Positions 1 through 64,000 of a DNA stretch of 64,000 bases are shown piece by piece (position 1 is the first letter of the stretch; every line of letters starts with the position of its first letter). The notes under the pieces are model-generated. The model was not told where the DNA came from and made no database searches. It saw only the letters and a list, made by a program, of their open reading frames with translations. The position numbers and the translations under genes are program-made. The DNA lies in the IMG/VR virus record IMGVR_UViG_3300050343_000199, positions 64,001 through 128,000 of that record; one strand, 5' to 3'. Origin of the DNA: a virus.

Positions 1-2968
1 TAGATGATAATACATCTGTACTATTAAAAGTACCACTTACATCACGTAGGGCAAATTTAGTTCCCGAAAATACATTTCCTACAATCTTACCAGTAGATCC
101 AGTTACACTTTGAGTAATGATGTCCCCATCAAATAAGTATGCAATTGATTTTAATTCAACGAATAATGCTTTGGTGTCTTGAGATTCAATACTATCTACA
201 GATCTTCCTTGTACAGAAGAAACCTCAGCACTTGCTCCAAATCCATCAGTATCTAAATTATCAATAATTAACTCAGATCCAACAGAAAAATTATTAGTAC
301 TATCTAAAACAGAAACAGAACTAATACTACCTCGTTTTACATCAGTGATCTTTGCTAATGCAAATTCTCCATTCTTAGTAATATTAGATGTTCTAAGTCT
401 TTTAGCAAATGTTGGAACATTATCTTGTGAAAGTTCAGAATTATAATTTGAATCAACTGGTAAAGAATAATAATTATCACCTAAAATATAAGGAAATACT
501 GGATCACCTTGAGTATCAAGAGTTGCAAAGTATGCATAAGTTCCTTCTGGGTAATCTGGTGTTACACAGTATCTTCCATTATTTTGATCTAAACTACCAT
601 ACTCAGCAATATACGTAAAATCATCAATGAATGTTCCAATAGGATATTGACTAACTAATGGACCATTAGATCTACTATTATTTCTAGTATAACTACTAGT
701 CATTCTAGTAATCGTACTTTGAGAATCTAAAGGATCTTGATGTCCAAATGGACCATAGATTGGATTTCCGTCATAAGCAAAACCAATAATAGGTGAGTGA
801 GTTACTCCAGTATCTCCAGACCTAATAGTAGATGGTGCTGCATAATAAGCATAACCAGAACCACGATTTATTACATAGTTATTGAAAAAATATCCATTTT
901 CGGAATCTAAAGAAGATTGATTTTTGTAAAACTTATCTTTTCTCCATTGTCTGATAGATGCAGTTGCTTCAGATCCGGATCCTACTGCAATAATATCTAC
1001 TTGTACATTTTCTTGTGAATATAAACTACCACCATTAATTTTCTCAAATCTATCAATAGCACCTGCAGTGGTAACAACTGCACGATATACTGCAAATCTT
1101 CCTCTACCTGCAGAATCTGTAATTCTTACTTCAGGTGCAGAAGAATAATACTCACCAGCATTTTCAACTACAATACTAGTAATTTCACCATTAGTGATAA
1201 TTGCTCTTGCCTGAGCATTTCTACCTGATAATACTTCTACAGTAGGAATTGAATTATAATCTCCGGGAGTATCAACAATAACAGACTCAACTACTTGACC
1301 TGCTAATCTAGTTCTTGCTAAGTTAGAAACCCCGTCAATTAATATAAATGGTGGTTTAACGTATCCAGATCCTCGTGATGTAACTGCAATAGATTGAATA
1401 GCACCTGAATTGACTACTTCCTCATCTTTGTAACTTAGAAAAGGAATACCATTAATTGCAATACCAATATCTCTATATAATGTCTTATAAATTTCTGTAG
1501 TTTGTATTGGATTCTTTCTGATGATCTTTAGTAGTTTTTGATCTTGAGCATCCGAAGGTGGAGTTGGAATGCTATGCGAAGGAAATCCTGATGATGCAAT
1601 ATAATATCCGCTACCATCTTCAAAAATTGCAGATACATTTGAGTTAAGTCCTGCAACCGCAGCAGAACCTGCACTAAAAACCCATCTTAAATTATTTTGA
1701 GCATCATTAATTCTAATATCATTAGTTAAAAATCCAGACTCGGAAATTTCTACTGATTCTCCAGGATTTGAATATGGAGATTCAACAGAATTGTTTAGTC
1801 CATATAAAAGACCAAATACCTGTAGTTGAATATTACCAGAAGATACTTCTAGGTTATAACTAACAGTTGTTTCAGGTTGATAAGAACCATTACCGTTTCT
1901 TGTTTTAATTACAAATTGATTTACATTTTTTTCTTCAAATGTAAAAATTTCAGATCCTATTACAAAAGATCCTTTTGTCTCCCAACCCATTGTAGAAAAA
2001 ACATTTACCCTATCACCAACAGTTGTTGATGGAGATATAGGACTTGTTAATTGAGTCTTTAAAGATGAATTAAAATTTCCATTAACACTAGATTCGTTTA
2101 GAATAATATCATATAATTCTTCATTATCAAAAGTACCACTATATTTGACATTATCTACAACTGCAGATGCATAATTACCTTCTACATTTTGAGTAATCTG
2201 CTTTCCAATTAAGTCGTTTGGGTCTCCATTAAGAATTTTTACTCTTAATGCATATGATTGAATCCAGTTAGATTCCGATGACTTTAACGTAAAATCTCTT
2301 GGATATGCAACATCAGGATTCGGATCATCTTGAATTAAACATTTAAATAGAAACTTAATAGAACTATCAGTTCCTTTTGCTCTATAAAAATCGGTAATAT
2401 TTTTTAGTAAAGTTCTCTTGTCAACTCCTTCCTTCAGGTATGCTTCAGGGAAATCTGCAAGGTATTGTGCTTCAAAACTTTTAACTAAAGAATATAAAAA
2501 TAGATTACTAATATTTTGTACAGTAGACCCATTAACATGAGTATCTGCTTGTGTGGTTACAAAAGTACTACTATTATAAAGATCACCAATAGTAGTATTA
2601 CCACTGACACCACGACTTACTTCTAAAAATTGAGTATCTGTTCTTTCTGCATAAAAACAAATCTCATTATCAATTTTGATGTATCCACCAATCTTAGGAA
2701 ATGAAGTTGCATCAGCAACAGTAATTGTTGTGCTTAATTCACCTAAAGATCCAACAATGGTAGTTGACTCTTTAAGAATATTCGTTTCGTAAAAATCAAT
2801 ATCACGATACGATTGAAGATTCGCAATGATATCAACCGGTTGACCTTGTAATTCTAATTGCTCATAATATTTTTGTATGAACTTACTAAAAAGTTCATAC
2901 TCTTCATTAATAAAGTCCGGTAATTGTGACTCAACTAGATATGAGATTTTATTAGCAGTTTTGACCAT
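1..2968 (-). CDS. gp7: Baseplate wedge initiator, large structural protein (3' end runs off the window)
   Basis: ATG at 2968, 7 nt after the gp6 stop, reads MVKTANKISYLVESQLPDFINEEYELFSKFIQKYYEQ, the typical cyanomyovirus gp7 N-terminus. The frame is still open at base 2 (VSGTFNSTDVLSS). Absent from the ORF track because there is no stop in the window. Confidence 0.8.
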   Translation of the reverse strand, partial: MVKTANKISYLVESQLPDFINEEYELFSKFIQKYYEQLELQGQPVDIIANLQSYRDIDFYETNILKESTTIVGSLGELSTTITVADATSFPKIGGYIKIDNEICFYAERTDTQFLEVSRGVSGNTTIGDLYNSSTFVTTQADTHVNGSTVQNISNLFLYSLVKSFEAQYLADFPEAYLKEGVDKRTLLKNITDFYRAKGTDSSIKFLFKCLIQDDPNPDVAYPRDFTLKSSESNWIQSYALRVKILNGDPNDLIGKQITQNVEGNYASAVVDNVKYSGTFDNEELYDIILNESSVNGNFNSSLKTQLTSPISPSTTVGDRVNVFSTMGWETKGSFVIGSEIFTFEEKNVNQFVIKTRNGNGSYQPETTVSYNLEVSSGNIQLQVFGLLYGLNNSVESPYSNPGESVEISESGFLTNDIRINDAQNNLRWVFSAGSAAVAGLNSNVSAIFEDGSGYYIASSGFPSHSIPTPPSDAQDQKLLKIIRKNPIQTTEIYKTLYRDIGIAINGIPFLSYKDEEVVNSGAIQSIAVTSRGSGYVKPPFILIDGVSNLARTRLAGQVVESVIVDTPGDYNSIPTVEVLSGRNAQARAIITNGEITSIVVENAGEYYSSAPEVRITDSAGRGRFAVYRAVVTTAGAIDRFEKINGGSLYSQENVQVDIIAVGSGSEATASIRQWRKDKFYKNQSSLDSENGYFFNNYVINRGSGYAYYAAPSTIRSGDTGVTHSPIIGFAYDGNPIYGPFGHQDPLDSQSTITRMTSSYTRNNSRSNGPLVSQYPIGTFIDDFTYIAEYGSLDQNNGRYCVTPDYPEGTYAYFATLDTQGDPVFPYILGDNYYSLPVDSNYNSELSQDNVPTFAKRLRTSNITKNGEFALAKITDVKRGSISSVSVLDSTNNFSVGSELIIDNLDTDGFGASAEVSSVQGRSVDSIESQDTKALFVELKSIAYLFDGDIITQSVTGSTGKIVGNVFSGTKFALRDVSGTFNSTDVLSS

Positions 2969-2974
2969 CTACTA

Positions 2975-4777
2975 CTACTCTTTGTATGCTACAAATGTAC
3001 TCTTTGAGATATCTACGTCTAGATATACTTCACGTTTAACTTCAACATCATTACTGGATGGTTTTACTCTCAGTTCAATACGATTGTCTGAGAATGTTCC
3101 TTTCAGAATAGTGAAGTCATACAATTTAATCTCACCTTTGACATAATCAACATCACCAACAGAATCGTTTAGGAGAATTTTATCTCCAGTTAGTGAATCT
3201 AGTCTATATAGGACGATTTTGCCATCTCTATCTTCCAAATACGATGTGTAATTGGGATGTTCAAAAACAGTCATACCAGTAGATGTTACAACTGGATTAT
3301 CACAATCTTTTAAGAATTCATTTTGATAACAAATTTCGTAAAAAGAAGATGCATTGATTTGAGCATAAAAATCTTTTCTTAACGTAATTTCTGTAATGTT
3401 AGAATTGATTGAACGATCAGAACTATCAATTACACCTATGAATTTACTATATCTAAACTTACCATTAAATTTTTCGGTACTTGATGTTTTTAAGTACTCA
3501 TTAACTCCAGTTGAAACTTTTGCTGCAACTTCAGCTGGAAGAAGATTAGTTTTAGCACCATCAAAGTAAACCTTACTATTAATTTCAACAAAAAGAATAG
3601 ATGGGTCTAAAAACACAGGTTTTACAGAAGCAACTGTATAACTCCTTAACTTATCCGTTAGTTCTTTCTTAGTTACTGAAGATAAAGAATTTGCTACAGT
3701 TGGTTTCACAGCAATGAATACTTTACCATAATCAGGTGGTACTTGATCCTCACCACCAAATACAATGATATCACTCACTGCAGGATACAAATTTCTTACA
3801 ATAGCAGAATAATCATTTGATGTTACTGCTCTATTCTGAGAACCATAGAATTTTGGTGCATTGAATTTAATCTTTTCAATACTTTCAATTGCAGATCCAC
3901 CTTGTGCATTAGAAGTTGTTACAATATTATTAACAGCAAATGGTGATGATACTTTAATATCATTCTCATCTAAGAATACACCACTAAACGTAAATGACTT
4001 TGCACCATTAGATTGTGAACCTTTTGTTAAAATATAACTTATTTCAATTACATTTCCGTCAGTTAATTTTTTGCCGAGAATGCCATCCCCAAAAAATAAC
4101 TCATATTGCTCATCATCAATTTCATTGATGAAATATACTTTATCTTCACTTCCTACTTGAAGAATATTATCTGACTTCTTATATTCTTCATAGACACTAG
4201 AACCAGCAGACTCATACACTCTAACAATTAATGTATTTAAATCTGCTGCTGAATTCTGAATTTTAAATTTTTGATCTTTTAATGATCCATCATACGTAAA
4301 TGTACTCAATACATATGATCCTTCATTTAAAAGGACATTAGAGAACGTTGCAACGTTATTGACAACCGGAACTTTAATATCTTTTAGTGTAACATAACGA
4401 TAAAGAGTTTTATCGTAATTAGTTACAAATCCAGTTCCTGCTTTCAATTTAATTGAAGCGGGTCCTGAAACTGGAAATGTAACAGAAAATCCAAGTTCTG
4501 CACTTGGTGATGTAATTGATTTGGGAGTATACCCTAATTGCTTCGCTAACGATACTACGTTGTCTCTCAGCGTTGCTGAATCTAGGAATAGTTCATTGAC
4601 TACCATATTGGCATTAAATGCCGTGTAGTACGTATTGTATGCCAATACATCTAACAACTGACTTAATGCAGAACCTTCAAAATCATAATCGGTAAAATCC
4701 GATTGTGATCTCATGTAATCTTTGAGAGTACTCTTGATTTCGGTGAAATCTAGATTGTTTAATTGAGTATATGGCAT
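2975..4777 (-). CDS. gp6: Baseplate wedge subunit
   Basis: 600 aa. Motifs LDFTEIKSTLKDY, DYDFEGSALSQLLDVLAYNTYY, QNRAVTSNDY; syntenic with gp25 and gp7. Confidence 0.95.
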   Translation of the reverse strand: MPYTQLNNLDFTEIKSTLKDYMRSQSDFTDYDFEGSALSQLLDVLAYNTYYTAFNANMVVNELFLDSATLRDNVVSLAKQLGYTPKSITSPSAELGFSVTFPVSGPASIKLKAGTGFVTNYDKTLYRYVTLKDIKVPVVNNVATFSNVLLNEGSYVLSTFTYDGSLKDQKFKIQNSAADLNTLIVRVYESAGSSVYEEYKKSDNILQVGSEDKVYFINEIDDEQYELFFGDGILGKKLTDGNVIEISYILTKGSQSNGAKSFTFSGVFLDENDIKVSSPFAVNNIVTTSNAQGGSAIESIEKIKFNAPKFYGSQNRAVTSNDYSAIVRNLYPAVSDIIVFGGEDQVPPDYGKVFIAVKPTVANSLSSVTKKELTDKLRSYTVASVKPVFLDPSILFVEINSKVYFDGAKTNLLPAEVAAKVSTGVNEYLKTSSTEKFNGKFRYSKFIGVIDSSDRSINSNITEITLRKDFYAQINASSFYEICYQNEFLKDCDNPVVTSTGMTVFEHPNYTSYLEDRDGKIVLYRLDSLTGDKILLNDSVGDVDYVKGEIKLYDFTILKGTFSDNRIELRVKPSSNDVEVKREVYLDVDISKSTFVAYKE

Positions 4778-5172
4778 TATCTCGTCCTAGACAGGAAGAA
4801 CTCTATTTGAACAGGTGGGACTTCTGTTCCTCTTATCTCATACGTCATTTCAACATCTAAACCGTTATCTTCAAAGTTGGGAATACAACTAATAGATGTT
4901 ACGGCGATTCTAGGTTCGTATTTTGCTAGAGACAATTGCATATTTCGTTTAATAATACCTGCAACTGCATAGTCCAAAGGTTCAAACAAAAATGATCTAA
5001 TGTCTGAACCATAATCAGGATTAAATAAACGCTCACCCTTATTTGTAAGTACTAAATTAACAATTGCTTGTTTAATTGCAGCATTATCTTTACTGACAAC
5101 TACATCGTCAGTAACAGGGTGTTTTTTGAAAGTAATATTGACATCTCTAAACGTGAGATTAGAAGTTGCCAT
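4777..5172 (-). CDS. gp25: Baseplate wedge subunit, gp25 family
   Basis: 131 aa. AIKQAIVNLVLTNKGERLFNPDYGSDI...YEPRI. Confidence 0.95.
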   Translation of the reverse strand: MATSNLTFRDVNITFKKHPVTDDVVVSKDNAAIKQAIVNLVLTNKGERLFNPDYGSDIRSFLFEPLDYAVAGIIKRNMQLSLAKYEPRIAVTSISCIPNFEDNGLDVEMTYEIRGTEVPPVQIEFFLSRTR

Positions 5173-5194
5173 TAAGAGTATACGGAGTCAATAG

Positions 5195-5848
5195 TTATTT
5201 AGCGATATCTTCCCATGGTGGAGCTGAATCTTTAGCGAGATCTTCCCAAATTATATTCCATGAAACACTAATCCTACACTCGTCTCCATTATGTGGAGTT
5301 ACGTAATGAGGTAACCAACTTTCAAAAACTAAACCTTCACCTTCACTTGCCTTAAAATTCAAAGTTGGCATTTCAAACGTACTACCCATAGCTCCTGCTC
5401 TTGTATCAGGGAATGCAATTGATCCGGATTTTTCATCGCAAGTACTCGGCACCTTTACATAGTAAACACCACTTAGACGGAAACCAGGATGACTATGGTA
5501 GTTTGAATAACCACCTTTAGCTAGTTTTATTGCCCAAGTTTCTAGAATATATTTTTCTTCAAATAGATCACGTCCTGCAAACGCACTACATGCTCCTATA
5601 ATCATAGCATGTAACTCTTTAGACCAATCATAATCTAAATTTGTTAAATTAATATCTGAGTGCCACCCATGTCCACCTAAAGAAAATGTTTTATTATCCG
5701 GATTTTTTTTACTTTGCTCAATAACATAGTTAGCAATTTTCTTATTCATCTTCTTAAAATTAAGATTATTACAAAATGCTAGAAGTTGAGTAGGAAAAAA
5801 CTGCTTCTTATTAATTAATAAACCTGAAGTACTTGTCATTGACTCCAA
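5195..5848 (-). CDS. 2OG-Fe(II) oxygenase (TIGR02466-like)
   Basis: HSHPGFRLSGVYYV, VFESWLPHYV, RISVSWN double-stranded beta-helix motifs. Confidence 0.85.
   Translation of the reverse strand: MESMTSTSGLLINKKQFFPTQLLAFCNNLNFKKMNKKIANYVIEQSKKNPDNKTFSLGGHGWHSDINLTNLDYDWSKELHAMIIGACSAFAGRDLFEEKYILETWAIKLAKGGYSNYHSHPGFRLSGVYYVKVPSTCDEKSGSIAFPDTRAGAMGSTFEMPTLNFKASEGEGLVFESWLPHYVTPHNGDECRISVSWNIIWEDLAKDSAPPWEDIAK
5196..5202 (-). promoter_or_regulatory. T4-type late promoter (CTAAATA) for gp25-gp6-gp7
   Basis: CTAAATA about 24 nt upstream of the gp25 ATG. Confidence 0.6.
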
Positions 5849-6087
5849 CGTTCTACAAATTTACCCATCTCACTATCTGGGTTTGGATACAACTCTTCCT
5901 TACGCTTATTCCTATTTCGTTTTGCTGCCATGTCAAGATACTTATCACTATCAGTCTCAGTGATGAGAGTCATTCCTTCATCAATAAAACTTTGACCTTT
6001 ATCAACTTTATGATGATTACCCATTGTAGCTCCAGTGTTTGTTTGGTTGTTCCCACCAGAAGTGTAAGTCTTCTGTGTTGTCGTCAT
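5836..6087 (-). CDS. Conserved cyanophage hypothetical protein
   Basis: 83 aa, coupled to both neighbours. MGNHHKVDKGQSFIDEGMTLITE; the true start may be the internal Met. Confidence 0.6.
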   Translation of the reverse strand: MTTTQKTYTSGGNNQTNTGATMGNHHKVDKGQSFIDEGMTLITETDSDKYLDMAAKRNRNKRKEELYPNPDSEMGKFVERWSQ

Positions 6088-6550
6088 AATATTCAGATAC
6101 TAATTCGCTTTTAAATTTACTATGAATGTTTTCACACAATGAAAGAGTATGATAATTCTTGTCTGAAAACTTCTCCATCGCTTCTGTGATCCAAGTATAG
6201 TTACCCCCACGGATAACTCCCGCTTCACATAGGATAAAGTTATCCCAGTCTAATACCCAATCCGCATAATTCAATATAAAGATGTCCTTATACGGATCTA
6301 CACCTTCATCAGGAAACGGAACGTTCACTGATTCAACATGAAAGCACTCTCTGTCCATGGATAATCCGTGACAAAGGTGCTGGGTTACAATACTAGAATA
6401 ATCAGGAGAAATACAAAGCAAACATGTCTTACTAGGATGAATATCCCAATCGGACATCTTCACCTTATATATCATTTCCTGAATTAATGCCATCTCCTTA
6501 TCTTGGGAGATAAACAATAAGTCTCGGCGCTTCGGCGTTTTGAGACTCAC
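6017..6550 (-). CDS. Putative phosphoribosyltransferase-fold protein
   Basis: NFILCEAGVIRGGNY resembles a degenerate PRPP-binding loop preceded by a Rossmann-like strand/helix. GTG start overlaps the upstream TGA. Confidence 0.5.
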   Translation of the reverse strand: MSLKTPKRRDLLFISQDKEMALIQEMIYKVKMSDWDIHPSKTCLLCISPDYSSIVTQHLCHGLSMDRECFHVESVNVPFPDEGVDPYKDIFILNYADWVLDWDNFILCEAGVIRGGNYTWITEAMEKFSDKNYHTLSLCENIHSKFKSELVSEYYDDNTEDLHFWWEQPNKHWSYNG

Positions 6551-6693
6551 TTACCCTGACCGCGATAACGCTTCTTAGCGCCATTACGACTCGTAGATGC
6601 ATACTTCGTATGCTTTCCCATACCTTGACGACTCTTCTTCGGTTTTGCTTCAATCTCTAAAGTACCCGATAGTCCTGATTTTGCTTTTGCCAT
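6547..6693 (-). CDS. Small very basic protein (48 aa)
   Basis: Read manually: MAKAKSGLSGTLEIEAKPKKSRQGMGKHTKYASTSRNGAKKRYRGQGK*. Fills the gap between flanking genes exactly. Confidence 0.8.
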   Translation of the reverse strand: MAKAKSGLSGTLEIEAKPKKSRQGMGKHTKYASTSRNGAKKRYRGQGK

Positions 6694-6696
6694 GAA

Positions 6697-7161
6697 TTAA
6701 CTCTTAGTACCAATGATTATTGTAGGATAGATTGTTAAACCTGTCAAGGGTCTAGGATTAGGTATCCCGCCTACGGCTTGTACTGCATCGCCACTGACAG
6801 GGACTAACACCTTATCCATGTATACGCCACGTGCTGCTGGGTTCTGTACACCAGTTATACCTGTACGTACCAATGGTGGTGGTAATGGTGGAATTAGATT
6901 GTCCCACGTGCCCGGTACAGGTGCCGGAGGTAGTCCAGGGTTCACTATAATGACTGGGAGACCTGCAGGTACTTCCTTGGTGGCACCGGTACGTATTGTA
7001 GGAAGTGGTGTAGGGTAATTTGTAGCACCCTGAATAGGATATGGTGGATACTTTGAATTTGATTGCTCTGGTATAACAGAAGCTGAATCAATTGCAGATC
7101 CATCTACAATCATACCAGGTGTTATAAAATCTACGCCCGGTACTGGCGGTGTATCACTCAT
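6697..7161 (-). CDS. PAAR-like baseplate spike tip (gp5.4-like)
   Basis: Pro-rich. GVYMDKVLVPVSGDAV resembles PAAR VxINGxPxxRxGD; near gp25. Confidence 0.55.
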   Translation of the reverse strand: MSDTPPVPGVDFITPGMIVDGSAIDSASVIPEQSNSKYPPYPIQGATNYPTPLPTIRTGATKEVPAGLPVIIVNPGLPPAPVPGTWDNLIPPLPPPLVRTGITGVQNPAARGVYMDKVLVPVSGDAVQAVGGIPNPRPLTGLTIYPTIIIGTKS

Positions 7162-7360
7162 TCCTTAATTCCTCCACTGCTTTGTACAAATCATTCAACG
7201 TCTCCGCCAAAGTCAGATAACTCTGGGATGACGGTGGCTTGTACATTAATTGGGGGTTCTCTAAGTTGGATACCCTCTGCTCCACCATCGTCAACCTCTT
7301 GAGCAGCTCTTGGAGTTGATCGTTGAACTTCTGCGTTGTTGATTGGTTCTCTTGAGTCAT
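7154..7360 (-). CDS. Hypothetical coiled-coil protein
   Basis: 68 aa. Stop overlaps the downstream start. Confidence 0.65.
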   Translation of the reverse strand: MTQENQSTTQKFNDQLQELLKRLTMVEQRVSNLENPQLMYKPPSSQSYLTLAETLNDLYKAVEELRNE

Positions 7361-7460
7361 TATCTAATCCTGAAAATCTTTTTGCTGCTGCTCCCTCAAA
7401 TTGATCGCAGAAGGCGTCAAAGTTGTTTAGAATCTCTTCATACACATTACGCTCCTGCAA
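7191..7460 (-). CDS. Hypothetical protein (overlaps 7154-7360 in another frame)
   Basis: MQERNVYEEILNNFDAFCDQFE. Start is coupled to the upstream ORF. Confidence 0.6.
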   Translation of the reverse strand: MQERNVYEEILNNFDAFCDQFEGAAAKRFSGLDNDSREPINNAEVQRSTPRAAQEVDDGGAEGIQLREPPINVQATVIPELSDFGGDVE

Positions 7461-7710
7461 CGTTCAACCTCCCAGATACTTCAGGGTACTTGTCCAATGG
7501 ATTCTCCCCATCAGGGAATCTCATTAACCCTTCAAGTTCAATTACTTTCGCTTCCAATCCTACAAGACGCTCCGCCATCTCTTGGATTACATCTGCCATC
7601 TTATTGATCTGTTGCTGCTGCACTGCTAACTGAAACTGGGGGTCCTTCTTCAATGGATTATTCATATCATCTAGAACAGTCTCTTCAGTGATAACGAGGT
7701 TTTCGGTCAT
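7447..7710 (-). CDS. Hypothetical protein, first gene of the late operon
   Basis: 87 aa, downstream of a late promoter motif. Confidence 0.7.
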   Translation of the reverse strand: MTENLVITEETVLDDMNNPLKKDPQFQLAVQQQQINKMADVIQEMAERLVGLEAKVIELEGLMRFPDGENPLDKYPEVSGRLNVAGA

Positions 7711-7767
7711 TTTTTTGCTGGGAAATTTTTTTGGGTTTTGAGGTTTTTAAAAAACCATTTTCAAATA

Positions 7768-7774
7768 TATTTAT
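7768..7774 (-). promoter_or_regulatory. Late promoter ATAAATA
   Basis: ATAAATA in the intergenic region upstream of 7710. Confidence 0.6.
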
Positions 7775-7869
7775 CGGTCGCTGGGATACTTTTGTAGGTT
7801 AGGGACTTACCGGTTTTTGCTGGAAACGCCAACCCCCTGCTCTTGCCGGGGGCATTCTGTGGTATACTC

Positions 7870-8370
7870 TCAGACTCTGCCTGCCCTGTCTATCTTCTTT
7901 TCTCTTGCTGATCGCTTGGTCGTGTTGGTGTTTTGTCCCAAGCGTTGGAAGCATGTCACCTCATTCCATTTGGGTGCATCGTTGATGACCTTGATCAATT
8001 CAGGGCACTTGTCTGGATTGCTCAGGATGTCAGAGGGAACAGCGAACCACTCTGTGCCTTGCCCGATGTGTGCCCAGTCGTATGCCACCATGAGTGCATG
8101 AAGGTAACGCTCCATCTCATGAACGCCACCGATCGTGTCCTCTGGCATGGGGATGGTAGTCATGTCATCCACGGCGAAGTGTGCCATCATCTCTAGGTTG
8201 TCGGGGCAGGATGTCTTATGCTCAAGGGCACGTTCCATGGTGCCTTGCTTACCCTTGTATGCCAAACCGATCTTGATCTTGATCATGTCGGTTGCTGCCT
8301 CAAAGTGCTCACAGCGAGCGGCGATGATGTAGATGCCGCCGGGTTCGTTGACTCTCTTGTAACCTTGCAT
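7870..8370 (-). CDS. T5orf172/MUG113-type GIY-YIG-like domain protein
   Basis: GIYII...KIGL...ER..EHKTSCPDNLE...EMERYLH...GTEWF pattern. Confidence 0.75.
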   Translation of the reverse strand: MQGYKRVNEPGGIYIIAARCEHFEAATDMIKIKIGLAYKGKQGTMERALEHKTSCPDNLEMMAHFAVDDMTTIPMPEDTIGGVHEMERYLHALMVAYDWAHIGQGTEWFAVPSDILSNPDKCPELIKVINDAPKWNEVTCFQRLGQNTNTTKRSAREKKIDRAGRV

Positions 8371-8399
8371 GTGATGAAGTGGTTTTGTTTCTTGAGTAA

Positions 8400-8458
8400 A
8401 GTCTACAGGGTCAGGGACTAATGTCTGTCGCTGATGTTCCAGTTGGTAGATTGGACAG
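8400..8458 (-). promoter_or_regulatory. Early promoter with palindromic box
   Basis: -10 TAGACT at 8400-8405. Box tgttcca-N10-tggacag at 8435-8458, 29 nt away. Confidence 0.7.
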
Positions 8459-8606
8459 GTTGGATGCGTCCTGCTCTCACTGCCATGCGATACTCATGCT
8501 CTGCCTGATGCTGGCGTTGGATGTTCTCCATGACCTTCTGCATCAGAGGGGAGGGGTTCTCGTTGTGGATGAAGAAACCGGTTCGTTGCATTGATTTGTT
8601 TTCCAT
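8418..8606 (-). CDS. Small early hypothetical protein
   Basis: Likely start MENKSM at 8606, downstream of TATACT (8613-8618). Confidence 0.65.
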   Translation of the reverse strand: MENKSMQRTGFFIHNENPSPLMQKVMENIQRQHQAEHEYRMAVRAGRIQPVQSTNWNISDRH

Positions 8607-8612
8607 GTCCCT

Positions 8613-8671
8613 AGTATAGGGGATTAGTTCCACCCCGTCGCCTCTGATGGGACAGTTCCGAAATTGATTGC
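8613..8671 (-). promoter_or_regulatory. Early promoter with degenerate palindromic box
   Basis: -10 TATACT. tgggaca-gtt at 8648, 29 nt spacing. Confidence 0.6.
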
Positions 8672-8893
8672 CATCCGACGCTTTGCAGGTCGTCTCGTGG
8701 TAACATAGTTAACCCACTGCCCCACGCTACGATCACCCGCCAACAGGAATGCAAGAATGGAGCGTCGGGAAATGTTCTCGTAGCGGTACGTCGTATCGGA
8801 GTTGAACCAAAGCACCCGAATCGTTCCGGTCAGTGGGTTGACGGTCATGGAGTCAACCGATGTGGATTCGGTGAGGGTGATAGGGAAACGCAT
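8624..8893 (-). CDS. KTSC-like domain protein
   Basis: STSVDSMTVNPLTGTIRVLW...YRYENI...SVGQWVN matches the KTSC pattern (S..I....Y......L.V.F.....Y.Y.......S.G.F.N). Confidence 0.6.
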   Translation of the reverse strand: MRFPITLTESTSVDSMTVNPLTGTIRVLWFNSDTTYRYENISRRSILAFLLAGDRSVGQWVNYVTTRRPAKRRMAINFGTVPSEATGWN

Positions 8894-8915
8894 GAAATGA
8901 TTTTGTGTTGTTGGT

Positions 8916-8945
8916 ATTGTAGCACGGGGAGGGGTGACCCCTCAA
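8916..8945 (-). promoter_or_regulatory. sigma70-like promoter
   Basis: TTGAGG-18-TACAAT upstream of 8893. Confidence 0.55.
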
Positions 8946-9211
8946 TCTTCAACGAGTTCCAGCATCATCTCAACCATCTCATCCTCATCAATGGCGGGGT
9001 CATTCCACTTAACGCCGTCTGCTGTCTCACCGAGCATCCGACCGATCTGCCCATCTGTCATGCAGCGGACGAACTTGGTCCATGGGTTCTCGCTTCCTGC
9101 GAATCTGACACATGCCCTAGCGGTGTTGTACAGGAACTCATCGTTCTGCATCCAGAGGGATGCATTCCAGGTCTCGTAGTTTGCCCAACCGTTGTAGGTG
9201 GTGTCGGTCAT
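8942..9211 (-). CDS. Conserved early phage protein (YNGWANYETWN motif)
   Basis: Motif YNGWANYETWNASLW is widespread in T4-like cyanophage early regions. Confidence 0.8.
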   Translation of the reverse strand: MTDTTYNGWANYETWNASLWMQNDEFLYNTARACVRFAGSENPWTKFVRCMTDGQIGRMLGETADGVKWNDPAIDEDEMVEMMLELVED

Positions 9212-9236
9212 GTGGTTCGTTTGCTTTGTTGTTTTA

Positions 9237-9295
9237 ATTATACAGCCCAGGGCGTCCCTGACTACCCTGCTGATGACACTTGTTCATCTGTCACA
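9237..9295 (-). promoter_or_regulatory. Early promoter with palindromic box
   Basis: TATAAT at 9237-9242. gatgaca-N10-tgtcaca at 9272-9295. Confidence 0.75.
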
Positions 9296-9456
9296 TACAT
9301 CCATTTCATCCACGCCTTGGTGCCTTCCTTCCATATGGTACAATCTTCTTTCCACTCCCTCGCGTATGCATAGGCGTCAGTCATGTTGGTTGCATAGTCA
9401 CACCCGTGAGGATCAAGGCGATCCCACGTCTTCGGTTGAATTGCGTACATGTTCAC
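9262..9456 (-). CDS. Small early hypothetical protein
   Basis: 64 aa, start overlaps the upstream stop. Confidence 0.65.
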   Translation of the reverse strand: MNMYAIQPKTWDRLDPHGCDYATNMTDAYAYAREWKEDCTIWKEGTKAWMKWMYVTDEQVSSAG

Positions 9457-9686
9457 AGTCCGTTCAGGTAGTCAGCGAGTGCCTCATCGTACTCTGCCTT
9501 TGTGTCAAAGGTCCGACCGTAGATGGTGCGAGGATACGTGGCATCACGACCAGCAGCAGCGACCATCTCACAGTCTGCGCGATCGTATCCCATCTCAACC
9601 AGGTTTGCCACGTAGGGGTTGTGGATGTTCATGAGCACCTCATCGGTCTCAAGGGCAATGGTGCAGGGGTCTTTGAATTTGTTCAT
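9453..9686 (-). CDS. Small early hypothetical protein
   Basis: Likely start MNKFKD at 9686, just after -10 TATTGT. Confidence 0.7.
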   Translation of the reverse strand: MNKFKDPCTIALETDEVLMNIHNPYVANLVEMGYDRADCEMVAAAGRDATYPRTIYGRTFDTKAEYDEALADYLNGL

Positions 9687-9692
9687 GTGTCT

Positions 9693-9750
9693 ACAATACA
9701 CGATCTGAGGTGCTGTGCCTGTTTTGTGTGCCACTTAGTCAATTGGTCGG
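9693..9750 (-). promoter_or_regulatory. Early promoter with palindromic box
   Basis: TATTGT at 9693-9698. tgtgcca-N10-tggtcgg at 9727-9750. Confidence 0.7.
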
Positions 9751-9773
9751 GTCAGCTGACTAGTTTGTGTTAC

Positions 9774-9917
9774 TTAGTTAAACTTGGCAGTAACACTAAC
9801 TACCTTAGCGTTAGGGTTACGTGCGATGGCAACTTGCTTCGCTTCTTGATAGTCACGGGCAACAACTTGTTCTTTAAATACAGTGCCTGCAACGAATAGT
9901 GTTACTTCGTGTTTCAT
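9774..9917 (-). CDS. Small conserved cyanophage protein (47 aa)
   Basis: Read manually: MKHEVTLFVAGTVFKEQVVARDYQEAKQVAIARNPNAKVVSVTAKFN*. ATG overlaps the upstream TAA. Confidence 0.75.
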   Translation of the reverse strand: MKHEVTLFVAGTVFKEQVVARDYQEAKQVAIARNPNAKVVSVTAKFN

Positions 9918-10057
9918 TAGTTGTTGATGTCGGTGAGGTCAACTCCTAGTTCTCCGTTCTCATCTTCAACGAGAACAGTTTCTATGTTTGGCACGTCAAA
10001 GATTTCACCTTGCATGTCTTGAATTTCGTCAAACATTGAATCAATTCGTGTTAACAT
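9917..10057 (-). CDS. Small acidic early protein
   Basis: Start after -10 CATACT (10062-10067). MLTRIDSMFDEIQDMQGEIFDVP. Confidence 0.6.
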   Translation of the reverse strand: MLTRIDSMFDEIQDMQGEIFDVPNIETVLVEDENGELGVDLTDINN

Positions 10058-10061
10058 ACGT

Positions 10062-10121
10062 AGTATGACAGATGATTGATTGAAAATCAAGTGGTGCTGT
10101 GCCAGTTTACCTAGTGTCACA
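10062..10121 (-). promoter_or_regulatory. Early promoter with palindromic box
   Basis: CATACT. tgtgcca-N10-tgtcaca at 10098-10121. Confidence 0.75.
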
Positions 10122-10137
10122 ATTGATCTCCAATATA

Positions 10138-10254
10138 CTATGATTGTGTTGTATAATCAATGTCTGCATCAAACATACAACTATCATCGTAGTTTGTGTC
10201 ACTATCTTCCTCTAACTGATCGTTGAGTTCTTGATACATTTCTTCTACAGTCAT
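10138..10254 (-). CDS. Small acidic peptide (38 aa)
   Basis: Read manually: MTVEEMYQELNDQLEEDSDTNYDDSCMFDADIDYTTQS*. Confidence 0.5.
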   Translation of the reverse strand: MTVEEMYQELNDQLEEDSDTNYDDSCMFDADIDYTTQS

Positions 10255-10407
10255 AGTAACACTTACTATAGTATGGTAATAGTTATACTAGTTTAATAGA
10301 TTTTATTACCTTTTTACCGACAATCCATAAAAACCATGGGAATAGTTCATCATTACAACTAGTCGGTATTAGTGGCATTTAATTAAATTGTTAAAAGTAC
10401 AAAATAC

Positions 10408-10449
10408 GAAAAACCTCGGAAACCGCAAAAGTTGCAATTCCCGAGTTTT
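10408..10449 (-). terminator. Intrinsic terminator
   Basis: CTCGGGAATTGCA-ACTTT-TGCGGTTTCCGAG stem (pairs on the minus strand with G-U wobbles) followed by GTTTTT, just after the stop at 10455. Confidence 0.7.
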
Positions 10450-10454
10450 GTTAA

Positions 10455-10781
10455 TTATGCAAATTCAACAAACTCGTAACCGTTGGAGAAGTCGTGAGTT
10501 ACCTTATTGTCCCTGATGTACCATGCAAAGTCCTTCTGAAATACACCGTCAGTGTATGCGTTGCAGAACTCGTTGATGATAGCGTTGAGACGTGATTTGG
10601 TGGTATTAGACTGCCATCCACCGTCAAAGATACGCACGAATGCTTCACCTACCTCAGCAATCTTGTTACCATGCAAACGTACCGTAGACACACCGTCCTC
10701 AGTCACGACACTGGTATTAGCACGAGACCAATTAGAGTTGTTCTTGATAGCAGTGTTCATCAAGGATTCAATCTTACGCAT
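10455..10781 (-). CDS. Conserved early cyanophage protein
   Basis: MRKIESLMNTAI...VRLHGNKIAEV...TTKSRLNAII pattern. Confidence 0.8.
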   Translation of the reverse strand: MRKIESLMNTAIKNNSNWSRANTSVVTEDGVSTVRLHGNKIAEVGEAFVRIFDGGWQSNTTKSRLNAIINEFCNAYTDGVFQKDFAWYIRDNKVTHDFSNGYEFVEFA

Positions 10782-10822
10782 GTGATGTTAGTTAGTGTGG
10801 TGAGTATGAAAGAAAGAGGAGA

Positions 10823-10981
10823 TCAACCGTTGGCAAACTCTAGGATGCTGCTGATCTGCTCAATAACTTTATCCGACAACTCAAGACCCTGTGACTCAAT
10901 GAAGTCGCAGCACATCTCAAGATCGGGTGACATTTCGTTGATGAATGCGTTGAGTGATGCAGCGTGAGCGAGAGTGAACAT
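10823..10981 (-). CDS. Small early hypothetical protein
   Basis: Likely start MFTLAH at 10981, behind promoter TTGCAT-17-CATACT. Confidence 0.6.
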   Translation of the reverse strand: MFTLAHAASLNAFINEMSPDLEMCCDFIESQGLELSDKVIEQISSILEFANG

Positions 10982-11005
10982 GCTTGATTTGTTTGGTACT
11001 TTCAT

Positions 11006-11064
11006 AGTATGGCAGAGATGGGGTTGAAATGCAACCCCTAGTGGACGGTTCGTCAGGCGGCACG
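11006..11064 (-). promoter_or_regulatory. Early promoter with palindromic box
   Basis: TTGCAT-17-CATACT. gtggacg-N10-cggcacg at 11041-11064, 29 nt spacing. Confidence 0.7.
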
Positions 11065-11304
11065 TAGTTCGCCTTTGACTACCACGTCTGCTGGCACCCG
11101 TGATACAGTGTAACGACGGATTTGCTGGGAGAATGGACGCCATGCCTCTACGGTCTCCATCACAATGCGATCATGCTGACGATCCATGCCCTTGTGAGTC
11201 GTACACTTGCCACACTTGCGAAAATAGATGATCGGATGCTGTGGGGACTCATGCGTATCAATCTCAATCTTATAGAATGAGTGCTTGACGACTTGGACTG
11301 TCAA
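11053..11304 (-). CDS. Conserved early cyanophage protein
   Basis: 83 aa. VVKHSFYKIEI...IIYFRKCGKCTTHKGMDRQHDR. Confidence 0.75.
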   Translation of the reverse strand: MTVQVVKHSFYKIEIDTHESPQHPIIYFRKCGKCTTHKGMDRQHDRIVMETVEAWRPFSQQIRRYTVSRVPADVVVKGELRAA

Positions 11305-11329
11305 TTGCTGATTTCCTGACGACTCCTAT

Positions 11330-11387
11330 ACAATACACGATTTTGAGTCCTGTGCCGTCCTACTGTGCCACTTTAATAACTGTCATC
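11330..11387 (-). promoter_or_regulatory. Early promoter with palindromic box
   Basis: TATTGT at 11330-11335. tgtgcca-N10-tgtcatc at 11364-11387. Confidence 0.7.
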
Positions 11388-11531
11388 ATAGTCATTGATT
11401 TCGCGTTTGAACTTTGCTACCTTCTTTTTAGCGGATCGTTTCACATTCTTGACATTGTATCCGAAGTCTTCAAACTCATCTCGCAATTCATCGCGATAAT
11501 CAGTATTACCGCGATAGTTCTTCTTACTCAT
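11373..11531 (-). CDS. Small charged protein (52 aa)
   Basis: Read manually: MSKKNYRGNTDYRDELRDEFEDFGYNVKNVKRSAKKKVAKFKREINDYDDSY*. Confidence 0.7.
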   Translation of the reverse strand: MSKKNYRGNTDYRDELRDEFEDFGYNVKNVKRSAKKKVAKFKREINDYDDSY

Positions 11532-11571
11532 CGTTCTAATTTAATCTTACTGAATAACAGTGGGTGAGTGA

Positions 11572-11808
11572 TTATTTAGATGGTACAATCAATCCTTCCT
11601 TTACACTGGAAGAGATGAATCTACCGACTGATTCTTTGTTTGTTAGTGTATTTGACAGTTTAGTATTGAATTCATCTGTATTATCACAGTTGAATGTATA
11701 TTCTTTGTCAGTATTACTATTATACACGATTTTAACTAGTTTTTCATCAATTTTAACACTACTTACCGCAGTTGATGCTAGTTCTGTGTAGATTTGCACG
11801 AGTTCCAT
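11572..11808 (-). CDS. KTSC-like domain protein
   Basis: STAVSSVKID...VKIVYNSN..KEYTF...ESVGRFIS. Confidence 0.6.
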   Translation of the reverse strand: MELVQIYTELASTAVSSVKIDEKLVKIVYNSNTDKEYTFNCDNTDEFNTKLSNTLTNKESVGRFISSSVKEGLIVPSK

Positions 11809-11824
11809 TAAAGATTAACGTTTA

Positions 11825-11915
11825 ATAATTGGAAAAACACAAAAAACTGAGAAAATAGAAACTTTGAAAAACTCAAAAATCTCAAAAACTCAGTTTTCTC
11901 TGTTTCTCCAATTAT
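11825..11915 (-). repeat. Long imperfect inverted repeat (27-bp arms, 37-nt loop)
   Basis: ATAATTGGAGAAACAGAGAAAACTGAG / CTCAGTTTTTTGTGTTTTTCCAATTAT: 24 WC pairs, 2 G-T, 1 mismatch. Confidence 0.8.
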
Positions 11916-11972
11916 TATAAGGCACCTAGGAGGGATTCTGAGGGTTTCTGTGCCACTTTGAGGTCTGGCACA
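11914..11972 (-). promoter_or_regulatory. Early promoter with the best-conserved palindromic box
   Basis: TATAAT at 11914-11919. TGTGCCA-ctttgaggtc-TGGCACA at 11949-11972. Confidence 0.8.
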
Positions 11973-12113
11973 TGTTTGCTGGACTTTCGGTAGGTAGCGT
12001 GCTAAGCCAGCGTCTACAGAGTACCTTCACAGCATCTTGACAGTAACTACCGAGCACCTACACTATATTAATTTAATGATTAATAAAGAGTTGGGTAGTA
12101 TCCATGAGTATCT

Positions 12114-12631
12114 TTAAGATCCCTGTTGTGGAGGGGTGCGGAGAGCATGATCAGACCATGGTTCAGATAGTCTAGGCATAATATCAGGTTGAAAGAATTC
12201 ACACCATCCTGTTACAATGTATTTGTGTCCTATGTTAGGTGTAACACCTTTATGTGGGTGTGTCCAAGATGCTGGCCATATGAGGAACCTTGTTCACAAT
12301 GTGGTGTAAAGTATCCTTGCTGATCAGTATAGTGTTGTATGTTGTAATCAGATGTTATTTGCCAGAGACCACAGTAATTAAGGAATTGGTATTCATCTTT
12401 AATTTGTTGTATTAATGTTTTAACTGCTGGTAGTATGAGTTTATTGTATGATTGATCTAATGGATCTAAGAGATTACAGTATAGATCTGTTGATATCTTA
12501 TCATATTGTGATTCAAGATTACCATCTACAGTTTCACCTGGTTTCTTTCTATTATCTTGTTTAAAATGATCAATTAATTGTGTGCAATCATCTTGTGATA
12601 GTAAGTCTTGACAAATAGTAATGAACGTCAT
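12114..12631 (-). pseudogene. 2OG-Fe(II) oxygenase with an out-of-frame internal deletion
   Basis: The N-part ends ...HYTDQQGYFTPHCEQG. The C-part (RFLIWPASWTHPHKGVTPNIGHKYIVTGW) continues in another frame from about 12290 to the stop at 12114. The core strands present in paralog 41107-41718 are missing. Confidence 0.75.
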
Positions 12632-12858
12632 TTAAATCCTTTAGATGACGGGATATCTATCACTTCAACATGAGATAAGAATTGCTTAGGAGTTTGAAAC
12701 CATTTAAGGTAAAGGTCTTGCCAATCAGTGTATTTGTGTTGTGTATTATCCTTGTAATGTAGGATGTAATGATGTCTATCGTATGGTTCTGTTGATGTAT
12801 GGGTAAAGTATTGTGGATCAGAGGGTTGGATCAATTGTGTCATCGTATTTGGTTGCAC
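12628..12858 (-). CDS. Conserved cyanophage hypothetical protein
   Basis: QYFTHTSTEPYDRHHY...FLSHVEVID...KGF. Confidence 0.7.
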   Translation of the reverse strand: MQPNTMTQLIQPSDPQYFTHTSTEPYDRHHYILHYKDNTQHKYTDWQDLYLKWFQTPKQFLSHVEVIDIPSSKGFK

Positions 12859-13057
12859 GTTTACCTAGGTATTGTACTTCATCATAGAATCTATTGTATA
12901 CTAATAGAAGTATATGATGTTTTTTATGTGGAGAACCTTGATTATCTTTCTTTGGTCGGATGCCAAGTTCTAATGTAAAGTATTCAGGGCAGATGAAGTA
13001 TACCCAACCTTCATGATCTTTCCATCTTATTCTATCATTAATTGTTGGTTGATACAT
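12818..13057 (-). CDS. Conserved cyanophage hypothetical protein
   Basis: MYQPTINDRIRWKDHEGWVYF...TLELGIRPK. Confidence 0.7.
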   Translation of the reverse strand: MYQPTINDRIRWKDHEGWVYFICPEYFTLELGIRPKKDNQGSPHKKHHILLLVYNRFYDEVQYLGKRATKYDDTIDPTL

Positions 13058-13063
13058 TACTTT

Positions 13064-13651
13064 TTACCAATGTTCAGGATTACTAAATGGATTAATCATA
13101 CCTTTATTCGGTATTAATGGGGGTTGTTTGATGTAATTAAAGTTAATCACAACACGACGATCTGTTGTAGTAAATGGTGTAGATGAATGTTCGTATGATG
13201 ATGGAAATTCAACCAATCTATTTGCGACTGTCTCCACCTCTAGTTCTTCATTATCAGGATCATTGAATATTGTACAACCATCACTATCATGTACATAGAA
13301 TATTGCAGTAGTACAATCAAATGTCGTATCAGTATGATATGCACGACGTTGTTGTGTACTAGTATACCAACTCAGATTAGCACGACAACGAATCATTGCA
13401 GCAATAGGTATTTGATTGATGATAGGGCGTATGTAATTATATCCTAGATTTAACATTGGTACATCAGGATATAGTTCTGGTCCTTTAGTATCAGACCAAA
13501 AGATATGCTGCATCAATGGATAGTTACCAGGTTGATTACTACCACATGTATACCATGCCATACGATTACTCATGATATACTCTTGCAATCGTTCAAACTG
13601 CTCCTGTGATAAGAAGTTATCAGTGATTACAATCTTACTTTCATCAATCAT
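13064..13651 (-). CDS. 2OG-Fe(II) oxygenase
   Basis: IRCRANL, YHTDT...TTAIFYV, NRLVEFPSSYEHSS, RRVVINFNY. Confidence 0.85.
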   Translation of the reverse strand: MIDESKIVITDNFLSQEQFERLQEYIMSNRMAWYTCGSNQPGNYPLMQHIFWSDTKGPELYPDVPMLNLGYNYIRPIINQIPIAAMIRCRANLSWYTSTQQRRAYHTDTTFDCTTAIFYVHDSDGCTIFNDPDNEELEVETVANRLVEFPSSYEHSSTPFTTTDRRVVINFNYIKQPPLIPNKGMINPFSNPEHW

Positions 13652-14214
13652 TTTTCAAAACCCTCGTAGTATCCATCCATATGTACTGTCATACCTGGAG
13701 GTGTAAGATAGAAATTACCTGCTAATATTAGTCTATCATCTACTGGACATTTGTCAACACCATGTATCACACCCATTGGTAATATAACTACGAGTCCTTC
13801 TTCTACTGGTATTTCTGTATTAGATGATGGGAGAAGGAGAGGTGAAGAGTTAGGTGGTGTTCTCACATAGTATACAAAAGAGTATTGTGTTGGGATGTGA
13901 TGATGTGGTACTGAGAAATCATCTTTTGAATACTTAGCAAACCATGTTGAGACAATAGTAAATGTATGATCTAATGTGTAATGTATGTTTTTAGAAGTAG
14001 TATGTACTACCCAATCAACAATGGTATCAATAGCAGGAGATTCTACCCACCATTCAGACATATGTTTAACACGTACTGTTGACACATTAGTTTTTTTCCA
14101 TCCAAGTGTATGTGCATCAGTATACAATTGTTTATTGATGGAAAGATCAGGGTATACAGCAGTGATTACATTGATATTTTCTTTATGTGGTATGATCATC
14201 GTCTGTAATGCCAA
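13648..14214 (-). CDS. 2OG-Fe(II) oxygenase (TIGR02466-like)
   Basis: WFAKY...PHHHIPTQYSFVYYV...IHGV...RLILAGN. Confidence 0.85.
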   Translation of the reverse strand: MALQTMIIPHKENINVITAVYPDLSINKQLYTDAHTLGWKKTNVSTVRVKHMSEWWVESPAIDTIVDWVVHTTSKNIHYTLDHTFTIVSTWFAKYSKDDFSVPHHHIPTQYSFVYYVRTPPNSSPLLLPSSNTEIPVEEGLVVILPMGVIHGVDKCPVDDRLILAGNFYLTPPGMTVHMDGYYEGFEK

Positions 14215-14783
14215 TTGTAAGAGAAAGTCACCCGAGGACCAAAGATTTTAGGTGCATGATATACTCCTCTTGGAATATAGATGGCATCACCTGGATGAAG
14301 TTGATGAATTGTATCATCTTCAAACTCATATTGAATCATACCCATACATTGTATGATGAAAAGAGAATGAGGATCACGATGAGATTTAAAGACATATGAT
14401 TCAGCAATGACATTACTGTAAATGTGTAAGTTTTCAAGTTTTAAATCAAATGCTTCTTGACATATGTTAACAGTGTTAGGATCAAGAAAGTCTTGAGTAT
14501 GTGTAACGATAGTTGGTAGAATAACCTGTCTATCACCACGTATTGCTAAATCAGGGTAATCAGTTTCACCTTCATAATCAATTTGATTTTCATGTACAAG
14601 TGTATCTGGTGGTATGAGACATCTTAAGTAATCATGATTACGTTCTTGTTGCCAGAGGGGGACAATATTATCCCAAGTAATTGTTGCATGTTGAGGAAAA
14701 CGACCGCGAAAGACTTTAACTTCATCACCCCATTCAATGGTAGGATCATAGGTTGTGGGAGTAATTTCAAATTCTGCTTTCAT
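14196..14783 (-). CDS. JmjC/cupin-like Fe(II) dioxygenase
   Basis: SHRDPHSLFIIQCMG...LHPGDAIYIPRGVYH...RVTFS. Confidence 0.8.
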   Translation of the reverse strand: MKAEFEITPTTYDPTIEWGDEVKVFRGRFPQHATITWDNIVPLWQQERNHDYLRCLIPPDTLVHENQIDYEGETDYPDLAIRGDRQVILPTIVTHTQDFLDPNTVNICQEAFDLKLENLHIYSNVIAESYVFKSHRDPHSLFIIQCMGMIQYEFEDDTIHQLHPGDAIYIPRGVYHAPKIFGPRVTFSYNWHYRR

Positions 14784-15307
14784 TTGATATTACCTGCGAG
14801 AACAACTCTATTTGTACATTGATTGATTGGTACATAATGTTCTACATTACCAGGGAAGATGACCACTTTACCTGGAGTGGGAGTGATTTCTTTATTAGAT
14901 GTAGGGAAATATAATGATGATGATCCTTCAGGTGAATGAATAAAGTAAACAAAAGAAAATGGTACAAACTTATGATCATGACATCGTGTACTATCACCAT
15001 CATTATACTTTGCAAACCATGCTTCATACAACTGATATAGATCTACAGGTAAATCCTGATGAGTGTTGTGTAGTAATGAGATGATCCATTCATAGATCGT
15101 GTTAACATTATCTGATTTCATTGTCCAATCAGACATCATAGCACCAACATTTGTCTTATAAGACATAGGCCAATCAATGTCTTCTAATTCCTGCATGAAT
15201 CTATCATTAATAGACAGATCATGATAGGTATCAGTGATGATTTGATGTCGTTCACGGATAAAGAATCTATTCATTTGTTTGTGCTTTTGATTTCGTATGA
15301 TCATCAC
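14780..15307 (-). CDS. 2OG-Fe(II) oxygenase (TIGR02466-like)
   Basis: WFAKY...CHDHKFVPFSFVYFI...VIFPGNVEHYV...RVVLAGN. Confidence 0.85.
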   Translation of the reverse strand: MMIIRNQKHKQMNRFFIRERHQIITDTYHDLSINDRFMQELEDIDWPMSYKTNVGAMMSDWTMKSDNVNTIYEWIISLLHNTHQDLPVDLYQLYEAWFAKYNDGDSTRCHDHKFVPFSFVYFIHSPEGSSSLYFPTSNKEITPTPGKVVIFPGNVEHYVPINQCTNRVVLAGNIK

Positions 15308-15503
15308 GAGACCTATTTTTAATTACAATGAATGCATCCTTATTATACTTACGATGACCTTTAGGTGATGCCCATTTCTTATTATATCCTTCTGGTTGTT
15401 CAATACCAGAAACTACAGTACCACCAACCTCAAGTACAATATCATCATGTGTGACATCCCAACCAAGAGTATGCATCATATGCCATAGTTCATCTTGAGT
15501 CAT
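15267..15503 (-). CDS. Conserved cyanophage hypothetical protein
   Basis: LGWDVTHDDIVLEVGGTVVSGI...NKKWASPKGHRKYNKDAFIVIKN. Confidence 0.75.
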   Translation of the reverse strand: MTQDELWHMMHTLGWDVTHDDIVLEVGGTVVSGIEQPEGYNKKWASPKGHRKYNKDAFIVIKNRSRDDHTKSKAQTNE

Positions 15504-15643
15504 TTGCCAACTCCATAATCAGGTGCTTGTTCTTCTAGTTTACGAATGCCATCATGTAATTTCTTCAATGCAGCACGAGTTTCAGGAGTTTCTTCATACT
15601 CCCAGATATCACCTTTCTTATTCACCATTTTCTTCTTAGTCAT
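15500..15643 (-). CDS. Small hypothetical protein (47 aa)
   Basis: Read manually: MTKKKMVNKKGDIWEYEETPETRAALKKLHDGIRKLEEQAPDYGVGK*. Coupled at both ends. Confidence 0.65.
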   Translation of the reverse strand: MTKKKMVNKKGDIWEYEETPETRAALKKLHDGIRKLEEQAPDYGVGK

Positions 15644-15798
15644 TAGTACTGTTCTCCATCTTTTGCTTTAGGGAAAGAATGCACAATCTCAACGATGGTT
15701 TGAACCATCTCACCTTGTGTTGCAGCAGGCATTGCAGTCACGTACAATAACCCGATGCCACATAATGTAGTTGTCAATAACCAAAAACGGTTGCTCAT
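15643..15798 (-). CDS. Small membrane/secreted protein (51 aa)
   Basis: MSNRFWLLTTTLCGIGLLYVTAMPAATQG...; first gene after an early promoter. Confidence 0.6.
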   Translation of the reverse strand: MSNRFWLLTTTLCGIGLLYVTAMPAATQGEMVQTIVEIVHSFPKAKDGEQY

Positions 15799-15820
15799 GA
15801 TATAGGTTGGTTACTCTGTT

Positions 15821-15878
15821 ATTATAACACAGATCACCAGTGCTCAGGGTTGCTTGTGCCAGTTGTAATAGTGGTCAT
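15821..15878 (-). promoter_or_regulatory. Early promoter with palindromic box
   Basis: TATAAT at 15821-15826. tgtgcca-N10-tggtcat at 15855-15878. Confidence 0.75.
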
Positions 15879-16241
15879 CTATTGGTTGTGGTTGTAGCAT
15901 AAGCACTTATAATCTTTAATTGGATAGAGGTTATACCTCGTGACATATTTAATCACATGATCTTCACATTGAAACCAGCACTTCTTATTGTCTTCCTTAC
16001 GATTTTCTAGAAACCATGGGAACATATCCACGTAAGGAAATAGATTTAACTTACGTGAATTCTGATACCTAAACTCTGTTGCTGGTGTACTCTTGCCCTT
16101 CGCTTTCGCTGTTGTACCAGAAGTCTTGGTAGTCTTCTTGCGTGGCGTCACTGATGTTAACGCTTTGATATTCTCCTCTAGTTTTCTTTGAGTAGTTCGT
16201 GAGGATGATTTGTTCGTTGACGACTGTCCAACAGATTTCAT
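15879..16241 (-). CDS. Conserved cyanophage protein with basic N-terminal tail
   Basis: C-terminal FPWFLENRKEDNKKCWFQCEDHVIKYVTRYNL looks like a real domain. Start is uncertain (MKSVG at 16241 chosen). Confidence 0.6.
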   Translation of the reverse strand: MKSVGQSSTNKSSSRTTQRKLEENIKALTSVTPRKKTTKTSGTTAKAKGKSTPATEFRYQNSRKLNLFPYVDMFPWFLENRKEDNKKCWFQCEDHVIKYVTRYNLYPIKDYKCLCYNHNQ

Positions 16242-16353
16242 CTCCTTCTTGCCAGTTGAGTTCGTTGGTGATTTCTTCTGGGATTTCAATGTAGTAGTCC
16301 TCTGTGTCTTTGTACTGTTGTACTTTAGTGATGTACTTATTTGATGAATCCAT
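16069..16353 (-). CDS. AbrB/MazE/SpoVT-type DNA-binding protein
   Basis: YYIEIPEEITNELNWQEGDEICWTVVNEQIIL swapped-hairpin signature. Confidence 0.75.
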   Translation of the reverse strand: MDSSNKYITKVQQYKDTEDYYIEIPEEITNELNWQEGDEICWTVVNEQIILTNYSKKTRGEYQSVNISDATQEDYQDFWYNSESEGQEYTSNRV

Positions 16354-17041
16354 TGTTCTCTAACCATTCACGTGTCATAGGAGTTGGTTCATAATCTGAC
16401 CACATTGTTCCTGCTGCACAACTTTCAAGAGCACTCAATGTCATTCCTTCTGTCTTACCCGCCCATGTTGCTTCTTTCTCCCACGGAATTGCACCTGGTT
16501 GCAATACATATGAACGCTTCGCCATCTCTTGCCACAACATTGGTACGCTATCTTCAGGCATAATGATAGCAATCATACTATTATCAATCGTACCTGCCAT
16601 ACAATCCTGCGCTGCATGCCATCCTTCATGACGCATAACACTCATGAGTGTATTAGGACGACCCATAAATGCTTTGTTCAAGAAGAAGTTATTACTCACA
16701 GTATGATAGACACCACGATGTCCTACAGGGAAATACTTCTCATCCGCAAGATATACTCTGACACCGATTTGATTCAATGCTACAAGCATATGATTGAATT
16801 CATTGGCAACAGGATAGAAAGAATCTGTGTTGTCATACTGAGAGGAAACATCCAACAGAGAGAACACTTCAGTTACATCATCAGTACACTCCTGAAGAAG
16901 CATACATCCCATGGAATGGTTGGAATAGTAATCATCATCTGTAAGAGGATCTGCAATTGCAGGAGTGCCTACATTGGCAGCAAGTGCTACTACAGTACCA
17001 ACAACAGCATTAATCAGTTTAGTTTGAAAGGGCATAACCAT
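16337..17041 (-). CDS. Putative exported HEXXH zinc metallopeptidase
   Basis: N-terminal signal-like stretch. VMRHEGWHAAQDC followed by a downstream WEKEA. Confidence 0.6.
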   Translation of the reverse strand: MVMPFQTKLINAVVGTVVALAANVGTPAIADPLTDDDYYSNHSMGCMLLQECTDDVTEVFSLLDVSSQYDNTDSFYPVANEFNHMLVALNQIGVRVYLADEKYFPVGHRGVYHTVSNNFFLNKAFMGRPNTLMSVMRHEGWHAAQDCMAGTIDNSMIAIIMPEDSVPMLWQEMAKRSYVLQPGAIPWEKEATWAGKTEGMTLSALESCAAGTMWSDYEPTPMTREWLENNGFIK

Positions 17042-17205
17042 GTGTCATAATCAGTTTGTTCAATTCTACCATCATTATATAAAATGTCAAGGAACTTACT
17101 CCAATACTCTTGCTTTGCAGGTATGTTACCACGTAATTCGGGATGCCATACCTTAAGCATCTTTCGGCAGATCCATACTGCCTCCTTCTTTGTTAGGTAT
17201 TCCAT
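17014..17205 (-). CDS. Hypothetical protein
   Basis: 63-aa ORF in a chain of overlapping minus-strand ORFs. Confidence 0.6.
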   Translation of the reverse strand: MEYLTKKEAVWICRKMLKVWHPELRGNIPAKQEYWSKFLDILYNDGRIEQTDYDTWLCPFKLN

Positions 17206-17350
17206 AGTTGTGAATAAAATAGAGAAAACTTTTGAGTGAACGTTTGATACTCAAACTCTTTTTAATCTCCAACCAATCTTGATACTCTTGTTCTAGAGTA
17301 TCAATCAGGGGAATCTTCGCTACAAAGGGCTTTGATTTTGTTGATGTCAT
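17153..17350 (-). CDS. Hypothetical protein
   Basis: 65-aa ORF. EQEYQDWLEIKKSL. Confidence 0.55.
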   Translation of the reverse strand: MTSTKSKPFVAKIPLIDTLEQEYQDWLEIKKSLSIKRSLKSFLYFIHNYGIPNKEGGSMDLPKDA

Positions 17351-17427
17351 ACAGAATCTTCTCTGCTAGCGCGTGATCTTTCTTGTTTTCCGCTTCCATG
17401 TACAATAGTATCAATTCCTTGATTTGT

Positions 17428-17655
17428 TCATCCATGTTGGAGCGATTTGTAGAGTTCTGCGAGCTCATCTTCGTTGTAAAACAAAGTTTGCTCGTTTATG
17501 TAGCCCTCTGGATCCATCCATTCAAACCACTCATCTGCAAAATGCAGTGCATCATCAACACGATCATCTGCAATTAGTTCACGAAAGCGAGTCATCATCC
17601 ATTCACAAATGTCATCGCGTTGTTCGGATATCCGAAGAGCATCAACGTTATTCAT
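17428..17655 (-). CDS. Conserved cyanophage hypothetical protein
   Basis: DDALHFADEWFEWMDP motif. Confidence 0.7.
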   Translation of the reverse strand: MNNVDALRISEQRDDICEWMMTRFRELIADDRVDDALHFADEWFEWMDPEGYINEQTLFYNEDELAELYKSLQHG

Positions 17656-17945
17656 AGTTTGATAAGAGTCAGTTTGTTGTTGAGGTGATCGTAAGAGACA
17701 AATTTAACGTCTTTAGGCAAAGATTGCATCAATGCCTTGGTAAATTCTAGAGTGTAGTGACCATGATAACGCCAGAAGCGTCTGTATTCGTCTGTGAGGG
17801 GTTCTGCAGTGGTTGTGACAGGTACACTGTACTCACCTCTGCTATAATGCGTTGGAAGCGGTTTTAAGAGGGTCTTGATATCTGCTACAATTAATGGAGC
17901 AGCATGTTGGGGTTTCGTCTTAGTATATCGGGACAAGTAAATCAT
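17652..17945 (-). CDS. Hypothetical protein
   Basis: 97 aa, ATGA-coupled. Confidence 0.65.
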   Translation of the reverse strand: MIYLSRYTKTKPQHAAPLIVADIKTLLKPLPTHYSRGEYSVPVTTTAEPLTDEYRRFWRYHGHYTLEFTKALMQSLPKDVKFVSYDHLNNKLTLIKL

Positions 17946-18172
17946 TTGACGAAGACCTCCTGAAGTTGTTCTTGAGATAGTTGTTGTGCTTGTTTGAGTA
18001 GATTACACATGTGTGCAACATACTCAACATCCTCTTCATCTGGACTGAATTCATAAGAACCAGACCAATCCACACTGCCGTCATCATTAACAGCAGCACC
18101 AAACATATAACCGTCATCTTCAATGGCAAATGCATTACCATCAGCAACGAGATAGAACAGGGGAGCAGACAT
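17942..18172 (-). CDS. Acidic hypothetical protein
   Basis: 76 aa, first gene after a consensus promoter. Confidence 0.7.
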   Translation of the reverse strand: MSAPLFYLVADGNAFAIEDDGYMFGAAVNDDGSVDWSGSYEFSPDEEDVEYVAHMCNLLKQAQQLSQEQLQEVFVK

Positions 18173-18194
18173 GAGATAAGATCGGATGAACTAC

Positions 18195-18223
18195 AGTATA
18201 CTATGTATGAAGTGGGATGTCAA
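18195..18223 (-). promoter_or_regulatory. Consensus sigma70 promoter
   Basis: TTGACA-17-TATACT. Confidence 0.85.
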
Positions 18224-18678
18224 CCGGTGTAACCAGCATTGCGATAGAGGTAACCACCGGCCCAGTCAGCGTTTTCAAGCATAAACTCACGCTCTTTGAT
18301 GATCAACATGTTGAAACGAACACCTTTGGCAGGTGCTTTAATTGATGCTGGTTTGTATACTTCACCAGTGGTCTTGTTCACGAAAGCATGAACACTACGA
18401 TTACCACCATCAGTAGTCATCATGACCTTGTGATACTTGCGTCCAGTGTCAACAGTAAACTGATACGTACCAATGTTACGCTTCAGGTCCGCAATCTTCT
18501 GCTCATGATACTCTCTGTTCACAGCAGATGCTAAGAAGAACTCTTGACGACGGATGCTTTCCTTCACAAAGTCCTGCTCAAGTGCTTGACAGAGTGCAAA
18601 TGTATGACCCAAGATCGCTTGTGCGATGTCGTTACGTGCCTCAGCAGATGCAGCGTAGTCAGCGAAGGTGGTGGTCAT
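18220..18678 (-). CDS. Conserved early phage protein
   Basis: TGRKYHKV...SVHAFVNKTTGEVYKPASIKAPAKGVRFN...ADWAGGYLY. Confidence 0.8.
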   Translation of the reverse strand: MTTTFADYAASAEARNDIAQAILGHTFALCQALEQDFVKESIRRQEFFLASAVNREYHEQKIADLKRNIGTYQFTVDTGRKYHKVMMTTDGGNRSVHAFVNKTTGEVYKPASIKAPAKGVRFNMLIIKEREFMLENADWAGGYLYRNAGYTG

Positions 18679-18704
18679 TGGGTGGTTCCCTTTGGTATGA
18701 ATAT

Positions 18705-18763
18705 AGTATAGGCTGGATCAGAGCAGATCCAATGCCTCCTGTGACAGTTCTTCAGTCGCACAC
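18705..18763 (-). promoter_or_regulatory. Early promoter with palindromic box
   Basis: TATACT at 18705-18710. tgtgaca-N10-cgcacac at 18740-18763. Confidence 0.7.
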
Positions 18764-18879
18764 TTGCGCCAGTCTTGATTTTGTCTGGTATAGTCTGCAA
18801 AGTTGTTTACTGCATCATCATTGATCTCATCAATTTGCTCTAGAAGCCAACGATCAAGCATTACTTCAGAAATAGACAT
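18718..18879 (-). CDS. Small acidic protein (53 aa)
   Basis: Read manually: MSISEVMLDRWLLEQIDEINDD... Confidence 0.6.
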   Translation of the reverse strand: MSISEVMLDRWLLEQIDEINDDAVNNFADYTRQNQDWRKCATEELSQEALDLL

Positions 18880-19025
18880 TAGTTAAAATTAATAGTGATT
18901 TGTTCAAATTCAAGATGATCACAGCATGTGTCATCATCATGTAGATCAATCATGTCAGTGTCAACATGACTGAATAGTTTATCAAATAGGTCGTTAACGA
19001 ACTCTTGATTGGATTGTTGAGTCAT
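18879..19025 (-). CDS. Small acidic protein (48 aa)
   Basis: Read manually: MTQQSNQEFVNDLFDKLFSHVDTDMIDLHDDDTCCDHLEFEQITINFN*. Confidence 0.6.
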   Translation of the reverse strand: MTQQSNQEFVNDLFDKLFSHVDTDMIDLHDDDTCCDHLEFEQITINFN

Positions 19026-19128
19026 AGTAGTTCATCATTTTTGAATCACGCTCTGCTAAGAATAGCAGGTAGCATGTGAGAGCAACAACGGTAAAGATAC
19101 CGCCTAGGAGATACTGAGTTACTTTCAT
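18994..19128 (-). CDS. Small single-TM protein (44 aa)
   Basis: MKVTQYLLGGIFTVVALTCYLLFLAERD... Confidence 0.6.
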   Translation of the reverse strand: MKVTQYLLGGIFTVVALTCYLLFLAERDSKMMNYYDSTIQSRVR

Positions 19129-19286
19129 TAGTTGTCTTCACCAAACATTTCGTTGAATAAGTTGCGACCATCGTAGTCTGTGTTACGCTCACGATTGGCA
19201 TATGCTTCCATGCGTTGGCGAGCAGTGTACTCATCAACGTTGTAGGGCAGGTAAAGCATGGTGCCGTTGGGGAGTTGCTTGAGCAT
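19128..19286 (-). CDS. Small hypothetical protein (52 aa)
   Basis: MLKQLPNGTMLYLPYNVDEYTARQRMEAYANRE...; first gene after a promoter. Confidence 0.6.
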   Translation of the reverse strand: MLKQLPNGTMLYLPYNVDEYTARQRMEAYANRERNTDYDGRNLFNEMFGEDN

Positions 19287-19308
19287 GGTGTTGGTTGCTT
19301 ATGTGCTT

Positions 19309-19367
19309 ATTATAGGGTCATTCCTCCACCTGAAGCGCGTACCTGTGCCACTTCTCTAAGTGGTCAT
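19309..19367 (-). promoter_or_regulatory. Early promoter with palindromic box
   Basis: TATAAT at 19309-19314. tgtgcca-N10-tggtcat at 19344-19367. Confidence 0.75.
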
Positions 19368-19482
19368 ACAGAAACGCATCATCAACATGCTTATGGTATA
19401 CATGGTCTTTAGGATACTTCATCATCATATCCATTACAAATTTCATTTGTTCCGCAGTGAACGGAACTCTTACAATATTCAT
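19318..19482 (-). CDS. Small hypothetical protein (54 aa)
   Basis: MNIVRVPFTAEQMKFVMDMMMKYP... Confidence 0.55.
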   Translation of the reverse strand: MNIVRVPFTAEQMKFVMDMMMKYPKDHVYHKHVDDAFLYDHLEKWHRYALQVEE

Positions 19483-19640
19483 TCTCCTAATACGGGGATA
19501 ACATCTACAGTACTCACATTAGGATCTTCTTGAATGTTTTTTACTAAATGCAATACATCAGCATCATTGAACAATACAACAGATTGTCTACTACGATATC
19601 CTTTTTGCTTGCTTCTCCACCATTCAACACGGTATTTCAC
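19479..19640 (-). CDS. Small hypothetical protein (53 aa, GTG start)
   Basis: VKYRVEWWRSKQKGYRSRQSVVLF...; coupled to both neighbours. Confidence 0.55.
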   Translation of the reverse strand: MKYRVEWWRSKQKGYRSRQSVVLFNDADVLHLVKNIQEDPNVSTVDVIPVLGE

Positions 19641-19975
19641 AATGAAGATCCTCGCTGGAATTTAGTAACGTCACCAAGGGTAATATGAGCAGCATAACCA
19701 TATGATGTACTACCATCATCGTTGTATACAGGATCCTCTTGCTTGATATCTTTTCTATAGTATGCATCAGTATTAAAATCTTGATCAAGTGACATCAAGC
19801 ATCTCAACTCTTCTGCACGATTTGCTACTCTACCATGTAGATCAATCACATCCTGGATACAAGATATAATCTCTTCATACGCTTGTCGTGCTGATACTTT
19901 ATCATCGTGGAGATAATCATCAATCGCATCTTGCATACGAAATTTGCGTTGGTGCTCATAAGATCCTTCTTGCAT
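19637..19975 (-). CDS. Hypothetical protein
   Basis: Likely start MQEGSYEH, overlapping the upstream TAA. Confidence 0.65.
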   Translation of the reverse strand: MQEGSYEHQRKFRMQDAIDDYLHDDKVSARQAYEEIISCIQDVIDLHGRVANRAEELRCLMSLDQDFNTDAYYRKDIKQEDPVYNDDGSTSYGYAAHITLGDVTKFQRGSSL

Positions 19976-20166
19976 TAGTTGAACTCCTGTTGACGACGTT
20001 GTTGTAGGTATTGAAGAATGTCTTGTCTCCACTCCATTAATTCATTGAAACATTCTTGATTGTGAGCACATGACCGAAGTCTATTGTCAGGCTTCAATAC
20101 ACTCTCGTAAAACAAACCGAATGCATCCTTACGCTTTTGCTGCTTCAAATCATAATACTCAGACAT
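19975..20166 (-). CDS. Conserved cyanophage hypothetical protein
   Basis: KDAFGLFYESVLKPDNRLRSCAHNQECFNELMEWR. Confidence 0.75.
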   Translation of the reverse strand: MSEYYDLKQQKRKDAFGLFYESVLKPDNRLRSCAHNQECFNELMEWRQDILQYLQQRRQQEFN

Positions 20167-20200
20167 AGTGCCCCTAGAACTGGTGTAATTATAGCATACT

Positions 20201-20521
20201 TTAACTTAAAAAGTTAAGTATTGATGGTCTAAATGGTTTGAGTATCTGCATAGCAGTATAAACTCTGGTATCATTTATATCTACTTCCGCACCTATTTTA
20301 TTACAGTTGATGGGGGCATGGTAAGTGTGCGTAGTGCTTCTCTTCGTTCGCTTGAACTTGATGAATCCCCAGATGGTACGAATAGGACTATCAGTAGTAT
20401 AAGCATAACTTTGAGTGTTACAAAGCCATATAGCAACCACATTACGTTTGAAATCCTGACAATCATAGTAACAGTGCTCGGGTGCTTTATGTGGAAAATC
20501 TGAGGGTAGTTCTATCATCAA
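20201..20521 (-). CDS. Conserved cyanophage hypothetical protein
   Basis: FPHKAP...KRNVVAIWL...TIWGF...YHAPIN. Confidence 0.75.
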   Translation of the reverse strand: MMIELPSDFPHKAPEHCYYDCQDFKRNVVAIWLCNTQSYAYTTDSPIRTIWGFIKFKRTKRSTTHTYHAPINCNKIGAEVDINDTRVYTAMQILKPFRPSILNFLS

Positions 20522-20763
20522 CCCACTGCCATCGGAGCATACTCAGAGCGTGGCATCTGCTCTACGTTGTAGTTAGTTACCTCAGCACCGTTAGCGATAC
20601 GCTCTGCCCACTCATTACGTGCTGTGAGCATGGTGACAGTGCTGTAGGACTTGAGACCGTTAGCATTCCAGGTGACACGCTTCTGGAAACGCTTGACGCC
20701 CTCGTCAGCGATGAATGCTTCAGGGAAGAAGTCAACTGTGGTGACGAGTGTAGTGAGTTGCAT
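20518..20763 (-). CDS. Conserved early protein
   Basis: VDFFPEAFIADEGVKRFQKRVTW. Confidence 0.75.
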   Translation of the reverse strand: MQLTTLVTTVDFFPEAFIADEGVKRFQKRVTWNANGLKSYSTVTMLTARNEWAERIANGAEVTNYNVEQMPRSEYAPMAVG

Positions 20764-20836
20764 GTTAAGGAAAGAAAGGTTTGCTAGTCCCTAGGAGACT
20801 AGCGCGTGACGTGGAAGGTCTCCCCTCCACTCATCT

Positions 20837-20894
20837 AATATACACGGTTATGGGATGCTGTGCTGGTTTGGTGGACAGTTCAGCAACTGGTTCA
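20837..20894 (-). promoter_or_regulatory. Early promoter with palindromic box
   Basis: TATATT at 20837-20842. gtggaca-N10-tggttca at 20871-20894. Confidence 0.65.
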
Positions 20895-21152
20895 TTCAAA
20901 AACTGGTATGATTCGTTCACGCATCTCTTTCAACTGCTGTGGATCATTACCATACTCACCCATATGCATGAAAACACAATCAATGTATCGTAAATTATTA
21001 CGTTCAGCATCAAGGACAAAGGAATCACAATACCTTAAGATATCTGGAGGTACTTCTAAATTCTGATAGTCGTAATCAATAGTCATAGTTAATAAGTTTT
21101 TTGTAAAATGGATCACATATTTTGTATTGACCTTTAATGTGACTCTTACCAA
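20892..21152 (-). CDS. Hypothetical protein
   Basis: Probable start at internal MTIDYDY. LRYIDCVFMHMGEYGND. Confidence 0.6.
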   Translation of the reverse strand: MVRVTLKVNTKYVIHFTKNLLTMTIDYDYQNLEVPPDILRYCDSFVLDAERNNLRYIDCVFMHMGEYGNDPQQLKEMRERIIPVFE

Positions 21153-21678
21153 TAAGATCTTTATTGATATAGTGTACAGTCAATGATGGATGATCAATCC
21201 AGTCTTTATATGTCCATGATGCAGATCGTACATATTGATTGCCTCCCTCTTCACATTTCTTTCGTATTTGTGAATCAAGTTTGTGTGCTACTGCATCAAT
21301 AGTAAACTCTACAACGTAATGTAGTATGCCATGAACAAACAAACCATGAATAATAGGAAGATTGACATCAGTATCCTTGTCATATCTTGCTCTAGTATAA
21401 TCATTGAAGCACCCGCTACCATTAGTAGTCTTATTAGTGTAGTTCTTTGGTTTAATCTCTTTCTCTATGTTAGTCCCGATTTGGATTGCATCTCTGCCAA
21501 GCTTACCAGGAAGAGGGTTACATCCAGCAACACGAGCAACAATATGCTCACGCAAAGTGGAACTATTAGAGTCGTTGATGTAGACTTCATACAATTCCTC
21601 AAAAAGATCACATTCTGTTTGTGTGGGATGACCTAGTGCTCGGTCAGTTGCAAGTGAAATTAATTGCTCGGAGAACAT
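21076..21678 (-). CDS. Putative PD-(D/E)XK (restriction endonuclease-like) nuclease
   Basis: KLGRD-(9 aa)-EIK pattern. Likely start MFSEQ at 21678, after the promoter. Confidence 0.5.
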   Translation of the reverse strand: MFSEQLISLATDRALGHPTQTECDLFEELYEVYINDSNSSTLREHIVARVAGCNPLPGKLGRDAIQIGTNIEKEIKPKNYTNKTTNGSGCFNDYTRARYDKDTDVNLPIIHGLFVHGILHYVVEFTIDAVAHKLDSQIRKKCEEGGNQYVRSASWTYKDWIDHPSLTVHYINKDLIGKSHIKGQYKICDPFYKKLINYDY

Positions 21679-21700
21679 TGGATTGATGGACAACTCACAT

Positions 21701-21759
21701 AGTATGGCACATATGTTTGAGTATGTCAAGGTCACTGTGACAGTTATTAATCGTCCACT
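21701..21759 (-). promoter_or_regulatory. Early promoter with palindromic box
   Basis: TTGACA-17-CATACT. tgtgaca-N10-gtccact at 21736-21759. Confidence 0.8.
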
Positions 21760-21974
21760 GCATCAACCGACTCAATATCGCACACCGGCACTTCATGCTC
21801 ACCACCAATCATGTACCAGTGCATTAACTGTCCATGATATTCGGGATGTGCAACGTATTGTGTAGTATACTCACGTTCACCACAATACAACAACTCACTC
21901 TCAGGAATACAATGCTCTTTCAACATTGCTTGCAGTTGCATATGCTGCAATTCTACTTTTGATGGTACTTTCAT
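21747..21974 (-). CDS. Conserved cyanophage hypothetical protein
   Basis: HMQLQAMLKEH...HWYMIGGEHEVPVCDI. Confidence 0.7.
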   Translation of the reverse strand: MKVPSKVELQHMQLQAMLKEHCIPESELLYCGEREYTTQYVAHPEYHGQLMHWYMIGGEHEVPVCDIESVDAVDD

Positions 21975-22731
21975 AATAATTAGTCTCAGTAAGAGATTTA
22001 ATTGTAAGATAGTTTGCTATTTTGTCTCTGAATAACTTAAGATAATGTCTAGTAGTAGGCATGAACTGATTATCTGTTGTAAGATATTCTACATCAGGAA
22101 AATCTACTGAGTATACTTTACTATAAAACTCAGGTGAGATTGGAAATTTAACAATATCTGCATTTGTAGAGAACTCAGTCTGATCTGTTATATCTCTCAA
22201 TTTTTGTCTATATGTAATATATTTTGCTTTATCAGCATCATTTAATTGAGAGTCTGGTGCTAGTGCCCAATCAGTCTCACTTAATAGAAAATTGCGGGCA
22301 AGTCTAATAGTGAGAGGTGATACTGAAGATGTTTTAGCATACATTCTAGCGAGTTCTTGATTGAACTCTTGATCTTCTAATGAATCAATCAGATAATATG
22401 ATTCAACTAATTTATCTTTTACTGCTTTACCTTCATCAGTTGAAAGTTGCTCCATTTCATAGTCAACCCATTCAAATTTAGAGGTAGAAAAATTCTTTCT
22501 ATATCTTCTACGTTTAGCATAATATGTGTCATTGGTAAACCAATTAAACAAGATCAACTTATCCTTATCACTATCCCATAAAGGATAAAGAAAAGGAAGC
22601 AGGGTATCTTTCCAATAACTCTCAGGAATTACCTTTGCCGTACCATTGTATGTAATTTCCTGATTTACCGTGTCAAGTTGTACTTGTAACACTGGTATGT
22701 CAGCCGAGTTCTGCGTTGACATGTTGTTCAA
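21901..22731 (-). CDS. Tail fibre assembly chaperone-like protein
   Basis: RLARNFLLSETDWALAPDSQL...YRQKLRDITDQ is the phage tail assembly chaperone motif; follows tail fibre genes. Confidence 0.75.
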   Translation of the reverse strand: MNNMSTQNSADIPVLQVQLDTVNQEITYNGTAKVIPESYWKDTLLPFLYPLWDSDKDKLILFNWFTNDTYYAKRRRYRKNFSTSKFEWVDYEMEQLSTDEGKAVKDKLVESYYLIDSLEDQEFNQELARMYAKTSSVSPLTIRLARNFLLSETDWALAPDSQLNDADKAKYITYRQKLRDITDQTEFSTNADIVKFPISPEFYSKVYSVDFPDVEYLTTDNQFMPTTRHYLKLFRDKIANYLTIKSLTETNYYESTIKSRIAAYATASNVERALYS

Positions 22732-22746
22732 TTATAGTCTCCAATA

Positions 22747-22753
22747 TATTTAG
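22747..22753 (-). promoter_or_regulatory. Late promoter CTAAATA
   Basis: Overlaps the tail fibre stop codon, upstream of the chaperone. Confidence 0.55.
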
Positions 22754-25700
22754 AAAGCTTTGATAAGGTACTTACATAATCTGTACGGTACAAGCAGAGG
22801 AATATTAAAATCTGGATCTAATGATACGATTGGTTCAACTTTAGTAGTTGACTTCATCGTAAGTTTAGCATCACTAGCATTTAATCCAGAACTATATGTA
22901 ATTCCAGGTCCAGTTTGACCTTGTACTGTATATGTAAGACTATCAACAGCAGGTTTTGAGATAGCACCAGCAGTTGGTACAAAAATTAATTCGGTTACTT
23001 TCTCTTTCCAATAAATTACCTCAGAAATACCATAATGGTCAGTGTTATCTGCATTATCATTAGCACTATTAGCATTTGCTCGTTGCTGTTCAAATTTAAT
23101 CTTAACACCATCTTGTTTTGCTGATGCTGGTAATGCAACACTATAAGTATACCATTTTGTATTTCCTCCAGTACCATCCCACGTACTATTAATTGATGGA
23201 ACAGTTCCAATTAAAGGATCCGTTCTACTGGCGTTTGGATTGATAATAGTATCAATCAAATTCCATGTTTCAGATCCATTCAATTGATAGTAAACTTTCA
23301 GTGTTTCTTCTGGTTTATTACCACCATTTGAATCGTTTCCTCTTGCTGCTTTTATGGAAATATAATTTACTTGAGTGCAATCTGTTGGTTTAACTACAGC
23401 AAATCTCGTTTTACTAGTCTTTCCATTTACTCCACCAAATTTCAAGAATGACTCAATTTGACTAGAACTATTTGGAATTAAAGTTAAATCTGAAACTATT
23501 CCAGCATTTTGATCTACTTGTGCAGCTATAATAGTTCCAGCAGAACTACCATTTAAGACATATGCATATGGTTGTTCAGTATATCCACTACCTCCACTAG
23601 TTAGAGAAACATTATTTACTGTGCCATTTGCAGAAGTGGTACATGTAGCAGTTGCACCTGTTCCACCACCGCCTATGATCTTAACAATTGGTGTTTCAGT
23701 TGGTTTCTTGAAGTTTCCAGTAACACCACTACCATCACCGAAATCATAAACATTTACATCCCAATCATCTGCATCTGCAGATCCAGATTCAAATACATCA
23801 CCAATACTAACAGTTGTTGTTCCACCTTCCCATCCGGTAACAACTCCTAATCCAACTTTAACATATCCTGTGCCACCATTAGCAACACCACCACCAGGTG
23901 ATGATCCTCCAGATCCAACAGTGATTGCAGCAGATGCAGGATTACCTAATGCATCCCATCCAGTAACACCATTCCATACTCCAGCACCACCGCCACCACC
24001 GCCACCAGGTGTCCAATAATCATTATTATATGTTATGTTTAAAGATGCATAACCATTTCCACTAGATCCTTGAGATTGTTGAGCAGCAGTAAAATAATCG
24101 TTTCTAAGAGAACTTGTTCCTGTCATTCCTCCGCCACCACCTTGGTGACCACCGTTACCACCAGGAGCACCGCCCGGACCACCAGGAGCACCACCACCAC
24201 TACCACCAGGAGTAGTAAATCCATTACGGGCAGCACCGCCACCGCCGCCGCCTCCACCGCCGCCAACGCAACCGTAATTACCACCTTTACCACCTGATCC
24301 AGGTCCTAGTGCTTGAGATCCTTGCTGCAATCCCACAGGAGATAATCCATTCTGTCCCGGTCCACCATCGTTACCGTCAGCACCAGCACCGCCACCGCCG
24401 CCAGCACCAATTACTAACTGAGATCCTCGGTATAACAATGTGGCACCGCCGCCGCCTGCTCCACCTTTGTTACCATCACCTGTACCACCCTGCTTTCCAC
24501 TAGCACCATTAGAATTACTACCACCACTACCAGGACTATTACCACCGTTGCTACCTTTACTGCCAATACTTACTGACCAACCCTGTTGAGTAAAATTACT
24601 AAGTCCATTAGATTTTATTTCTGCATTTATTAGAACTCCTCTATGACCAGATCTGCTATTATTAGCATTACCTCCTGCACCACCAGAAAGACTAAATCTA
24701 GCTGTCAGAATACCAGCAATTCCATTTAAACCACTAAATGAACCATTACTAGTCTTAGTTTGACTATATGTGCCACTTTGTCCTGTTACTTCTTTGTTTA
24801 CACCATTAGTTCCCACACCATATGGTGTAAATCCTAATAATCCACCAATACCGCCACCATTTGGGTTATTTGGATAATCTACTTTAGGAAATCCATTATT
24901 TGCTACTCCATTTTGTCCATCAGTTCCATCTAGACCATTAAACTTACCGCCGCCTTTAAGTCCTAATTTCTGAGTTCCACCTTTATCTCCACCAGAACCA
25001 CCAGACTGTCCAGATGCTGCTCCACCCTTTTCGCCACCGTCAGCAACTAAATGTACTCCACTACCATCACCAATTTTAAGACTACTAGCAGTTCCGTTGT
25101 TTCCTGCTGAAGTTCCATTAGCACCAGAACCACCACCACCAACTACAAGATATTGTAAAGATTCTGGAGATCCTGTAACTGTACTAAAATCAATAGAATA
25201 ACTACCAGGATTAGTAAATTCCCATACATTGGTATAATTAATAATTGGAGTTCCACCAGTAACGATATTTCTACCGCCAACTACAGAATTGGATGATAAT
25301 GTGTATGATATTGGATTAGGAATAAAAGTTTGAAACTCCCAAGATCCTGCACCTTGAGCACCAGATGCTAGATATGCTTGGTCTGGACCAGCAGCAGTAT
25401 CATCTTTTAAAGTACCTGCTCCACCTGCTCCACCATATGCATCAAACGCATCATAAGTTGCAACTGTGTTATCATCGTTTGGTCTTCTAAGTAATCCATG
25501 TTTATGAGTAAAGACTTGACCAGTTGTAGGATACCATCTTTGAACTCTACCCCTACCTTCTTTATAATCTTGTAAATATCTATCTCCACTCCCCTCTCTC
25601 ACCCATTGTGTTTGACCAGGAACACTATGAAAAACACTATGACTATGCTGAAAAACTCCAGGTAATTTAGAATCCTTCATTGTAACAGTTACATCTTGAC

Positions 25701-26538
25701 TACCAATAATAGTACATCCAGTAGTCTCAACAACTGCATCATATCCGCTAGTAGTAATTCTACCCAAGGAAAAGTATTCATCTTGAGATTCTTTTGCAAA
25801 ATACCACTGACCACCAGTAATACCTACACCAAGAGACGAATTTCCAATATTTGGAGAATTATTACCAAATACTGAGTTATTACCTACAATTTTTCTTGCT
25901 TTAGTATCAGGAACTGCAAATGTACCTAAATTAGTAACTCCCCACCAATCTAAAACGTTTGCAGTAGTAATCCTAGAAATACCTCCAGTATCAGAATCAA
26001 TTCTAACTTCTGCTGTAGCACCAGATCCACCGCCACCACTTATAGTTACCGTTGGAGGATTATAAGGATCATATCCTTCACCTGCAATTAGAGTAGTAAT
26101 AGTAGTTATTTTACCTGTGTTATCGTATTGTGCAGATGCTGTTGCTTGTATTCCACCAGCAGCAGGTGCTCCTATAGTAACAGTAGGAGTACTGGTATAT
26201 CCAGCACCAAAATTTATAAGATCAATTCCTTGACTAGATCTTCCACCATATTGATTTCCAATAATAGAATACAATACAGGATAATCAGAAATCTGATACT
26301 CAGATCCATCACAATATAGATATCCTTCGTGAGTATATGCCGGATCATCTCCTGTTATATAAGCATTACCGGTTTTTTCACTTAAATTGCCATAATTTAT
26401 ATCTCCAGATTTAACATAATTATGATCAAAACTATTAGCAGTGCTTTTTAAATTAGGCACAATAGATCCGATTGGTGTAGTATCCACCAACATATCGGTC
26501 AGGAATCCCTGTCTTGCGTTTCTATAACTTTGTGACAT
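22750..26538 (-). CDS. Tail fibre protein with collar domain and glycine-rich region
   Basis: TPIGSIVP...GYLYCDGSEYQISDYPVLYSIIGNQYGG collar motif, GxGY repeats, long GGGGG-rich segment. Confidence 0.85.
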   Translation of the reverse strand: MSQSYRNARQGFLTDMLVDTTPIGSIVPNLKSTANSFDHNYVKSGDINYGNLSEKTGNAYITGDDPAYTHEGYLYCDGSEYQISDYPVLYSIIGNQYGGRSSQGIDLINFGAGYTSTPTVTIGAPAAGGIQATASAQYDNTGKITTITTLIAGEGYDPYNPPTVTISGGGGSGATAEVRIDSDTGGISRITTANVLDWWGVTNLGTFAVPDTKARKIVGNNSVFGNNSPNIGNSSLGVGITGGQWYFAKESQDEYFSLGRITTSGYDAVVETTGCTIIGSQDVTVTMKDSKLPGVFQHSHSVFHSVPGQTQWVREGSGDRYLQDYKEGRGRVQRWYPTTGQVFTHKHGLLRRPNDDNTVATYDAFDAYGGAGGAGTLKDDTAAGPDQAYLASGAQGAGSWEFQTFIPNPISYTLSSNSVVGGRNIVTGGTPIINYTNVWEFTNPGSYSIDFSTVTGSPESLQYLVVGGGGSGANGTSAGNNGTASSLKIGDGSGVHLVADGGEKGGAASGQSGGSGGDKGGTQKLGLKGGGKFNGLDGTDGQNGVANNGFPKVDYPNNPNGGGIGGLLGFTPYGVGTNGVNKEVTGQSGTYSQTKTSNGSFSGLNGIAGILTARFSLSGGAGGNANNSRSGHRGVLINAEIKSNGLSNFTQQGWSVSIGSKGSNGGNSPGSGGSNSNGASGKQGGTGDGNKGGAGGGGATLLYRGSQLVIGAGGGGGAGADGNDGGPGQNGLSPVGLQQGSQALGPGSGGKGGNYGCVGGGGGGGGGGAARNGFTTPGGSGGGAPGGPGGAPGGNGGHQGGGGGMTGTSSLRNDYFTAAQQSQGSSGNGYASLNITYNNDYWTPGGGGGGGAGVWNGVTGWDALGNPASAAITVGSGGSSPGGGVANGGTGYVKVGLGVVTGWEGGTTTVSIGDVFESGSADADDWDVNVYDFGDGSGVTGNFKKPTETPIVKIIGGGGTGATATCTTSANGTVNNVSLTSGGSGYTEQPYAYVLNGSSAGTIIAAQVDQNAGIVSDLTLIPNSSSQIESFLKFGGVNGKTSKTRFAVVKPTDCTQVNYISIKAARGNDSNGGNKPEETLKVYYQLNGSETWNLIDTIINPNASRTDPLIGTVPSINSTWDGTGGNTKWYTYSVALPASAKQDGVKIKFEQQRANANSANDNADNTDHYGISEVIYWKEKVTELIFVPTAGAISKPAVDSLTYTVQGQTGPGITYSSGLNASDAKLTMKSTTKVEPIVSLDPDFNIPLLVPYRLCKYLIKAF

Positions 26539-26543
26539 TACTA

Positions 26544-27914
26544 TTAAATCTTAATTAAATATTCCATAACAATATATGGTGATGTAGCAGCATCAATAGA
26601 AACTGAGTTATCAGTTCCTATATCCATACGTGTCACCAAATTTTCAGGTGGCACTTCAATTGCATTTGTTTTAACTTTATAACTATGGTCGCCTTTATCC
26701 AAATAAATGCGATGATTATGTCTAGTTGGATCTTCTCCAGCTGTAATTGCTAAGTCAATAGTATCTAGAGTTTCATTATCAACATCGGTAATAGCAAATT
26801 GAGATTTATGTTCTTGATTAGATTGCATTGGAACAACATCATGCAAACTAACATCATTAAAATCTAATGGGACTCCAGGATATCCAGATTCATATGTAAC
26901 CGGAATGTCATTATCAAAATCATCTGCTTCATCACCACCACCACGGTATACACATATACCAAGAAGTTCCGTAAAGTTAGCATATTCTGCAGTATCATTT
27001 CCGTTAGGTGATCCTTCTGCTTTCCAACCATCAAGAGTAAATTCTTCGTTATTCAAACATCCATAAGTATATTCAGTCTGACCATATCCAAAAATACAAT
27101 ATCCATAATAAAGAGTTTCTTGTACTCCCTGATCAGTAATAGCGGAATCTTTCCACTTATCAATTGCCTTACAAACATTCTGACCACTTCCAGGTGGTTG
27201 ACCAGAATCATTATTATATCTAGTTGCATCTAACCAATCTTGAATAGGTATAGTTGATGCATTTCTACGACCAGTAGTACCACCATTTGGATTAGGTTCG
27301 TCTCCTGAAGGTTCGTTTGTTTGTAAATTTCTTGCTCGCACAGCACTATGAAAGTGCATATGTCCGGCAACTGCATTCTCTTCAACACCTTCAATCTCGG
27401 TATAATGTGTATCTCCAGCATATTCCCAAGATGGTCTTCCTCTAAGAGGAATTTCTTGACTTGGTACTGTTATAGTACCAGAATATGTAATGGTTACCGT
27501 ATCACCGATTGCAGATGTTACTTCAATTCCAATACCAGATCTACTTACTAAGTTACCCAAAGCATTTGGTAATCTAATATTATTATAGGATCCAGCATTG
27601 GCACCTGATGTTGGTTCTGGATATTTTGAACCAAGATCAGGGACCATAAATTGTGTATCAGATAAGACATCAAATACTGTCCCGTCAGGATTTCTCCTAA
27701 GATATTTACACGAATCACCTGTTCCTAAAATTGCTGCTAATGCAGGATAATCAGAGGCAAAATATTTTGTTCCATCACATTTAAGATATCCAGCAGGCAA
27801 CCTAGATTTATTAAGTGCAGTACTGGGATCACCTTGATATTCTAACGGCCAAATAATAACTTGACCTGATAAATTACCATATTTAGATCTTTCTTTGGCG
27901 TAAAATGCAGGCAT
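26544..27914 (-). CDS. Tail collar domain protein (short fibre-like)
   Basis: LPAGYLKCDGTKYFASDYPALAAILG...FMVPDLG...PYIVMEYLIKI. Confidence 0.85.
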   Translation of the reverse strand: MPAFYAKERSKYGNLSGQVIIWPLEYQGDPSTALNKSRLPAGYLKCDGTKYFASDYPALAAILGTGDSCKYLRRNPDGTVFDVLSDTQFMVPDLGSKYPEPTSGANAGSYNNIRLPNALGNLVSRSGIGIEVTSAIGDTVTITYSGTITVPSQEIPLRGRPSWEYAGDTHYTEIEGVEENAVAGHMHFHSAVRARNLQTNEPSGDEPNPNGGTTGRRNASTIPIQDWLDATRYNNDSGQPPGSGQNVCKAIDKWKDSAITDQGVQETLYYGYCIFGYGQTEYTYGCLNNEEFTLDGWKAEGSPNGNDTAEYANFTELLGICVYRGGGDEADDFDNDIPVTYESGYPGVPLDFNDVSLHDVVPMQSNQEHKSQFAITDVDNETLDTIDLAITAGEDPTRHNHRIYLDKGDHSYKVKTNAIEVPPENLVTRMDIGTDNSVSIDAATSPYIVMEYLIKI

Positions 27915-29602
27915 CAGTATGCTTTGATTATAAACGTCATTGTTACATTAGGTTGAGTGGTATCAACCGTAATATTTAGGGCATCTTCTAAACTATCAGC
28001 AGTTAAAGAAGATCCATCTGCATCATTTGCAGTATGAGAAGGAGGACTAGCGATAGATCCTATACCCTGAGCAATTTCAAAACTACCGTGATTATGTGCT
28101 CGGTATATTTGTTCTTTAGGATCTTTAGCAGTATTAGTTGTATTTAATGTAGTAGGATATGTGGCATATTTAAATGCTATATCAATAGTTCCACCAGATT
28201 TTGCCGGTTGACTCATAGTAATTTCATAAATTGGTGCTGCAGCAGTACCTATATTCTCAACAATTTGGACCATTGTTCCTTCACGGAAGTAATAATATTT
28301 ACTATCAACTAGAACAGGTGTCATGTACATTAAAGGAGTAATTTTATCATATTGATACCAACTTTCACCTCCAGAACTATATGAACTTTTGATATTTGTA
28401 CTAGGAGGTAGTGTAATTTTATTAGAATCTTGAGTAAGAGTTACTCCAGAGACTGTAAATACAGGAGAAGTTTCGGGGTTATCTTCTAGTCCATCACCTC
28501 TAATAGGAGCACCAGTATCATATCCAAAGAAATTTGACCTTCCTCTTAGACTCATTGGGGGTGGAAACATCCCAGTATGGCAAGGTGTTTTATGTTCATC
28601 AGTAGGAACGTAACTAAAGGTATCAGTATATCCTCGTTCAAATACAACTTGATCATATGCTAAGGCTTCATGTCCTGTTCCACCACCGTCTTGATTACGA
28701 TCAGTAGTTGCCCATTCATCTTCACCAGCAGGAATATAACCCCAATAATCTTTTCCTGAACTATCTTTTACAAATTCTTGATATCCTTCACAACGTGGAA
28801 GTGTATTTTCATGTGTTTGATCACCATAGTATGTTATATTAGTAGCACCATTGTTCCACTGAGTTGGTTCTGCTTCTTTAAGAGCACAGTTAATAGGACC
28901 TCTAGTTTCACTACACTGATTAGATGTAATGTCACCGGTCATATCAATACCCCTATCAGTACGAAATACCATAGGACCAGAAGCATTTGGGTTTACTGAT
29001 GGTATATTTTCACTATGTGAATGTGATGGTGTATGATTAATTCCTAATTTTCTATTCAATGTATGTACTGTCTCCAAAAAGTCAGGAGATCCCATAGTAA
29101 TATTATCAAATTTAAAATATAAATTTCCGGATAAATTTAACGTAAAATCAATGTCAGTTGTTGCTTGATATGTAGTGTTTATCAACGCATTTTCACCATA
29201 AGAATCAATTAGATCACCTAATTTATCTCCTTGTGTATTATATACAGAATTTAATGGGTCAGTTTGACCCATCTTATATTTGTCAAGTGTGAGATAATCT
29301 TTTTCAACATCTATCAAAACTTTAGCAGATAGATTTGGAAGTCTAAAAGTTGCATCTGTACCATAATATGGAAATTCTGGATGATTTCCCGACACATCTG
29401 TCATATCACCACCATAAGAATCACCTAAAGATGAAGCTAATAATGGATAATCAGAAGCAGTTAATGTTTGACCATTGCAAGTAATCCACCCTTTGGGGAT
29501 ATTAGATTCTAAAAATCCACTACCCCCGTCTCCTCCCCAAGGCATGATAGTGCCAACTTTGGCAGCTCTCATAGTTTTAATTGAATCGTATCTTACTGTC
29601 AT
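27914..29602 (-). CDS. Tail collar domain protein (short fibre-like)
   Basis: KVGTIMPW...IPKGWITCNGQTL...FRLPNL...QPNVTMTFIIKAY. Confidence 0.85.
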   Translation of the reverse strand: MTVRYDSIKTMRAAKVGTIMPWGGDGGSGFLESNIPKGWITCNGQTLTASDYPLLASSLGDSYGGDMTDVSGNHPEFPYYGTDATFRLPNLSAKVLIDVEKDYLTLDKYKMGQTDPLNSVYNTQGDKLGDLIDSYGENALINTTYQATTDIDFTLNLSGNLYFKFDNITMGSPDFLETVHTLNRKLGINHTPSHSHSENIPSVNPNASGPMVFRTDRGIDMTGDITSNQCSETRGPINCALKEAEPTQWNNGATNITYYGDQTHENTLPRCEGYQEFVKDSSGKDYWGYIPAGEDEWATTDRNQDGGGTGHEALAYDQVVFERGYTDTFSYVPTDEHKTPCHTGMFPPPMSLRGRSNFFGYDTGAPIRGDGLEDNPETSPVFTVSGVTLTQDSNKITLPPSTNIKSSYSSGGESWYQYDKITPLMYMTPVLVDSKYYYFREGTMVQIVENIGTAAAPIYEITMSQPAKSGGTIDIAFKYATYPTTLNTTNTAKDPKEQIYRAHNHGSFEIAQGIGSIASPPSHTANDADGSSLTADSLEDALNITVDTTQPNVTMTFIIKAY

Positions 29603-29612
29603 TGTTTTTAGA

Positions 29613-30977
29613 TCAGAGTTCCATCAACCACCAACCACGAAGAGAAGGTGGAATTGTTCTGGCATTAGAGGATCCTTCAATGTCAACAGGACCAGCATAA
29701 ACTAAACCAAAAGCAGCATTTCTAGATTGAACTACAAGTTCTCCAGAATCCCATGCCGTTGATAGTGTTTGACCAGCACCAGCACCAACTCTAGATCCAG
29801 TAGTATCACCTTGAATTGCTGTTTGAACTGCTCCATCTTTCAATGCTCTAATAATTAAACTTGTGTTATAAGTTAGATTTCCGCTAAGTTCCGTAAATCT
29901 AATCATATCGCCAGTTTGAGCATCATTTGGTAAGTACAAGACCATATTACTACCACTAGAAGTATTAACCAAGTAGTTATTATTAACTTCAAGTGGATTA
30001 TCTTGCTGTTGACCAATACCAGTGGTAGGATCAAAATCAAGATATGTATGTCTTCTACCACCATTACCTGTCCAATATTTCTCAATACCAAACGAATCAA
30101 TAGCGTTGTTTTGATAAATCTTGAAGTCTTTCGGACCATCACTACCACCAATACCTGCAGAACCCATATTATCAATATGGAATACTACATCAGATGCATT
30201 TTCAGTAATCAGTAATCTACCAGCTTGATAGAATGTTTCACCCATCTGAAGACTGCCAGTTCTTCCCTGTACACTAAATGAAGGTACAGATGAACAAATA
30301 CCGTTCATCTGGCAATCATCCCAGTAAACTCTAAAATCACCGAAGATATTAGCAGAACCCTTCAGGGTCATGCCATTAGTCTTATTGATAGGATCTTCAA
30401 TAGATCCATCTCCAGAGTGACCATCGTCATTTGCAATTGACAATACTAGAGTTTTACTATCAGAACCATACATTCTAAATGCACCACCATAGATGGTAGT
30501 ATCATCATAGACACTAAGTTCGCCACCATTATATAAGTCATAATATGGTGTTGTTGCAGTATTTGGTTCTCTAATACTCTTAGACATCTTGACTGCATAA
30601 ACTGCATCAAGAGAACCATCAACACTATCAGGAACAAAGAATTCACTACCAATCCTGACATAAGTTGGATAATCTAGTTTAGGTGAAATTAGATCTCCAT
30701 TACGAAGTCTAATCTCTAATCTAACATCGCTAGTATTCGGACTACGAGCCTTAAGGGCAGTTGCACGAGCAGATTGAGTTGCAGGAATGTCATCTAATAG
30801 AACTGTTGTTCTAGGAGCACCAACTAATTTGACAACATTTACACCTGCTTGGAATGCCTGAGCTGTCGTTCCTTCACGTCCTCTACCACCAGAATTATAA
30901 GTAGAATTACTTGATGTTGGTAGAATTAATCCACCAGTATTTGTATCTGTGCGTGGTGTATCAGTTATCTGAATCCG
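29613..30977 (-). CDS. C-terminal part of the giant structural/tail protein (frame open 130 codons upstream of the first ATG)
   Basis: No stop from 30977 to 29613. The upstream part reads IQITDTPRTDTNTGG...GREGTTAQAFQAG. C-terminus ...SLRGWWLMEL. Confidence 0.65.
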   Translation of the reverse strand, partial: RIQITDTPRTDTNTGGLILPTSSNSTYNSGGRGREGTTAQAFQAGVNVVKLVGAPRTTVLLDDIPATQSARATALKARSPNTSDVRLEIRLRNGDLISPKLDYPTYVRIGSEFFVPDSVDGSLDAVYAVKMSKSIREPNTATTPYYDLYNGGELSVYDDTTIYGGAFRMYGSDSKTLVLSIANDDGHSGDGSIEDPINKTNGMTLKGSANIFGDFRVYWDDCQMNGICSSVPSFSVQGRTGSLQMGETFYQAGRLLITENASDVVFHIDNMGSAGIGGSDGPKDFKIYQNNAIDSFGIEKYWTGNGGRRHTYLDFDPTTGIGQQQDNPLEVNNNYLVNTSSGSNMVLYLPNDAQTGDMIRFTELSGNLTYNTSLIIRALKDGAVQTAIQGDTTGSRVGAGAGQTLSTAWDSGELVVQSRNAAFGLVYAGPVDIEGSSNARTIPPSLRGWWLMEL

Positions 30978-33900
30978 TTAATAGTGGTTTTATTAGAATC
31001 AATGAATACATTACCAGTTACAGAATTAATTTCAAATACGGTTGATTCTGTAGAAGTATCACATCCATTCTTAACTCTAAATGATTTGGCAACTTGATCA
31101 AGTAAGGTCTTAACTTTAAATATTTCACCTGTATCATCAACACCATCACCAGAAGGAGTGCCATCATCGCGAGAAATAATAACATAGTCTCCAATACTGA
31201 TGTCTCCACCAAATTGTGCTAGGTAAATATCTTCTTCAGTTCCAGAGTTGTCAAGATTGGTGGTAATCCAAGTAGATTCAAACTGAACAGTACATTTGTA
31301 GATTGCAGCAGTATCGTTATGATCAGATCTAATTTCAGTAAATGTTCCAAATGGAAGTCTCTCAACTATAAGATAATATGGAGCAACGTTGATTCTTGGT
31401 AAAGAAACGATTTTAACAAATTCGGGATGTTTATTACCTGTAATAGCAGTATCAACTAGAAGAATATCATTCTCGGTAAAATACTGAGCATCTTCAGCAT
31501 CAACTGGTTTATTCTTAATTGGTAAGTAATACTGATTACCACTCAATGCAGAAAGAACTTGAGGTTCAACATTTGGAGTACCACCAATTGTAGTAATTTC
31601 ATTCTGGAATACTGTACCACCCCAATCACCACTACCAGAAGTATCTACAGCATTGTATCTCGCATCGGATACAGCAACTCTAGCAACTGTAATAAGATCA
31701 ACATTAGACTTGAATAGATTATTTCCGAGAATACCGCTGGTATGAGTAATCTTACTAGAACCAATTTGTCCTCTATCTGCTGTGAAAGAGTAAGATGCAA
31801 ATCCACCACACAGGGTCATATCAGAATTAAATCTAGCAGTAGAATCAACAATTAAATTGTTTCTAATTCTAGTACTTCCACCCTGACCACCGACTGTAAT
31901 ATCAGAAGCATTAGTTGCAAAATCAAGTTTTGACGTGCTAGAATTACCAGAGAAAAATTCTACAGTGCCTGCAGTAGAAGAAAGTTTAACCGTATCATCA
32001 AGACCTCTTCTTGTACCTAGTTGAATATCACCAGAAACTTTAAGAGCCTTTGTGTCAATTTGAGTAAACGATAAAGATTCGTTGTTGTTATAAGCACCAC
32101 CGATAGTAATCTTAGAAATATTGCTATTAAGATCTGGTGTATTACCAATCCAAATGTTGCTATGCAGAGATTTATTACCAACATAAACATATTGATCTTG
32201 TGTTGTGGTGTTGAGTAGATTTAAAGTTTTTACAGAATTACCAACGTTAAGTGTGCCAGTAAAAGCAGTATCAGTGACTAGATTAAATGTACCACTTGTC
32301 TGAGATGTTCTGATCTCAGCAGTTGTACCGTCGTTGCCATTGACTTCAATGTCATGCTCAAAACGAGCATCATCAGTAAATCTAGATGTACCATCAACAA
32401 CCAGTGCTCTGTCTAGTTCAGCATTAGTTACATTAATACCAACACGACCATTATTTGTAGTTGCAACTCTAAGTGTTGCTTCATTTGCTGGTGTTGCACT
32501 GTCGCCACCAACTAGAAGTGCATAATCAGAAGTTGTTTCAGTTCTATTAGCGAACGCAGGATTACTTAGATAATCAGAAATTATCTTACCACTGATAAAT
32601 GCATTACCAACAACATCAAGGTTTGCACGAGGAGCAGTATCAACATCAACAAATGCAGTCATATATGCATCATGTGCAGATCTTGCGACTGTGTTAATAC
32701 CAAGTTTGTATTGACCAATGTCACTGGTATCAGTTCTAATTGTTTCAGAACCAATAACTCCAAATTCTTTCCAAGAAGAATTAGAGAACTCTAATCTTAC
32801 ATCATTTCCAAGTGCTACCTCACTAGACCAAAGTCTTGGATTGTCATTTGCAACGTTAGATCTGTTTTCAATAATAGCAATTTGACAAGTATTAGCACTG
32901 GCAGTAAATCCATTACCAATGATTTGCCAGAGACCATTAAATCCAGGGTCACTATAGTTAGAAATTCTGATCTGGGATCCGCTGGTAACACCAACTTGAT
33001 CATTAGATAAGTTGTTACCCCAAGTAATGGTGATAACAGTGCTTCCATTCATCTGGAAGTTAAGGAGATTTGCATTAACAACTCGCGCAAAGAAGTTTGC
33101 GTAAATCCATCCAAGAGACCCAGTACCACCAACTTCAGATCCTTTGAGAAGAATATCTCCAGATAATGGAACTTCAGACCCGTACAATACATTTTGGGTA
33201 GTATTAATTGCAGTTCCAAGACCTGTGCTATACACGGGACTTTGATTAGGTGTAATATTTGACCCAATGCTTCCAACTACATGATTTTGAATTTTATAAC
33301 CTTGTGCAGCACCATTTGAACCACGTGGATTAAACTGGAATATTGAGGCAGCAACTCGGTTTCTTGCAATTACAATGTCACCATTTGTATCTTGATTGAG
33401 GAATTGATTAGTCTTATCAAGTGTTGCATCATCACCATCACTAGGTGATACGTTAGAAACTACAGTAAATGCATAATCTCTAACTCTACCCAGAACATTA
33501 ATAGTAACAGGAGAGTTAAATGTACTCATGCGATCTTGAGCATCACCACCATTAACAGTGATGTACTCGTTAAATGTTACAGGAGTATCAAAAGTAGTAA
33601 CAAGACTACCGATATCTTCAGTGTCATCATCAGAATCAACTAATGCAGCAGATTCCAAGAATACTTCTTCACCAGTAATAGCATCAATCTTACGGTTACC
33701 AATGTATAGGTCACCGTTAGAGTTTAGACCAGTGTAGAATACTAAACCACCATTTTGCTTCTTAGACTGTGCATAGAAGTCTTGGGTTGGGGTTAGAACG
33801 ATCTCCTGACGGGCAGGAAGACCGGTTGAATAGTTACCAGGACCGAATCCAAGGTACTCAAAGGTATGGTTACCTGCACGAGCAATAGAGGGTCTTCTAA

Positions 33901-36900
33901 GTTCAACATATAGTCTCTGATCAGACATTACAGTGCTGTCACCAGCAATAGGAATGCGACGATCTTCAGATCCAGATGCAGCATTACCCTTCTGCGCTCT
34001 TAATCTATTATCAATGCTAGAATTAACTTGAGTATAAGTATTCTGCAACAGTGCTTGCTGAGTCGTAAAGTCAAGCATTGCTTCACGAGTCATTGAACCC
34101 TTAAAGTCGTTAACTCTAACAAGACCGTGAGTATAGTTATCTGCAGCAGAATATGTTGCAGGAACATCAAGTTGGGTGTTATCTAACTGCTTGAACCAAA
34201 GAGGATCGTTCTTATAGTTCAGTGGATATAGTTTGCTGATTGGTTGAGAGAACTTAAAGTTACGGAAGTTACCCTGATTACCAGCACCAGTTGGGAATGG
34301 AGAGATGTTACCACGAACAGCAGTTAGATAGTAGATACCATCTTGCTGACCGTAAATACGGCGTTGAACCTCTTCAACATCAAAGATGTAGAAGGTATCA
34401 TCAAGTTCCCCAGTATCAGTTACAGACTCTACGTAGAACTGAACGTTTGCATCGTCAGTAATGATATCACCAGGAGTGATAGTATAAACTTTGGATCCAA
34501 GTTGTCTGTAGTAATATTCTGGATAGTTCTTACGAATAAGATCCTTAATGTATAGTGACTTACCGAAGTCTTCATCAGTCAGTAGGTCAGCAAATACTGC
34601 ACCTTGAGCAAATCGGATATTTTCAAAGACTGAATAATCAATCTTACCAGAAATACCCTTGAGAATCAAATACCAGTCACTTGTATTTGGAACATTGAGT
34701 GCTGCATGTATGAATGCATAACCCGAAGAATTGCCATACCAATCAACTCTGTTTGCAGAATTTGATTGAGTCTTGTTAGCAACGAAAGAACCACCCTGAG
34801 GTGCAGTAACCTTAACTGTAGTAAACGTTTCATTCAACAATCCAACGTTTGTAATACCTAGGTCAAATACAGTTACTTCTAATAGTTCGTCACCACTTTG
34901 TGCATCATTAAAGTATCTACCAGACTGAATAGTCATTGAGACATAATTAGAAGTCTCAATACTCTTAGCGTACTGAGTTGTGCCTACAACGTCTCTCTTA
35001 TATGGATCATATGCAGTCTCTTCATTTAGATTATTACTAAGGAAATCTGCCTTAGTGAAACCAATAACTTCATTTGCTTGTACTGGGTTGAAGAACCTTG
35101 CTTTTGTTACAGAACCAGATACTGGTTTAAGTACAAGTTTTTGTGGCAGAAGTTTTCTAGTTTCATCCTTACGAACTTTAATGGTAAATCCATTAATAGG
35201 ATCACGAACCGCTTGTAAGTACTCAGGAATAACATAACGAAGACGATAGATACGATCATCTTTATCTCTTTCATCCTTGATCCTTTCAAACCAAGCATCG
35301 TTAGTCTTATCTTGACCAGAGATATCGCTATAAGTATTCTCATGCAATCTAGTTAAGATGCTTTCATCATACCTAGGATCATTAACATTAGAAGAATGAT
35401 CCTCAACCTGCATATACCACTTACCATAAATTGCTGGTGTAGTATTTGGATTTAAATATGACGGATCATATTTTACAGGTGATTCACGCTTATCCGCAAA
35501 TGTTGAGAAGTCATAAGAACCAGTCTGGAATGTAATTGCATTAATATCAGCAATTGCATCTGACTTTGTTGCGTGAATAGTGAAAGTTTTTTCAGTTTGA
35601 TATCTTGCCCAGAAGAATTTATCTCCACGAATTCTACCATTACTATCAGAGATAGAACTATCTCCAGCATAGTTAGAACCTACAAGAGGAACACTTCCAC
35701 CCTCATTTGCTCTAAAGAATACCTGATGACCAGAAATATCTGCAAAAGGAACATCAAAGATGTGTGGTACATCAGTACGAATACTAGAGTTAGTATTTGC
35801 CTCTAGGATACAAGAGTATTGATGCAAATCATAATTATCATCTAATACAAATTGATATACATCAATTTCAATATCAGGATCAATAGACTCTACTTCAGCA
35901 GAGTGAATATAGATACCTGCTGCAGCATTTTCTTTGCTGTTTGCAAGCATAATCTTTGTTTGATCTGTTCCGTCAAAGACTGAAGTTCCTTCATAAGGTT
36001 CTGGTTTTGTCTTTCTTGCAGGAGCAATTACATAATACTCTTCGTTGGTTTCAAAACCATTTGGGAGTCTAATCTTTCTCTTGTCAACATCAACATAAGA
36101 GTTGGTTACACTATCATAACGAGGACGTGGAACCAATCTAATTGGTGTACCAGTTTCTAGGTTATGTGGGTTGGCACCAGCACCTGTTCTAAGAGTCCAA
36201 GTTGTTGCTCTAGAAGCAAGTTGTGTGGTAAGTTGAGAAGGTTCTACTCTAGGAATAGTATTCAGACCAGTCTGAATAATCGTTGAGATATTAGTAAAGA
36301 ACTGACGAATAGCAGAAGCTTGATCAGCACACTCTGGATAAGAGGTATGTTGAGTAATAGTATCGTCAACAGTTGGTGAGAACTCAGATGTATATACACC
36401 TGAAGTTAAAGTGAAGTACAGGTAAGAGTTTGTGGTGGTTGCGTTTGCATTTACCGATGGACCAAATGCAAGTCCGAGTGGAGACTCAACTCTATCAACT
36501 GACTGTAAGTATCCAGGATTTGCAATTGTATTATTAACAATCTGGAACAGAGTAGTAACAGCAGATGCTACATTCTGACAAGATCCGTTAGATACAGTTC
36601 TAAGAACAGATGAAAGTGATGTTGGGGTTGATACTGCACTAGAAATAATATTAAAGAGTGTAGTAATAGTTGTTCTTGCATCTTCACACGATCCAACAGA
36701 TAAAGTTCTTGCAACATTAGCAAGAGAAGATGGTGTGTTGATAGCAACAGTAACTAGATCAGTGAAAGTTGTCAGAGATGATTTAACATCATTACACGAT
36801 GCATTAGATAAAGTACGTGTAACACCATATAGTAGATTACTAGAAGTAATGGTATTAGTAAGTATTTGAATCAACGTGGTGATCGTAGCTGCCTGTGAAG

Positions 36901-39900
36901 CACAAACAGGGGATCCATCAGCAGTAATTGTTAGGTCTTTAGATTGAGTTAGAGTTGTATGACCACCAACAGTTACATTTTCATTTCTCATGACCTCAAT
37001 CATGAGAGCACGTGCTTCAGTAAACGCGAAAATTGTTTCTGTTTCTTCACCAGCGACATGTGCCCCAGTAGCATAGAAGTTAGCAGCATCCCATACTCTG
37101 TCATTACCGCCATATGCTAAGTTATGAGCAACAACATCTACAACGTCCTTGATGTCATCAAGACAATCATTACTGTTTCCAGTTGGAACTGTAAATGTAG
37201 GGAAGTTTGCTAACATTCTACCCAAAGCAATCTCAGAAATAAAGTCTTTGTTTGCTAGAATTAAGTTTCTTGCATCTGCAGACTTATTATCTACAGGTGT
37301 AGGAGCATCAACTGTAATAGTTGTGTCTTTTGTCTGAGTTAAACCATGACTACCGACAAGGAGCATGGTTTCATTTCTCATTGCTTGGACCATTAGGTCT
37401 CTAGCATATTCAAGAGCTTGTGTAGTCTGTACTTCTTCACCGGCAACATGAGCACCCTGAACATACAGGTTTGCCATGTCCCAGACTCTATCATTTCCAC
37501 CAAATGCTAAGTTATAAGAAACTTCCTGAACGAAATCATCAATGTCATCAATACAATCTTGAGCGTTGCCAGTTGGAGGAACAAACCCAGGATTCTCAGC
37601 GATCATTCTTTCGTATGCTTCAGCAGCAATCACTGCTTTATTGGAAAGAATTAAGTTGCGAGCATCACCATTACGATCAATTACTGGATCTGGTGTATTA
37701 TATGTAATTGATGTATCATAGGTTTGAGTTAAACCATGAGACCCTACCGAAAGGACCTTTTGGTTTCTCATAACTTGAGCAGCCATTTCTTTTGCTTGCT
37801 CAAAAATATGAAGAGTTTGTGCTTCTTCACCTGCTACATGAGCACCTTTAACATAAGAATAGGCAGCATCCCAAGATTTATCGTTACCACCGTATGCTAA
37901 GTTATCAGCAACTGCTTCTAGAATATCAATAACATCATCAATACAATCCTGTGGATTACCTGTAGGAGTAGTAAATGAAGGGTATACTGTAAGCATTCTT
38001 GCATATGCTTCAGTTGCGATCAAAGTTTTGTTAGCAAGAATTAGATTACGAGCATCACCATAACGATCTTTGACTAGTTCAGGAGCAACATAGGTGATAG
38101 TAGTATCTTTCTGTTGTGATAAACCATGAGATCCAAAGATGAATACATCTTCATTACGCATGACTTGGATGCACATATCTCTAGCATATGTAAATGCTTT
38201 GATAGTCTCATCTTCTTCGCCAGCAACATGAGCGCCGGTTTCATACAAGTATGCTGCATCATAAGTATCAGCATTACCACCAAAAGCAGTATTTTCTGCA
38301 ACTGCTTCAATTACATCAACAATATCATCCTTACAATCCTGTGGATTACCTGTAGGAGTAACAAATCCAGGGAAGTCAAGGACCATGCGATCATATGCTT
38401 CAGCAGCAATGAATGCTTTATTGAGAAGGATTAAATCTTTTGCGTCTCCGTAACGATCAGATACCAGTTTCTTCTCACTGTATACTGCTTTTTGACCCAA
38501 CTCAATTGTAGTTGCATCAATAACACGCTTAACATAAGTGTTATCTGGGATGGCAGGAGAATTAGGACGTGAAGCTCCAGCATTTAACTTACCATCAGTA
38601 AACTCAGAAGGATCGTAATCTGCAACGATCATACCCTGAGAAATACCAGAAGTATCGCCAATGTTTACAATAGAAGATGCTGCTGTAGTAGAAACACCTT
38701 GACGCAGATACGAGAAATTACGCATCGCTGCGATTGCTAAATCTCTCGCGTAATTATATCCTTCTAAAGTTTCTGATAGTTCTCCAGTGATATAAGAGAG
38801 ATTATTTCCAACATAATAAGACTCTGCTGCCTGGATAGTATTAATATTACCACCAAGACGAAGATCTTGTACTGTAGCATCAATCAGATATCCAATATCG
38901 CGACGACATTTCTCAATGCTGATGCCAGATTTAACTACAAGATTTGGATACTTTCCAGTGATAAATCCATATGCTTCAGCAGCAATGAAGCTCTTATTTT
39001 CTTCAATTCTATCTGCTGCATCAAGATCCTTATTATTAAGTACAAGATTGCTAGGATTAAGAATAGATGCAGTTGCAGTAAATTTCTTAAATCCATTTGG
39101 TGATAGAGTAGCATCAAAAATGTTACTAGCACCAGCACTTCTTGGAGTTAGTTTTACATATAGTTTTTCATCACTTCTTGCACCAATTCTGAATCCATCA
39201 ATTGATGCTGCAGGTCTCTTGGCAGGATCATATGCTTCATCATCACCAAAGAAAATTTTACTGTGATTATTAGGATCATTAGATGCTTTTACATCAATAG
39301 TATAGTAAGCATTCTTCTTAGTATTTCCTTGTGTTTCAGGGATAGTTTTTGGAGGAACAATATCCGTGATGTAACCACCCTTATCTTGATTAAAGGCAAA
39401 TCCTTTAAAACCAATAGCATGAAGTGATGTGTTACCGAAGTTAGAGTTAGAGTTGGTGATAGACATATCACCACCACTTTCCATTAGGAAGTGATCAGCA
39501 AAACCAACAGCGAAGATAGAAACGTTCTGAATAAATGCGTCATCTGATGCACGAACGTGGAAGTTTCTCCAGTCATCCTTCCAATATGCATCACCTTTAG
39601 TGTGATATGGAACAGTCGCAAATGCATCAGTTAATGATGCCTGATTAAACGTGTTAGAATACTCATCATAACGAATGAATGCTCTGTCATCTTTCTGCAA
39701 TGAAACGCCCGTATACTGAGCGATAACCATGGATTTAAATCCAGTTGCCTTCAGTCCATTTGCCCAGATTCCGCAAATACCCCAGGTAGAGCGAATAGAG
39801 CAGTTAAAGACATACGGAGACGCGGATTCAACGGAATCAACTTCCGCTTTAACTACCGCATTTGCACTTAATCCACTTTGAGCTGTATATGATGTTCCGC

Positions 39901-40957
39901 TAACTAAACTTACACTGGTTCCAAGAGCTGCAACAGTTCCAGGAATTTTATAAGTAAACTTCCTACCATCTACTAGATCAATATCTTCTACGGGGAAGGT
40001 GCCGTTTAATTGATCATCTAACCCATTGTTTTCAATAGAAACAAACTGGTTCTTGAAATAACCATGATTTACTTTAGTGGTAATATTGACACTGATTGTT
40101 CCTGCAGGAGAGGAATCTACACACTCAATACTTTCAATAGAGCGAATGTCTGATAGAGGACCAACAATTCTAGTTTCTTGGATTCTTTCAGTAAATTCAC
40201 CGGGATCGTCAATTGTTGGTTGATACTGAGAAAATGCCTTAGCAATCTTCTGATAGTATAGACCTAATTCTTCTTTGTCTGCATATTCAAATACAGTTAG
40301 TTTATGGTGAGAATAGTTAGGAATTGCTAACTGATCCCAGTATCCATTCTGATAATATACCTTACCTACACCTTCGTTCTTATTGTAGAGAGGAGAAGAA
40401 GGTTCTAGATCACCATCTTTGATCGTAAACTGCCAGAAATAACATGCACCAGTTACATTAAAGATAGCAGAACGCTTCTCTAACCTGTCTGCAGGATCTG
40501 GGACATATAAAGGACGGACAACAGTCCTACGAAGATCATAACCTACAAGAGATGAACCTCTAGGTAGAATTGCACCACCTTCAGTGTTATTGAATCTATA
40601 AAGGATATTATTTGGATCTGAGATATCAAGATTAGAGTTATCTTCCCACTCATTTAATGCTTGATTGAATGCAAATGCATCAATACCCGTAGTTCCAACA
40701 ATGCCAGGACGGTTATCAATATAATGATTACCAGGCATCAACATGATCGTGAACTGGTCAAAACGATCATTATCGGGACCAGGAAGGTATGAATACCTTG
40801 CAATCTCTAAGAATGCTCTTTGAATAGACTTAAATGGTCTAATTGGGGAATTTCCCCTGTTGTTCAACTCATCCGAAGCATTGAAATCATCGGGGGAGAC
40901 ATACAAATACTTACCAGTTTTACTACTAATAAGATTGTCAAGTCTAGTCAAAGCCAT
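30965..40957 (-). CDS. Giant virion structural/tail fibre protein (>3300 aa), truncated by a frameshift at about 30975
   Basis: MALTRLDNLISSKTGKYLYVSPDDFNASD...RPFKSIQRA N-terminus typical of cyanomyovirus structural proteins. Internal 130-aa repeats. Confidence 0.85.
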   Translation of the reverse strand: MALTRLDNLISSKTGKYLYVSPDDFNASDELNNRGNSPIRPFKSIQRAFLEIARYSYLPGPDNDRFDQFTIMLMPGNHYIDNRPGIVGTTGIDAFAFNQALNEWEDNSNLDISDPNNILYRFNNTEGGAILPRGSSLVGYDLRRTVVRPLYVPDPADRLEKRSAIFNVTGACYFWQFTIKDGDLEPSSPLYNKNEGVGKVYYQNGYWDQLAIPNYSHHKLTVFEYADKEELGLYYQKIAKAFSQYQPTIDDPGEFTERIQETRIVGPLSDIRSIESIECVDSSPAGTISVNITTKVNHGYFKNQFVSIENNGLDDQLNGTFPVEDIDLVDGRKFTYKIPGTVAALGTSVSLVSGTSYTAQSGLSANAVVKAEVDSVESASPYVFNCSIRSTWGICGIWANGLKATGFKSMVIAQYTGVSLQKDDRAFIRYDEYSNTFNQASLTDAFATVPYHTKGDAYWKDDWRNFHVRASDDAFIQNVSIFAVGFADHFLMESGGDMSITNSNSNFGNTSLHAIGFKGFAFNQDKGGYITDIVPPKTIPETQGNTKKNAYYTIDVKASNDPNNHSKIFFGDDEAYDPAKRPAASIDGFRIGARSDEKLYVKLTPRSAGASNIFDATLSPNGFKKFTATASILNPSNLVLNNKDLDAADRIEENKSFIAAEAYGFITGKYPNLVVKSGISIEKCRRDIGYLIDATVQDLRLGGNINTIQAAESYYVGNNLSYITGELSETLEGYNYARDLAIAAMRNFSYLRQGVSTTAASSIVNIGDTSGISQGMIVADYDPSEFTDGKLNAGASRPNSPAIPDNTYVKRVIDATTIELGQKAVYSEKKLVSDRYGDAKDLILLNKAFIAAEAYDRMVLDFPGFVTPTGNPQDCKDDIVDVIEAVAENTAFGGNADTYDAAYLYETGAHVAGEEDETIKAFTYARDMCIQVMRNEDVFIFGSHGLSQQKDTTITYVAPELVKDRYGDARNLILANKTLIATEAYARMLTVYPSFTTPTGNPQDCIDDVIDILEAVADNLAYGGNDKSWDAAYSYVKGAHVAGEEAQTLHIFEQAKEMAAQVMRNQKVLSVGSHGLTQTYDTSITYNTPDPVIDRNGDARNLILSNKAVIAAEAYERMIAENPGFVPPTGNAQDCIDDIDDFVQEVSYNLAFGGNDRVWDMANLYVQGAHVAGEEVQTTQALEYARDLMVQAMRNETMLLVGSHGLTQTKDTTITVDAPTPVDNKSADARNLILANKDFISEIALGRMLANFPTFTVPTGNSNDCLDDIKDVVDVVAHNLAYGGNDRVWDAANFYATGAHVAGEETETIFAFTEARALMIEVMRNENVTVGGHTTLTQSKDLTITADGSPVCASQAATITTLIQILTNTITSSNLLYGVTRTLSNASCNDVKSSLTTFTDLVTVAINTPSSLANVARTLSVGSCEDARTTITTLFNIISSAVSTPTSLSSVLRTVSNGSCQNVASAVTTLFQIVNNTIANPGYLQSVDRVESPLGLAFGPSVNANATTTNSYLYFTLTSGVYTSEFSPTVDDTITQHTSYPECADQASAIRQFFTNISTIIQTGLNTIPRVEPSQLTTQLASRATTWTLRTGAGANPHNLETGTPIRLVPRPRYDSVTNSYVDVDKRKIRLPNGFETNEEYYVIAPARKTKPEPYEGTSVFDGTDQTKIMLANSKENAAAGIYIHSAEVESIDPDIEIDVYQFVLDDNYDLHQYSCILEANTNSSIRTDVPHIFDVPFADISGHQVFFRANEGGSVPLVGSNYAGDSSISDSNGRIRGDKFFWARYQTEKTFTIHATKSDAIADINAITFQTGSYDFSTFADKRESPVKYDPSYLNPNTTPAIYGKWYMQVEDHSSNVNDPRYDESILTRLHENTYSDISGQDKTNDAWFERIKDERDKDDRIYRLRYVIPEYLQAVRDPINGFTIKVRKDETRKLLPQKLVLKPVSGSVTKARFFNPVQANEVIGFTKADFLSNNLNEETAYDPYKRDVVGTTQYAKSIETSNYVSMTIQSGRYFNDAQSGDELLEVTVFDLGITNVGLLNETFTTVKVTAPQGGSFVANKTQSNSANRVDWYGNSSGYAFIHAALNVPNTSDWYLILKGISGKIDYSVFENIRFAQGAVFADLLTDEDFGKSLYIKDLIRKNYPEYYYRQLGSKVYTITPGDIITDDANVQFYVESVTDTGELDDTFYIFDVEEVQRRIYGQQDGIYYLTAVRGNISPFPTGAGNQGNFRNFKFSQPISKLYPLNYKNDPLWFKQLDNTQLDVPATYSAADNYTHGLVRVNDFKGSMTREAMLDFTTQQALLQNTYTQVNSSIDNRLRAQKGNAASGSEDRRIPIAGDSTVMSDQRLYVELRRPSIARAGNHTFEYLGFGPGNYSTGLPARQEIVLTPTQDFYAQSKKQNGGLVFYTGLNSNGDLYIGNRKIDAITGEEVFLESAALVDSDDDTEDIGSLVTTFDTPVTFNEYITVNGGDAQDRMSTFNSPVTINVLGRVRDYAFTVVSNVSPSDGDDATLDKTNQFLNQDTNGDIVIARNRVAASIFQFNPRGSNGAAQGYKIQNHVVGSIGSNITPNQSPVYSTGLGTAINTTQNVLYGSEVPLSGDILLKGSEVGGTGSLGWIYANFFARVVNANLLNFQMNGSTVITITWGNNLSNDQVGVTSGSQIRISNYSDPGFNGLWQIIGNGFTASANTCQIAIIENRSNVANDNPRLWSSEVALGNDVRLEFSNSSWKEFGVIGSETIRTDTSDIGQYKLGINTVARSAHDAYMTAFVDVDTAPRANLDVVGNAFISGKIISDYLSNPAFANRTETTSDYALLVGGDSATPANEATLRVATTNNGRVGINVTNAELDRALVVDGTSRFTDDARFEHDIEVNGNDGTTAEIRTSQTSGTFNLVTDTAFTGTLNVGNSVKTLNLLNTTTQDQYVYVGNKSLHSNIWIGNTPDLNSNISKITIGGAYNNNESLSFTQIDTKALKVSGDIQLGTRRGLDDTVKLSSTAGTVEFFSGNSSTSKLDFATNASDITVGGQGGSTRIRNNLIVDSTARFNSDMTLCGGFASYSFTADRGQIGSSKITHTSGILGNNLFKSNVDLITVARVAVSDARYNAVDTSGSGDWGGTVFQNEITTIGGTPNVEPQVLSALSGNQYYLPIKNKPVDAEDAQYFTENDILLVDTAITGNKHPEFVKIVSLPRINVAPYYLIVERLPFGTFTEIRSDHNDTAAIYKCTVQFESTWITTNLDNSGTEEDIYLAQFGGDISIGDYVIISRDDGTPSGDGVDDTGEIFKVKTLLDQVAKSFRVKNGCDTSTESTVFEINSVTGNVFIDSNKTTINGFR
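36900..38460 (-). repeat. Four tandem ~130-aa protein repeats
   Basis: D(R/N)xxDA(K/R)xLILxNK units start at about 38458, 38068, 37678 and 37291 (390, 390, 387 nt spacing). Confidence 0.85.
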
Positions 40958-40997
40958 ATTACTCAACCGCTGCGGTTACTAAGATCTGATCTCAGAT

Positions 40998-41005
40998 TAT
41001 TTATA
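40998..41005 (-). promoter_or_regulatory. Late promoter TATAAATA
   Basis: Perfect T4 late consensus upstream of the giant structural gene. Confidence 0.8.
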
Positions 41006-41008
41006 CAA

Positions 41009-41080
41009 CTCCCGAGGCAGGATTTGAACCTGCGACCGAGTGATTAACAGTCACCAGCTCTGCCGCTGAGCTACTCGGGA
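41009..41080 (-). tRNA. trnN: tRNA-Asn (GTT)
   Basis: TCCCGAG/CTCGGGA acceptor, GGTGA-CTGTTAA-TCACT anticodon arm, GTTCAAATC T-loop. CCA not encoded. Confidence 0.95.
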
Positions 41081-41106
41081 TTAAAGAGGTATCTCACCTC
41101 TAGGAT

Positions 41107-41718
41107 TTAGTTTGTAACTAAAGAATGCAACCACCCTGTAGCAATATATTTAATTTCGCTTTTGGGTGGGTATCCACGATGAAAAAAAGTCCAACATGCC
41201 GGAAAAATGATCATTCTTCCAGTCTTGGGTTGAATTTTTGTACCATCAATAAATTCTGTGTAACCATCTTCTACGATATCATTAAGATACCATATAAACG
41301 TTAACAGGCGAACACCACTATTTTCAATTTCAGACTTAATTGTATTAAAGTCACTATGCCAAGTATATCCAGAATTAGGATTAGTTCTTTGTATTTGATA
41401 CCCAGAATCTTTCATTTCATTTAGCAAGATTTCAATAGTATCTTTATTAGTGCGTTCTTTAATGATCTCACTATTTACATAATTTCTTAAATGCTCAGTA
41501 AGAGTTTTACAAAATACATCATCTTCATATTTCCAATCGGAAAGAGAAGAAATTTGTAGATCGGTAGAATCTTTTACTTCTTTGTTAATATAACCATGAC
41601 CAATATGACCTTCAAATTTACGCTCGTCTGCTTCAAATTTTTCAATACATGTTTTACAGAAATGCTCACTTAAGGCATTATCTGCACAGTATATAAATTC
41701 TGAATACTGAAAAGACAT
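41107..41718 (-). CDS. 2OG-Fe(II) oxygenase (prolyl-hydroxylase-like)
   Basis: WHSD...TFIWYLND...FPACWTFFHRG...KYIATGW. Confidence 0.9.
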   Translation of the reverse strand: MSFQYSEFIYCADNALSEHFCKTCIEKFEADERKFEGHIGHGYINKEVKDSTDLQISSLSDWKYEDDVFCKTLTEHLRNYVNSEIIKERTNKDTIEILLNEMKDSGYQIQRTNPNSGYTWHSDFNTIKSEIENSGVRLLTFIWYLNDIVEDGYTEFIDGTKIQPKTGRMIIFPACWTFFHRGYPPKSEIKYIATGWLHSLVTN

Positions 41719-41756
41719 AATACGAAGACATAAGGAAGGGGCATCTCACCCCTCAG

Positions 41757-41940
41757 AACTACTTGGTTAACAAGGCTAGTTTAACCCCGATCTCCCATTC
41801 AGGCAGTCGCGAGTTCGCGAGTGCGGGAGAATGCAACGATATTATTCGCTGCGGTGTCAGATGTTTTTGCATCTATGGTTTGCTTATCCAAGCAGGTTTC
41901 AGTAACACTCCTTATACCCCGTCTAAACCATGGCACCCCC
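41757..41940 (-). ncRNA. ssrA: tmRNA coding piece (permuted two-piece tmRNA)
   Basis: 5' GGGGGTG-CCATGGTTTAGAC-GGGGTATAAGGAGTGTTAC (tRNA-like 5' arm and helix 2). Tag ORF at 41849-41799 encodes ANNIVAFSRTRELATA*. TCTCCC/GGGAGA helix encloses the stop. 3' end approximate. Confidence 0.9.
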
Positions 41941-41945
41941 AGGAG

Positions 41946-42027
41946 TGGGCAGAGTTGGATTTGAACCAACGTAGGCAGAGCCAGAAGATTTACAGTCTTC
42001 CTCCTTTAACCACTCGGACATCTACCC
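41946..42027 (-). tRNA. trnY: tRNA-Tyr (GTA), nested between the two tmRNA pieces
   Basis: GGGTAGA/TCTGCCC acceptor, GAAGA-CTGTAAA-TCTTC anticodon arm, long variable arm, GGTTCAAATCC. Confidence 0.95.
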
Positions 42028-42029
42028 AA

Positions 42030-42080
42030 TGGAGGTGAGGGGAATTGAACCCCTGTCCGAAATACCGGTGGTGTCACCTA
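42030..42080 (-). ncRNA. ssrA: tmRNA acceptor piece
   Basis: GTGACAC...GTATTTC-GGAC-AGGGG-TTCAATT-CCCCT-CACCTCC-A. CACCTCC pairs with GGGGGTG giving G3-U70, discriminator A73. 5' end approximate. Confidence 0.9.
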
Positions 42081-42096
42081 TTCCACAAAAGTGGAA

Positions 42097-42169
42097 AGCC
42101 AAACACAGGACTTGAACCTGCGACCTGATCTTTACAAAAGACCTGCTCTACCAGCTGAGCTAGTTTGGC
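42097..42169 (-). tRNA. trnT: tRNA-Thr (TGT)
   Basis: GCCAAAC/GTTTGGC acceptor, GGTCT-TTTGTAA-AGATC anticodon arm. Confidence 0.95.
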
Positions 42170-42617
42170 GTTTAAACTCTAAATGTCCCCATTGAGATCC
42201 CCAGAGTTTTTTTCCAGTCTCAGGATTAATTCCTGAATCCATGACCTTGTAGTCATTATAACCTAAAATTATGCTGTTTGTCAAGTAAGTTTTAATTCCT
42301 TTCCAAAACACCCAGCAAGTACATTCAGTATTACTACCGTGATATTTGCTTCCAATCAATTCAAATAATGTATCGCATCCTTCTTTATATACACCTTTTA
42401 GGTCATAATTTTTGACGCGAATTTTTTCCCCTTCTGGGAAAATACGAATTAGAAATTTCCTATAGGGTTCTCTTTTATGAAAAGATTGGGTGCCCTCAAA
42501 CCAATCACCACCAATCCACCTATGCTTGATAATAATTCTAGCATATCTAGTAGGATATTTTAATGCCTGTTCTTTATTGTCAAAAGTACCTTCAATATAA
42601 TCATGAAAACGTGTCAT
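42132..42617 (-). CDS. cpeT: CpeT/CpcT-type phycobilin lyase-like protein
   Basis: EGTFDNKEQALKYPTRYARI...PYRKF...GCD...C...LWGS..G..EFKR. Confidence 0.75.
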   Translation of the reverse strand: MTRFHDYIEGTFDNKEQALKYPTRYARIIIKHRWIGGDWFEGTQSFHKREPYRKFLIRIFPEGEKIRVKNYDLKGVYKEGCDTLFELIGSKYHGSNTECTCWVFWKGIKTYLTNSIILGYNDYKVMDSGINPETGKKLWGSQWGHLEFKRQTSSAGRAGLL

Positions 42618-42897
42618 CTGGCATTAACTCTGGATTAGTCATTTCAACTGGATATAAACATGGATGTAATTCTTCAGCAATAAGATAGTCGGAATATTGA
42701 TCTACCTGCTCCATTGTAAACTCTGGATTTAATGCTGCTTCTGCTCTTATCCAAACATCTTCAAGTTCTTCCCTTTCTACTTTATCATATGTAAAAGGCA
42801 TTCCCTCAATGAAATACATTTTCACAATAACTGTGTAATTTACTGGAAATGTGCAAAAGACGTATTTTGATGTTAAATTGTATGGATGAAACGACAT
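42601..42897 (-). CDS. Conserved cyanophage hypothetical protein
   Basis: KMYFIEGMPFTYD...YLIAEELHP. Late-promoter-like ATAAATA at 42918-42924. Confidence 0.75.
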   Translation of the reverse strand: MSFHPYNLTSKYVFCTFPVNYTVIVKMYFIEGMPFTYDKVEREELEDVWIRAEAALNPEFTMEQVDQYSDYLIAEELHPCLYPVEMTNPELMPDDTFS

Positions 42898-42942
42898 CGT
42901 ATTGCTTCTGCTTGTCGTATTTATGGTGATATCAACTCATTT

Positions 42943-43131
42943 TCATTCTCCATATTCTTTTTTGAGTTTGAAATACAGTTTGTAATAGGGTTTTTTCATT
43001 TGATCAATAGTATTCATGTCTTCTTCAAACCCCATCCATTTACAGAGTTGATATGATCCTTCTAATTCACTAATCAACCTTAAAATATTAGCAGGATGCT
43101 TCTCAAGTCCACCAAAATCATACTTAGACAT
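42943..43131 (-). CDS. Conserved cyanophage hypothetical protein
   Basis: YDFGGLEKHPANILRLISELEGS. Confidence 0.75.
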   Translation of the reverse strand: MSKYDFGGLEKHPANILRLISELEGSYQLCKWMGFEEDMNTIDQMKKPYYKLYFKLKKEYGE

Positions 43132-43147
43132 AGTTTATTATTAATAA

Positions 43148-43232
43148 TAGGAGTAGGGAGACTTGAACTCCCACGAGCATAATGCTCAACAGATTTTAAG
43201 TCTGGTGTGTCTACCGATTCCACCATACTCCC
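43148..43232 (-). tRNA. trnL: tRNA-Leu (TAA)
   Basis: GGGAGTA/TACTCCT, GGTGGAATCGGTAGACAC D-arm, anticodon loop CTTAAAA, long variable arm. Confidence 0.95.
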
Positions 43233-43235
43233 GAA

Positions 43236-43308
43236 TGCAGGTTGTGGGAGTTGAACCCACTTTAGCCGCTTTATGAGAACGGTGCATTTACCAAATTGCT
43301 AAACCTGC
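43236..43308 (-). tRNA. tRNA with CAT anticodon (elongator Met or Ile2)
   Basis: GCAGGTT/AACCTGC, CCGTT-CTCATAA-AGCGG. Lacks initiator features. Confidence 0.9.
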
Positions 43309-43313
43309 TATAG

Positions 43314-43601
43314 TCACAGATCAATCTCAAGTTGTAGTTTACGTTCTTCCTCTATCCTATTATGCTCTGCCCACATCTCAGCAACCATATCTACAGGTTC
43401 TGGTGTCTGATAAGGTGGTGATGGTTGTGATTGCCACTCATCAATCGTTTCTTGTGTAGGGACAGTAATTCGGAAAGGAATATCTTCCTCCACAAACTCA
43501 TTATTCATATCAATATATGTCTGAGGAGTAATCTTAACCTGTTTAGGTTTATGCATCTTCTGATATTGATTAGCACCCAAGTTGTCTAGAAAATCATTCA
43601 T
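43314..43601 (-). CDS. Hypothetical protein
   Basis: MNDFLDNLGANQYQKM N-terminus. Confidence 0.7.
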   Translation of the reverse strand: MNDFLDNLGANQYQKMHKPKQVKITPQTYIDMNNEFVEEDIPFRITVPTQETIDEWQSQPSPPYQTPEPVDMVAEMWAEHNRIEEERKLQLEIDL

Positions 43602-43897
43602 AATGTTCGTTCTAATCTATTTGTTGCTTGATCTGGGAAGTCTCTAGGTCTACTATCAGTAGCATTGTCAGTCTTAGGAGAACCTTCGTTCGCCTTCATA
43701 GTATGCTGATAGTTTGGTCGTGGGTATCTCATATAGAATGGATCAGGCATCCAGTATGTTACCTGCCATTCTTGTTCGGGACATAGTTCAAGATGCTTCT
43801 CTACACTATGAGAAAAACTACCGAGTTGAATATAACCATCATGAGTGATGCATCTGCCATTGCCAGCATCAACCAGGAACATCATCTTGCTACTCAT
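43598..43897 (-). CDS. Conserved cyanophage hypothetical protein
   Basis: WQVTYWMPDPFYMRYPRPNYQHTMKANEGSPKTDNA. Confidence 0.75.
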   Translation of the reverse strand: MSSKMMFLVDAGNGRCITHDGYIQLGSFSHSVEKHLELCPEQEWQVTYWMPDPFYMRYPRPNYQHTMKANEGSPKTDNATDSRPRDFPDQATNRLERTL

Positions 43898-44025
43898 AGC
43901 ATTTCTTGCTCTGGGTTAAGATTTTTCACAAATTGCACAGGATCCTTTTCGGACTTATGTACCCAATGATAGCGCATCATCTCAAAAATGGGATCCCATG
44001 TGGCGACACAGACATAATCCTTCAT
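43894..44025 (-). CDS. Small hypothetical protein (43 aa)
   Basis: Read manually: MKDYVCVATWDPIFEMMRYHWVHKSEKDPVQFVKNLNPEQEML*. ATGA-coupled at both ends. Confidence 0.65.
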   Translation of the reverse strand: MKDYVCVATWDPIFEMMRYHWVHKSEKDPVQFVKNLNPEQEML

Positions 44026-44126
44026 GTATACCTCGCTGCAAGCTCTTTAAGTTCTTTCACTGTCAGTTTATTTAACTGCTCAGTAAAATGATCTAATAGC
44101 AATTGCTTATATTGTTTCTTAGTCAT
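44022..44126 (-). CDS. Small hypothetical protein (34 aa)
   Basis: MTKKQYKQLLLDHFTEQLNKLTVKELKELAARYT*. Confidence 0.55.
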   Translation of the reverse strand: MTKKQYKQLLLDHFTEQLNKLTVKELKELAARYT

Positions 44127-44615
44127 TTAAACACAGATAGGTCCTTCGGATTTTTGAAATTCGTAAATTACATTACTACCCCATATGACTTTATCGTTCT
44201 TCCATCCTTGATCTCTACTCTTGTAAACTTCACCATTAAATTCTACCACACTTTTGAGTTCTCCGCCATTAATTATGCATTTATTTGTAGCAACAGAACC
44301 TTTATAGAATATACCATTAGGTTTAAATATCATATCACAACATTTATTGCGCTCTTTCCAATCAGGAGACCAGTTTTCAACTACAATTTGATCCGAATCA
44401 TCTTGAATACGATGCCATCTCTGTCGGTAAGGATTTTCTTCCCCCAGATACTGATACCACTGCTTTGATTTAAATTCAAGTTCTCCTATACGTTCCCAAG
44501 TAAGTTTGATGTGTGCATACTTTGCCGGGTTACCAGCAGCTTGATACCAATTATCATAGAACCCCTCCAATTTATCACAAAAATCTTCAATGTTTATCAT
44601 AACCAATACTACCAA
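44127..44615 (-). CDS. cpeT: Second CpeT/CpcT-type lyase-like protein
   Basis: EGFYDNWYQAAGNPAKYAHI...NPYRQRWH...CCDMIF...C...SRDQGW...IWGS..YEFQK. Confidence 0.75.
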   Translation of the reverse strand: MVVLVMINIEDFCDKLEGFYDNWYQAAGNPAKYAHIKLTWERIGELEFKSKQWYQYLGEENPYRQRWHRIQDDSDQIVVENWSPDWKERNKCCDMIFKPNGIFYKGSVATNKCIINGGELKSVVEFNGEVYKSRDQGWKNDKVIWGSNVIYEFQKSEGPICV

Positions 44616-44829
44616 GATAATGTAATGTGTCTTTCATGCTACCAATATGTTTATTACCGATAGCAACCTGAGGATATGTTGCATCAGATCCAAATTCCAT
44701 TTGAAATTGTTGCTGAGTAAAATGATTCCCTAGTACGTATTCATGGAATTCAGTACTAACAGATCTTAAGAGCATTCCTATACGTTCGCATTCTTGATTA
44801 CTATTACTGTAAATTACTGCTGTTGTCAT
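44587..44829 (-). CDS. Glutaredoxin-like protein (single Cys)
   Basis: VIYSNSNQECER...EFGSDATYPQVAIGNKHIG thioredoxin-fold motifs. Confidence 0.75.
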   Translation of the reverse strand: MTTAVIYSNSNQECERIGMLLRSVSTEFHEYVLGNHFTQQQFQMEFGSDATYPQVAIGNKHIGSMKDTLHYLGSIGYDKH

Positions 44830-45001
44830 AGTTAATTACAATTTGTCGTGAAACTTCTCCCTTGCTATTTACCAAGAGTTTTTTTTCTAATGTTCCATTT
44901 AGAATATTGCGAACATTTTCCAATTGATGTTCAATTATAAAGTTTTTAAACCCATCATCCATCCAAGATTTATTAGATCCTGGTGTATTGAAATCTTCCA
45001 T
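44804..45001 (-). CDS. Conserved hypothetical protein
   Basis: MEDFNTPGSNKSWMDDGFK...QLENV. Confidence 0.65.
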   Translation of the reverse strand: MEDFNTPGSNKSWMDDGFKNFIIEHQLENVRNILNGTLEKKLLVNSKGEVSRQIVINYDNSSNLQ

Positions 45002-45002
45002 G

Positions 45003-45530
45003 TTAAATCCAATCAGGTTTGCGGTCTGGGATACGAAGATAGTTATCTTTTACCCATGGTTTAGATGAAATATACATCTTATACTTATCGTAAATATCAA
45101 TACCTTCATCGTATTTAAACTCATCAGGTCCTGCAAATACAAAAGGTTTAGGACCCTTCCCACTGCGACCTTGTGGGTCTGCTGTAGGAAGTATCTCCTT
45201 TGCTGCTAGAAGCGTCTTCTGGCAGGTGTGAACTTTACCATAGCGAGCAGTATACTCATCACACATAGCAAGACCATGTGCGAGTAACCACTGCCAGTTG
45301 GTTACAAACTCATTCGCCCAAATAGTACAAGGGTGATTACGAAAAGCACCCTTCTCAGTAGCATAAGGAGTACCGTCTGCTTTAGGAAGAGTACCGAAGT
45401 TATGTCCCCATTTGTCTGAGCATACAATAGCAAGCATCTGGCAAGTCTCTAGGGGCATCTTGACAATGTGCTTGTCAGGGAGAACCACAGCAGACTTATA
45501 TGGACTAGGATCAGTTACAAAGATATTCAT
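45003..45530 (-). CDS. Pyrimidine-dimer DNA glycosylase / endonuclease V-family protein
   Basis: MNIFVTDPSP...LPDKHIVKMPLETCQML...NHPCTIW...EYTARYGKVH. Confidence 0.75.
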   Translation of the reverse strand: MNIFVTDPSPYKSAVVLPDKHIVKMPLETCQMLAIVCSDKWGHNFGTLPKADGTPYATEKGAFRNHPCTIWANEFVTNWQWLLAHGLAMCDEYTARYGKVHTCQKTLLAAKEILPTADPQGRSGKGPKPFVFAGPDEFKYDEGIDIYDKYKMYISSKPWVKDNYLRIPDRKPDWI

Positions 45531-45751
45531 ATCAATTTAGATAGCGAGATGCATAACAAGAATACTAACATTATAACTACGTCCCAAGATCTTGTCTTTA
45601 TAAAGTAAGGAACTGAAATAAGATCTGCAACGAAGTGTGCGCCCACACCAATTAATACATTTACATGAAGGACAATGAAGTAGGCAACAATAACAAGAGC
45701 ACTACCTATGATCCTTAAACGAACTACATTCATAATATTAGTATAACTCAA
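45527..45751 (-). CDS. Small membrane protein
   Basis: Hydrophobic. LRIIGSALVIVAYFIVLHV...SVPYFIKTRSWDVV. Confidence 0.75.
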   Translation of the reverse strand: MSYTNIMNVVRLRIIGSALVIVAYFIVLHVNVLIGVGAHFVADLISVPYFIKTRSWDVVIMLVFLLCISLSKLI

Positions 45752-46066
45752 TTAGTCACGCTGACGCCAATCATCAGGTTTATCTTGCTGAAACCATTCT
45801 AGCATATCATCAGCACTTGTAAACCCCTTCTTATGTTTGGATGGGTCGGGATCTCCTAGTCCCATCCTATTCAGAAAATCGTCTGTGCTACCGTCTTCAA
45901 TTTCCTGAGAAGATTGTCTTCGTGCTTGCTGTAACCAATCACGAGCAGTAGTATGACTCTTTGCCAATTTCTCTGCCCAAATCATATCATCTAATTTTAC
46001 CTCTTCACCATTCGCAATACATTTACAAATAAACTCCATTCGCAGTCGGTATTTTGTAGACAGCAT
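45752..46066 (-). CDS. Conserved cyanophage hypothetical protein
   Basis: MLSTKYRLRMEFICKCIANGEEVKLDDMIWAEKL...DKPDDWRQRD. CTAAATA at 46089-46095 upstream. Confidence 0.8.
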   Translation of the reverse strand: MLSTKYRLRMEFICKCIANGEEVKLDDMIWAEKLAKSHTTARDWLQQARRQSSQEIEDGSTDDFLNRMGLGDPDPSKHKKGFTSADDMLEWFQQDKPDDWRQRD

Positions 46067-46101
46067 AAAACCTAGATCACACCTGGTTTATTTAGAAGCA
46101 T

Positions 46102-46127
46102 AAAAAAAGAGGACCCGAAGGTCCTCT
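46102..46127 (-). terminator. Rho-independent terminator
   Basis: GAGGACC-TTCG-GGTCCTC followed by T7. Confidence 0.9.
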
Positions 46128-46143
46128 CAGTTATGTCAGGAGA

Positions 46144-46515
46144 TCAGAAGGAATACTTCAATCCCAATTTTGTTCCATAACCGCGATCAACGTCGCTATC
46201 ACCTGAACCAACGAACGAGACTTCGCCATATGCACCCAGAGCATCGCTCAAGGAGATACCAACGCCTGCCTTACCTGAAGGAACGGTGTCGCTCTCAGCA
46301 CCGTCAGGAGCAACTACGCTAGCGCCGCCTTGGACATAGTATGATGCAGAGTCACCTAGTGCGCCTTCGTAACCTACGTGAAGGTCTGTGGCAGTTCCGG
46401 AGTAGTCGGATCCAGTCCATCCTGAGTTGGCTTCTACGTTAACGTAGGGTCCGGCGAATGCAGCACCAGCAGAGACGGACAGGGCAGCGGTTGCTGCAAA
46501 TACAGATTTGATCAT
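46144..46515 (-). CDS. Host-like outer-membrane beta-barrel protein
   Basis: Signal peptide (AGAAFA|GPY), alternating beta strands, C-terminal Phe (KLGLKYSF). Confidence 0.75.
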   Translation of the reverse strand: MIKSVFAATAALSVSAGAAFAGPYVNVEANSGWTGSDYSGTATDLHVGYEGALGDSASYYVQGGASVVAPDGAESDTVPSGKAGVGISLSDALGAYGEVSFVGSGDSDVDRGYGTKLGLKYSF

Positions 46516-46587
46516 TTTGTTTAATTACCTTTTAGTTTACTTGTGGAGTGATTACCCACAGATGTTGGATTGAGTTGTCCCAATCGC

Positions 46588-46625
46588 TTGTACAGATTGT
46601 AGCACATGTTGCGATGCGCGTCAAG
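46588..46625 (-). promoter_or_regulatory. sigma70 promoter P2 of the OMP gene
   Basis: TTGACG-17-TACAAT. Confidence 0.8.
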
Positions 46626-46672
46626 TGGTATGTGCGATTAATTGAGGCACTTCCCTGATTTGCTACAAGAGT

Positions 46673-46732
46673 AATTTAGCATGAAAAAGGGGAGTTTCAA
46701 CCCCCCCTTGTGCCAGTTGGCGATACGGATAT
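46673..46732 (-). promoter_or_regulatory. Promoter P1 with a half palindromic box
   Basis: TTGAAA...TGcTAAATT. tgtgcca-gtt at 46709, 30 nt from the -10. Confidence 0.6.
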
Positions 46733-46758
46733 CCGATGAATGTGATAACTTTAACTTA

Positions 46759-47850
46759 TCAATTCAGGTATATCAACAGTCCTTTAACATTAACGTTACC
46801 TTTCATTGCTGTGATATCAACATTTCCTGTACCTGTCAGGATACTCGCACCAGTGCCGGAAATCATTGTTAAAAGAGTTGTAGAAGTGATAGTAGCAGCA
46901 TTACTTGCTTGTGTAAGTGGTCCTACTGCAGTAATATTAGTAAATGCTGCGCTCGTAAGAGTTAATCCACCAGCAACAGTTTTCATACCAATAGTACTCA
47001 CCGGATCTTTAATTAATCCAAGAGGTTGTTTAACTCCCAGAGCAATCATTTCTATTGCTCCACCGGCACCCAGAGAGATATCTCCAGCCGCCTTAATATT
47101 CATATGTCCAGGTGATATGACATTAACTGATGCACGAGGATCATACTGAAGACTCACTTCTTCACTAATAATATCTGATTTTTGTCCTGCGACTAAACCG
47201 ACTCTAGTACCACAGGTTTCCGTAATTTGCCCAGCATTGATACGAAGTTCTCCACCACCATTAGGACCTGCTTGAATAAGAACAGAAGATTTACCAATCA
47301 AAGATAAAACATCTGCTGCTTCTAAAACTATATTAGTTCCTTTAATTCTTACTTCACCATGGACTTCTGTAATACAATCGCCATAACATATTTCAGATTT
47401 TGCTGTTTCATTTTTACCTGCTGTAGAAGATTCCTTAGATCCTCCACCTTCTGTTGAAGAATTGGAATTTCCAGTGTATTGAGCAACTAAGGAACCACTT
47501 TTAATTAGTTGACCACCCTTGGAATTGACAATAAATCTGCCACCACATGCTTTACCATTTCCACCAGAACCACTAAGCATCATGATATCTCCATTCTCTT
47601 GAATAGAGATTCCCATACCATTTAACTTATTGCGAATTTCAAGGTCTCCACCATCATCCGTCAATGTATAACGTTTACCCGCAACTAGTACAGTAATTTC
47701 AGTTGAAACAGGTCCTTGATCTTCATTAGGAGTTGATGGTTCTACAGGTGTTTTTCCATCATAAGATCGTTGAGTTGGAGCTCCAGGTGCCCTCAAGTCA
47801 TCACCAAGTTTTTGATCAAATGTTTTTGCCATAATTACTCCTAAGGACAA
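46759..47850 (-). CDS. Baseplate spike C-terminal (gp5C-like beta-helix) protein
   Basis: Follows gp5. Repetitive Gly/Ile/Ala beta-strand pattern. Confidence 0.6.
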   Translation of the reverse strand: MSLGVIMAKTFDQKLGDDLRAPGAPTQRSYDGKTPVEPSTPNEDQGPVSTEITVLVAGKRYTLTDDGGDLEIRNKLNGMGISIQENGDIMMLSGSGGNGKACGGRFIVNSKGGQLIKSGSLVAQYTGNSNSSTEGGGSKESSTAGKNETAKSEICYGDCITEVHGEVRIKGTNIVLEAADVLSLIGKSSVLIQAGPNGGGELRINAGQITETCGTRVGLVAGQKSDIISEEVSLQYDPRASVNVISPGHMNIKAAGDISLGAGGAIEMIALGVKQPLGLIKDPVSTIGMKTVAGGLTLTSAAFTNITAVGPLTQASNAATITSTTLLTMISGTGASILTGTGNVDITAMKGNVNVKGLLIYLN

Positions 47851-50702
47851 TCAATATATTTACCTGTCCCGATCTTGGCAGATCCAACAGTAACTCTAAC
47901 ATCTCTATCAAGACAAGAGAATGATGGAATGAATTTAGCACCATATCCACCACCGCCGATGATAAGAACTTTAGGATAGCTATCAAAAACAATAGACCTG
48001 TTTTTAATTCTAACACTAATGACTTTACCATTTTCAACTACCGCATCAGCAATGGTATTATCACCGTTGATGTATACTTGAGGTGAAGAAGTATACTCTC
48101 TACCAGGATTTAACACAGTGAAAGAATCAATGATACATTCTTTGTCTGATGTTTGGGGAGTATTAATTTTATATCCAAATCCAGGATCGGTAATTCTTAA
48201 CTCAGTAATTCTACCAGTAGAATCTAATAATGGCAATGCAGATGCGCGGAATCCTTCTCCTGGAATAATAACCACTGGAAGTTCTGTATATGGATCTCCA
48301 GGTTCATCAATAGGAATATCAATAATTCCACCACCAGGATCAGTAATGATCTTTCCGGGATCTACAGTAGGATTTCTAGGTGGATCAGTTCTTGAATTTG
48401 TATTAGAAGATGAATCTTCACTGGCATCTAATTCTTCAGGACTAAACCCAGAAGCATCAGAGAGAATAATAACATTGGTACTAGCAGTTGTTCCTGCAAT
48501 ACCAAATGTCAGTAATTCTTCATCTTCTAGTTCAGAATCTACATTTATACCAATAATAACAGTTGCTGTATTATTTTCTATAGTAAATGATCCCGATAAT
48601 GAATTACTTACAATATCATTTGGGGTAATTCCAGTTCCAAATAGACGATAGAATAATGTTCTGCCAGTCTCAACATTTGTAGTAGTTATAGTATATTTGA
48701 TAAATTGCCCTTCCTTTACACTAGACCTATCAGATACTACTTTATAGGTTGGCGTTGTATCAGTAGGATCAACAGTAGGATTAGGATCTACATCTCTAGC
48801 ATCAACAATATCAGAAATAATTGTGTCAGGTGATTCAGTAGGTGCAGATGGAGGAGATGGTGGGGGATCTCCTGGTGCTGGTGACGGTAGACCTGGTGTC
48901 CTAATAGTACTTTCAGTTATCACACACTTAGCAACAGTTTTTTTAGCAAATGCTGGAATTGTTCCAGGAGAATCTTTTTTGATTGTCACAAAGAAATCCT
49001 CATCTCCCTCAGATTCCGTATCAGTAAGAGTTCTCACAAAAATTTTCTTTTCCGATTCTCCAGGAGCAAATCCTAAAATACCACTAGATTTTAAATAGTC
49101 AGTTCCTTCCGTAGCACTACCGTTTCTAGTAGTATACTTGACACTTGATGATACATCAAGATATCCAACTCTAGTAACAACAAAAGTTGCTTCATCTCCT
49201 TCTTCAACTTTAATATCAGAGATATCATATTGAATAGAATTTGGAACTGGGGGATTTTGAACCCCACCAACAAATATTACTTTTGTTGGTTGAAGAACAT
49301 TTCCTTCATATGCCTCATCACAAGTATACCTAGACCAATCTTCTCCCGTAACTGGGAATAGATCGTCAGTAATATTATTCAATAGATCATCTAAGAAATT
49401 ACTCCGATCATCAGAATCGCAATTAGTACAAGCTACGGTAGTTTTAGAACATGACTTTCCAGGACCGTTGCATTGGATTCCAAGTAAATCTAAAACATAG
49501 TTAATTGCATCACCGATAATATTAATAGCAGATGCTGCAGCACCTAAAAGGTCCTGAAGAGGACCTAAAACAGATTCAAGTAATTCATTCATTAAAGATT
49601 GTATTTTACTTAAAACACCTTCAACAAAATTATCAACTAAACATGCTGCTGCTTTGTATACATCAAACAAATATCCAAAAATAAGATCTTCCAAGAAAGA
49701 AGCCAAACGATCTCCAAGATCTGCCATCTGGCAACCAATATTAGCTAAAAGGTCGTTAAAGAATTTTGTAAGCGGTGTTAATGAATTACCAGTATCCGAT
49801 GGATACAATAGCATGTTAATTAAATCTTTAATACCTGCTTTTATTTTTTCAAGAATAAATCCCTTCACAGACGCGACAAAAGTTCTTACAACAGAGATCG
49901 CCTGATTTACATATTTTCTCCCTATGCCAACTGCATCATGCAATTCACCACTTAATGGTGCAATAAGGTATGTTCCTAATTTGCCGTCATTGTTTTGAAC
50001 TTCGGCAAGCATTTCCGAGAATAATCTAGTAAAAGTTTTTTTAAGATCAGTTTCTTTACCACACTTATCTGCTTTCTCTACACAAAAATTAATCCCTCCA
50101 GGATTTAAATCTGTATTTTTAGAATATTTCGCTACTTGAAAATTTGTTGGACCACTAATTATTTTCTCATCACCAGTCTCCCCTAGTATGCCACTAGGAG
50201 CTACTCCTGCCTCTGTAGCAGTTATCGCAGCCTTTTCGCCAACGGCAGGGTTAGGTTGATCAAACGCTAGTTTAGCATCTTCCGGAATATAGGTAGTAAA
50301 TGATTTACAGTTTTCACCTGGTGTAGGATCATCAGCAGTCTTTTCAGATGTTGAATTAGCAACTCTACCAACAGAACCCATAATAATAGGTTGTTGTTGA
50401 AGATTATCCAGATAAAATCCAATAACCCATACTCCCTTACCCAATTGATCAGAGACTGATGTTGCTCCTCCTGGTGTATGAGGATTCGTTACGGGCATCA
50501 TAGTAATTGCCCATGGAAGATCATCCCATGAAACTGCCTCACAAGACTTAGGATGAGCACCAACGATCCTTACTTTATAACGACCAGAAAGTTTTTCATC
50601 ATCCGCCTTCTCAGATTCAACTTGCCCAACCCACCATGAGAATCCATCGGATCCGATTTGGTTTATTGGATATAACCCGTTTAATGAATCCATATTAATC
50701 AA
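47841..50702 (-). CDS. gp5: Baseplate hub/central spike gp5 with Calx-beta domain
   Basis: FSWWVGQVE...GRYKVRIVGAH...LPWA OB-fold. EGDEATFVVTR...ATEGTDY...FAPGESEK Calx-beta. Confidence 0.85.
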   Translation of the reverse strand: MINMDSLNGLYPINQIGSDGFSWWVGQVESEKADDEKLSGRYKVRIVGAHPKSCEAVSWDDLPWAITMMPVTNPHTPGGATSVSDQLGKGVWVIGFYLDNLQQQPIIMGSVGRVANSTSEKTADDPTPGENCKSFTTYIPEDAKLAFDQPNPAVGEKAAITATEAGVAPSGILGETGDEKIISGPTNFQVAKYSKNTDLNPGGINFCVEKADKCGKETDLKKTFTRLFSEMLAEVQNNDGKLGTYLIAPLSGELHDAVGIGRKYVNQAISVVRTFVASVKGFILEKIKAGIKDLINMLLYPSDTGNSLTPLTKFFNDLLANIGCQMADLGDRLASFLEDLIFGYLFDVYKAAACLVDNFVEGVLSKIQSLMNELLESVLGPLQDLLGAAASAINIIGDAINYVLDLLGIQCNGPGKSCSKTTVACTNCDSDDRSNFLDDLLNNITDDLFPVTGEDWSRYTCDEAYEGNVLQPTKVIFVGGVQNPPVPNSIQYDISDIKVEEGDEATFVVTRVGYLDVSSSVKYTTRNGSATEGTDYLKSSGILGFAPGESEKKIFVRTLTDTESEGDEDFFVTIKKDSPGTIPAFAKKTVAKCVITESTIRTPGLPSPAPGDPPPSPPSAPTESPDTIISDIVDARDVDPNPTVDPTDTTPTYKVVSDRSSVKEGQFIKYTITTTNVETGRTLFYRLFGTGITPNDIVSNSLSGSFTIENNTATVIIGINVDSELEDEELLTFGIAGTTASTNVIILSDASGFSPEELDASEDSSSNTNSRTDPPRNPTVDPGKIITDPGGGIIDIPIDEPGDPYTELPVVIIPGEGFRASALPLLDSTGRITELRITDPGFGYKINTPQTSDKECIIDSFTVLNPGREYTSSPQVYINGDNTIADAVVENGKVISVRIKNRSIVFDSYPKVLIIGGGGYGAKFIPSFSCLDRDVRVTVGSAKIGTGKYIDCP

Positions 50703-50926
50703 TCTTCATATACTAAGCATTCAGGTTCTGAAGGATTTTGATCACAGAAAAGTTCTAGGTAAGTAGGATCATGATGATCTCCTGCCTCAATCTCTTTCTT
50801 ATGATGCTCCACATACTCTTCCAATTCATGCAATTCTCCCTCAATGTGACGACGTTGATTGGGAGAAGTCATAGGATTGTCAAGAATCTCTTTATCCTTT
50901 TCAATATGATCTTCAATTGATTTCAT
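50699..50926 (-). CDS. cp12: CP12 Calvin-cycle inhibitor (auxiliary metabolic gene)
   Basis: C-terminal ELFCDQNPSEPECLVYED. Confidence 0.9.
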   Translation of the reverse strand: MKSIEDHIEKDKEILDNPMTSPNQRRHIEGELHELEEYVEHHKKEIEAGDHHDPTYLELFCDQNPSEPECLVYED

Positions 50927-50943
50927 TTGTACTCCTAATAATT

Positions 50944-52371
50944 TTATTTATTTGTATATTCTTTAATTCCGCAAGAATCACGGATTAACTCAAGTACAGT
51001 ATAAGCGTTTTGTTCCTTAACGTCAATCTGATGATTGACAGATTTAATCAAATATGTGCCACTATATGTTGGATCCCAAACTTCATCTTTCCTCTCTGCG
51101 TCAGAAACTTGATTGGGAATCCTAATATCTATTGTATCTCCGGCATTAAGATCAAAATTCGCAGTTAGTGATATGGTCAATTCGTAATTGAACATAACTC
51201 CTAGTCTAGAAATACTCTGCGGTAAATATTGTTTAACATAATCAGGAAAAGAATTATCGGGAGATTGATCCCCGAGATCAGCATCTTCATTAGATGCAAC
51301 ATTTTTACCCATATACCAATTTTCGTGATTTACAATAGTTGACATCACTCTACTTGGATACTGTGATAATATAGTTTGACCTACAGGAAGTTCAGTTTTT
51401 GTCCCTAAGTGAGACATATCATTCCAAGTATTTGCTAGGGAATAAACTTGCTCTTCGTACTTGCCAGTATTTATGTCGTAGTAGCACACTAAAGAAGAAT
51501 ATGCTCCTTCCCTCATTTTTTGCATAGTATCAATTTCACTTCCGAATCTAATCTCTTGGATCTTAAACATACTCTCTTCAGATGTCTTTCCAGGAGAATA
51601 AGAAAAAATATTAGTCTTTGGTTTTTGTTCTGATAAAGAATCAATTGACTTAAAGACGAATTGAGATTTCTCTTCTTTCCTTGTAACCTGAAAAAATAAA
51701 TATCCTGCTGTTCCAGATGCATCATCTGCAGTATTAGGATCAGCATCAGAAACAGTACCGAATGGTATTACTTCTAACGGAATTACTCCTGATCTTGATT
51801 TTAATGTAGTAGATTCTTTTTGAGCAATTGTTTTAGACTGTAAGGATCTAATTAATGCAAATGGAGTCTTTTTAGCAGGTAAATGTGCAATGCTAGTAAC
51901 AGAATCTTCAATGTCAATCCTATTACCAACAACATTCAAATATTCTAATAGTAGTTTTCTCACTACATTAGAGGTAGATCCAGAAATTAGTTTATTGACC
52001 CGAATACTCTCATTTAATAATCCCTCGGTAGAAATTAATGCTAATGTATAAATCTGGGTTCTATCTGCATTAACTCTGTTACTTACTTTAAACACACGAA
52101 ACTCATAAAAATAAGTATCTTCTTTAGCATCAACTACTTCAAAAACAACCCTTTCAAATCCTTGAATAGGAATAGATGAAATTAAATTTTGTGCATTATC
52201 AAGTACAACCATGGTTGCACCATAAGCAGGCCACAGAATATTTTCATGATATTGGATAAACAATACCATATCCAAGAGGTTTGCTTCCGCCTTCTCCCCA
52301 TCTGGTTTATATAAAGCAATCTGTCTGATTTCACAACTAGATGCATATGGTTTTCTATTAAATTCTGCCAT
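50944..52371 (-). CDS. Baseplate hub/tail protein (gp27/late control D-like)
   Basis: YHENILWPAYGA...GYLFFQ...FVFKSID...GDTIDIRIP...SGTYLIKSVNH...LIRDS; position next to gp5. Confidence 0.65.
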   Translation of the reverse strand: MAEFNRKPYASSCEIRQIALYKPDGEKAEANLLDMVLFIQYHENILWPAYGATMVVLDNAQNLISSIPIQGFERVVFEVVDAKEDTYFYEFRVFKVSNRVNADRTQIYTLALISTEGLLNESIRVNKLISGSTSNVVRKLLLEYLNVVGNRIDIEDSVTSIAHLPAKKTPFALIRSLQSKTIAQKESTTLKSRSGVIPLEVIPFGTVSDADPNTADDASGTAGYLFFQVTRKEEKSQFVFKSIDSLSEQKPKTNIFSYSPGKTSEESMFKIQEIRFGSEIDTMQKMREGAYSSLVCYYDINTGKYEEQVYSLANTWNDMSHLGTKTELPVGQTILSQYPSRVMSTIVNHENWYMGKNVASNEDADLGDQSPDNSFPDYVKQYLPQSISRLGVMFNYELTISLTANFDLNAGDTIDIRIPNQVSDAERKDEVWDPTYSGTYLIKSVNHQIDVKEQNAYTVLELIRDSCGIKEYTNK

Positions 52372-52373
52372 AG

Positions 52374-54689
52374 TTAACTATACAAAGACGGGTAGAGTTC
52401 GGAAAATCCTATATCACCCTTTGTACTTATATAAGAAGGAGGAGTATCATCAGCAGTATCATCTATTTGACTGTTATTACTGATGAGTATTGGTTCCAAA
52501 GTTTTGTTTTTGGTTTCCATTTTACGTAAAGAATTTTGCTGTGATTGCATATTCACAACCGTAGATATAGCACCACGAGATGCAGGAGAATTAATACTAG
52601 ATTGGTCTCCCATAGGTTTACCATACATATTCATACTTTCATCAGCACCAGACATACCTGCATCACGCATATACTGTCTTAAGATATCATTTCGCCTTTG
52701 GGTTTTCTCAGCGATTGTCGCAGTTTGATCCATCAACCCACGAGTGCCTGTCATATCTCCAATATCTTGAGCGTTGCGGATTGCACCATCTAATCTTCTG
52801 TTACCTGTTGTTGTAGATTGTGGAGTAACCTGTGGTTGCACACTACGAGTTTTATATGCAGGATCACTTATATTAATATTATATTCCTGACGCATTCTTT
52901 CTGCAAGATCTTTCCTACTTGGATGAGGAACTGCATCATATGTCTGCATTTGAGTTCCAGAATCCTGACTGTTATATCTTTGAACATCTTCGGGAGTATA
53001 TCCACTCCTCCTAGCAGAAAATGGCACTTCCATTCCAAGGAATTTTTGTACCGTTCTACCATCTTGCATATAACTACCGTTGTCGCCAGCTGATGGAGTC
53101 ATAACTCTACCAGTTCCAGGTAAGAATCCAAAAGGTCCACCTGTACCACCTTGGCGACTACCATATTGCATAGATGACCCACCAGTGCCACCTGTAGGTC
53201 TACTATAAATGGTTTTAGAACTATCACCACCTATACCACCACGACCAGTGAAGACCCCAAGAGGATCCCACCATGCTCTTTCGCTTTTAGATGATGATGC
53301 ACTACCAGAAGCAAACATCTGTTTTTGTCTATCTTCCTGATCTTTTTTATGGGAAGTATCTTTAATAACTTTATCTGCAATCGTATTCGGAACTCCAAAT
53401 GCAGATGCAATTGGGTTAGCAATTTGCTTAAGTTCGGAAGTAATAGGAGCTGCTAATGTTCCCATACCAGAGACTGCCTTCTCAAGCATAGATAATGTCA
53501 TGACTCCTGACGCTCTAAGCGGCAGTTCCATAGCTTTCTGTAGATCTTTATTCTTTTTGTCTATTTTTGCAGGAACAGCAGAGTCCTGCATAGAAATCAT
53601 AGCATTAAGAATATTAGGAGAAAATGAAGGATCGGATGCCTCGTCAGATCCTTGTTCATACATTGATACACCACCAGTTTTAGGAACTCGGGATGAAGGA
53701 ATTGCAGATGTTTGAGGTTTAGGTCTTACTTTCCCATCAACAGCACTAGGTTCACCTTGAGTAAAATTATTATCAAGTGGCACGATCATTTCATTGCCAT
53801 GTAACTTGGCAAGATAACCACTATCAGGACCGGACATAATGCCGCCCTCTTCAAGTTCAGGTATTGGAAGACTTAATTGCTGATCTTGAGTCTCAGGAGT
53901 CTTTCCAATCTCTTGTTCATCTTGTAATAAATTTAATTGTATTGCTTCTTGTTTTGATTGCCCTATGTCTTGTAATCGTAGCGTACCAGATTGATCAGTT
54001 TCTTTACCTTGTTCTGCAGCTTTAGCTCTGACTTGTTCTATATCTGTTTGTTTCTTAGCAGTATCATTCTGATCTCGTAAGGCATCTATAATAGCATCTA
54101 ACTTAGTTTCTAGCAAATCAGAATTTTGCTCTAATTGCTTAATAGTACCAAAGATACCTTCTTTAGCTTGAATTACTTCTGATTGTGCATCATCTAAACT
54201 ATCACTTAAGGTAGAAAAATTCTGATTGATTGCTTCTACTGCAGCAGATAAAAATTTACCAAGTTTTTTATCCTGAACCTTTACTGGTTTATCGTTAGAT
54301 GGTACTGTTCCCGTTAATTTACTACTATTTTCCTTAAACTTTTTTTCGGCAGGATTTGCAAGTTGCTGATATTCCGGAAGATTTCTTACATGGGCAGGTG
54401 TTCCCATTAAAGGGTCACTACTTGATTGCCCTCTTGCAAGAATATCATTAACACTAGTTTTAGGTACAAATCTCTTACCTAAAGTTTTTTCAATAATATA
54501 ATTTCTTCCCTCTCTTGCAGTAAACTCTCCAGGTGTAAATTTAGGGTCAACCTTATATTTTGCAGCTGCAAGAGTTGCGGCAGTTTTAGCAGTCTTTCCT
54601 CGTGATCTAGCAGTAGATATAATATCTACTAGTTGCCCTGCAATACTAGATGTCAGATCTCCACTATAAGTTGCCTGCAAACTCGCCAT
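52374..54689 (-). CDS. Tail tape-measure/gp29-like protein (paralog A)
   Basis: N-terminus MASLQATYSGDLTS, coiled coil, EEGGIMSGPDSGYLAKLHGNEMIVPL. Confidence 0.6.
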   Translation of the reverse strand: MASLQATYSGDLTSSIAGQLVDIISTARSRGKTAKTAATLAAAKYKVDPKFTPGEFTAREGRNYIIEKTLGKRFVPKTSVNDILARGQSSSDPLMGTPAHVRNLPEYQQLANPAEKKFKENSSKLTGTVPSNDKPVKVQDKKLGKFLSAAVEAINQNFSTLSDSLDDAQSEVIQAKEGIFGTIKQLEQNSDLLETKLDAIIDALRDQNDTAKKQTDIEQVRAKAAEQGKETDQSGTLRLQDIGQSKQEAIQLNLLQDEQEIGKTPETQDQQLSLPIPELEEGGIMSGPDSGYLAKLHGNEMIVPLDNNFTQGEPSAVDGKVRPKPQTSAIPSSRVPKTGGVSMYEQGSDEASDPSFSPNILNAMISMQDSAVPAKIDKKNKDLQKAMELPLRASGVMTLSMLEKAVSGMGTLAAPITSELKQIANPIASAFGVPNTIADKVIKDTSHKKDQEDRQKQMFASGSASSSKSERAWWDPLGVFTGRGGIGGDSSKTIYSRPTGGTGGSSMQYGSRQGGTGGPFGFLPGTGRVMTPSAGDNGSYMQDGRTVQKFLGMEVPFSARRSGYTPEDVQRYNSQDSGTQMQTYDAVPHPSRKDLAERMRQEYNINISDPAYKTRSVQPQVTPQSTTTGNRRLDGAIRNAQDIGDMTGTRGLMDQTATIAEKTQRRNDILRQYMRDAGMSGADESMNMYGKPMGDQSSINSPASRGAISTVVNMQSQQNSLRKMETKNKTLEPILISNNSQIDDTADDTPPSYISTKGDIGFSELYPSLYS

Positions 54690-54690
54690 C

Positions 54691-57492
54691 CTATGCTCCT
54701 AATACCGCTAACTGATAACTTTTCACTGGATTAACTTTAGATGTATTACTACTTATACGAGTATTGTTCTGATTTTTAATGATAGTATTAGTCACTACTA
54801 CTGTTTGAACTGGGATCCCATCTTCCATGTCCTCCATACTAGAACTAATTCTTTCAATTTCATTTAATTTAGATTGATTATCAAATGGATTTAAGAAATT
54901 TATTGGTTTCATATAAAGACCAGAGAATCCCTCTTCATCAGTCAATGATTTAATGAGTCCTTTAGGACCTGCAGGTCCTGATACTTTATCAGCAAAGATT
55001 GTTTGATTTGTAGGACTAACATCATTCGCGGTCGGGTTTGATTGCCCTGGTACGATACCATACTCTTCCATAACAGCATTAATTTTTCCTGGATATATGG
55101 CGTGTGGATTATATCCAGCAGATGCAATATTAGCGATTGCTTCAGATGGAGTTTTAGCATCTCCGTAATATTGTTTCCATATTCTAACTCGGTATCTTAC
55201 AGATTCTTCAAAAGAATCAAATTTAATTGCTGTATGTTTTCCTTCTACTGGATCAATATAAACATATTTTTTAGATGGTGGATAATCTGGTGGGGCATCT
55301 TGACCAAATAAATTATTTGCCTCTACTGCTAATGTAGATCTTCCAAAATCACTTTCTTCTACAGCTTGTGCGGCAACTACTTCTGGAAATGGATCTCCTG
55401 CTGCTTTTGCTGCTTTATAAATTCTTGCGTAAAATTGACCGTACATATCTTTAGGTTTCTCATAATTAGGATATCCGATAACTGGACTTTTATATTTTAA
55501 CCCAACACCATAACTATCAGAACCACCAATACCTCCTCCTCCGTTTATAACTGGACCTTGATGATTTGATGATGGCAACACGCTAGCAGACTGTTTTATT
55601 GGTGGGGTATATCCAGTTGGAACTTTACCCTCCATTTGTATAACTAGATTAGTTAATGCTGATGCATCTGGATGCCAACCACCTCCATCAGAAGAATAAA
55701 AATCTAAACTTGTGTGGGGTCCTGACATATTACCCGCTCCATTACCTTGCATTGCAGCACCTCCACCAGGACCCCTTACACCATTCCACCCAACTTTTCC
55801 TAAGTAATCTCCAACTTTTACCTTATCACCTACCCTTACTGCCATTCCATTATCAGGAAAATGTGCATAAAGTGATTCAAATGTATCATTTGGATTTAAA
55901 GGGTTTATACTTCTAACTTGAACTGCATTTCCATATCCAGGATATCCCGGAACTTTTCCGGCACTAATAACTTCTCCAGCAAATATAGCATAATTGTTGT
56001 TATAATCATTGAAACTAAAATCAACTCCATGCTCACCACTTGCATCTGCACCTTGTCCTTTAAAAAAAGTAACTGAGCGTTTGTTTTGTTTTGGATATGA
56101 TAATGGTCCATTTGAGCTATATCCAGCCCTAGGTCCTAGTGGAGTATTAGTAGGAGTAGTTGTGGTAGTAGTAGTTGTGGTAGTAGTATCATTTGAATCA
56201 GTAGGATCATCCGGATCAGAAGTATTATTAACCGCTTTAACAATATTTTTATCTCTACGATTTAAATCCTTTAATAATGCTTCAGTAGGTTGTTTAACAG
56301 TTGCTGCTTGCTGAATATTTCCCACATCAGATGCAAAAGGAATATTTGTAAATTTATAGTCTAATCCAGATTTTTTAATTATTGAAGATATTTCTCTTCC
56401 AGTTCCTGTTCTATTTGCTAAAGATTGCACTGAACTAGCAAAATAAGAAATCTGATTATCTTGATTTAGCATCATGGTATCAGAAAAATTAGAACTATCT
56501 TTCTTTGTAACAAGTGCCTCCATACCATGCAACACACTGTATCCCTTTTTGGCAAATCCAGTTCCTCTTTCATATTGAGGTGTGCTCATATCTCTAGCAG
56601 CAAGTCCTGCATCAATTGCTATAGACCCAGCTGTTCCTATTCCAGGGACAAATGCTGCAGCACCAGAAGCAAGTTCTAGTGCAGCTCCAGCAGGATCTGG
56701 TGGATTTTGAAATAATCTTTGAGCTGCAAATACACTAGAAATTGCAAGACCTATGCCAAATGGCAATTTCTTTGCAGCAATTTTAGCACCACCTTTTGAA
56801 AGTCCTTTAACACCAAGATTTAAACCAAATTTAGATGCTCCCTTTGCAGCATATTTCTTTAGTGCGACTTTCGCTGATGCTTTTGGTTTTAAAATACTTT
56901 TAAGTGGTTTTAATCTACTCTTTATACCTTTAAATTTTCCTCTGCTAAGTCTACCTAAAATTTTAGATAAGACTCTATTAGTAATATTACCGCCACCACC
57001 ACCACTAGATGATTCATTTTTGCCATCAGATAATTTTAGAGTATCTGATAGGTCATTACTTTTTTCTAACTCTAACTCTTTCCTCTTTACCTTATTATCT
57101 TCGGAAATTTCTTCTTGTAATTCACGATTAGCAGTAAAGTGATCTAGTAGTTGATCAAATTTAGCGCCAAGCATTAAATTTTGATCATATATTAACTGAT
57201 GAGATTGCACTAAGTTTGAATTTAATGCACTTACTTCATTTTTAAGTTGTTTTACGGAAAACTCAACTACGTTAAGTTTTTGCTCAACAGTAGATCCTAA
57301 AATTTTACCTGCAAGTTCTCTTGTTTTTATATCCTTTACTGGAAAACTATCATCAGGTTCTTCCATTTCAGCCTGTGCTTTCGCTACAGGTCCCTTTTTT
57401 TCTTTTCTAGCAGCATCCAGCACCTTCTTAGCAATAGTCCCTGCAAGGGCACTAGTAAGATCACCACTGTATGTTTGCTGCAAATTTGCCAT
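54691..57492 (-). CDS. Tail tape-measure/gp29-like protein (paralog B) with M23 peptidase and GH73 glucosaminidase domains
   Basis: HGVDF...YAHF...VKVGDYLGKVG...GPH (M23). AQAVEESDFG...NNLFG...FDSFEES...GY (GH73). Confidence 0.7.
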   Translation of the reverse strand: MANLQQTYSGDLTSALAGTIAKKVLDAARKEKKGPVAKAQAEMEEPDDSFPVKDIKTRELAGKILGSTVEQKLNVVEFSVKQLKNEVSALNSNLVQSHQLIYDQNLMLGAKFDQLLDHFTANRELQEEISEDNKVKRKELELEKSNDLSDTLKLSDGKNESSSGGGGGNITNRVLSKILGRLSRGKFKGIKSRLKPLKSILKPKASAKVALKKYAAKGASKFGLNLGVKGLSKGGAKIAAKKLPFGIGLAISSVFAAQRLFQNPPDPAGAALELASGAAAFVPGIGTAGSIAIDAGLAARDMSTPQYERGTGFAKKGYSVLHGMEALVTKKDSSNFSDTMMLNQDNQISYFASSVQSLANRTGTGREISSIIKKSGLDYKFTNIPFASDVGNIQQAATVKQPTEALLKDLNRRDKNIVKAVNNTSDPDDPTDSNDTTTTTTTTTTTPTNTPLGPRAGYSSNGPLSYPKQNKRSVTFFKGQGADASGEHGVDFSFNDYNNNYAIFAGEVISAGKVPGYPGYGNAVQVRSINPLNPNDTFESLYAHFPDNGMAVRVGDKVKVGDYLGKVGWNGVRGPGGGAAMQGNGAGNMSGPHTSLDFYSSDGGGWHPDASALTNLVIQMEGKVPTGYTPPIKQSASVLPSSNHQGPVINGGGGIGGSDSYGVGLKYKSPVIGYPNYEKPKDMYGQFYARIYKAAKAAGDPFPEVVAAQAVEESDFGRSTLAVEANNLFGQDAPPDYPPSKKYVYIDPVEGKHTAIKFDSFEESVRYRVRIWKQYYGDAKTPSEAIANIASAGYNPHAIYPGKINAVMEEYGIVPGQSNPTANDVSPTNQTIFADKVSGPAGPKGLIKSLTDEEGFSGLYMKPINFLNPFDNQSKLNEIERISSSMEDMEDGIPVQTVVVTNTIIKNQNNTRISSNTSKVNPVKSYQLAVLGA

Positions 57493-57638
57493 TACCTGTT
57501 AGCTGCTGCTTCTTGTTTTTGCTTAACTTCATCAAGGTATTGCATTAGAAAGGTAGTGTAAACTTCCCTCTCCCAAGGCATCATATTTTCAATCTCAGTC
57601 AAAGAGTATTTATGATACTGCATCAAAGCAAAGTTCAT
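57492..57638 (-). CDS. gp51: Baseplate hub assembly catalyst
   Basis: Read manually: MNFALMQYHKYSLTEIENMMPWEREVYTTFLMQYL. Confidence 0.85.
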   Translation of the reverse strand: MNFALMQYHKYSLTEIENMMPWEREVYTTFLMQYLDEVKQKQEAAANR

Positions 57639-57673
57639 TCTATAATACCCCTCCAGATTATTCTGAAAGAGTG

Positions 57674-58387
57674 CTATGCGAAAAAATTGGATAATCCCTC
57701 AATTGTAAACGTGGACTCAATACCAGTATTAGGATTAGTCACTGTAAAAGTATGACTTAACTTAGGCGCAGTTGCATAGAATTCTTGAATCTTTTCAAAT
57801 TGCTTTGTAGTCAAATTATCAACAAATTCACGAAACTCTTTTTTTGATGTAGTAGAAGAATCATACACATCTTCACCTTGAAAAATTTGATCAATTGAAT
57901 TAGCAATAAAATCATAAACTTCTTGAGTTTGCATTTCTTTGCGTAAAAATTCGCGATCAACGAATTCTTTCATACTAGGGTAGTTCATAATAATACCCGA
58001 ATCTTCGTCAAACATGATTTTCTTATCATGTCCTTCGGGTTTAATAACTTCAACTTCATCAATATTGATTTCCGTTTCTACAGTAGTTTCGTTATCATCT
58101 TGACACGTTACCGTAAGAGTTAGAGATTCTCCGATAGAAGCTGCTCTAATTTTTAAAAATAAGTATTCAAGGTCAAAACTAGGAAGTAAATCAACCTTAA
58201 TACGTGAAATAACGCAATTTTTGATTAAATCCTTAACTGCGCTAGTAATTTGCTTTTCGTCTTGTGACTCCATTGCAAGTAAAAGTACTTTTTCTTCTTT
58301 TACTAAAAATGGACGATATTTTACAGATTTTCCCGTAGAAGGCAGTGCCGTCTCATAAGTAGGATAACCAAGTTTTGGCAATGCCAT
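57674..58387 (-). CDS. gp26: Baseplate hub subunit
   Basis: LPSTGKSVKYRPFLVKEEKVLL...FDLEYLFLKIRAASIGE...IEGLSNFFA. Confidence 0.95.
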   Translation of the reverse strand: MALPKLGYPTYETALPSTGKSVKYRPFLVKEEKVLLLAMESQDEKQITSAVKDLIKNCVISRIKVDLLPSFDLEYLFLKIRAASIGESLTLTVTCQDDNETTVETEINIDEVEVIKPEGHDKKIMFDEDSGIIMNYPSMKEFVDREFLRKEMQTQEVYDFIANSIDQIFQGEDVYDSSTTSKKEFREFVDNLTTKQFEKIQEFYATAPKLSHTFTVTNPNTGIESTFTIEGLSNFFA

Positions 58388-58411
58388 AATATTTACCTCA
58401 GATCATATGTA

Positions 58412-58418
58412 TATTTAT
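58412..58418 (-). promoter_or_regulatory. Late promoter ATAAATA
   Basis: About 25 nt upstream of the gp26 ATG. Confidence 0.7.
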
Positions 58419-58480
58419 TGCGACTTTTTTAATCAAAAATTAGCGGAGAAATTTTTCCGACTTTTACAGAATTAAAATAG

Positions 58481-59110
58481 TTATTTTCCGTATGCTACTG
58501 TATGTCTTGAATAATAGAAATTACATGTAAGTCTTGAAATTTGCGACGATCCATATGCTAGAGGAACTGTATCAATAGAATATGGATAACATTTTTCTAA
58601 AAGATATGTTACCGGAACTCTACCCCTTTCCGAATTACTATTAGGTTCCGTTTTCATAATTCTAAGTGTAGCAGAATATTGATCCAGATATTTAAGTCTG
58701 TTTACACGGTTCTCAGGCAATGGGTTAACGGTTGTTGCACCTTCAAGTCCAGTATACTCTACATTATCTTCATTAAAAATATAATTATACCAGCTGTTCA
58801 TAAATTTCAGTGCTGTCAAATCAGCATCCAATAAAAAACCTAAACTAATATCAGTAAAAATTCTAGTGTGGGGATAAGATACCGGACCCTCGCCAAGATT
58901 TCTACCAGATCTTTGTGACACAGCAGATTGCACATTCGGTAGTTGTGCTTCATCACACAACATTTGAATTACATTTTTATTTTCTCCCTTAAAATCATAA
59001 AATATCGGAGAATCTTTAAAAGAAAACTCAACATCAAAATTGGTGGAGTAGGACATTCCGCCCTTAGCACCAATTTTGGTCATGAATTGATTTAAACCAT
59101 TTACTGCCAC
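58481..59110 (-). CDS. gp54: Baseplate-tail tube junction protein (gp54/gp19-like)
   Basis: LCDEAQLP...YPHTRIFTDISLGF...YPYSIDTVPLAYG...LTCNFYY tube-protein fold. Confidence 0.7.
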   Translation of the reverse strand: MAVNGLNQFMTKIGAKGGMSYSTNFDVEFSFKDSPIFYDFKGENKNVIQMLCDEAQLPNVQSAVSQRSGRNLGEGPVSYPHTRIFTDISLGFLLDADLTALKFMNSWYNYIFNEDNVEYTGLEGATTVNPLPENRVNRLKYLDQYSATLRIMKTEPNSNSERGRVPVTYLLEKCYPYSIDTVPLAYGSSQISRLTCNFYYSRHTVAYGK

Positions 59111-59112
59111 TG

Positions 59113-59144
59113 CTAAATATAATCGTGGGATCTTATATATTTAT
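59113..59144. promoter_or_regulatory. Back-to-back late promoters
   Basis: + CTAAATA at 59113-59119 (gp4 operon). - ATAAATA at 59138-59144 (gp54). Confidence 0.7.
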
Positions 59145-59574
59145 GGCATACTCGGGACTGTATAAACCAGTCAATCCAAAAAAGTATCGCGGAAATCCTA
59201 CTCGTATTATTTACAGATCATCATGGGAACGAAAGTTTATGATATTCTGTGATAAAAATCCCTCTATTTTAGAGTGGGGTAGTGAAGAAGTCATTATTCC
59301 ATATCGTTGTCCAACTGACGGACGAGTGCATAGATATTTTCCAGATTTTTATATTAAAGTTCGCGAACAAACAGGAAAAATCACGAAGTATATTATTGAA
59401 GTAAAACCCAAAAAACAAACATCACCACCGAATGACAAAAACAAAAGGACTGCTGCCTATAGACGGGCTGCCCTGACGTTCATGAAGAACCGTGCCAAAT
59501 GGGACGCTGCTCAGGACTTCTGTGAAGATAGGCAGATGAATTTTTTAATTCTTACAGAAGATCACTTATTCTAG
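59143..59574 (+). CDS. gp4: Head completion protein
   Basis: MAYSGLYKPVNPKKYRGNP..IIYRSSWE...WGSEE...YFPDF...IEVKP...N.AKW. Confidence 0.95.
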   Translation: MAYSGLYKPVNPKKYRGNPTRIIYRSSWERKFMIFCDKNPSILEWGSEEVIIPYRCPTDGRVHRYFPDFYIKVREQTGKITKYIIEVKPKKQTSPPNDKNKRTAAYRRAALTFMKNRAKWDAAQDFCEDRQMNFLILTEDHLF

Positions 59575-59584
59575 GTAAAGAGCA

Positions 59585-60277
59585 ATGGCACAAGGATTTG
59601 CAACTATACAACGTAATACTACTAACGAAACTACAGGATATACAACTCTATTTGAAAAAATAACTGAATTAACAGGCGGACAGAAGCAAAGTTTTAATTG
59701 GTATAGAAATGCTGTAAAAAAATCGGCAATGGATTATAAAAAAGATCCATCAAAGATTATAAGAGATGAACGAATAGATGATAGAGGTAAGGAAGAAGAA
59801 ACGGATGAAAATATCCTTAGAGCATATGCAGTCTCTGGTCACTTTTATATGTTTGAATACAAAGCAAAAACAAAATGGTTGCCATATTATGACACGTTTC
59901 CGTTAGTTTATGTGATGAAAGCATCACCCGATGAATTTTGGGGTGTCAACTTACATTACATGGCACCAAAGAAACGTATAATGGTTATTAAAAAGTTAAT
60001 GGAAGGAAGAATTGATGTTCCTAAGCGATGCTTTCATAAATACTTAACCAGTCAAGTAGATGGTATGATGCTTGACCTTGCTTCTAAAGAATGGGATACT
60101 GCAATACTACTTCCTATTGAAAACTTTGTTCGTAATGTAAAAGGTAGTGCTGGTAGATTTCCATACACCAAGGAACTTGTATGGGAAGAAACAGATGATA
60201 AGTACTACGATCGCATCAGAGGAAGGAGAATCATCCGTGGATATGGCAACCGTAAAGACACCGAGATGGTAAAATAA
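59585..60277 (+). CDS. gp2: DNA end protector protein
   Basis: GHFYMFEYKAK...LPYYDTFPLV...GVNLHY. Confidence 0.9.
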   Translation: MAQGFATIQRNTTNETTGYTTLFEKITELTGGQKQSFNWYRNAVKKSAMDYKKDPSKIIRDERIDDRGKEEETDENILRAYAVSGHFYMFEYKAKTKWLPYYDTFPLVYVMKASPDEFWGVNLHYMAPKKRIMVIKKLMEGRIDVPKRCFHKYLTSQVDGMMLDLASKEWDTAILLPIENFVRNVKGSAGRFPYTKELVWEETDDKYYDRIRGRRIIRGYGNRKDTEMVK

Positions 60278-61408
60278 ATGGCAGTACCAACAAATACAAA
60301 TTTTCCTCTCGGATCTAGAACAATAGACCCGGATACTAATAAAGTATACATGCTAACCGGAAGGAAAGATTCAAAAAGATGGACTCTAACTGATGTAAAC
60401 GCTAGAAGTGCTAAAAATCATTCAATTAATTGGTATAGAACATTTAACTCTGCTGCAGAATTAGATACCGCAACATCTGGTAGTCTATCTGTTGATCCAA
60501 AAAGTAAATATGTACGATATCCGTATAGTTCAGACCTCTTTGCAGAAAATAAAATAAATTACAATACGGATTATGTGTTATTCCAATTCATGGAATACAG
60601 TCCTCCATTTAAAAATAGTGGAGATGGAGGTAATATCCTCGGAGATTATAATCAATCAATAAATGATTTAGAAGCGGTAGAAGTTCAATTAAGAAGTGGT
60701 GGTGTAGCAGGAGTTATACTACCCATGCCTCAAGATTTGAGTACTGAGCAAAAACAAAATTGGAATGGTAAAAAATTTACTAGACTAGGTGCTAGTGCTA
60801 TTAGAGCAGCAGGAGGAGATCTTAGTAAACTAGGAGATAATCTGGATGATGGAGGACTTAAATCAGCACTTGATGCATTAAAAACTTCTGCATTAAATCG
60901 TATTCCGGGTGTTGGTGGTAATTTAAGTATAAATGATATTGCAGGTTCAACTAGAGGTGTAGTTTTAAACCCTAATGCAGAACTACTATACGATTCTCCA
61001 GATTTAAGAGAAATTGGTATGGTATTTAAAATGGTTCCTCAATCAGAAACGGAAGCAAAACAAATTAAAATGATTTGTGATACATTCCGAACCGCTTCAT
61101 TACCAGAGTATGGATCTAAACCAGGAAAGGTTGTACGATTTGAAGCAGAAGGGGCATCGGTTGCATTGGGTTCTTCTAATTGGATTAGAGTTCCAAATCT
61201 ATGTAAGTTTACTTTTATGACAGGATCAGGTGCAAATACTAATATTGCACAATACAAACCATGTGCAATCACCGGAGTACAAGTAAACTACACACCAGAT
61301 GGAACATATGCTACATATGGCGACGGTTCTCCAGTTGCAACAGAAATTACCCTTAAATTTGTAGAAACAAAACTCATATTCAGTAGCGAAATTCAAGCAG
61401 GATTCTAA
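60278..61408 (+). CDS. gp48: Baseplate tail tube cap
   Basis: LPMPQDL...VLNPNAELLYDSPDLR...FKMVPQSETEA...VP...YKPCAITGVQVNYTPDG. Confidence 0.9.
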   Translation: MAVPTNTNFPLGSRTIDPDTNKVYMLTGRKDSKRWTLTDVNARSAKNHSINWYRTFNSAAELDTATSGSLSVDPKSKYVRYPYSSDLFAENKINYNTDYVLFQFMEYSPPFKNSGDGGNILGDYNQSINDLEAVEVQLRSGGVAGVILPMPQDLSTEQKQNWNGKKFTRLGASAIRAAGGDLSKLGDNLDDGGLKSALDALKTSALNRIPGVGGNLSINDIAGSTRGVVLNPNAELLYDSPDLREIGMVFKMVPQSETEAKQIKMICDTFRTASLPEYGSKPGKVVRFEAEGASVALGSSNWIRVPNLCKFTFMTGSGANTNIAQYKPCAITGVQVNYTPDGTYATYGDGSPVATEITLKFVETKLIFSSEIQAGF

Positions 61409-62076
61409 TGTATTTTTCTCTTATTCCCGATATTAAATACGATATAAAACCAATCAGTTATCCGTTTACGGAATCTGATTACATTACTGCAAAGAATTTC
61501 TTTCGTAGATTTAAAGTCAACAAAGATCTATTTGATTATAGTACATATTATACAAAGTATACAATAACAGACAGTGATAGATTAGATACTATATCCAATG
61601 ATTTTTATGGTGATACTAGTTATGATTGGGTAATTGTATTAACAAATAATTTAATCAATCCATTATTTTCCACCCCTGTATCAACTACTGTTCTACAAAA
61701 ATATACTGAAGATAAGTATGGAGATGAGGCATACTCAGGTACTCATCACTATGTGACATTTGAAGTTGCATCAGGTCAAGTAATTGATGGGATTGCAGTT
61801 AATGCACTAGAAGAGGGAATTGTTGTTGATAAAACGTTTTACGATGCCCCATTTGAATATTGGAATGGATCTCAGTTAGTAACTATTCCAGGAAGTACTG
61901 TTTGTAGAGAAGTATCTAACTACGAATATGAAACTGATGAAAATGAAAAGAAAAGAGAAATTTTTATGCTAAGACCAGCATACTTTACCAGATTTGTAGA
62001 AGAATTTAAATCCGTAAACAAATATGCAGAGTCTTCAGACTTCATAACAGAGAAACTAAAAAAGGTCGCAGTTTAA
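61408..62076 (+). CDS. gp53: Baseplate wedge subunit
   Basis: MYFSLIPDIKY...NFFRR...DRLDTISNDFYGDTSYDWVIVLTNN. Confidence 0.95.
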   Translation: MYFSLIPDIKYDIKPISYPFTESDYITAKNFFRRFKVNKDLFDYSTYYTKYTITDSDRLDTISNDFYGDTSYDWVIVLTNNLINPLFSTPVSTTVLQKYTEDKYGDEAYSGTHHYVTFEVASGQVIDGIAVNALEEGIVVDKTFYDAPFEYWNGSQLVTIPGSTVCREVSNYEYETDENEKKREIFMLRPAYFTRFVEEFKSVNKYAESSDFITEKLKKVAV

Positions 62077-62087
62077 CGCGACCTTTT
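62058..62087. terminator. Bidirectional terminator between convergent operons
   Basis: AAAAGGTCGC-agtttaac-GCGACCTTTT. Confidence 0.8.
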
Positions 62088-62133
62088 GAGTAAAAAATAT
62101 GCCGGGAAAATTTTCCCGGTTTTATGAAACTAA

Positions 62134-62328
62134 CTAATCCAATTCGTAGCAAGCAGACCTTGCTAGTCCTGGATTTTTTTTCAGTGCTCTATGAACATGA
62201 CCATGCACATCAGTTTCTAAAGTGTGATGTGCTTTGGTGTGGACTACCTGAATCAATCCCAAGGTCCCAACAAATAGTAAGTTCAATACTGTCACGGGGT
62301 GGAAGATAACAGAAGCAATCTTTTTCAC
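62134..62328 (-). CDS. Small membrane-anchored conserved protein
   Basis: FHPVTVLNLLFVGTLGLIQVVHTKAHH. Confidence 0.7.
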   Translation of the reverse strand: MKKIASVIFHPVTVLNLLFVGTLGLIQVVHTKAHHTLETDVHGHVHRALKKNPGLARSACYELD

Positions 62329-62441
62329 TTGATGAATTTATCCATTCTCAATTTAACATAATACATTCCGATGACCCATACGGAGAAGAGGAACCCCTCC
62401 CCGTAGGACATGGAGTTCCAAGCGTGTACTGCTTCTCCCAT
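62325..62441 (-). CDS. Small membrane protein (38 aa)
   Basis: Read manually: MGEAVHAWNSMSYGEGFLFSVWVIGMYYVKLRMDKFIK*. Coupled to the gp32 stop. Confidence 0.7.
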   Translation of the reverse strand: MGEAVHAWNSMSYGEGFLFSVWVIGMYYVKLRMDKFIK

Positions 62442-63364
62442 CACTCCTCTGCAAGACGTGCAAAGTAGGACAGGGCATCATCATCCTCAACGATTGCCTC
62501 TTCCTTGACAGGAGAGGGAGCACTCATCTGCTGACGGAAAGAAGATCCACCAGTGATGTCAGGATCGTTGAACCCACCAGTAGCAGCGACTGGTTCATAC
62601 TCTTCACTGTCTACTGTAGGAGCAGCAGTGCGTTGAGTGATACCAAGTACCATGTTCAAACGCTTCTCAAGATCTTCATAAGACTTGAACTGATCTTTGT
62701 GAGTGAATGCCTCAAGGGAATGCTCACTCTTCCAGATTGCTTCTAGTTGATCATCATCAGCTGACAGAGCAGAGACAGAATCAAACTCAGAAGAATCATA
62801 GTTCCAGTAACCTGCAACTTTCTTGATCTTCAGTTTAAAGTTAGCACCTTCCCAAAGGTCAAAGACATTAGTTGGTGTCTCATCTTGGAACTCAGGTTGC
62901 ATCGCAGCGAGGATCTTGTCATGGATCTTCTTGCCATACTTATAGAGGAAGACTTTACCTTCGTTCTCAGGGTGCTTAGGATCCTTCACAACATAGATGT
63001 TGCTGTAGTATTGAAGCTTACGCTTCTGCTTACGAGCAGTCTCTTTGTCTTCATCTGCACCGCTGTTCCAGAGACGGCGGTTCACTTCACCAACGGGATC
63101 CTTCTCGTTGAGTGTAGTCAGAGAGTTTTCAATGTACCAACCACCAACACCTTGGAAGGCGTGGGAGTATAGTTTTGCCCAAGGAAGGGTTTGACCTTCT
63201 GGGGCAGGGAGGAAACGGATAACAGCGTATCCATTTCCAGAAGCGTCAACCTCTGGTTTCCAGAAACGTTCATCAACGTTCTTACCGCTGGATGATTTCT
63301 CTAGTTCCTTTTGAAGGAAGTCAAAGTTGGTCTGGGATTTACGCTTAAGGTCTGCAAAAGACAT
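62441..63364 (-). CDS. gp32: Single-stranded DNA-binding protein
   Basis: DERFWKPEVDASGNGYAVIRFLPAPEG...KYGKKI...FDLWEGANFKLKI, acidic tail. Confidence 0.98.
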   Translation of the reverse strand: MSFADLKRKSQTNFDFLQKELEKSSSGKNVDERFWKPEVDASGNGYAVIRFLPAPEGQTLPWAKLYSHAFQGVGGWYIENSLTTLNEKDPVGEVNRRLWNSGADEDKETARKQKRKLQYYSNIYVVKDPKHPENEGKVFLYKYGKKIHDKILAAMQPEFQDETPTNVFDLWEGANFKLKIKKVAGYWNYDSSEFDSVSALSADDDQLEAIWKSEHSLEAFTHKDQFKSYEDLEKRLNMVLGITQRTAAPTVDSEEYEPVAATGGFNDPDITGGSSFRQQMSAPSPVKEEAIVEDDDALSYFARLAEE

Positions 63365-63417
63365 AGGATTTTTAGATTGAATTGGATTTGGTTTGTGTGA
63401 TGCCCTATCACTTAGTC

Positions 63418-63446
63418 ATTATAACAGGCACAGAGTCAGGCGTCAA
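63418..63446 (-). promoter_or_regulatory. sigma70-like promoter of gp32
   Basis: TTGACG-17-TATAAT. Confidence 0.85.
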
Positions 63447-63787
63447 CTCTCTGTGCCGCTTTTAAGAATGTCTTTAAACTCACGGACTTTACCGAGCAGT
63501 TCATCAAACATATCAGTTGCTCGTAAATTTTCATCACCGCCAAGCAAAACGACTGCTTGTTTAATACTTTCTGCCACAGATTTTGCTTCAGGATCATCAC
63601 TCAAGCAAACTCGTGCATGAAAGATTTTCTGCTTTTCAATTAGCAATTCTAAAGCATCAAAGTATTCTAGTTTTCTATCGTAATCCAAGAGATTTAAATT
63701 CATTGCACAGCGGAAGCAAAACTCCTGCAGTGATGTCATCTCTTGGATCTCTCCTCTTACTAGTTCGGATTTAAAAAATTCACTCAT
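63443..63787 (-). CDS. Conserved cyanophage protein (DUF1825-like)
   Basis: MSEFFKSELVRGEIQEM...LIEKQKIFHARVCLSDDPEA. Confidence 0.75.
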   Translation of the reverse strand: MSEFFKSELVRGEIQEMTSLQEFCFRCAMNLNLLDYDRKLEYFDALELLIEKQKIFHARVCLSDDPEAKSVAESIKQAVVLLGGDENLRATDMFDELLGKVREFKDILKSGTES

Positions 63788-64000
63788 CAGACTAACATTA
63801 ATTTTGCTCTGGACGTTTTTTTAATGAAGTTTAACTTCTGTGCCTCGCATTTTAGTTTTTCTTTTAATGGTTTTGAAATCAGTTTAGATACAGATTCAAC
63901 TTCAATTTCATTGATATCACATAGGTGTAGTACAGCATCAATATAATTCATATCTAAATTAGTGAGTGCTATTTTTTCTACCTCTTGAGAGAACTTCGCG
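63787..64000 (-). CDS. gp33: Late promoter transcription co-activator (5' end outside the window)
   Basis: FSQEVEKIAL...MNYIDAVLHLCDINEIEVESVSKLISKPLKEKLKCEAQKLNFIKKTS. Confidence 0.9.
   Translation of the reverse strand, partial: AKFSQEVEKIALTNLDMNYIDAVLHLCDINEIEVESVSKLISKPLKEKLKCEAQKLNFIKKTSRAKLMLV

Follow-up and report, generated by a model that had tools for sequence, protein, structure and literature searches.

The window analysed here, a 64,000-nucleotide stretch comprising bases 64001-128000 of the 192,818-bp IMG/VR virus record IMGVR_UViG_3300050343_000199, belongs to a phage genome with a CheckV completeness of 100% and a GC content of 38%, for which the nearest relatives in GenBank are Synechococcus myoviruses of T4-like type from the Kyanoviridae. 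The genome carries ten tRNAs and a single tmRNA gene. This gene is circularly permuted and occupies positions 41736-42096 on the minus strand, as determined with ARAGORN and two Rfam models; its neighbours are cpeT (42132-42617) and a gene for a 2OG-Fe(II) oxygenase (41107-41718). The small ORFs adjoining the locus had no Pfam match, and neither a glutamine riboswitch nor any other Rfam family adjoining the tmRNA gene was detected at gathering thresholds.

All parts of the locus lie on the minus strand. A sigma-70-type promoter, TTGACA-18 nt-TATAAT (42255..42284), matches the consensus at 12 of 12 positions, lies within the 3' part of the cpeT ORF and stands ~85 nt upstream of a tRNA-Thr(TGT) gene identified by ARAGORN (42097..42169). 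The tRNA-Thr ends at 42097 and directly abuts the 5' end of the tmRNA acceptor piece, which starts at 42096 (42030..42096; delimited by the Rfam alignment, the sequence and covariation in P2, the T stem and the acceptor stem). The acceptor piece contains a 5' hairpin (42096-42081, Rfam alignment), the 3' strands of helix P2, the T arm AGGGG/TTCAATT/CCCCT (42054-42038) and the acceptor 3' strand CACCTCC (42037-42031) with the discriminator A73 at 42030, after which CCA is not encoded. There follows an intervening segment of 89 nt (41941..42029) that consists of UU, a complete class II tRNA-Tyr(GTA) found by ARAGORN and the Rfam tRNA model (41946..42027), and CUCCU. The coding piece (41736..41940; Rfam alignment and covariation counts) opens with the acceptor 5' strand GGGGGTG (41940-41934), which is followed by CCATGGTTTAGACGGGG, and continues through the D-loop analogue, the 5' strands of P2, the tag frame (41799..41849) and the downstream hairpins. 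RNAalifold places the resume codon within a hairpin, GCAGCGA/UCGUUGC (41833..41852), and the 3' terminus is a G+C-rich, terminator-like hairpin with a T-rich tail (41736..41754), which is also the last hairpin of the Rfam model.

The initial annotation had read the locus as a permuted two-piece tmRNA of picocyanobacterial type, and this was borne out by all three tools. The Rfam model cyano_tmRNA (RF01851) matched over its full length (model positions 1-288) with 134.1 bits against a gathering threshold of 70 (E-value 3e-36), tmRNA_permuted (RF04321) matched over model positions 1-213 with 85.8 bits against a threshold of 47, and ARAGORN called a permuted tmRNA spanning 41708-42119. The permutation itself is visible in the order of the acceptor strands, with CACCTCC-A (42037-42030) upstream of GGGGGTG and the intervening segment between them; brought together, the strands form an acceptor stem of 7 bp in which G3 (41938) faces U70 (42033), whilst the helix 2 (P2) strands read GTGACAC/GTGTTAC. 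The T arm, the acceptor strands, G3-U70, A73 and helix 2 had all been recognised correctly, to the base, in the first reading of the sequence. It had also held that ORF-based annotation overlooks the gene, and the GenBank records of four related phages (Sf-FS3, S-CAM1, S-CAM3 and Marine virus AG-345-P14), which score 120-143 bits on cyano_tmRNA, indeed contain no tmRNA feature. An ARAGORN one-piece "tmRNA" in Sf-FS3 (L001:2218-2635) was discarded as an artefact that covers three tRNAs.

Copies of the cyanobacterial type were gathered by two scans of IMG/VR, the first with the T-arm pattern and the second with the tag-core motif, and by one scan of bacterial genomes. These gave 90 host copies and 51 viral copies. 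The T-arm pattern also drew many IMG/VR matches that proved to be ordinary one-piece tmRNAs from other bacteria. A maximum-likelihood tree of the 117 distinct sequences (34 viral, 83 host), with the spacer taken out, separated viruses from hosts by a single branch whose SH-aLRT support was 100%. The window copy shares 98-99% nucleotide identity with three viral contigs, compared with 62-68% to the host copies. The acceptor stem is GGGGCTG/CAGCTCC in 90 of 90 host copies, whilst the 51 viral copies possess GGGGGTG/CACCTCC (29 copies), GGGGGTG/CACTTCC (16), GGGGGCG/CGCTTCC (4) or GGGGATG/CATCTCC (2); the viral changes are compensated and G3-U70 is always retained. In the window, acceptor pair 5:68 is G-C, flipped relative to the host C-G, and the D-loop analogue of its lineage reads TTTAGAC, compared with TTTCGAC in most copies. 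Thus where the cellular ssrA lineage is marked by the GGGGCTG/CAGCTCC stem, a tag ending in PVAA and grouping with hosts, the window copy has GGGGGTG/CACCTCC, LATA and a place in a virus-only group. When the tree was rooted on the hosts, the earliest viral branches (L018 and L108) had the host-like tag tail QAAPVAA, and the rooted topology fits a single old capture followed by divergence.

Covariation was assessed in an alignment of 33 distinct viral sequences, using the structure of the Rfam model. Paired cells amounted to 93.9%, compared with 49-54% when partners were slid by one to three columns, and both-side changes occurred in 15 pairs, with 123 double-change cells where shuffling gave a mean of 49.5. 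Pairing reached 100% of cells in the T stem and the acceptor stem, and G3-U70 was present in 33 of 33 sequences while its neighbour pairs covary. In P2, whose two helices were 95.0% and 85.2% paired, seven pairs changed on both sides, and a single column pair (21/187) was A-U in 13 sequences, C-G in 13 and U-A in seven. The hairpin around the resume codon (GCWGCGA/UCGUWGC, RNAalifold) was 100% paired, one of its pairs being U-A in 18 sequences, A-U in 15 and broken in none; in hosts its pairing is looser. As the viral helices covary and the tag frame is open, the gene is maintained in phages. One element of the initial annotation fared less well. The TCTCCC/GGGAGA helix that it had drawn around the tag stop can pair in 91% of cells across the 33 viral sequences, yet compensatory changes are absent, and in the Rfam model the GGGAGA bases are part of the downstream hairpin, which does covary, leaving the proposed helix possible but unsupported. 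RNAalifold also suggested a long-range pairing of AAUAGG at the 5' end of the acceptor piece with CCUUG in the 3' hairpin, which is indistinguishable from a rival hairpin, given that there is one covarying column, that the two share it and that it tracks a single clade. A minimum free energy fold of part of the precursor (192 nt) did not recover the cloverleaf and acceptor stem and had an unremarkable energy (z = -0.6).

The tag frame opens at GCG (41849) and extends to GCC (41802), with TGA at 41801-41799, and reads ANNIVAFSRTRELATA*, exactly as the initial annotation had given it; the host consensus is ANNIVRFSRQAAPVAA. The resume codon GCG was set by homology to the host GCG-AAC-AAC frame. 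ARAGORN proposed a tag seven codons longer (AKTSDTA + ANNIV...), which was rejected on host-tag homology and the Rfam alignment. A stop codon closes the frame in 47 of 47 full-length viral copies. Variant codons in the tag core ANNIVAFSR are mainly third-position changes (nine synonymous against four non-synonymous), as would suit a translated tag, although this conservation is partly owed to the selection on the tag-core motif in the second scan; among cyanobacterial-type copies from the first scan, which used the T-arm pattern alone, 15 of 16 have the core. The synonymous pair GCA/GTT versus GCT/GTA within the tag is attributable to the RNA hairpin and not to selection on the protein. Outside the core the tags of phages and hosts part company. 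Host tags have 16 codons and end in PVAA in all 83 full-length copies, whilst viral tags have 14, 16 or 24 codons and end in LATA (21 copies), TVAA (19), PVAA (2) or another sequence (5), and position 6 is Ala in phages but Arg in most hosts. In Escherichia coli, ClpX reads the last residues of the tmRNA tag, so a changed end could alter the fate of tagged proteins.

The tRNA-Tyr within the intervening segment, on which the initial annotation made no comment, sets the window gene apart from most of its relatives. The Rfam alignment leaves 87 unmodelled nucleotides in the spacer, where the model expects ~10, and the spacer of other viral copies that have no tRNA is 5-12 nt long; alignment to four phage relatives reveals a clean insertion of ~85 nt that parts A73 from the short spacer ahead of G1. 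Searched alone, the insert reaches 58.4 bits with the Rfam tRNA model (RF00005; cut-off 29, model positions 1-71), and it possesses a GTA anticodon, a long variable arm (11-nt extra arm), G1-C72 and A73. It is the sole tRNA-Tyr in the tRNA list of the whole genome, so the phage relies on the tmRNA precursor for this tRNA. The same nested tRNA-Tyr is present in 13 of the 51 viral copies and always at the same position, 2 nt past A73 and 4-5 nt ahead of G1, whilst no tRNA was found in the spacers of the 90 host copies (5-98 nt). Two tag classes and no fewer than four variants of the tRNA sequence are represented among these 13 copies, and the variants in the anticodon and acceptor stems of the tRNA-Tyr are compensatory.

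The promoter, the tRNA-Thr, both tmRNA pieces and the terminator-like hairpin form an apparent single transcription unit. A 12/12 promoter match has a rough expectation of ~0.001 in such a region, and promoters matching at 11-12 of 12 positions lie at an equal distance in six further viral copies (L018, L038, L247, L261, L283 and L291); similarly, the same tRNA-Thr is found 42-44 nt ahead of the T arm in many viral relatives. Profile searches of the complete phage genome for SmpB, the CCA-adding enzyme family, ClpP and an RF-1/ArfB domain gave no match, whilst control genomes matched each, which extends to the whole genome the earlier remark that the window has no smpB and means that all protein partners would come from the host. 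CCA is encoded after none of the three discriminators and would therefore have to be added by the host enzyme. RNase P is known to generate the mature 5' termini of tRNA and tmRNA, and the enzymes of tRNA processing also cleave two-piece tmRNAs (PMC11915505), from which we infer that the cuts releasing the tRNA-Tyr are also those that part the two tmRNA pieces.

Judging from the consensus matches, the host sigma-70 polymerase would transcribe, in order, tRNA-Thr, acceptor piece, UU, tRNA-Tyr, CUCCU and coding piece, and would halt at the terminal hairpin. Following the established course of processing, host RNase P would then free the 5' terminus of the tRNA-Tyr and cut at G1, where the coding piece begins, host enzymes would trim the 3' ends after the discriminators of tRNA-Thr, acceptor piece and tRNA-Tyr, and the host CCA-adding enzyme would add CCA to all three. 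The two tmRNA pieces would presumably be held together by the acceptor stem and P2. Assuming that host AlaRS accepts G3-U70 and A73, it would charge the tmRNA with alanine, and host SmpB, if it too accepts the phage RNA, would with EF-Tu bring it to stalled ribosomes on truncated messages, which should abound after phage degradation of host mRNA. Translation would resume at GCG and append ANNIVAFSRTRELATA, and proteins bearing the LATA end, unlike those with the host PVAA, may be handled differently. Rescue of ribosomes stalled on degraded mRNA or through the action of defence nucleases, as the initial annotation had proposed, is the presumed function during infection, as read from the gene's sequence and structure.

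Taken together, we consider it very likely that this is a functional two-piece tmRNA maintained by the phage, of picocyanobacterial ssrA descent and with a long evolution in T4-like cyanophages, which is part of a tRNA operon and has a tRNA-Tyr within its excised segment. A passenger without function, be it a recent capture of host ssrA, what is left of an integration site or host DNA contaminating the assembly, would have precedents, as tmRNA genes are frequent integration sites whose fragments occur in prophages (PMC9004378), and ordinary one-piece bacterial tmRNAs did account for many of the IMG/VR matches to the T-arm pattern. We find a passenger extremely improbable, however, as the gene is complete, is flanked by genes and tRNAs of the phage in a lytic T4-like genome, is just 62-68% identical to any host copy and falls in a group of viral copies alone that has a compensated acceptor stem of its own; contamination and recent capture are ruled out by that host identity and the fully supported virus-only branch. 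The RNA might instead act mainly as a decoy that soaks up host SmpB, AlaRS or EF-Tu and so shuts down host trans-translation, a role with a proposed precedent in the tRNA-like-domain-only gene of mycobacteriophage DS6A (PMC4131195). A phage with no SmpB of its own does compete for that of the host, but a decoy needs the tRNA-like domain only, whereas the viral lineage keeps the whole covarying coding piece, including the resume hairpin, an open tag frame with its stop and the downstream hairpins. We rank this reading as improbable because SmpB binding alone needs none of the conserved structure or the tag.

A functional, phage-maintained tmRNA leaves two of its features to be accounted for, the nested tRNA-Tyr and the tag end. 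The former may be a neutral accident of tRNA-array shuffling, unlinked to tmRNA maturation, in which the spacer happened to be a harmless insertion spot, and this we regard as plausible, if somewhat short of an even chance. The insert is patchy on the viral tree and cassette-like: two sister pairs differ by its presence alone (L090/L275, support 98/98; L251/L255, support 100/99), and the well-supported branches require no fewer than four gains or losses. One copy (L251) combines an S-CAM1-type tRNA-like domain with a window-type tRNA-Tyr and a window-type tag tail, for which recombination between co-infecting phages is the simplest reading. The partial record of L255, which has no insert, holds a homologous tRNA-Tyr at another place, and no homologue was found in the complete genomes of Sf-FS3, S-CAM1 and S-CAM3, which also lack the insert. 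Against mere shuffling, the site is identical each time across two tag classes and several tRNA variants, and as the sole tRNA-Tyr of the genome it makes the phage dependent on the tmRNA precursor. It is conceivable, though we hold it to be doubtful, that the spacer of permuted tmRNA genes serves phages generally as an exchangeable cargo slot, that tRNA-Tyr supply is coupled to tmRNA maturation and that the tag end alters protein fate; if true, the same RNase P and 3'-end cuts would serve both the maturation of the tmRNA and the supply of the tRNA. The tag end invites a different reading, in which the main selected role of the gene is, instead of rescue capacity, to swap the host tag for a phage C-terminus that evades or redirects host proteases. 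The near-complete replacement of PVAA (83 of 83 host tags, two of 47 viral tags), the position of both viral PVAA copies (L018 and L108) on the earliest branches of the host-rooted tree and the exchange of Arg for Ala at position 6 are all in keeping with such re-tagging. Nevertheless, TVAA still has a terminal Ala-Ala, the tail of the LATA class has nine non-synonymous against three synonymous variant codons, which could equally mean relaxed constraint, and the phage encodes no Clp protease, and we therefore deem it rather unlikely that re-tagging is what selection has favoured.

The closest cellular counterpart is the two-piece tmRNA of the picocyanobacteria Synechococcus, Prochlorococcus and Cyanobium, marine and freshwater alike (RF01851), which shares with the window the gene order of acceptor piece, short spacer and coding piece, the common helices, G3-U70 and A73, the unencoded CCA and the tag core ANNIV.FSR. 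It differs in overall sequence (62-68% identity), in pair 5:68 (G-C in the window, not C-G), in tag position 6 (Ala, not Arg) and in the tag end (LATA, not PVAA), and the window gene is further distinguished by its setting among phage tRNA genes in an operon that has a consensus promoter and by the tRNA in its spacer, which 0 of 90 host spacers contain. In phages, a survey of 2014 knew tmRNAs only from mycobacteriophages and Bacillus phage G (PMC4131195), whilst a tmRNA database of 2025 lists 97,179 sequences, 11,946 of them permuted and 79 from phages (PMC11915505). A survey of 18,146 phage genomes reported 53 two-piece tmRNAs, of which 50 were marine or aquatic, and Table S1 of the same study (Buchholz et al. 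2022, PMC9004378) lists, and does not analyse, permuted tmRNAs in S-CAM1, S-CAM3 and AG-345-P14, so the basic finding is not new. The cyanophage two-piece tmRNA is therefore largely known, as a kind already catalogued, though unstudied: a full-text literature search for "phage-encoded tmRNA" returned no match, and for the S-CAM1 tmRNA we found no discussion beyond one table row. These three tmRNAs (120-128 bits on cyano_tmRNA) share the virus-only lineage and the architecture of the window gene, but their spacer is 5 nt long and has no nested tRNA. In S-CAM1 and S-CAM3 the tag tail is STVAA and a tRNA-Arg comes right after the last hairpin of the coding piece, with no preceding tRNA-Thr as in the window; the S-CAM1 type has its own promoter (TTGACA-17-TAMTAT) directly ahead of the acceptor piece. 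The OM43 phage Melnitz and pelagimyophages (PMC9004378) resemble the window phage in being marine and T4-like and in carrying a permuted tmRNA without smpB, and early expression has been proposed for their tmRNA (PMC9004378). Theirs, however, is of alphaproteobacterial type, and in Melnitz it is linked to a glutamine riboswitch, of which none was detected beside the window gene at Rfam gathering thresholds.

What raises the locus above a routine member of this group is the nested tRNA-Tyr cassette and the altered tag end. Phage-borne tmRNA is a little-studied viral route to tuning host translation quality control, here in marine cyanophages, which are of global importance, and the host-to-phage change in the tag end gives a concrete hypothesis on the fate of tagged proteins in infection. 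The locus also provides a natural comparison between close phage tmRNA genes that differ in whether the excised spacer holds a tRNA, which makes testable both the processing of two-piece tmRNA and whether a "waste" spacer can hold a working gene. In practical terms, a nested tRNA may lead annotation pipelines to reject the tmRNA call. For a complete tRNA within a permuted tmRNA spacer we found one earlier published case, an intact tRNA-Ala in the intervening sequence described by Nawrocki, Petrov and Williams (2025) as "a unique feature" (PMC11915505). That tRNA is complete and high-scoring, like the one in the window, but it is a single instance of uncertain origin from a nominally archaeal marine MAG, whereas the cyanophage tRNA-Tyr recurs in 13 of 51 copies, each time at an identical site, and its distribution points to gain, loss or exchange.

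The resume codon of the tmRNA is enclosed by a minus-strand hairpin (window 41833-41852; columns 243-262 of the tmRNA alignment A2), in which the viral lineage exhibits a perfect U-A/A-U swap, 18 sequences carrying one pair and 15 the other. Adherence to the hairpin pairing was looser in the hosts than in the viral lineage, and the enclosing hairpin could influence how the resume codon is presented.

Tag variants were also present among the viral copies. One subclade (records L067, L069, L070, L073 and L253) possesses a 24-codon tag containing an 8-codon insertion (A2 columns 264-300), and the insert pairs without a mismatch with the tag codons just before it to give a 9-bp hairpin (TTCTCTCGT ... 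ACGAGAGAA), so that it was a structured element that extended the tag in this subclade. A different tag was found in viral contig L095 (tmRNA at 1372-1650, minus strand), which encodes the Prochlorococcus-like ANKIVSFRRTAVAV, ending in Ala-Val; this tmRNA sits on a very long branch of the tree and lies within a dense tRNA array in the order Arg, Thr, tmRNA, Asp, Ala, Gly. Typical picocyanobacterial tmRNAs, with the GGGGCTG/CAGCTCC acceptor stem and host tag, occurred on three contigs from MAGs labelled Chitinophaga pinensis or Sphingobacterium (L131, L175 and L182), which are probably mis-binned cyanobacterial contigs.

Upstream of the cluster, the cpeT open-reading frame (42132-42617) overlaps tRNA-Thr by ~38 nt, and its 3′ part contains a predicted sigma-70 promoter matching the consensus at 12/12 positions (window 42255-42284, minus strand). 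Just downstream of the tRNA/tmRNA cluster is a 3333-codon open-reading frame (30965-40966, minus strand), which probably encodes a giant fibre-like protein, judging by its syntenic counterpart in Synechococcus phage Sf-FS3, whose annotation reads peptidase S74 domain protein. The Sf-FS3 annotation also includes a 'hypothetical protein' CDS whose start falls just inside the 3′ end of the tmRNA coding piece, a few bases before it finishes. A one-piece tmRNA called by ARAGORN in the same phage (L001:2218-2635) was rejected as spurious; the call covers three genuine tRNA genes and extends into the actual permuted tmRNA. In Synechococcus phage S-CAM1, a wcaG RNA motif (RF01761, 83.5 bits; L002:5036-5132) is located ~2.3 kb downstream of the tmRNA.

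Follow-up and report, generated by a model that had tools for sequence, protein, structure and literature searches.

Permuted tmRNA genes of cyanomyoviruses recurrently carry a canonical tRNA gene in their spacer

Tightly packed arrangements of stable RNA genes include the tRNA cluster of phage T4, in which dimeric precursors are cut by RNase P and RNase BN/Z with repair of the CCA end, the tRNA punctuation of mitochondria and the tRNAs found in the spacers of rRNA operons. Two-piece tmRNAs have been published for marine and aquatic phages, with AG-345-P14 listed among the tmRNA-encoding phages (Buchholz et al. 2022, PMC9004378), and earlier tmRNA surveys listed only the tmRNAs of mycobacteriophages and Bacillus phage G (PMC4131195). 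The published work on phage two-piece tmRNAs is silent on a tRNA in the spacer between the two pieces (PMC9004378). One intact tRNA-Ala has been reported in the spacer of a permuted tmRNA from a nominally archaeal MAG, where it was called 'a unique feature' (PMC11915505, 2025). No description of a tRNA nested in a cyanophage tmRNA gene was found in the literature, such that the statement in the first-pass annotation of this DNA that the architecture had not been described holds for cyanophages but has to be qualified by the tRNA-Ala case. As set out below, a permuted tmRNA with a canonical tRNA as its spacer cargo is a recurrent and dynamic arrangement in cyanomyoviruses and involves no new principle.

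The locus lies in a stretch of 64,000 nucleotides (the window) that is part of a complete uncultivated viral genome of 192,818 bp, the nearest relatives of this phage being T4-like Synechococcus myoviruses of the Kyanoviridae. ARAGORN calls, all on the minus strand, a permuted tmRNA at 41708-42119, a tRNA-Tyr(gta) within it at 41945-42027 and a tRNA-Thr(tgt) directly upstream of it (Table 1). Reading along this strand, the discriminator of the acceptor piece (A, 42030) is followed by TT (42029-42028) and G1 of the tRNA-Tyr (42027), and the tRNA discriminator (A, 41946) is followed by CTCCT (41945-41941) and G1 of the coding piece (41940). The coordinates, both spacer lengths (2 and 5 nt) and the tRNA size of 82 nt given in the first-pass annotation are thus all exact, and the identity of the intervening segment as a complete tRNA-Tyr gene is confirmed by ARAGORN and Rfam.

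Table 1. Coordinates of the nested tmRNA and tRNA-Tyr locus in the window, listed in minus-strand order.
Feature	Position	Strand	Basis
Promoter-like element, sigma-70-type, TTGACA-18-TATAAT	42255..42284	-	12/12 consensus match
tRNA-Thr(TGT); 3' end abuts first base of tmRNA acceptor piece	42097..42169	-	ARAGORN, sequence
tmRNA acceptor piece: 5' hairpin (42096-42081), long-helix strand, T-arm, acceptor 3' strand CACCTCC, discriminator A at 42030; no CCA encoded	42030..42096	-	Rfam cyano_tmRNA alignment, sequence, predicted fold
Intervening segment, 89 nt: TT + tRNA-Tyr + CTCCT	41941..42029	-	Rfam alignment, sequence
tRNA-Tyr(GTA), 82 nt, class II, long variable arm, discriminator A; no CCA encoded	41946..42027	-	ARAGORN, Rfam
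tmRNA coding piece, G1 = 41940: acceptor 5' strand GGGGGTG (G3 pairs with U), tag frame, downstream helices, terminal hairpin	41736..41940	-	Rfam alignment
Tag reading frame and stop codon; ARAGORN reading AKTSDTAANNIVAFSRTRELATA followed by the stop	41799..41870	-	ARAGORN, Rfam alignment to host consensus
Terminator-like hairpin closing the unit; also last stem of Rfam model	41736..41754	-	Hairpin scan, Rfam

Behind the tmRNA, a 2OG-Fe(II) oxygenase gene (41107-41718, minus strand) lies between the tmRNA and a tRNA-Asn, as it does in the closest relatives, while in L018, L024 and Sf-FS3 the tRNA-Asn is much closer behind the tmRNA, which leaves no space for this ORF. A single ORF of 3,333 codons (30965-40966, minus strand) follows immediately downstream of the tRNA cluster in the window, and on the corresponding side of the cluster the annotation of Sf-FS3 shows a large protein with a peptidase S74 domain. 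In the related cyanophage contig L059, the Rfam PhotoRC-II and wcaG RNA motifs are found near the tmRNA at 714-807 and 2764-2858.

The tmRNA is a genuine phage-encoded gene of the cyanobacterial two-piece type. It matches the Rfam model cyano_tmRNA (RF01851) with 134.1 bits (cut-off 70) over model positions 1-288 of 288 and tmRNA_permuted (RF04321) with 85.8 bits (cut-off 47) over positions 1-213 of 213, both alignments showing an insert of 87-89 nt that exactly separates the acceptor 3' strand from G1 of the coding piece. Its parts stand in permuted order, as read from the sequence and flagged by ARAGORN, in that the T-arm and the 3' strand of the acceptor stem come before the 5' strand of that stem and the tag frame. 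The features of alanine identity are present, with the pairing of GGGGGTG and CACCTCC including G3-U70 and with the discriminator A73 at 42030; G3-U70 and A73 are determinants for AlaRS. The tag frame ends in a stop codon and the tag core ANNIVAFSR is kept in all relatives, with the true resume codon perhaps lying at the host-like ANNIV... rather than at the ARAGORN start. No SmpB (PF01668) was found in the complete phage genome, and the host SmpB must therefore serve, as is assumed for other phage tmRNAs.

The phage tags vary outside this core. By the ARAGORN reading all of them have extra N-terminal codons ahead of the host-like ANNIV core, the tags of some lineages have an inserted MTREF... 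stretch, and the C-termini in the window and its relatives read ...LATA, ...STVAA, ...LVAA or ...LVTA.

The insertion of a tRNA could have disabled the tmRNA, or the nested tRNA could itself be a decaying remnant, and the fact that the tag ends in -ATA and not in the usual -AA might be taken to indicate the former. However, tags ending in -ATA are also found in the un-nested tmRNAs of Sf-FS3 and AG-345-P14, the scores of nested tmRNAs match those of un-nested ones among related contigs (108-159 bits vs 120-143 bits), and the G3-U pair, the T-arm and the tag frame are all intact. Judged by these features the tmRNA in the window looks functional. With regard to the tRNA, the insert alone scores 58.4 bits on the Rfam tRNA model (RF00005, cut-off 29) over the 82 nt at 41946-42027, with the anticodon GTA in a 7-nt loop (ARAGORN and Rfam) and, in the alignment, a variable region of 13 nt with a 3-bp stem and a terminal A. 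In a comparison of four nested variants with two free-standing cyanophage copies of tRNA-Tyr, both sides had changed with pairing kept in six of 24 pairs, located in the acceptor, anticodon and variable stems. In addition, this is the sole tRNA-Tyr among the 10 tRNAs of the complete phage genome, and a free-standing copy is absent where the nested copy is present (see below). That either gene is dead is accordingly very improbable. The pattern of substitution indicates that the nested tRNA-Tyr is intact and under selection, and it looks functional; the first-pass description of a functional 82-nt tRNA is supported, as regards an intact tRNA under selection, by the compensatory pairs and by the tRNA being the only one of its kind in the genome.

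A tRNA in the intervening segment recurs among permuted cyanophage ssrA loci. Scanning IMG/VR with an exact, and as such narrow, pattern identified 79 cyanophage-type tmRNA genes, with a spacer of 5-9 nt in 58 contigs and of 79-90 nt in the other 21, every one of which has exactly one whole tRNA in this position. Spacers of 31-61, 101-131, 132-162 or 163-193 nt were not found in IMG/VR with this pattern, and neither partial cargos nor double tRNAs were found in IMG/VR within its reach; the lack of other lengths in these ranges implies that the cargo is always exactly one tRNA. A scan of JGI metagenomes added further nested contigs, from many samples, and one more cargo. The un-nested relatives Sf-FS3, S-CAM1, S-CAM3 and AG-345-P14 have a matching tmRNA with a 5-nt spacer (CTCAT, TTCTT or TTCAG), S-SSM7 and S-SSM6a are also un-nested, and the closest of the deposited phage records, Sf-FS3, is thus one with a short spacer. 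In the phage records examined, the annotation of these loci lacks a tmRNA feature.

The genome to which the window belongs is that of an uncultivated virus, and a BLAST search of 50,697 GenBank phage records with the nested Tyr, Asn-1 and Asn-2 forms gave no match covering at least 80% of the query and no cultured phage with the nested form, as might be expected had assembly or binning joined a tRNA into a tmRNA gene. Against this, identical junctions recur in numerous independent contigs, drawn from two collections and from different metagenomes, and these contigs differ from each other in the sequence of both cargo and backbone, such that the probability of an artefact is negligible. Chance or assembly artefact as the source of the nested layout was rejected on the 21 IMG/VR contigs and the metagenome contigs from many samples.

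No cellular genome with the nested layout was found, the scan of genome contigs having returned only NYWG01000192.1 (25,856 bp; L007, identical to L085), a cyanophage contig with a nested Tyr-tmRNA that has been binned in a public MAG labelled Verrucomicrobiales. Similar mis-binning could be the source of the published 'archaeal' tmRNA with a tRNA-Ala in its spacer. Long tmRNA spacers exist in cells too, with other content: in the host-type tmRNA genes L086, L089, L095-L098, L104 and L107, which have the acceptor strand CAGCTCC and, where ARAGORN called a tag, the tag ANNIVRFSRQAAPVAA, the spacers are G+C-rich, 70-99 nt long and free of tRNAs.

Across IMG/VR and the JGI metagenomes four classes of cargo were found, with three identities (Tyr, two unrelated Asn, and Asp) and distinct junctions. 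The Tyr(GTA) cargo is preceded by TT or TC and followed by CTCCT, CTCT, CTTTT or CTCTT, while Asn(GTT) class 1 has CTGA on the 5' side and TAT on the 3' side. Asn(GTT) class 2, with an unrelated acceptor stem, is preceded by CCAA or CCTT and followed by TCAT and variants thereof, and the Asp(GTC) cargo lies between CCA and TTTTT(G). In the Asp class, as in those members of Asn class 2 that have CCAA on the 5' side, the CCA of the tmRNA is encoded directly ahead of the tRNA cargo. Empty spacers of 8-9 nt such as CCTTTGCAA are suggestive of deletion scars of an Asn cargo, with which they share their first bases, a likeness too short to be proof.

These junctions raise the question of whether the nested tRNA serves as a dedicated punctuation device, favoured by selection because the tmRNA pieces are released better, or at the right time, through its RNase P and RNase Z sites, with coupling of the supplies of the two RNAs. 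The junctions of all four cargo classes are very short, with 2-4 nt 5' and 3-5 nt 3' of the tRNA, and independent cargo classes have converged on one site. Moreover, in the Asp class G1 of the tRNA directly follows the encoded CCA of the tmRNA, and a single cut by RNase P would by itself generate the mature 3' end of the tmRNA. A benefit to maturation, if there is one, would be most plausible in this CCA-abutting class. However, short spacers are the rule across phage tRNA arrays, with for example 3 nt between tRNA-Leu and tRNA-Met in the window, and about three-quarters of the related phage tmRNA genes, including that of Sf-FS3, have a spacer of 5-9 nt and equal model scores.

The distribution of nested and empty forms was followed on a maximum-likelihood tree of the tmRNA body, built from 62 non-redundant rows of approximately 300 nt with the spacer excluded. 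At least 13 changes between the nested and the empty state are required on this tree, of which at least eight are forced by well-supported branches; taken by cargo, Tyr requires at least four and Asn class 2 at least three, and the two Asp rows do not group. Since the alignment is short and these phages recombine, such changes are a mixture of true gains and losses with exchange of cassettes. On several occasions a nested form and an empty one are each other's sister, as with L013 and L035 (support 100/99), which again speaks against selection of the tRNA for release of the tmRNA pieces and renders that explanation unlikely. In L011 the exact spacer of the window is found on a tmRNA backbone of another clade, which suggests that cassettes are exchanged by recombination between flanks that hardly vary.

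The tRNA-Tyr has also relocated between sites. In L102, with a nested Asp, and L056, with an empty spacer, a tRNA-Tyr lies outside the spacer, immediately upstream of a tRNA-Ser, while in the syntenic contigs L011 and L100 it is absent beside the tRNA-Ser and present in the tmRNA spacer, with the nested tRNA-Tyr of L100 having the same sequence as the free-standing gene. Among the syntenic contigs the tRNA-Tyr is thus either free-standing beside tRNA-Ser or nested, and never both. Within the DNA fetched, in which the window genome is the only complete one, no locus has a second copy of the kind of tRNA that it carries nested. It is conceivable, if rather doubtful, that the spacer is a phage-specific landing site, at which tRNA genes enter and leave as exact units from G1 to the discriminator without flanking DNA, with CCA/GGG microhomology or an RNA intermediate as the possible route, and where the cargo also benefits the tmRNA, as in the Asp class through an end that RNase P alone would finish. 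Such a site, if real, would represent a phage-specific mechanism of tRNA-gene mobility and co-maturation.

Transcription of the locus probably starts from one promoter. A consensus scan placed a predicted promoter approximately 86 nt upstream of tRNA-Thr, in the 3' end of a cpeT-like ORF, and the element recurs at equal distance in the window-like loci L006, L007, L015, L016, L019, L023 and L024 and also in the un-nested L060, L065 and L076. With this conserved element in front and a hairpin behind the tmRNA, likewise from a consensus scan, framing tRNA-Thr, acceptor piece, tRNA-Tyr and coding piece, a single transcription unit is plausible. The single precursor with these four parts proposed in the first-pass annotation is made plausible by the 12/12 promoter conserved in relatives and the closing hairpin, co-transcription being deduced from these signals. 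In the minimum-energy fold predicted for the precursor, the tRNA-Tyr cloverleaf lies inside a loop closed by the tmRNA acceptor stem and the long helix between acceptor and coding pieces is formed, with a fold energy that is not better than that of shuffled sequence (z = -1.05).

Part of the locus is contained in 14 runs on record as RNA, and comparison of four of them with the window identified one metatranscriptome contig that corresponds to 41754-41940 without differences and stops exactly where the cut by RNase P is predicted, at G1 of the coding piece. The RNA evidence consists of assembled contigs, which can give neither ends nor levels, and the oligo-dT runs cover scattered pieces of ORFs at low depth, such that stretches without coverage carry no information. 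As contigs cannot prove ends and carry-over of DNA is possible, the contig end at 41940 gives only a weak indication that the coding piece builds up as an RNA of its own.

The cpeT-like ORF (42132-42617, minus strand) matches Pfam CpeT with 84.6 bits and runs 38 nt into tRNA-Thr, the match to the profile stopping near residue 150-152 of 161. The tmRNAs of S-CAM1, S-CAM3 and AG-345-P14 (L003, L004 and L005) have their own promoter-like element, TTGACA ... TATATA, directly upstream and no fused tRNA-Thr, and in S-CAM1 and S-CAM3 the tmRNA runs up to or into a tRNA-Arg at its 3' end.

In the maturation pathway that we infer, including co-transcription, the enzymes and the order of the cuts, the promoter upstream of tRNA-Thr would drive a precursor comprising leader, tRNA-Thr, acceptor piece, UU, tRNA-Tyr, CUCCU, coding piece and hairpin, in which the acceptor stem of the tmRNA would close around the cloverleaf of the tRNA-Tyr. 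Cuts by host RNase P would fall at G1 of both the tRNA-Tyr and the coding piece, host RNase Z or exonucleases would remove what lies behind each of the three discriminators by cleavage or trimming, and the CCA-adding enzyme would complete the three 3' ends, being needed for all of them since no CCA is encoded. The cuts that release the nested tRNA would in this way free both pieces of the tmRNA, with host SmpB as the protein partner of the product. Cleavage by RNase P at G1 of the tRNA-Tyr had been suggested to release the 3' end of the tmRNA, and this remains the natural reading of cuts at tRNA ends; however, such a cut would leave UU on the acceptor piece, so that trimming and CCA addition would still be needed in the Tyr class. 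The proposed 1:1 coupling of tRNA-Tyr and tmRNA would likewise apply to synthesis only and does not extend to steady-state levels.

The spacer lies between two tRNA-like ends that are already processed by host enzymes, and as such any tRNA placed there would be released at no cost. We therefore favour, with a probability of roughly three in four, the reading that the spacer is a permissive and exchangeable slot of the phage tRNA array that may hold Tyr, Asn, Asp or nothing, reshuffled, as we envisage it, by recombination between the highly conserved tmRNA flanks. That most relatives have no cargo and that their tmRNA genes are equally well conserved argues against a need for it. A dependence of tmRNA maturation on the nested tRNA, as the first-pass annotation would have it, is not supported in view of the equally good tmRNA scores of the 58 of 79 IMG/VR contigs and six phage records with a spacer of 5-9 nt and of the number of times that the state flips on the tree.

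The spacers of tmRNA genes have hitherto been treated as throw-away sequence, and approximately one-quarter of the cyanomyovirus tmRNA genes found here carry a decoding tRNA in this position. The loci provide natural matched pairs, nested or with a 5-nt spacer and with CCA encoded or not, for studies of maturation by RNase P, RNase Z and the CCA-adding enzyme, and they allow tRNA genes to be seen moving as exact units between the slots of phage tRNA arrays. In practical terms, one of the two genes will be lost in annotation wherever a pipeline discards tmRNA calls that overlap with a tRNA or retains no more than the top hit per clan.

In comparison with known systems, the locus shares with the two-piece tmRNAs of marine picocyanobacteria (RF01851, RF04321) and aquatic phages (PMC9004378) the order of acceptor piece, spacer and coding piece, a tRNA-like domain with G3-U, the ANNIV...FSR core of the tag and a match to the models over their full length, and it differs from them in that the spacer of the window is a complete canonical tRNA gene and the tmRNA is fused to a tRNA-Thr at its 5' end. 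It resembles the nominally archaeal case (PMC11915505) in that the spacer of a permuted tmRNA contains a tRNA gene with a high score. That case is a single instance, covered in one sentence without analysis, with another identity (tRNA-Ala) and an uncertain origin, whereas the arrangement described here is found in dozens of phage contigs with three identities and four classes of cargo and with evidence of exchange and relocation. The likeness to the T4 tRNA cluster, mitochondrial punctuation and the tRNAs of rRNA operon spacers is by analogy, in that closely packed stable RNA genes are co-transcribed in those systems and then parted by the enzymes that process tRNA ends, and cuts at the ends of a tRNA would here likewise create the end of its neighbour. 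Unlike in any of these, the tRNA of the window lies topologically inside another RNA gene, in the loop of its acceptor stem.
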